Below are positions 1 to 15,380 of a DNA stretch of 15,380 nt, in pieces. The stretch comes from Candidatus Heimdallarchaeota archaeon B3_Heim (GTDB lineage Archaea > Asgardarchaeota > Heimdallarchaeia > Hodarchaeales > Hodarchaeaceae). The stretch spans positions 1 through 15,380 of the forward strand of contig NJBF01000057.1 in NCBI GenBank assembly GCA_003144275.1, written 5' to 3'. The notes under the pieces were generated by a model. The model was not told the DNA's origin, made no database searches, and saw only the letters and a list, made by a program, of their open reading frames with translations. The position numbers and the translations under genes are program-made. Within the stretch, counting starts at the first letter, position 1; each line of letters opens with the position of its first letter.

Positions 1-1
1 T

Positions 2-109
2 GATTGGCTAGATTATGATCAGAAATACGGCAGTACTCTTCCAAATCTTCTAACTGCCCTCATAAAAGTAGTTCCTTCAATGGAGGTGACGCGTTGTAAA
101 AGCTATTAA
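2..109 (+). CDS. 3' end of a gene truncated by the window start (unknown product)
   Basis: Frame 2 is open from the window edge (DWLDYDQKYGSTLPNLLTALIKVVPSMEVTRCKSY) to TAA at 107-109, 40 nt before the next gene on the same strand. No family motif recognised. Confidence 0.4.
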   Translation, partial: DWLDYDQKYGSTLPNLLTALIKVVPSMEVTRCKSY

Positions 110-149
110 AAAAAAAGTGGAAAAAAAGACGAATTGAAGAGATATACAA

Positions 150-959
150 ATGAAAATTGCGATTTTATACTTCTCAGGAACAGGAGTTACAGAAGAATAC
201 GCGAATATTATAGCCGATGAACTAGAACAGAAAGGAGAGGTAATATCACTCCATAATATCACTAGTTTTAAAGCTAGGGAAACAAATATTGATTTTATAG
301 AATGTGACGCGCTTATTTTTGGTTTTCCTGTTTATGGGGGTCGACTCCCCCCTGTTACCGAGGCATGGCTTTCCCTCTTAGAAGGAAACCAACGATGCTC
401 CATGTACTTTACGTACGGAGGCCGAGATCTAGAATGGGCTCATCAAATCGGGTATCACTTGTTATCAAAAGCGAAGTTTACGGTGGTTTTATCAGCAGAA
501 CTGCTTGGAAAGCATTCCTTCAATGTTGCAAAAGGGTGGAACTTGGCGTTCGATCGTCCAAGCTCCCATGATATCGTGACAGCAAAAAATTTTGCTTTTG
601 AATCGCTGAAACGCTTTCAAGGAAGTGAAATAAAGTGGGATTATGATTTGGAGGGCTTTCATTATCATCCATGGGAAACAAAGGAATATTATGGCCCTTT
701 TAGTATATTTTTTCCTTTTAAAACCCAAGACTGCCGAATGTGCTATCAATGTGAAAAAGAATGCCCAACTCAGGCGTTTAATTTGTCATTAGGAAAAGCA
801 ACGAATGGAGTATGTATCCAATGCATGCGGTGCGTAACAATTTGTCCAGACCATGTCATTGAGGTGGGAGATGCTACCGAATTGTTCCAGCAATTCAAAG
901 AGACACTCGATTTGAGTCCAGAGAATGTCAAAAATAAGAAAAGCAGAATAATCTATTAG
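150..959 (+). CDS. Flavodoxin-domain / 2x[4Fe-4S] ferredoxin fusion (EFR1-like ferrodoxin)
   Basis: N-terminal flavodoxin FMN loop YFSGTGVT, plus FGFPVYGG and FTYGG. C-terminal pair of CxxCxxCxxxCP motifs (CRMCYQCEKECP, CIQCMRCVTICP). Confidence 0.9.
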   Translation: MKIAILYFSGTGVTEEYANIIADELEQKGEVISLHNITSFKARETNIDFIECDALIFGFPVYGGRLPPVTEAWLSLLEGNQRCSMYFTYGGRDLEWAHQIGYHLLSKAKFTVVLSAELLGKHSFNVAKGWNLAFDRPSSHDIVTAKNFAFESLKRFQGSEIKWDYDLEGFHYHPWETKEYYGPFSIFFPFKTQDCRMCYQCEKECPTQAFNLSLGKATNGVCIQCMRCVTICPDHVIEVGDATELFQQFKETLDLSPENVKNKKSRIIY

Positions 960-1018
960 TCTAATCAAAAAAAAAGACGACTCAAATAGAAAACAAGTTT
1001 CAAAAACAGAAAATTTCG

Positions 1019-1078
1019 GAGAAAAGGGAGGGAGGAGTTTGGAAGAAACTAGCACTCCCCTACACTGGATGGTAGTGA
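1019..1078. repeat. Dispersed intergenic repeat, copy A
   Basis: GAGAAAAGGGAGGG (1019-1032) and CCCCTACACTGGA (1057-1069) are identical to 2830-2843 and 2861-2873. The 22-nt core 1057-1078 is 18/22 identical to copy B, and all four differences are transitions. Confidence 0.9.
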
Positions 1079-1116
1079 AAAAGAACGTCTGATTGATACC
1101 AAGAGAGTCAGGAAGC

Positions 1117-1168
1117 TCTGAATTTAAACCCATCTAGGAGGAGTTCAGAATTCCCTTCAGTGGGAATT
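1117..1168. other. Two adjacent inverted repeats (hairpins) between convergent genes; possible terminator or structured RNA
   Basis: TCTGAATT (1117-1124) can pair with GAGTTCAGA (1141-1149) using one G-U pair. AATTCCC-ttcagt-GGGAATT (1149-1168) is a perfect 7-bp stem. Confidence 0.5.
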
Positions 1169-1188
1169 ACCGCAGAAGAGGTTAAATC

Positions 1189-2052
1189 CTAGAAGATTGC
1201 ATTAAAGAGGGAAAAAAGCGTTTTAATCCCCTTCTTATCAATATCAATTTTTGGATGGTAACAAGCAATACTAATTCCAACTAATTTATTGGTTTTCAAT
1301 ATAAGAGTGAGAAACTCAAGGATTTCATTGTATGAAAAGCCTCCTTTAACTGGATAATAAATAGCTGGCATAATCCGTTTATCCAAAACATCAACATCAA
1401 AATGAAGCCAGATGGGTAAATTGGGATTCTGGAATGAGCTAAGACTTCTAGAAAAGGTGGATCTAATCCCATTCTCTAAGATTGATTTTCGATCAATAAC
1501 TACGATATTCGAGGTTTCAATTAATTCGTATTCCTTTATTCCATATACAACAACATTTTCCTCATCTAATAAAGGACCACGACCCGTCATGCAGACAATT
1601 TCTTCAGATAAATAGCCTGTAAGGGCAGCTAATTCTAGATCTGCGGGTTCACCTGTTGAAGAAGTAGTAATATCATGAAAATCAGCATGTCCATCAAGAA
1701 AAAAAAGGTTCACGGGGAAATTTCGAGCTTTAAAAGCATCAAATATACCCATTAAAATACTACAGTCGCCCCCAAATACCATCGAGAAATTATCTTTATC
1801 CAGTACATCAACTAATGTCTTAGACAAGCTCAAAGATACATCTCGCCAAACATCAAAATTTAGGATCTTTGTACCAGGGTCTTTTCTATTCGAACATGAA
1901 GGAATGTCCAGATCTCCCATATCACTTACCTGATGGCCTTTACTCTGAAGGAAGGAAAGCAATCCCTCATCTCTAAACGATTGACCTGGATTTTCAAGCT
2001 CAGGAGCCGTTCCATCTCCATTAAAAGGAGCTCCAAGAATTGAAATTTTCAT
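1189..2052 (-). CDS. Arginase/ureohydrolase-family metalloenzyme, atypical subgroup
   Basis: GAPF, GGDCS, DGHADF and HFDVDVLD motifs of the arginase fold. GGDH is replaced by GGDC, and the usual catalytic His and late Glu motifs are not evident. Confidence 0.88.
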   Translation of the reverse strand: MKISILGAPFNGDGTAPELENPGQSFRDEGLLSFLQSKGHQVSDMGDLDIPSCSNRKDPGTKILNFDVWRDVSLSLSKTLVDVLDKDNFSMVFGGDCSILMGIFDAFKARNFPVNLFFLDGHADFHDITTSSTGEPADLELAALTGYLSEEIVCMTGRGPLLDEENVVVYGIKEYELIETSNIVVIDRKSILENGIRSTFSRSLSSFQNPNLPIWLHFDVDVLDKRIMPAIYYPVKGGFSYNEILEFLTLILKTNKLVGISIACYHPKIDIDKKGIKTLFSLFNAIF

Positions 2053-2055
2053 GAT

Positions 2056-2691
2056 CTACATCTCTATTTTCCTTGGTTCTCTCACCATCTCCCAAAAATG
2101 AAAATCAGCACCAGGAGCACGCCCCTCATACAAAGTTTGAAAGCCATATTTCGAGTAAATATGCATATTTTTTTCCGTCTGTGTTTCCAAATAGATCAGG
2201 AAACCTTCTATGTCGGCCTTTGCAAACATCGGTTTCAGTAATCTTCCCCCAAACCCCTGGCCTTGGAATTCTGGTAAAACACCGATTGATTGAAGATAGA
2301 AATACGCCCTATCTTTCATATGCTCTCTACGATCGTTATCAATTTGATCAAATAGCTTCTCAACTCTCTTGCCAATTTCTCTTCCCATTTTAAAGGCAGC
2401 TCTAAAAGCTCCACTTCTAAGAATTCTCCATATTGATTTCTCCACCGTTGTATGTGGCACCCACGCAACAATTCCTTCAAGATTTTCCGTAGGAGCATAA
2501 ACTGCTCCATACTTCAATGAATAACGTACCACATATTCAAAAACTGAAGGTAGCTTCTCTTTTCTCGAGTTTTCATCTGTAATTACATATATCCATGCAG
2601 GATCGTTGTGAAAAGCTTTTCCTAAAACGTGACATGCGGTTTCTATATCCTTTTTCTGGATTTTGTACAAATCCTCAATCTTATAAGACAT
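2056..2691 (-). CDS. GNAT-family N-acetyltransferase (puromycin-acetyltransferase-like architecture)
   Basis: AFHNDP near the N-terminus, acetyl-CoA motif A IGVLPEFQGQGFGG, YLET and N..IY.KYGF. The start is placed at ATG 2691 because the ORF-track GTG (2700) lies inside an AGGTGG RBS 5 nt upstream of that ATG. The stop is 3 nt from the arginase start. Confidence 0.92.
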   Translation of the reverse strand: MSYKIEDLYKIQKKDIETACHVLGKAFHNDPAWIYVITDENSRKEKLPSVFEYVVRYSLKYGAVYAPTENLEGIVAWVPHTTVEKSIWRILRSGAFRAAFKMGREIGKRVEKLFDQIDNDRREHMKDRAYFYLQSIGVLPEFQGQGFGGRLLKPMFAKADIEGFLIYLETQTEKNMHIYSKYGFQTLYEGRAPGADFHFWEMVREPRKIEM

Positions 2692-2758
2692 GATTTCCAC
2701 CTAAATAGCAATTTTCAGTCATCCAAGTATCTACCGACATGATTTTTCAGCCATTCAA

Positions 2759-2765
2759 TTATATA
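2759..2765 (-). promoter_or_regulatory. Candidate TATA box for the GNAT-arginase operon
   Basis: Minus-strand TATATAA preceded by purine-rich GAAACAGAAGC, about 70 nt upstream of ATG 2691. Motif match only. Confidence 0.3.
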
Positions 2766-2829
2766 TGCTTCTGTTTCATCCAGGTATTAGCTTTGAAACC
2801 TTGAACTAAGAAAAAGAAAAAATAGCATT

Positions 2830-2882
2830 GAGAAAAGGGAGGGGATTCTCAAGGAGAAAACCCCTACACTGGACGACGGTGA
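2830..2882. repeat. Dispersed intergenic repeat, copy B
   Basis: Shares exact 14-mer and 13-mer blocks with copy A. The core 2861-2882 is 19/22 identical to copy D. Contains the hairpin GGGG-A-TTCTC-AAG-GAGAA-AA-CCCC (2841-2864). Confidence 0.9.
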
Positions 2883-3116
2883 GTACACGCCACAAAGAGA
2901 AGTACACCTTTCTTTCACATGAATTAAATTTCATAGACAATGTCGGTATAAGAGAAAGTTATCCTATATCAACTTTAGGTACTCAAACTAAGAAAATAAT
3001 CGCTTTAACAAAAAATACTCATAGTAAGTAAATCAAATCAGAATATCCATCTGTAGTTCCTATCTATGGAAATTTAACTAGATTAAATCTGGAAATAAAT
3101 TCCTACAAATCAACTA

Positions 3117-3124
3117 TTATAAAT
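3117..3124 (+). promoter_or_regulatory. Candidate TATA box for the permease operon
   Basis: TTATAAAT about 60 nt upstream of ATG 3186. Motif match only. Confidence 0.3.
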
Positions 3125-3185
3125 AAGTAAAAGAGAATTAATGCTATTTAGTTTTTCGAGAAGATAAATCCTCAAAGAAATTCAT

Positions 3186-6161
3186 ATGACGATAATAGGA
3201 AGTCAAAATCACGTGTCATTAAAAATAACCGTTACAAAAGTAATAAATCCCTTAATTTTAACCTATGAACTTATGGTAACGAATAGACGGCTAATAGTTC
3301 CGACAATGATAGGACTTATCATAGCACTAACCGTTATATCTGAAACAAATGTAATGATTGACTCTTATCGTCAAGAAATATTCGAAGAAATGATTTTCAA
3401 CCAGAGTAACAGATTCAATGGAGATATTCAAATCGGTATGGATTATTCTTCTGTGTCCGATTATTCAAATTTCGAGGATCTAAAGAGTATTTTTAATCAA
3501 ACTGCAGAATTATACAATTACCAAGAAAGAATTCTTGAATCTCAATGGTATAGTTCCCAAACTGTTGGTTTTTGGGTCAAGAATGAAAGGGAGTATGGAA
3601 CATATTGGGAGTTCAGAGATTTAGAATTGTATTCTTCTGGAGCACCAGAGTTTTATTCAAAAATCCTACCCTTTCTAGATGGGGAACTACCAGCAAATTC
3701 TAGTGAAGTAATCCTAATTCGTCCTGAGGGTAATCCAGTCTCATCATGGGAAATTGAGGAAGAAAATCAATATGAGAATTTTACGTTAAATAATCAAGTA
3801 AATATTAGTCTAAGAAACTATGAGGGACCATCAGTAAATAAAACTGTCACAATTACAGGAATCTTAACCTATCCTCGAGAAGATGAATACAAGATTCTAA
3901 TGGATTCAGGAGAAGCAGGTGATACCTCAATTTCTGAAGTGAATACAACACTGGAGTTACTCAGAAAATATCTGGATCCATATACCTTCAATCCATATAG
4001 GTCCGCTAGATTCTATTTACTGACAGACCCTATTATGTTTAAAGAATTACTAGAAGACCTTTCAGAAGGGTTAAGCGAAGGATTTTGGGGTGCACGAGTC
4101 CGTGGAAAGATATTTTTTGATCATTCACAAATGGATGCATATAACGTGGGACAAGAAATATCATCCCTGCGGAAATTCCTCCAAGGATTAGAAGAAGCCT
4201 ATCAGAAGGAGGGTTATCACGGTTATGTATACTCCAATGTTTTAGACCAGATGCAATTTTATCAAATGCAAATTTTTGTCTTAACAATAATGTTATTGCT
4301 CGTAAGTTTTCCTGTTATTTGTATCGCTCTTTATTTAGTCATCTATTCTTTTGGATTGATACGTCGTCAGAAACAGGATCAAATTGGTATTTTAAAGACA
4401 CGAGGAGGATCCTCAGTTCAAATTTTCACAGTCTTACTAGGAGAAATGATAATCTCAACTCTAATAACAGTTGTGGCTGGATTTGTCATAAGCATCTTTT
4501 TTGCAGACTTAGTGATGCGATCGAGTGATTTTCTCGTTTTTCTTGGAACACCTGTGCCAGTAAAGGCAACCCTCAATTCACTCCAAACCTTAATCATTTG
4601 GGGATTGATAATATCCTTACTCCTAAATTTCGTTCGCATTTTCAAGATGAGTCGCCAAAAAATAATGGAAACAATTATTCCAACGGAGAAACAGCCTCCT
4701 TTTTGGAAAAGATATTACCTAGATGTCATAATGTTCGCTATCGGTACGGTGACATGGCTTATCCTTCTAACCCTGATTAATAGGCCCTATACAGAGGATG
4801 CTGGAGAAGGGTACTATATAATTGTTCAAATAGTTGCATTATTAGGTATTCCAGCACCGTTCATGATGTTTTTTGGATCAATAATGGTGATTGCCCGTTT
4901 ATTCCCCTACCTAATGAAAATGTTATCGGATTTTCTGTGGCGAGTTGAAGGGGGGGTGAATGCGTTCGCTATTCGCAATGTAGTTCGACACAAGCAATCA
5001 GCAAACCGTGCAGTATTATTGATCACTCTTGCTCTCGCATTTTCAATACTCGCGTCATCCTTGATTTTTTCAGCCGATGAAACACAAAAAAATTCTCTCT
5101 ATTATCAACATGGGGCGGATATAGTAGTATCAACGGGACAAACAGCTAATGGTACCCTATTATCAATCCTTGAAGAAAATATCTCGTACATCTCAGAAGT
5201 AAGTCACGTATACGAAGCACAATATGAAACAAGAGGAACTTACTATAAATATGTACAGTGCAGGTTTATTGATCCATCTACATATGCTCAGGCTGCATAT
5301 ACTGATTCAATCTCTGGATTAAGCAACTCATTAAACCATTTGATGAATGTGATCTCCGATAACGAGAGTATTATTTTATATAAAGGGAATATGGAAGCAG
5401 AAGTTACAAAACCATCCATTGGGGATACAATCGATTTCCCATTCCAAAGTGTAAACTACACTGAATCAGTGCCTTTAAAAATTGGTGGGACGTTTAAATA
5501 CTGGCCCACTTTGTATCCTTGGGGTTGGGATGAGCCTTCTCGGTATTATTGGCTTGTGGGAAGTATAGGCTTATATGAAACCTTAAATGCATCTGGTTAT
5601 GAAATAAACAACATAAACAGTAATTATTTGGTAAAAACTACGTCCATTGATCATATTGAGGAAACTTACCTGGCTATTCAAAATCAAACGACCGCTCAGG
5701 TTTATTCGCCAGCATTAGAATTTCAAGAGTATAAAGACTCCTTTGGTCGATCATTTATGCTTTCAATCCTCAATTCAGACTTGATATTATGTGCGATTAT
5801 CTCTGTTGTAGGAGTTATAATGTTTGCATTCTTCACTTATGTAGAACGAGGAAAAGAAATTGGTGTGGAACGTGCTCTAGGAATGACGCGGCTGCAAACG
5901 GCTCAATCGTTTTTGGTGGAAGCATTAACAATCTTGTCTTTTGGAACAGTCATAGGGTTTCTAACAGGAGCCTATTTTGTAACCATGTTTTTACAAATCA
6001 TACAATTAGGGGAATCAATCCCACCGGTTACGGTGCATTATCCCTTCGTATTACTAGGCCAGTTAATTATTGCAATCTTAGTAGCCGCAGGCATTGGTAC
6101 AGTAGTACCTGCAATAATGGCCACTCGCAAAGATATCAGCAGGATTCTCAAGGTGGAGTAA
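3186..6161 (+). CDS. Large MacB/FtsX-like (type VII) ABC transporter permease with two extracytoplasmic domains
   Basis: 991-aa ORF: N-terminal TM, ~300-aa soluble domain, FtsX block (RRQKQDQIGILKTRGGS), further TMs, AIRNVVRHKQ...RA motif, second soluble domain, second FtsX block (ERGKEIGVERALGM) and C-terminal PAIMATRKDISRILKVE. Adjacent to two LolD/MacB-type ATPases. Exact start uncertain. Confidence 0.93.
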   Translation: MTIIGSQNHVSLKITVTKVINPLILTYELMVTNRRLIVPTMIGLIIALTVISETNVMIDSYRQEIFEEMIFNQSNRFNGDIQIGMDYSSVSDYSNFEDLKSIFNQTAELYNYQERILESQWYSSQTVGFWVKNEREYGTYWEFRDLELYSSGAPEFYSKILPFLDGELPANSSEVILIRPEGNPVSSWEIEEENQYENFTLNNQVNISLRNYEGPSVNKTVTITGILTYPREDEYKILMDSGEAGDTSISEVNTTLELLRKYLDPYTFNPYRSARFYLLTDPIMFKELLEDLSEGLSEGFWGARVRGKIFFDHSQMDAYNVGQEISSLRKFLQGLEEAYQKEGYHGYVYSNVLDQMQFYQMQIFVLTIMLLLVSFPVICIALYLVIYSFGLIRRQKQDQIGILKTRGGSSVQIFTVLLGEMIISTLITVVAGFVISIFFADLVMRSSDFLVFLGTPVPVKATLNSLQTLIIWGLIISLLLNFVRIFKMSRQKIMETIIPTEKQPPFWKRYYLDVIMFAIGTVTWLILLTLINRPYTEDAGEGYYIIVQIVALLGIPAPFMMFFGSIMVIARLFPYLMKMLSDFLWRVEGGVNAFAIRNVVRHKQSANRAVLLITLALAFSILASSLIFSADETQKNSLYYQHGADIVVSTGQTANGTLLSILEENISYISEVSHVYEAQYETRGTYYKYVQCRFIDPSTYAQAAYTDSISGLSNSLNHLMNVISDNESIILYKGNMEAEVTKPSIGDTIDFPFQSVNYTESVPLKIGGTFKYWPTLYPWGWDEPSRYYWLVGSIGLYETLNASGYEINNINSNYLVKTTSIDHIEETYLAIQNQTTAQVYSPALEFQEYKDSFGRSFMLSILNSDLILCAIISVVGVIMFAFFTYVERGKEIGVERALGMTRLQTAQSFLVEALTILSFGTVIGFLTGAYFVTMFLQIIQLGESIPPVTVHYPFVLLGQLIIAILVAAGIGTVVPAIMATRKDISRILKVE

Positions 6162-6167
6162 AGAAAA

Positions 6168-7043
6168 ATGGCCTTTTTAGAGTGTAATGACTTAATTAAA
6201 TTATATACTGATGAACAAAGTAAAATCCAAGTTCCCGCACTTCGAGGGGTGGAACTCACAGCCAATGAAGGAGATTTGGTGTCCATTATCGGCCCCAGTG
6301 GGTCAGGCAAAAGCACCCTGATTAATCTCATCGGGGGGATAGATAAACCCTCTTCGGGGGAAATAATTCTTGACGGGAATATTATAACGACGTTAAAAGG
6401 ACGAGAATTAACTAAATATCGAAGAAATCGTATTGGTTTCTTGTATCAATTACCCGAACGTAACTTAATCTGGAACTTAAGTGCACTCAAGAATGTAATT
6501 GTACCAATGCGACTTTCAGGCAAGTGGAGCCATAATATTCAGAAAAAGAGAGCAGCGGAACTCTTAAAAGATGTAGGGTTAGACCAAAGGAAGAACCACA
6601 AACCCCATCAACTTTCTGGAGGGGAAGCTCAACGGGCAGGCATTGCAGTCGCATTAGCTAATGATCCTGATATCATACTTGCAGATGAACCGACAGGAGA
6701 ACTGGATAGTGTAACTACTTTTAAAATCATTGATTACTTCAAACAATTAAATAAGACACTTGGAAAAACGTTTATCGTAGTTACACATGATCATCGATTT
6801 GCAAATATGACCACAAAGGCAATGAGAATTATGGATGGCCGTATTATCGGTCTACACAGAGCGATTGACCCACGGAAATCCTTTTTGGACCGAGAAGAGG
6901 TGCTATTTGTTGATGATCATGGAAACTTACGGATTCCAATAAATATCCGCAATGAGGCGGGGATCAAAAACCACGTACAAATAGAGATGCGGGATGGTTT
7001 TGCCACTATTATTCCCGTAAGAGGAGATGAACTGGATGAGTGA
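6168..7043 (+). CDS. ABC transporter ATP-binding protein (LolD/MacB type) with a C-terminal AbrB/SpoVT-like domain
   Basis: Walker A GPSGSGKS, signature LSGGE, Walker B ILADEPTG and VTHD switch. The C-terminal VDDHGNLRIPINIRNEAGIKNHVQIEMRDGFATIIP fits the AbrB swapped-hairpin pattern. GGAG RBS upstream. Confidence 0.95.
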   Translation: MAFLECNDLIKLYTDEQSKIQVPALRGVELTANEGDLVSIIGPSGSGKSTLINLIGGIDKPSSGEIILDGNIITTLKGRELTKYRRNRIGFLYQLPERNLIWNLSALKNVIVPMRLSGKWSHNIQKKRAAELLKDVGLDQRKNHKPHQLSGGEAQRAGIAVALANDPDIILADEPTGELDSVTTFKIIDYFKQLNKTLGKTFIVVTHDHRFANMTTKAMRIMDGRIIGLHRAIDPRKSFLDREEVLFVDDHGNLRIPINIRNEAGIKNHVQIEMRDGFATIIPVRGDELDE

Positions 7044-7728
7044 AAAAACCAGGAAAATTATTGAACTAGAGAATGTGAATCGTCGATATAATATGGGGGA
7101 TTATACAGTCGATGCACTGACGAATATCAACCTCACTGTTCATGAACAAGAATTTATAATGGTAATGGGCCCATCTGGGAGTGGAAAATCAACTTTACTA
7201 AATATAATGGCTGGATTGGAAAAACCATCAGCAGGAACTATACAGATTGATCAACGAGACCTATCCACTCTCAGTGATCGTGTTTTATGTGATATCAGAC
7301 GCTATAAACTGGGATTCATTTTTCAATTCTTTAATCTCCATCCAATCCTAACGACCCTTGAAAATGTAGAATTACCAATGTTAATCAGTGGCGTTAAACG
7401 AAAAGATCGGGTTCCGCGAGCAATGGCCATGTTGGAAATGGTAGGTTTGGAAAAACGCCAACACCATCTCCCTCATGAACTCTCAGGAGGAGAAAAACAG
7501 CGAGTTGGCATTGCCCGATCCCTAGTAAATGATCCTAGTGTTATATTGGCAGATGAGCCAACAGGTGACCTTGATTCTACCACTGGAACTGAAATCATGA
7601 GCTTATTAATGCAGATGAATGAAGAACTTCACAAAACAATTGTATGTGTTACCCATGATGAAGCGATGTTAAAACCTAACATACGGTTAATTAAAATGGA
7701 AGATGGAAAAATCATTTCTGATACTTGA
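7036..7728 (+). CDS. ABC transporter ATP-binding protein (LolD/MacB type)
   Basis: [39 protein letters not shown] and VTHD. The start is placed at ATG 7036 (ATGAGTGA overlap with the upstream stop) rather than 7027. Confidence 0.95.
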
Positions 7729-8627
7729 TACATATACAAAGAGTGGAGCGATTACATATGCAACCATTGAGACTACAGAAGGAGTTTGATCTATTATATG
7801 AAAAAGAATTTCTATTACCTGGCGATAAACAACAAGATATTCAGATAAATAAGCATGAACATGAAATTTGGGCCAAGGTTTTTTGGCGGAGACGATTTAG
7901 ACACGCCAAGAGAGAGGATCCTGAGCTACAATTTGTATTCCAACAAAACCCCTCTACACTACTTGAAATTGGAGCTGGCTACGGGAGAGTACTAAGAAAA
8001 CTCGTAGAAAGGAACGGAGGGAATAAAAAAATGAGAAGCATTCAAGGAATAGACATTTGTGAACATTTTGCACCCTATTTTCACCTTTACAAAACAGAAT
8101 ATCCCTCGTTACGAAACGTTGAAATGATATATGATAATTTTCTAGAGTCACAGAAGCTAAAAGAGAATTCATGTGACATCATTTTATTACCTATGAATAC
8201 CATACCGAGTTTTTCGATAGACCTTTTAAAAACACTCTTTATAACAGTAGGTAGATACTTAACAAAAGATGGGATGTTCTTATTTTCTAATTATAAAATT
8301 CCAGACAAAGAACGAGTGTCTGCGTTAATTAATAGGAGACAAGGTCATTCTGGGGAACTATTATTAGAATTGGGATCAGGATTTATCGCAGCAGAATATT
8401 ATGACCTCCCAGCAAGAAAAACAGAATATGGGGCATATAATGTCACTTATGCGCGCTATAATACCTTTTCTCGTGATAACACTTTACAGAAAAAAGAACT
8501 TTTTCGCTCGCAAACAGAGTTTATTTTACATCAACATTTACAGAAAATAATTGAAACCTGTGGGCTTTCTATTGAGATTTTTGATGATACCAGCCATTCA
8601 TTTACATATGGATTAACCAAGCAGTAA
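7725..8627 (+). CDS. Class I SAM-dependent methyltransferase
   Basis: Motif I LLEIGAGYGRV, acidic motif II GID, YDNF, motif IV DIILLPMNT, and YLTKDGMFLF. The start is either TTG 7725 (TTGA overlap with the ATPase stop) or ATG 7758 (GGAG 9 nt upstream). Confidence 0.88.
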   Translation: MIHIQRVERLHMQPLRLQKEFDLLYEKEFLLPGDKQQDIQINKHEHEIWAKVFWRRRFRHAKREDPELQFVFQQNPSTLLEIGAGYGRVLRKLVERNGGNKKMRSIQGIDICEHFAPYFHLYKTEYPSLRNVEMIYDNFLESQKLKENSCDIILLPMNTIPSFSIDLLKTLFITVGRYLTKDGMFLFSNYKIPDKERVSALINRRQGHSGELLLELGSGFIAAEYYDLPARKTEYGAYNVTYARYNTFSRDNTLQKKELFRSQTEFILHQHLQKIIETCGLSIEIFDDTSHSFTYGLTKQ

Positions 8628-8633
8628 AGAATT

Positions 8634-8678
8634 AGTTATGGAGAAAACTCACAGACCCCTACGCAGGACGACGATGAG
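8634..8678. repeat. Dispersed intergenic repeat, copy D
   Basis: Core CCCCTACGCAGGACGACGATGA (8656-8677) is 19/22 identical to copy B and 15/22 to copy A. It is preceded by AGTTATGGAGAAAACT, resembling AGTTTGGAAGAAACT in A and GGAGAAAAC in B. It fills most of the 66-nt gap between convergent genes. Confidence 0.85.
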
Positions 8679-8693
8679 CAAGAAAACGATGCA

Positions 8694-10217
8694 CTAATCA
8701 TACCGGATTTCTGATTTTATTAAAATAATAGAACCCAGAAAGAAAATGAACGCAAAAATGATATTTGTCCATAATACGAAGAAAAGGATATCCGCAGCTT
8801 TTGGATCGGAAATAAAGTTCGAGACAATTAAACTTGATAAGATTGGTGAGAATGAAATTAGAAAAAACTCTACACCAGGAAATAAAAAAATAGAACCCAT
8901 TAATCCAAGAATTTCAAGTCCAAAAATTGAAAGAACGGCTGATTGAAGTAAATCCTTTACTGGAAAAAGGCGCCATATAAAAATAAGGATGGCCACAAAG
9001 TACAGCGAACGAAAAAATAAATTGACGACAAGAGGAAGAAAGGAGGAGGATTCAGGTCTAAAAAAGAATATGATTGCGATAACTGCAACAAGTGAATTCA
9101 GAAAAATTGGTTTAATAAGTAATAAAACCTTATCAAAGAAATAACGATACGCAGAAATTCGGGTAAGGATCATTTCTTCCATTTTATACTCTTTTTCAGC
9201 AGTAATTCTGGGAAAAATCGTTAGAAAAGCGAAAAGGAGGATAAAAACAAAGTGAAAACAAAAAAATTTGATTCCAATAGTCACAATTAATGAAGTATCT
9301 GGGGATGCGACATACAAGATGAGATAAGGAAGAAAATTGAAAAGGGGGAGTGAATATTGCCAATTAACAAGTCGACTGGACTTTATCGACTCAATCAAAG
9401 CATAAAAATCAGAACTAGGGTCTAAGTCAATAGTCAGATTGTGACCTCCAGAGGTAACAGATTTTATGACAAGCGTAATTAGTCTAGTCATTACTTCTGA
9501 AAGAAGCAATAGAATAATTGCACAAATAACGATGAGCACAAAAAAAGAAAAGGGAAGATTAGCGAATAAAGCAGTAGCAAAAAACACATCAACAATTATG
9601 AAATTCATATCAAATAGGGTAATTATTAGGAGGACGATAATAACCGCTAGAATAGTAATGTAATACAGAAAGACGCGCATCATGGAGGAAGGAAAACGTA
9701 ATTCACAAATTGAAAGAATTAGCGCTGACAGTAAATACCACGTAAGAAAAAAAATAATGATTAAAGGGATAAAGAACAACAAGAGGAGCATAGACAATAT
9801 GTCATTGGTTTTGCTAAGCCCAAAGATGAAAACACCAAAAAAACCGATAATGAGGGGTAAGATCATTAAAAACGCATTAGCAACAATTCGGGAGAAAAAA
9901 AGAGATTTAAACCGAAAGGACGACATAACCATATAATCTAACATGAAGTGTTGTCTTTCTCGAGAGAAGATGTTTAGACTAATAGGAAAAAAGAGAAGGA
10001 AGAAGAAAAGAAAAGGACCAAGTAGTTCAGGATATCCAAAGGGAGGAGGGAAAGAAAAGATAAAAGACAATAAGCTTGGGAGAAGAACTAGAAAAATGGA
10101 ACCATAGTAGCACCACAACAATAAGGAGGATTTCAATCTAAATTTAAACTCATTCGCAGCATAATAGAGAAGGAAGGGATTATTAAGCTCCACACCGAAA
10201 AATCCTCCTCTTATCAT
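8694..10217 (-). CDS. ABC-2-type exporter permease, apparent tandem fusion of two permease units
   Basis: Very hydrophobic ~510-aa ORF with two ABC-2-style cytoplasmic motifs (ERQHFMLDYMVMSSFRFKSLFFSRI and EKEYKMEEMILTRISAYRYFFDKV). The ATG at 10217 overlaps the ATPase TGA (ATGA); the ORF track starts at 10235. Confidence 0.8.
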   Translation of the reverse strand: MIRGGFFGVELNNPFLLYYAANEFKFRLKSSLLLWCYYGSIFLVLLPSLLSFIFSFPPPFGYPELLGPFLFFFLLFFPISLNIFSRERQHFMLDYMVMSSFRFKSLFFSRIVANAFLMILPLIIGFFGVFIFGLSKTNDILSMLLLLFFIPLIIIFFLTWYLLSALILSICELRFPSSMMRVFLYYITILAVIIVLLIITLFDMNFIIVDVFFATALFANLPFSFFVLIVICAIILLLLSEVMTRLITLVIKSVTSGGHNLTIDLDPSSDFYALIESIKSSRLVNWQYSLPLFNFLPYLILYVASPDTSLIVTIGIKFFCFHFVFILLFAFLTIFPRITAEKEYKMEEMILTRISAYRYFFDKVLLLIKPIFLNSLVAVIAIIFFFRPESSSFLPLVVNLFFRSLYFVAILIFIWRLFPVKDLLQSAVLSIFGLEILGLMGSIFLFPGVEFFLISFSPILSSLIVSNFISDPKAADILFFVLWTNIIFAFIFFLGSIILIKSEIRYD

Positions 10218-11173
10218 GATAGAAAATCCATCCATTCAATTTTTGCATGGTTTAAGAAATATATATCTTCTAAAGAGATTAGGTGAGATATGATATTACT
10301 ATCAGTATTAATTGAATCCTTGAACTGCTTATAGATATTTGAAACATACCTCTCTTTGCCATAAAGCTCAATTCCTCTAGCAGACGTATTTACATATAGA
10401 ATCTCATCAACATCAATAAAATCTTTCGCAATTTCCGTGAGATATGGGGCCTTAATCTCTAACCGACGTAATTCTGCGAATTTATGCTTTAATTCTGATA
10501 TCCATAGGGGTTGGTGAAGCATTTTTCCAGCTTCTAGGATAAAAACACGATCGCAAACAGCTTCTACATCTTCCAGAATATGAGAGGAAATAAGAACAGT
10601 CTTGTCAAAATCGTCAGTAAGGTCTAATAAGAATTTACGGACTTGGATTCTTGCCAGAGGATCAAGTCCACTAGTGGGTTCATCAAGAATTAAGAGAGGA
10701 GGATTATGAATTAAAGCAACTCCTAATCCAACTTTGTGTAACATACCCTTAGAGAGAGATTTGATATGGACATTCAAGAACGGTTCAATGTCCAATAACC
10801 TAATTACCCGTTCACGCAAATCTTCTTGATCAACACGTTCTTGTTGGTGAAGCATGGAAAAAAAATTAAGGATATCAGCAACCGTGTAATAAGGATAAAA
10901 AGAAAACCGCTCAGGAAGGTATCCAATGAGCTGCTTGATTTTAAAAGCATCGAGACTGGGATTCAATCCAAAGATTTCAATGATACCATTAGAAGCAAGG
11001 AGAAGCGTTGAAATAATCCTTAACAAAGTCGTTTTACCCGCCCCATTGTTACCCAAGATCCCAATAGTTTCTCCCTCCACAACAGTAAGATCGATATCAC
11101 TTAAAACAACTTTATCAGGATAATAAATCTTTTTTAATCCCTCAATAAAAACAGGTATAGAATAATCAGACAC
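10214..11173 (-). CDS. ABC-2/DrrA-type multidrug-exporter ATP-binding protein
   Basis: Walker A GNNGAGKTT, IGYLPE Q-loop region, LSKGM signature, LILDEPTSGLDP and ISSH. GTG start. Confidence 0.95.
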   Translation of the reverse strand: MSDYSIPVFIEGLKKIYYPDKVVLSDIDLTVVEGETIGILGNNGAGKTTLLRIISTLLLASNGIIEIFGLNPSLDAFKIKQLIGYLPERFSFYPYYTVADILNFFSMLHQQERVDQEDLRERVIRLLDIEPFLNVHIKSLSKGMLHKVGLGVALIHNPPLLILDEPTSGLDPLARIQVRKFLLDLTDDFDKTVLISSHILEDVEAVCDRVFILEAGKMLHQPLWISELKHKFAELRRLEIKAPYLTEIAKDFIDVDEILYVNTSARGIELYGKERYVSNIYKQFKDSINTDSNIISHLISLEDIYFLNHAKIEWMDFLS

Positions 11174-11337
11174 TACTATCCACTCGGTTAACTGATGGTG
11201 TAGTTCACCTTAAAAATACTTTCTTCTGTTCAAAGAATGTATTACAAAAACGATGGTAAGAATTACGGACAACCAACTTCATTTTAGATGTCGAAAGGAG
11301 GAAAAAAAACCCAAGAAAGATCAGAAAGACAACACCA

Positions 11338-12114
11338 CTAAAGGAATAAGAGTTCGATAACTAAAAAACTTGTACACAGGAGGAAAAAAAGAGGAAAAAG
11401 GGGTAGAAGTTCAGTAAAAGCCAAATGGATTCCAACGACTCCCAAAAATATCGGGAGAACTGAGGTAGAAAAAATAGCTAGAACATCAAGGTCTCCATCC
11501 ACAAAGACGAGTATCTGAAAATGATTACGAGTAAATGAGACAGATAATAATGCATCAAAGGCAAGGACTGAAGGAATCAAGATCAAACCTAGTTTTAACA
11601 ACACTACCAAATTCTTTTGTTTCATTAGCTTGAGGAGATTCATTTGATCTAATCTAGAGAAACGATCAAGAAAAAACAAAAACAAACCAGAAAGAAAAAC
11701 AAAGACAAAATAAAGCAATAAGCAGGCAAAAAATGTCGGATAATGGATAATATTATCTCGGAACCTCATTGTTGAGAGAATATGGGAAGAGGAAACGCTT
11801 ACTAGTAATAATAAGAGAGAAGTCAGGAAAGGAATTATCATTGCCTTTTTTCGGGATTTCTTACTTGGTACAGTAGAGGGGAGATGTAATTTGTCTAAAG
11901 CCTGCAATTTCAAACAAATCAACCCCCAAATAAGGAATAAAGGGGACAGAAACATCAAACCAGTAGGAAATTGCACCCAATCGTACGTGACACCGGGGCC
12001 CCCTTCGGGCCACCAGTAAAGGTCAGTGGTAAAATAAATGCCAAAGATAGCAATAGTAAAATACGCGATCCCAAGATATCTATAAAATTCAATGGTTTCT
12101 GTGATTCGAATCAA
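11338..12114 (-). CDS. Hypothetical polytopic membrane protein
   Basis: 258-aa ORF with roughly 6-7 hydrophobic segments separated by basic loops (SKKSRKK). TTG start; the N-terminus may be frameshifted (see findings). No family recognised. Confidence 0.7.
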   Translation of the reverse strand: MIRITETIEFYRYLGIAYFTIAIFGIYFTTDLYWWPEGGPGVTYDWVQFPTGLMFLSPLFLIWGLICLKLQALDKLHLPSTVPSKKSRKKAMIIPFLTSLLLLLVSVSSSHILSTMRFRDNIIHYPTFFACLLLYFVFVFLSGLFLFFLDRFSRLDQMNLLKLMKQKNLVVLLKLGLILIPSVLAFDALLSVSFTRNHFQILVFVDGDLDVLAIFSTSVLPIFLGVVGIHLAFTELLPLFPLFFLLCTSFLVIELLFL

Positions 12115-12190
12115 AGCAGCTTCTCTTCCTCTTTAGCCCCCAATATTAAAAAACTTCGCATTATGTAATTTTTTTTAACATACAAAAGAC

Positions 12191-12243
12191 GAAGAGAGAG
12201 GAGGTTGAAGAAATAACTCCCCTCAGACAAGGATTTATCTCTG
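12191..12243. repeat. Degenerate relative of the dispersed repeat, copy C
   Basis: GAGGAGGTTGAAGAAATAACTCCCCT resembles GAGGAGTTTGGAAGAAACTAGCACTCCCCT of copy A and forms the same type of hairpin. It is followed by CCT-cagaca-AGGA and later by CTCTGAATT, which is also found downstream of copy A. Core diverged. Confidence 0.6.
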
Positions 12244-12398
12244 AATTAATCATTTGAAACGATGTCTCGCTGGAAGAAATAACTTCCAGGACAAATAACA
12301 TACACATTATGTCAACTTGAACTCCTGGAGCGGGTAAAGAAACAAAGAAATGCTATAATTCTTCAAAAACGGTGATTATAACCTTAAACTGGTTATTT

Positions 12399-12881
12399 TC
12401 ATTTATCGGTATCACTATGTGACCAAATGTAGATAGCTGATACAGACACGGTAGCTACTAGACCAAGAAGGAAAATACAACTCGCAGTAATTTGCATTAA
12501 CCACGACGGTTCCTGCCAGGCTAGGAACTTTCCTGAGACAGGGGTGACTGACTGTAGCTTAATTAGGGTCTGATTTTGTGGTTCTATTGAGGTTTTGTAA
12601 AAGGATCCGTTGAAGACACTGATTCCATCGATAAAGATCTCAATTGAATCATTTGCTTTTATTGTCAAATGTATTCGTGTCTTAGAGTACCAAGGAAATT
12701 GGGTGGTATAGTTATTATAGCTAGTTAAGTGAAAAGGCTCTCCTGCTCCATAACTGGGTACGAGAGTTGGATAAATTACATATGTGAATCCTAGGGCTAT
12801 TATTCCAGAAAAAAGTATTAAAAACGCAAAGATTATCAAAAAAGATACATGTTTTGTTATCCATTTCAGAATAAATCCCAC
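12399..12881 (-). CDS. Hypothetical membrane protein (TM - beta-rich soluble domain - TM)
   Basis: 160-aa ORF with a GTG start, hydrophobic N- and C-terminal helices, and a ~90-aa central domain with alternating hydrophobic residues. Confidence 0.75.
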   Translation of the reverse strand: MGFILKWITKHVSFLIIFAFLILFSGIIALGFTYVIYPTLVPSYGAGEPFHLTSYNNYTTQFPWYSKTRIHLTIKANDSIEIFIDGISVFNGSFYKTSIEPQNQTLIKLQSVTPVSGKFLAWQEPSWLMQITASCIFLLGLVATVSVSAIYIWSHSDTDK

Positions 12882-13047
12882 TTCACATCTCTCAAATTGT
12901 TAGTTGCGTTGTACGAGCTCTGTTAAATCTAGTTTCTTTTATGACTCAAAAAGAGTTTCACAAAACACTAAAATTTCGATAATTACGTTTTATATAGAAA
13001 TTTCTTTAACCAGCGATCAATGTATAGCTATTTTCTTTAGTAAGATA

Positions 13048-13314
13048 CTAACTAAATAGCACACTGAAATAAGATATGAATAATCCAAGAGTAACGAAAA
13101 ATCCGGAAAAAAAGATAACCTCAACAGTTCTCACCAGACTTTTATCTAGTTTTGCTAAATTGTCTGATAACTCCTCTTGTCTGTACTCGTCAAATAATCT
13201 GGGTATGAATTTCCTAAGATCAGTAAAATGTTTTACCAAACTACCTAGAAATACACCGAAGCTTAATCCAGCAATAATTAAACCTAAATCAAAGAAATAG
13301 TCAACAATAGTCAT
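13048..13314 (-). CDS. Small hypothetical two-TM membrane protein
   Basis: Two hydrophobic segments flanking a charged linker. The start is moved to ATG 13314 because the ORF-track GTG (13323) is part of an AGGTGA RBS 5 nt upstream. Confidence 0.7.
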   Translation of the reverse strand: MTIVDYFFDLGLIIAGLSFGVFLGSLVKHFTDLRKFIPRLFDEYRQEELSDNLAKLDKSLVRTVEVIFFSGFFVTLGLFISYFSVLFS

Positions 13315-13473
13315 GTGTTTCACCTGATAATTGGTTGGAATAAATGAAATGTTGAAGCTTAAGGGATATCAATATTATATTAAGTTATACTAGGGATCAT
13401 TGAGGGTCTAGGCAGTATAATTCGATGTTTGCGAAAAGAAGGAAGGAAGCACAATTATTGAAATGACATGTAA

Positions 13474-13510
13474 AAGATGATCAACATCTTAGAGAATAAC
13501 CGAGTTATTC
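13474..13510. promoter_or_regulatory. Two adjacent perfect inverted repeats in a divergent intergenic region; candidate operator sites
   Basis: AAGATG-atcaa-CATCTT (13474-13490) and GAATAAC-cga-GTTATTC (13494-13510). Confidence 0.45.
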
Positions 13511-13601
13511 ACGATGGGGGTAAAAGTTTTTTAGAAGGAAGGGCGTGAGTTTTTAATTGAGATGATATTAAAGATAAGTATTGGTGGCATCAGGAGGGCT
13601 G

Positions 13602-13964
13602 ATGTTGAATAATAAATGGGAAATACTCATAGCAAGTAGTGTATTCATACTAGGCTGTGTGATAGCGATATTTACAGAGTACTGGTCTGGGATAATAATG
13701 ATGATTCTAGTTATTTGTAACGCTTTATGGTCAGAATATGAGACCAGAAAACTGGCAGGGAAAGATCCCATGACACAATCCACGAATAAAAAAGTCATCA
13801 TGCTAGGGGGATTAATGATAGGGATAGGCATAATTTTCCTCATCGTGAGCATTATCAATAGAGAAATTACGCCTAAAACTGAGGTTATAACCTCGGTGCT
13901 TTTATTGGGTGGCTTAACCCTCGTTATTCACGAATTTTTTAAACGGTATCGAGCAGCATCATAA
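13602..13964 (+). CDS. Hypothetical four-TM membrane protein
   Basis: 120 aa with about four hydrophobic helices. AGGAGG RBS at 13592-13597 lies just before ATG 13602; the ORF track starts at TTG 13581. Confidence 0.75.
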   Translation: MLNNKWEILIASSVFILGCVIAIFTEYWSGIIMMILVICNALWSEYETRKLAGKDPMTQSTNKKVIMLGGLMIGIGIIFLIVSIINREITPKTEVITSVLLLGGLTLVIHEFFKRYRAAS

Positions 13965-14008
13965 TAATCCTATTGACTATCAAGATAGTATAAAGGAATC
14001 TCAGATAC

Positions 14009-14070
14009 TTATCCTACAAAAGGATGATTCTTAGCAAAAAGAGGTACAGAGCGTGTTTCACGAATGTACC
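14009..14070. other. Hairpin pair downstream of the 13602 gene; the first resembles the repeat core (possible copy E)
   Basis: ATCCT-acaaa-AGGAT (14011-14025), i.e. CCTAC..GGATG as in the repeat core. GGTACA-gag-CGTG-ttt-CACG-aa-TGTACC (14043-14070). Confidence 0.4.
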
Positions 14071-14100
14071 AAGGTATATATTCTTCCTAATATAACCAAC

Positions 14101-15380
14101 CAGTACTTCGTATCACCTCCTCGAAAATACCCCTTGTCCGTTAAATAGCGTCCGATCCCATGATGTGCGGAGAAATTCACAAAAATCGTTTGCTGTATAA
14201 ACAAAATCCACCCGACACCTACGACTAGTTGGTTTTAAGAGATTAAGCAGCGCTTTAAAGTAGGCCCAGAAATTACATAACCAAAATGCGAGAAGAACGA
14301 TAATAAATCGGACAGCTGGGTGTTGGGAGCAACTAAAAATCTGAAAGCGATGCATCTGCCTATAATAGGTCTCAATCGTGAAACGCTGCCGATAAAGATC
14401 ATAAATCCGTCTTCCTGAGAGAACACAGGTGGGAGGTACAATTAAAGCCATGATACGATCACCTGCTCGGCAAAGAGCGAGCTTAACGGGAAGTCGTTTC
14501 CGAGTATGGCCTTTATTCACACGATAGTCTACAACCAAATGTGTTCCTTTTTGACGTAACTCTTCTTGGTATTTTTGCACCAAAGGTTTAACACCTGCAT
14601 TAACACGTCCTCGAATGATGAAAAAAATTTGCTTATGAATAAACCACTGGATCAAATCATAATTATAAAATCCACCATCCGCAAGTACTCCAACAATTCG
14701 TTCTTGAGTGAGTAGAGGTGTCAAAAGGCTCTGAACAGTCTTGAAAGTCGAATGCTTTGTAGGGAGAAGTTGGACTCCTAACGTGATTGGTTCGGGTGCA
14801 TTTAACCAAATGACTGTGATATATTGATAAAACTGGTGGGTACTGGCTTTCTTCCTACCTTTACAGATATAAGCGGATAAAGTTTTTGCATAATTAGGAT
14901 CAGTATGGAAGTCGATCGCTAGCAACATTCCTTGCTTCCGAGCAAACTGAAAGTTCTCAGGCAGACTCTCTAAGAATTGGTAGAAACCAGTTTGTTGCGA
15001 GGCTGTTATATCTTCAACGGATTTGGTTTTTAACCATGCTAAAGTAGCTTCACCCGAGGGAATTGGGAGGTTTTGCTCTCGTAGATCTCGAGCTTTGCGA
15101 GAAATTGAGGTTCGATCTATAGCGGTAAGTAAAAGTAATTTCAATCTATCCTTCAGGTTGAAAGGCGAGCTACTTGGAACTGGGTTTAATAAGAGTTGAT
15201 ATTTATCTAACCAGCGTACTACAAAGTTTATAAGGGTCGATGTATTTCGTGCTTTCCGTGGTGGAAAGCGAGGTAGTTTTATTTTGTTCATAATGACTAC
15301 TAATTGCTTTTCTCCGCATTTAAGTCTTTCCTCTTCGAGATTTCATGAAGATCACCCTCTCCCATAGTTACGAAGTACTG
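14101..15380 (-). mobile_element. Complete 1280-bp insertion sequence, ISH3-like (IS4 superfamily)
   Basis: Perfect 12-bp terminal inverted repeats CAGTACTTCGTA (14101-14112) and TACGAAGTACTG (15369-15380) enclose a single DDE transposase whose stop abuts the TIR. The target-site duplication cannot be seen because the window ends at the TIR. Confidence 0.93.
14113..15291 (-). CDS. DDE transposase, ISH3-like
   Basis: LAIDFH (D1), VLADGGF (D2) and LYRQRFTIETYYR (E). The Y-x2-R-x3-E-x3-R form without the YREK lysine is, as I recall, the ISH3 variant of the IS4 motif. Confidence 0.92.
   Translation of the reverse strand: MNKIKLPRFPPRKARNTSTLINFVVRWLDKYQLLLNPVPSSSPFNLKDRLKLLLLTAIDRTSISRKARDLREQNLPIPSGEATLAWLKTKSVEDITASQQTGFYQFLESLPENFQFARKQGMLLAIDFHTDPNYAKTLSAYICKGRKKASTHQFYQYITVIWLNAPEPITLGVQLLPTKHSTFKTVQSLLTPLLTQERIVGVLADGGFYNYDLIQWFIHKQIFFIIRGRVNAGVKPLVQKYQEELRQKGTHLVVDYRVNKGHTRKRLPVKLALCRAGDRIMALIVPPTCVLSGRRIYDLYRQRFTIETYYRQMHRFQIFSCSQHPAVRFIIVLLAFWLCNFWAYFKALLNLLKPTSRRCRVDFVYTANDFCEFLRTSWDRTLFNGQGVFSRR

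Follow-up and report, generated by a model that had tools for sequence, protein, structure and literature searches.

What is a 22-nt, GC-rich core that occurs three times on one strand of the 15,380-nt stretch analysed here (the window), and how did it come to lie among unrelated genes? The first-pass annotation had reported the cores and proposed that they belong to an autonomous, dispersed element. We found the three cores exactly where, and on the strand on which, they had been reported (1057–1078, 2861–2882 and 8656–8677, all plus), and a pattern of the core allowing up to three mismatches matched the window three times, compared with 0.00 matches expected from 200 shuffles. The block GAGAAAAGGGAGGG, common to copies A and B and followed by a hairpin that differs between them in sequence and length, was also borne out, as was the statement that the repeat keeps its strand independently of the orientation of neighbouring genes. 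No tRNA or known RNA family accounts for the repeat: Rfam gave no match at E ≤ 1 across the whole window, and ARAGORN found no tRNA or tmRNA. The claim that the copies are intergenic, with none inside a gene, held in that no long open reading frame of the window covers a core, but short ones overlap those of copies A (789–1133, minus) and B (2828–3031, plus), and the core itself corresponds to a coding end on the opposite strand.

Judged by homology, each copy is the displaced ('orphan') 3′ end of one membrane-protein gene on the opposite strand. Read on the minus strand, core and tail give the C-terminus ...LFAARAHRRPV followed by TAG. The core spans the final seven codons (H-R-R-P-V/A), the TAG stop and the Gs with which the 3′ UTR opens, and the purine-rich tail downstream of it is, on the gene strand, a Phe/Leu-rich second transmembrane helix. 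In the frame ending at TAG, the motif ...(P/L)GFFFLFGFVLILFAAR(A/S)HRRP(V/A) before the stop is recognisable in part in 13 of 17 copies of the family, and the variable position 10 of the core falls on the third position of the Pro codon. Among codons with a single difference, 40–51% were synonymous in the TAG frame versus 17–25% in the two other frames, against a random expectation of 28%, the pairs compared being non-independent. The looser shared blocks that the first-pass annotation had followed downstream of the core are the decayed coding part of this gene end, read on the other strand; 5 to 45 codons are retained per orphan end.

An intact gene with the core at its end is present in a relative (G013, contig C169, 4588–5127, minus), where it is a 179-aa open reading frame with Pfam zinc-ribbon matches. 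The encoded protein is small and carries a zinc ribbon at its N-terminus and two transmembrane helices; its full-length homologs, one of them annotated 'zinc-ribbon domain-containing protein' in Hodarchaeales, are 87%, 63% and 46% identical with a conserved C-terminus. An 80-aa winged-helix (HTH) gene always precedes the zinc-ribbon gene and adjoins all full-length homologs. The intact gene was not found in the assembly of the window's genome, where there is only a 30% paralog on contig C82, present as a single copy and with no orphan ends. The window contig carries scars and modules only, so the array is seen here without an attached intact gene. Two other readings of the coding potential were rejected. 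As a PGF-CTERM archaeosortase signal the C-terminus gave no NCBIfam PGF-CTERM match at E ≤ 1, and the protein is not of the secreted type, beginning with a cytoplasmic-type zinc ribbon and having two transmembrane helices. The plus strand does not encode a small protein, because, from copy to copy, the purine box stands in each of the three frames relative to the core and copy B differs from its ortholog B′ by a 1-nt indel (all three plus frames were read).

Beyond the stop codon, the purine box and the variable hairpin are, from their sequence, a terminator-like 3′ UTR of the zinc-ribbon gene. Its layout on the gene strand is GGGG-hairpin-CCCCTCCCTTTTCTCCAT, the box GAGAAAAGGGAGGGG and the hairpin appearing as a GGGG-hairpin-CCCC stem that leads into TCCCTTTTCTCCAT. 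On the minus strand, copy B holds the best terminator-like site of the region (2864 to 2842), nine pairs and then CTCCCTTTTC.

The copies in the window differ in how much of this gene end they keep (Table 1). The coding part of copy A is a decayed remnant, ...VLFHYHPV before the stop, and its ortholog at 799–899 of G013 contig C169 shares its flanks. Copy B retains 16 codons (KKGVLLFVACTHRRPV before the stop), and synteny with G013 stops within it, at 2901. Copy D lacks both GGGAGGGG and the hairpin, retains 12 codons (LVHRFLAHRRPA before the stop) and is 93% identical over 29 nt to the 3′ end of the master gene on JGI contig L095 (blastn). Copy F retains about 35 codons from around the second transmembrane helix (SNSYSFSGVVFLIFLGFFFLL...) with no recognisable stop or terminator; when the last 60 aa of P0001, P0003 and P0004 were the tblastn queries, it gave the best match in the window (E 1e-4 to 1e-3), and it matches copy E5 of G020 at 75% over 53 nt (blastn, E 1e-5). 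Candidate copy E has stretches that resemble a purine box and a hairpin, as well as CCCCTCAGACAAGGAT, and was missed by the CM at E < 5 and by blast. The G013 synteny block stops at this candidate, and G013 has a purine-box-only copy there.

Table 1. Gene-end copies, their parts and associated modules (window coordinates unless a contig is named).
Feature	Coordinates	Strand	Description
Copy A	1016–1107	−	Orphan gene end; CM 74.3 bits, minus-strand translation
Copy A, 3′ UTR	1016–1059		Terminator-like
Copy A, purine box	1019–1033	+
Copy A, stop	1060–1062		TAG as complement
Copy B	2827–2914	−	Orphan gene end; CM 77.8 bits, minus-strand translation
Copy B, 3′ UTR	2827–2863		Hairpin and T-tract
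Copy B, stop	2864–2866		TAG as complement
Copy D	8638–8697	−	Short-form orphan; pattern match, translation, partial CM match 8626–8684
Copy D, 3′ UTR		+	Truncated, ATGGAGAAAACTCACAGACCC
Copy D, stop	8659–8661		TAG as complement
Copy F	about 11250–11354	−	Fourth copy, decayed; visible at protein level only
Copy E (doubtful fifth)	12190–12260	−	Very decayed; read by eye, weak
Insert	2902–11327		8.4 kb, absent between orthologous flanks in G013 contig C169
Insert, module 1	3186–8627	+	FtsX-like permease, two ABC ATPases, methyltransferase (Pfam)
Insert, module 2	8694–11173	−	513-aa membrane protein and ABC ATPase (Pfam)
Orphan ends on L095	4775–4887, 6106–6220, 8585–8753, 9878–9923, 10297–10414	Co-oriented with gene

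The intact gene heads an array in two relatives, on contig C169 of G013 and on L095. On L095 the gene (3307–3903) is followed by five orphan ends whose model scores drop from 84 to about 20 bits as distance grows; the G013 array has a similar layout, but there and in the window decay with distance is not monotonic, unlike on L095. Orphan copies are 75–86% identical to the master end, and all 23 CM-supported copies are co-oriented within each of the 7 contigs that carry them. Between them lie unrelated gene modules of 1–6 kb with one to four genes in both orientations, the cargo across the arrays including GNAT, PIN, NYN, methyltransferase, arginase-family, ABC transporter, DUF3160, NosD-like and rSAM genes and unknowns. 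Synteny blocks start and end at copies, and G020 and L095 (94–98% identity) share modules that have different neighbours in the two. The same is seen around the insert in the window, whose two modules are separated by copy D: blastn aligned window 990–2901 with 773–2684 of L024 (94%) and window 11328–12199 with the adjoining 2689–3560 (91%).

We consider it likely that the copies are orphan gene ends left by repeated module insertion and recombination through the zinc-ribbon gene end. Accessory-gene blocks would repeatedly have inserted at, and recombined through, this end to build the arrays, with the incoming DNA carrying its own copy of the gene end while the older end shifted downstream and decayed. 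Later recombination between co-oriented copies could then have deleted, swapped or reordered blocks. The recombination was probably of the ordinary homologous or microhomology type, possibly via circular intermediates, without a dedicated site-specific enzyme. Such recombination is probably a better account than a dedicated enzyme because no integrase was found, attC features are absent and the breakpoints vary, falling within the purine box, within the hairpin or in the tail, with a 6-bp microhomology (ATGGAG) at one junction. The earlier proposal of a protein-binding or recombination site was thus loosely right in its second half, as copies do coincide with recombination junctions, but they are not autonomous.

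The alternative that survives best is that the gene end and hairpin form an attachment site of an integron-like or integrative element, at which a recombinase encoded elsewhere acts on the ...CTCCAT boundary or the stop-codon core. All copies stop distally at one sharp boundary (...TTTTCTCCAT), past which the DNA is unrelated, a pattern that would be simpler to obtain by a precise site-specific event than by homologous recombination. The best-conserved segments, CGTCGTCCNGYGTAGGGG and CCCCTCCCTTTTCTCC, bracket the covarying hairpin; co-orientation is strict; GNAT, PIN, NYN, methyltransferases and unknowns are typical cargo of cassette arrays; and about 6–8 PF00589 tyrosine recombinases are encoded on other contigs of the window's genome. 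Against this, no recombinase was found in about 55 cargo open reading frames on 6 array contigs (including a PF00589 search) or beside the intact gene, integrases and other mobility genes are missing from all of the roughly 25 modules, the copies are alike rather than identical, and the scattered breakpoints include purine-box-only and core-only copies. We regard a dedicated site as unlikely. A broader idea is tentative and less likely than not: Hodarchaeales may have a general, undescribed form of gene capture in which integrase-less modules dock at, and are exchanged through, the 3′ end, terminator included, of an ordinary gene or rRNA, and the ...TTTTCTCCAT boundary could be a precise junction, made by an enzyme or defined by a transcript end, rather than a product of plain homologous recombination.

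Comparison with known systems bears on the same choice. Archaeal integrated mobile genetic elements (iMGEs) form arrays at the 3′-distal ends of genes, with partial gene copies as attL/attR, and their integration leaves tRNA-gene fragments (PMC6563490, PMC9897764); protein genes are among the targets, and a Zn-finger protein gene is one reported in Thaumarchaeota (PMC6563490). As in those arrays, the direct repeats described here duplicate a target gene's 3′ end, an intact gene stands at one end (on G013 contig C169 and L095, not on the window contig), and reuse of one end gives a co-oriented array. Unlike them, the zinc-ribbon modules are only 1–6 kb and lack an integrase, and the repeats are diverged, have ragged breakpoints and no identical att cores, and reach through the entire terminator rather than being limited to a short identical core. 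Loci such as rhs and cdiA carry co-oriented orphan modules downstream of an intact gene, thought to arise by homologous recombination via a shared piece. The zinc-ribbon orphans resemble these in being co-oriented and keeping part of the main gene's coding sequence, but what they share is the very 3′ end and terminator rather than an internal conserved core, and unrelated genes in both orientations lie between copies where those loci have alternative toxin tips and immunity genes.

Integron cassette arrays and CALINs have been reported in Asgard archaea (PMC9668308). Like CALINs, the arrays have co-oriented structured repeats between accessory-gene modules with no integrase on the contig, carry GNAT and toxin-type cargo and vary between strains. 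However, the attC pair of R″ (RYYYAAC) and R′ (GTTRRRY) boxes was found in none of the 23 copies on either strand, the whole repeat is not an imperfect palindrome (only the inner hairpin pairs), and no IntI-type tyrosine recombinase lies beside an array by the PF00589 search. Integron cassettes are mostly single co-oriented open reading frames, whereas these modules hold one to four genes in mixed orientation, and the repeat, unlike integron sites, is homologous to the end of a protein-coding gene.

The hairpin also bears on whether the copies are selected functional units, on either strand, such as a small-RNA family or a portable terminator or insulator against read-through between modules. 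Compensatory changes keep it: 85.5% of cells are paired versus 73.9% in shuffles (0/500), and there are 12 double-change cells versus 5.6, better than every slid register. A T-tract follows it on the minus strand, and 4 of 5 window copies (three firm ones and the doubtful E) lie directly downstream of minus-strand genes. Covariation can, however, come by inheritance from functional gene ends, and many copies have no hairpin or no core (copy D, purine-box-only copies). Single-copy plus-strand folds gave z from −3.7 to +0.8 and were mostly no better than shuffles (A +0.4, D +0.6, L009 +0.8); apart from the hairpin, no stable structure was common to the copies, and the palindromic part is confined to the inner GGGG-hairpin-CCCC. 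Sequence upstream of the copies is not conserved, so no promoter travels along, and copies occur in all four gene-orientation contexts. Together with the lack of Rfam matches and the gene-end homology, this makes a functional unit very improbable, and the autonomous small-RNA family proposed at first does not stand. A C/D-box sRNA was likewise rejected by eye, GTGATGA/CTGA occurring in few copies with the wrong box spacing and the boxes missing in most.

Although the repeat is short, structured and intergenic, its spread through the genome as a REP/MITE-type non-autonomous mobile repeat is scarcely credible given only 5–6 copies on two contigs in 3.95 Mb, aligned copies that show neither terminal inverted repeats nor target duplications, homology to a gene end, and absence from 79 of the 83 class genomes as well as from viral and metagenome collections. 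A scan of the window's genome gave 4 pattern matches and 5 nhmmer matches, all on two 15-kb contigs, C60 (the window) and C67. The family is accordingly not dispersed, and the scarcity of further copies is what the first-pass annotation had itself said would speak against its reading. In the class the repeat is present in 4 of 83 genomes, always as co-oriented clusters. Viral contigs gave no matches, and matches on JGI metagenome contigs and three in Chloroflexota were attributed to chance, having no CM confirmation. No related repeat was found in the flanks of GNAT genes in six other genomes. Two orphan 23S rRNA 3′ tails sit on contig C65 of the window's genome; a copied 23S tail was rejected as the origin of the repeat, the sequences being unrelated, and the nhmmer repeat profile had no matches to the 23S tails or to the 16S flanks on C88.

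In practice, such copies break assemblies, create spurious small open reading frames and can pass for small-RNA genes or attC-like sites. The master gene and its orphans offer a concrete, testable locus in Hodarchaeales, the archaeal group closest to eukaryotes, whose genomes are large and rich in transfer. The copies would be scars recording the points at which accessory genes came into a variable island of a Hodarchaeales genome, and the direction of their entry, and these same-direction leftovers probably mark the sites at which blocks were added and shuffled in a few Asgard archaea of the Hodarchaeales.

The positions and common strand that the first-pass annotation had given for three 22-nt GC-rich cores (see table) were confirmed. 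A degenerate core pattern with up to three mismatches matched the AT-rich window (about 29-42% GC) three times, versus 0.00 expected from 200 dinucleotide-preserving shuffles. Copies A and B share GAGAAAAGGGAGGG, followed by a hairpin that differs between them in sequence and length, and copy D is a short form consisting of ATGGAGAAAACTCACAGA and the core. We sought a consistent reading frame on the plus strand and found none; relative to the core, the purine box occurs in all three plus frames among copies, and a 1-nt indel separates copy B of the window from its ortholog B' in the sister genome G013. On the minus strand, the CTA within CCCCTAC is a TAG stop, and 13 of 17 copies in the family, read in the frame that ends there, encode recognisable portions of a C-terminal motif, ...(P/L)GFFFLFGFVLILFAAR(A/S)HRRP(V/A)*. 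The variable core positions reflect third-position variation in a Pro codon (CCA/CCT/CCC) and a Val/Ala change. Between 40% (last 8 codons, 13 copies) and 51% (last 15 codons, 8 copies) of single-difference codons are synonymous in this frame; these pairs are non-independent, and the control is the other two same-strand frames, with 17-25% (random expectation 28%). The orphans retain 5-45 codons and lack a usable start codon, and since nothing is conserved upstream of the aligned copies, no promoter travels with them. We conclude that a specific gene's coding 3' end, together with its terminator-like UTR, makes up the repeat.

On the sister-genome contig G013:C169, the best copy forms the genuine 3' terminus of an ORF of 179 aa. 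The product of this ORF carries a zinc ribbon at its N-terminus (Pfam PF13240/PF13248) and two transmembrane helices separated by a Gly/Asp-rich loop, and it finishes with the tail ...LFAARAHRRPV. Full-length homologs with an identical-type C-terminus show 87%, 63% and 46% identity, and one full-length homolog carries the NCBI name zinc-ribbon domain-containing protein of Hodarchaeales. Distant paralogs (28-41% identity) are present in every genome of the genus; the assembly of the window genome lacks the intact gene and holds only a 30% paralog, on contig C82, without orphans. Directly upstream of every full-length homolog gene lies an 80-aa winged-helix gene, 95% identical between two MAGs, so that regulator and membrane zinc-ribbon protein form a conserved pair. 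A PGF-CTERM sorting signal, prompted by PGF, a helix and a basic tail, was rejected: there was no NCBIfam match, and the N-terminus is a zinc ribbon rather than a signal peptide.

On the gene strand, the stop is followed by GGGG, the hairpin, CCCC and then TCCCTTTTCTCCAT, and the best terminator-like site in the scanned region is copy B (minus strand, 2864->2842, 9 pairs, then CTCCCTTTTC). Across nine long-type copies, 85.5% of hairpin cells are paired versus 73.9% after shuffling (0/500 reach 85.5%), double-change cells number 12 versus 5.6, and covariation is scored at 0.353 versus 0.149; all three values exceed every slid register. Covariation support for the hairpin is moderate, because the sequences are few and related. 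The ortholog at locus L096 (46% identical, from another metagenome) has a small hairpin and ...CCTTTTCTCCAT past its stop and no extra copies, which indicates that the 3' UTR is ancestral and the arrays derived.

Intact genes head two arrays, and the orphan ends are co-oriented and located at synteny breaks. On the JGI contig (L095), the orphans lie downstream of the intact gene with unrelated genes between them, and their model scores start at 84 and 70 bits and drop to about 20 bits; G013:C169 is arranged likewise. Within each of the seven contigs concerned, the CM-supported copies (23 in total) all point in one direction, and the genes flanking them show all four orientation combinations.

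Positions of copies, genes and modules in the window and in related contigs
Feature	Contig or locus	Positions	Strand	Remark
Core, copy A	Window	1057-1078	+	
Core, copy B	Window	2861-2882	+	
Core, copy D	Window	8656-8677	+	
Copy F	Window	about 11250-11354		Fourth window copy; basis, protein-level and weak DNA similarity only
Copy E	Window	12190-12260		Fifth window copy, doubtful
GNAT acetyltransferase gene	Window	2056-2700	-	
FtsX operon	Window	3186-8627	+	991-aa FtsX-like permease, two ABC ATPases, weakly matching methyltransferase
DDE transposase (PF01609)	Window	14113-15291	-	Contig end
258-aa gene end/orphan remnant overlap	Window; L024	11338-11362; 2699-2725		
179-aa ORF	G013:C169 (L024)	4588-5127	-	Minus in window orientation; array head
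Copies after intact gene	G013:C169 (L024)	3554, 2611, 799		
Winged-helix gene (ArsR/GntR-like), 80 aa	L095; L096	3045-3287; 3044-3286		
Winged-helix gene (ArsR/GntR-like), 80 aa	L024	5150-5392	-	
Intact gene	L095 (Ga0452209_032021)	3307-3903		Heads array
Orphan ends	L095	4775-4887, 6106-6220, 8585-8753, 9878-9923, 10297-10414	As intact gene	
Three-gene module	G018:C181 (L025)	67-3542		454-aa protein, PqqD-radical SAM/SPASM enzyme, methyltransferase
Homologous DNA before copies E4 and E6	G018:C181 (L025)	about 8250-8310 and 17270-17333		
Partial 23S rRNA 3' ends	G000 C65 (L031)	12431-12734, 3498-3825	-	Model positions 2721-2973

Window 990-2901 (A, an arginase-family gene, GNAT and B) and 11328-12199 (a 258-aa membrane protein) are 94% and 91% identical, respectively, to G013:C169. 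As their counterparts are directly adjacent there, the window carries an extra 8.4 kb (2902-11327), missing from G013, which comprises an FtsX/ABC/methyltransferase module (the FtsX operon falls wholly within the segment), copy D and a 513-aa/ABC module. The break falls within the coding remnant of copy B, and B' resembles a recombinant of F and B, in which upstream codons like those of F (SNFSPFSG) run into a hairpin and flank of the B type. The final codons of the gene for the 258-aa protein overlap the upstream part of an orphan remnant in another frame (SNSYSFSG / SNFSPFSG), so the gene's present stop may be a product of the junction. Further blocks that genomes have in common begin just past one copy and run either to within about 25-70 nt of the following copy or into it, and modules common to the relative G020 and the L095 organism are 94-98% identical and differ in neighbours and order.

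The cargo, scanned with Pfam over about 55 ORFs on six array contigs, comprises a flavodoxin/4Fe-4S protein, an arginase-family enzyme, GNAT, methyltransferases, radical SAM/SPASM, FtsX and ABC ATPases, a GH-like protein, NYN, PIN, DinB, ADH, NosD-type beta-helix proteins, DUF3160, DUF6259, ArsR/AsnC regulators, an ERCC4 nuclease-domain protein and a Ras-like GTPase. No integrase or resolvase was found among these ORFs, and the genome's tyrosine recombinases are located on other contigs; the DDE transposase gene may be the reason for the assembly break at the contig end. The GNAT gene has counterparts with 72-83% DNA identity in six or more other genomes of the genus; homology is confined to the ORF, and nearly all of the genomes have unrelated flanks, as if the gene moved singly. 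On G018:C181, the 3' end of a PIN-domain gene precedes copy E4 and a similar stretch precedes E6, which suggests a duplicated toxin-type module within that array.

We infer that recombination through the gene end brings in new modules: incoming DNA would bring its own copy of this end and displace the previous one, and later recombination between copies would delete and reshuffle modules. The sharp distal boundary common to all copies (...TTTTCTCCAT, with unrelated DNA beyond) speaks for a site-specific system served by an enzyme acting in trans, but this is unlikely, and ordinary homologous or microhomology recombination is favoured, because breakpoints are ragged (purine-box-only and core-only copies), the copies have diverged (75-86% identity) and no recombinase was found on the array contigs scanned. 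One G020 junction shows a 6-bp microhomology (ATGGAG) that the element shares with the end of a cargo gene. Canonical integrons with attC sites have been reported in Asgard archaea (PMC9668308), but the repeat lacks their defining features, and attC-type R''/R' boxes occur in 0/23 copies. A 23S rRNA tail copy, tested directly, does not apply to this repeat; on C65 of the window genome, whose assembly has no full 23S gene, two partial 23S 3' ends are each followed by a shared ~70 nt (…TTTCTTAGAAGAAATGTGGAAAT…).

The copies had earlier been read as an autonomous dispersed element, either a small RNA, a REP/MITE-like repeat or a protein-binding or recombination site; apart from recombination, which stands loosely, this reading was largely wrong. 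The paucity of further copies genome-wide, which that annotation had itself named as grounds for refutation, rules out an autonomous dispersed element. In the 3.95-Mb genome (103 contigs), the pattern (up to three mismatches) matches only the three window copies and one on contig C67, and a profile based on 15 copies locates five sites, confined to C67 and C60, the contig that the window spans entirely; the purine box is found at these loci alone. By covariance model R1, 4-5 of 22 genomes in the genus and 4 of 83 in the class carry the element, with 3-6 copies per carrier, always clustered on one or two short contigs; the relatives that carry it are MAGs named Candidatus Hodarchaeota or Heimdallarchaeota. 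Exact-pattern scanning of 185,579 species genomes returned only three Hodarchaeota/Heimdall MAGs and three Chloroflexota matches, the latter attributed to chance. The viral contigs searched gave no match, JGI metagenome matches were unconfirmed by the covariance model, and Rfam and ARAGORN returned nothing over the window.

Archaeal integrated elements are known to target protein genes in their 3'-distal parts, a Zn-finger protein gene among them, and to build arrays through site re-use (PMC6563490). The arrays described here are of a known kind, that of gene-end duplications at insertion sites and orphan-module arrays, with a zinc-ribbon gene as the anchor; their interest would be greater if the recurrent pattern in Hodarchaeales reflects a dedicated mechanism.
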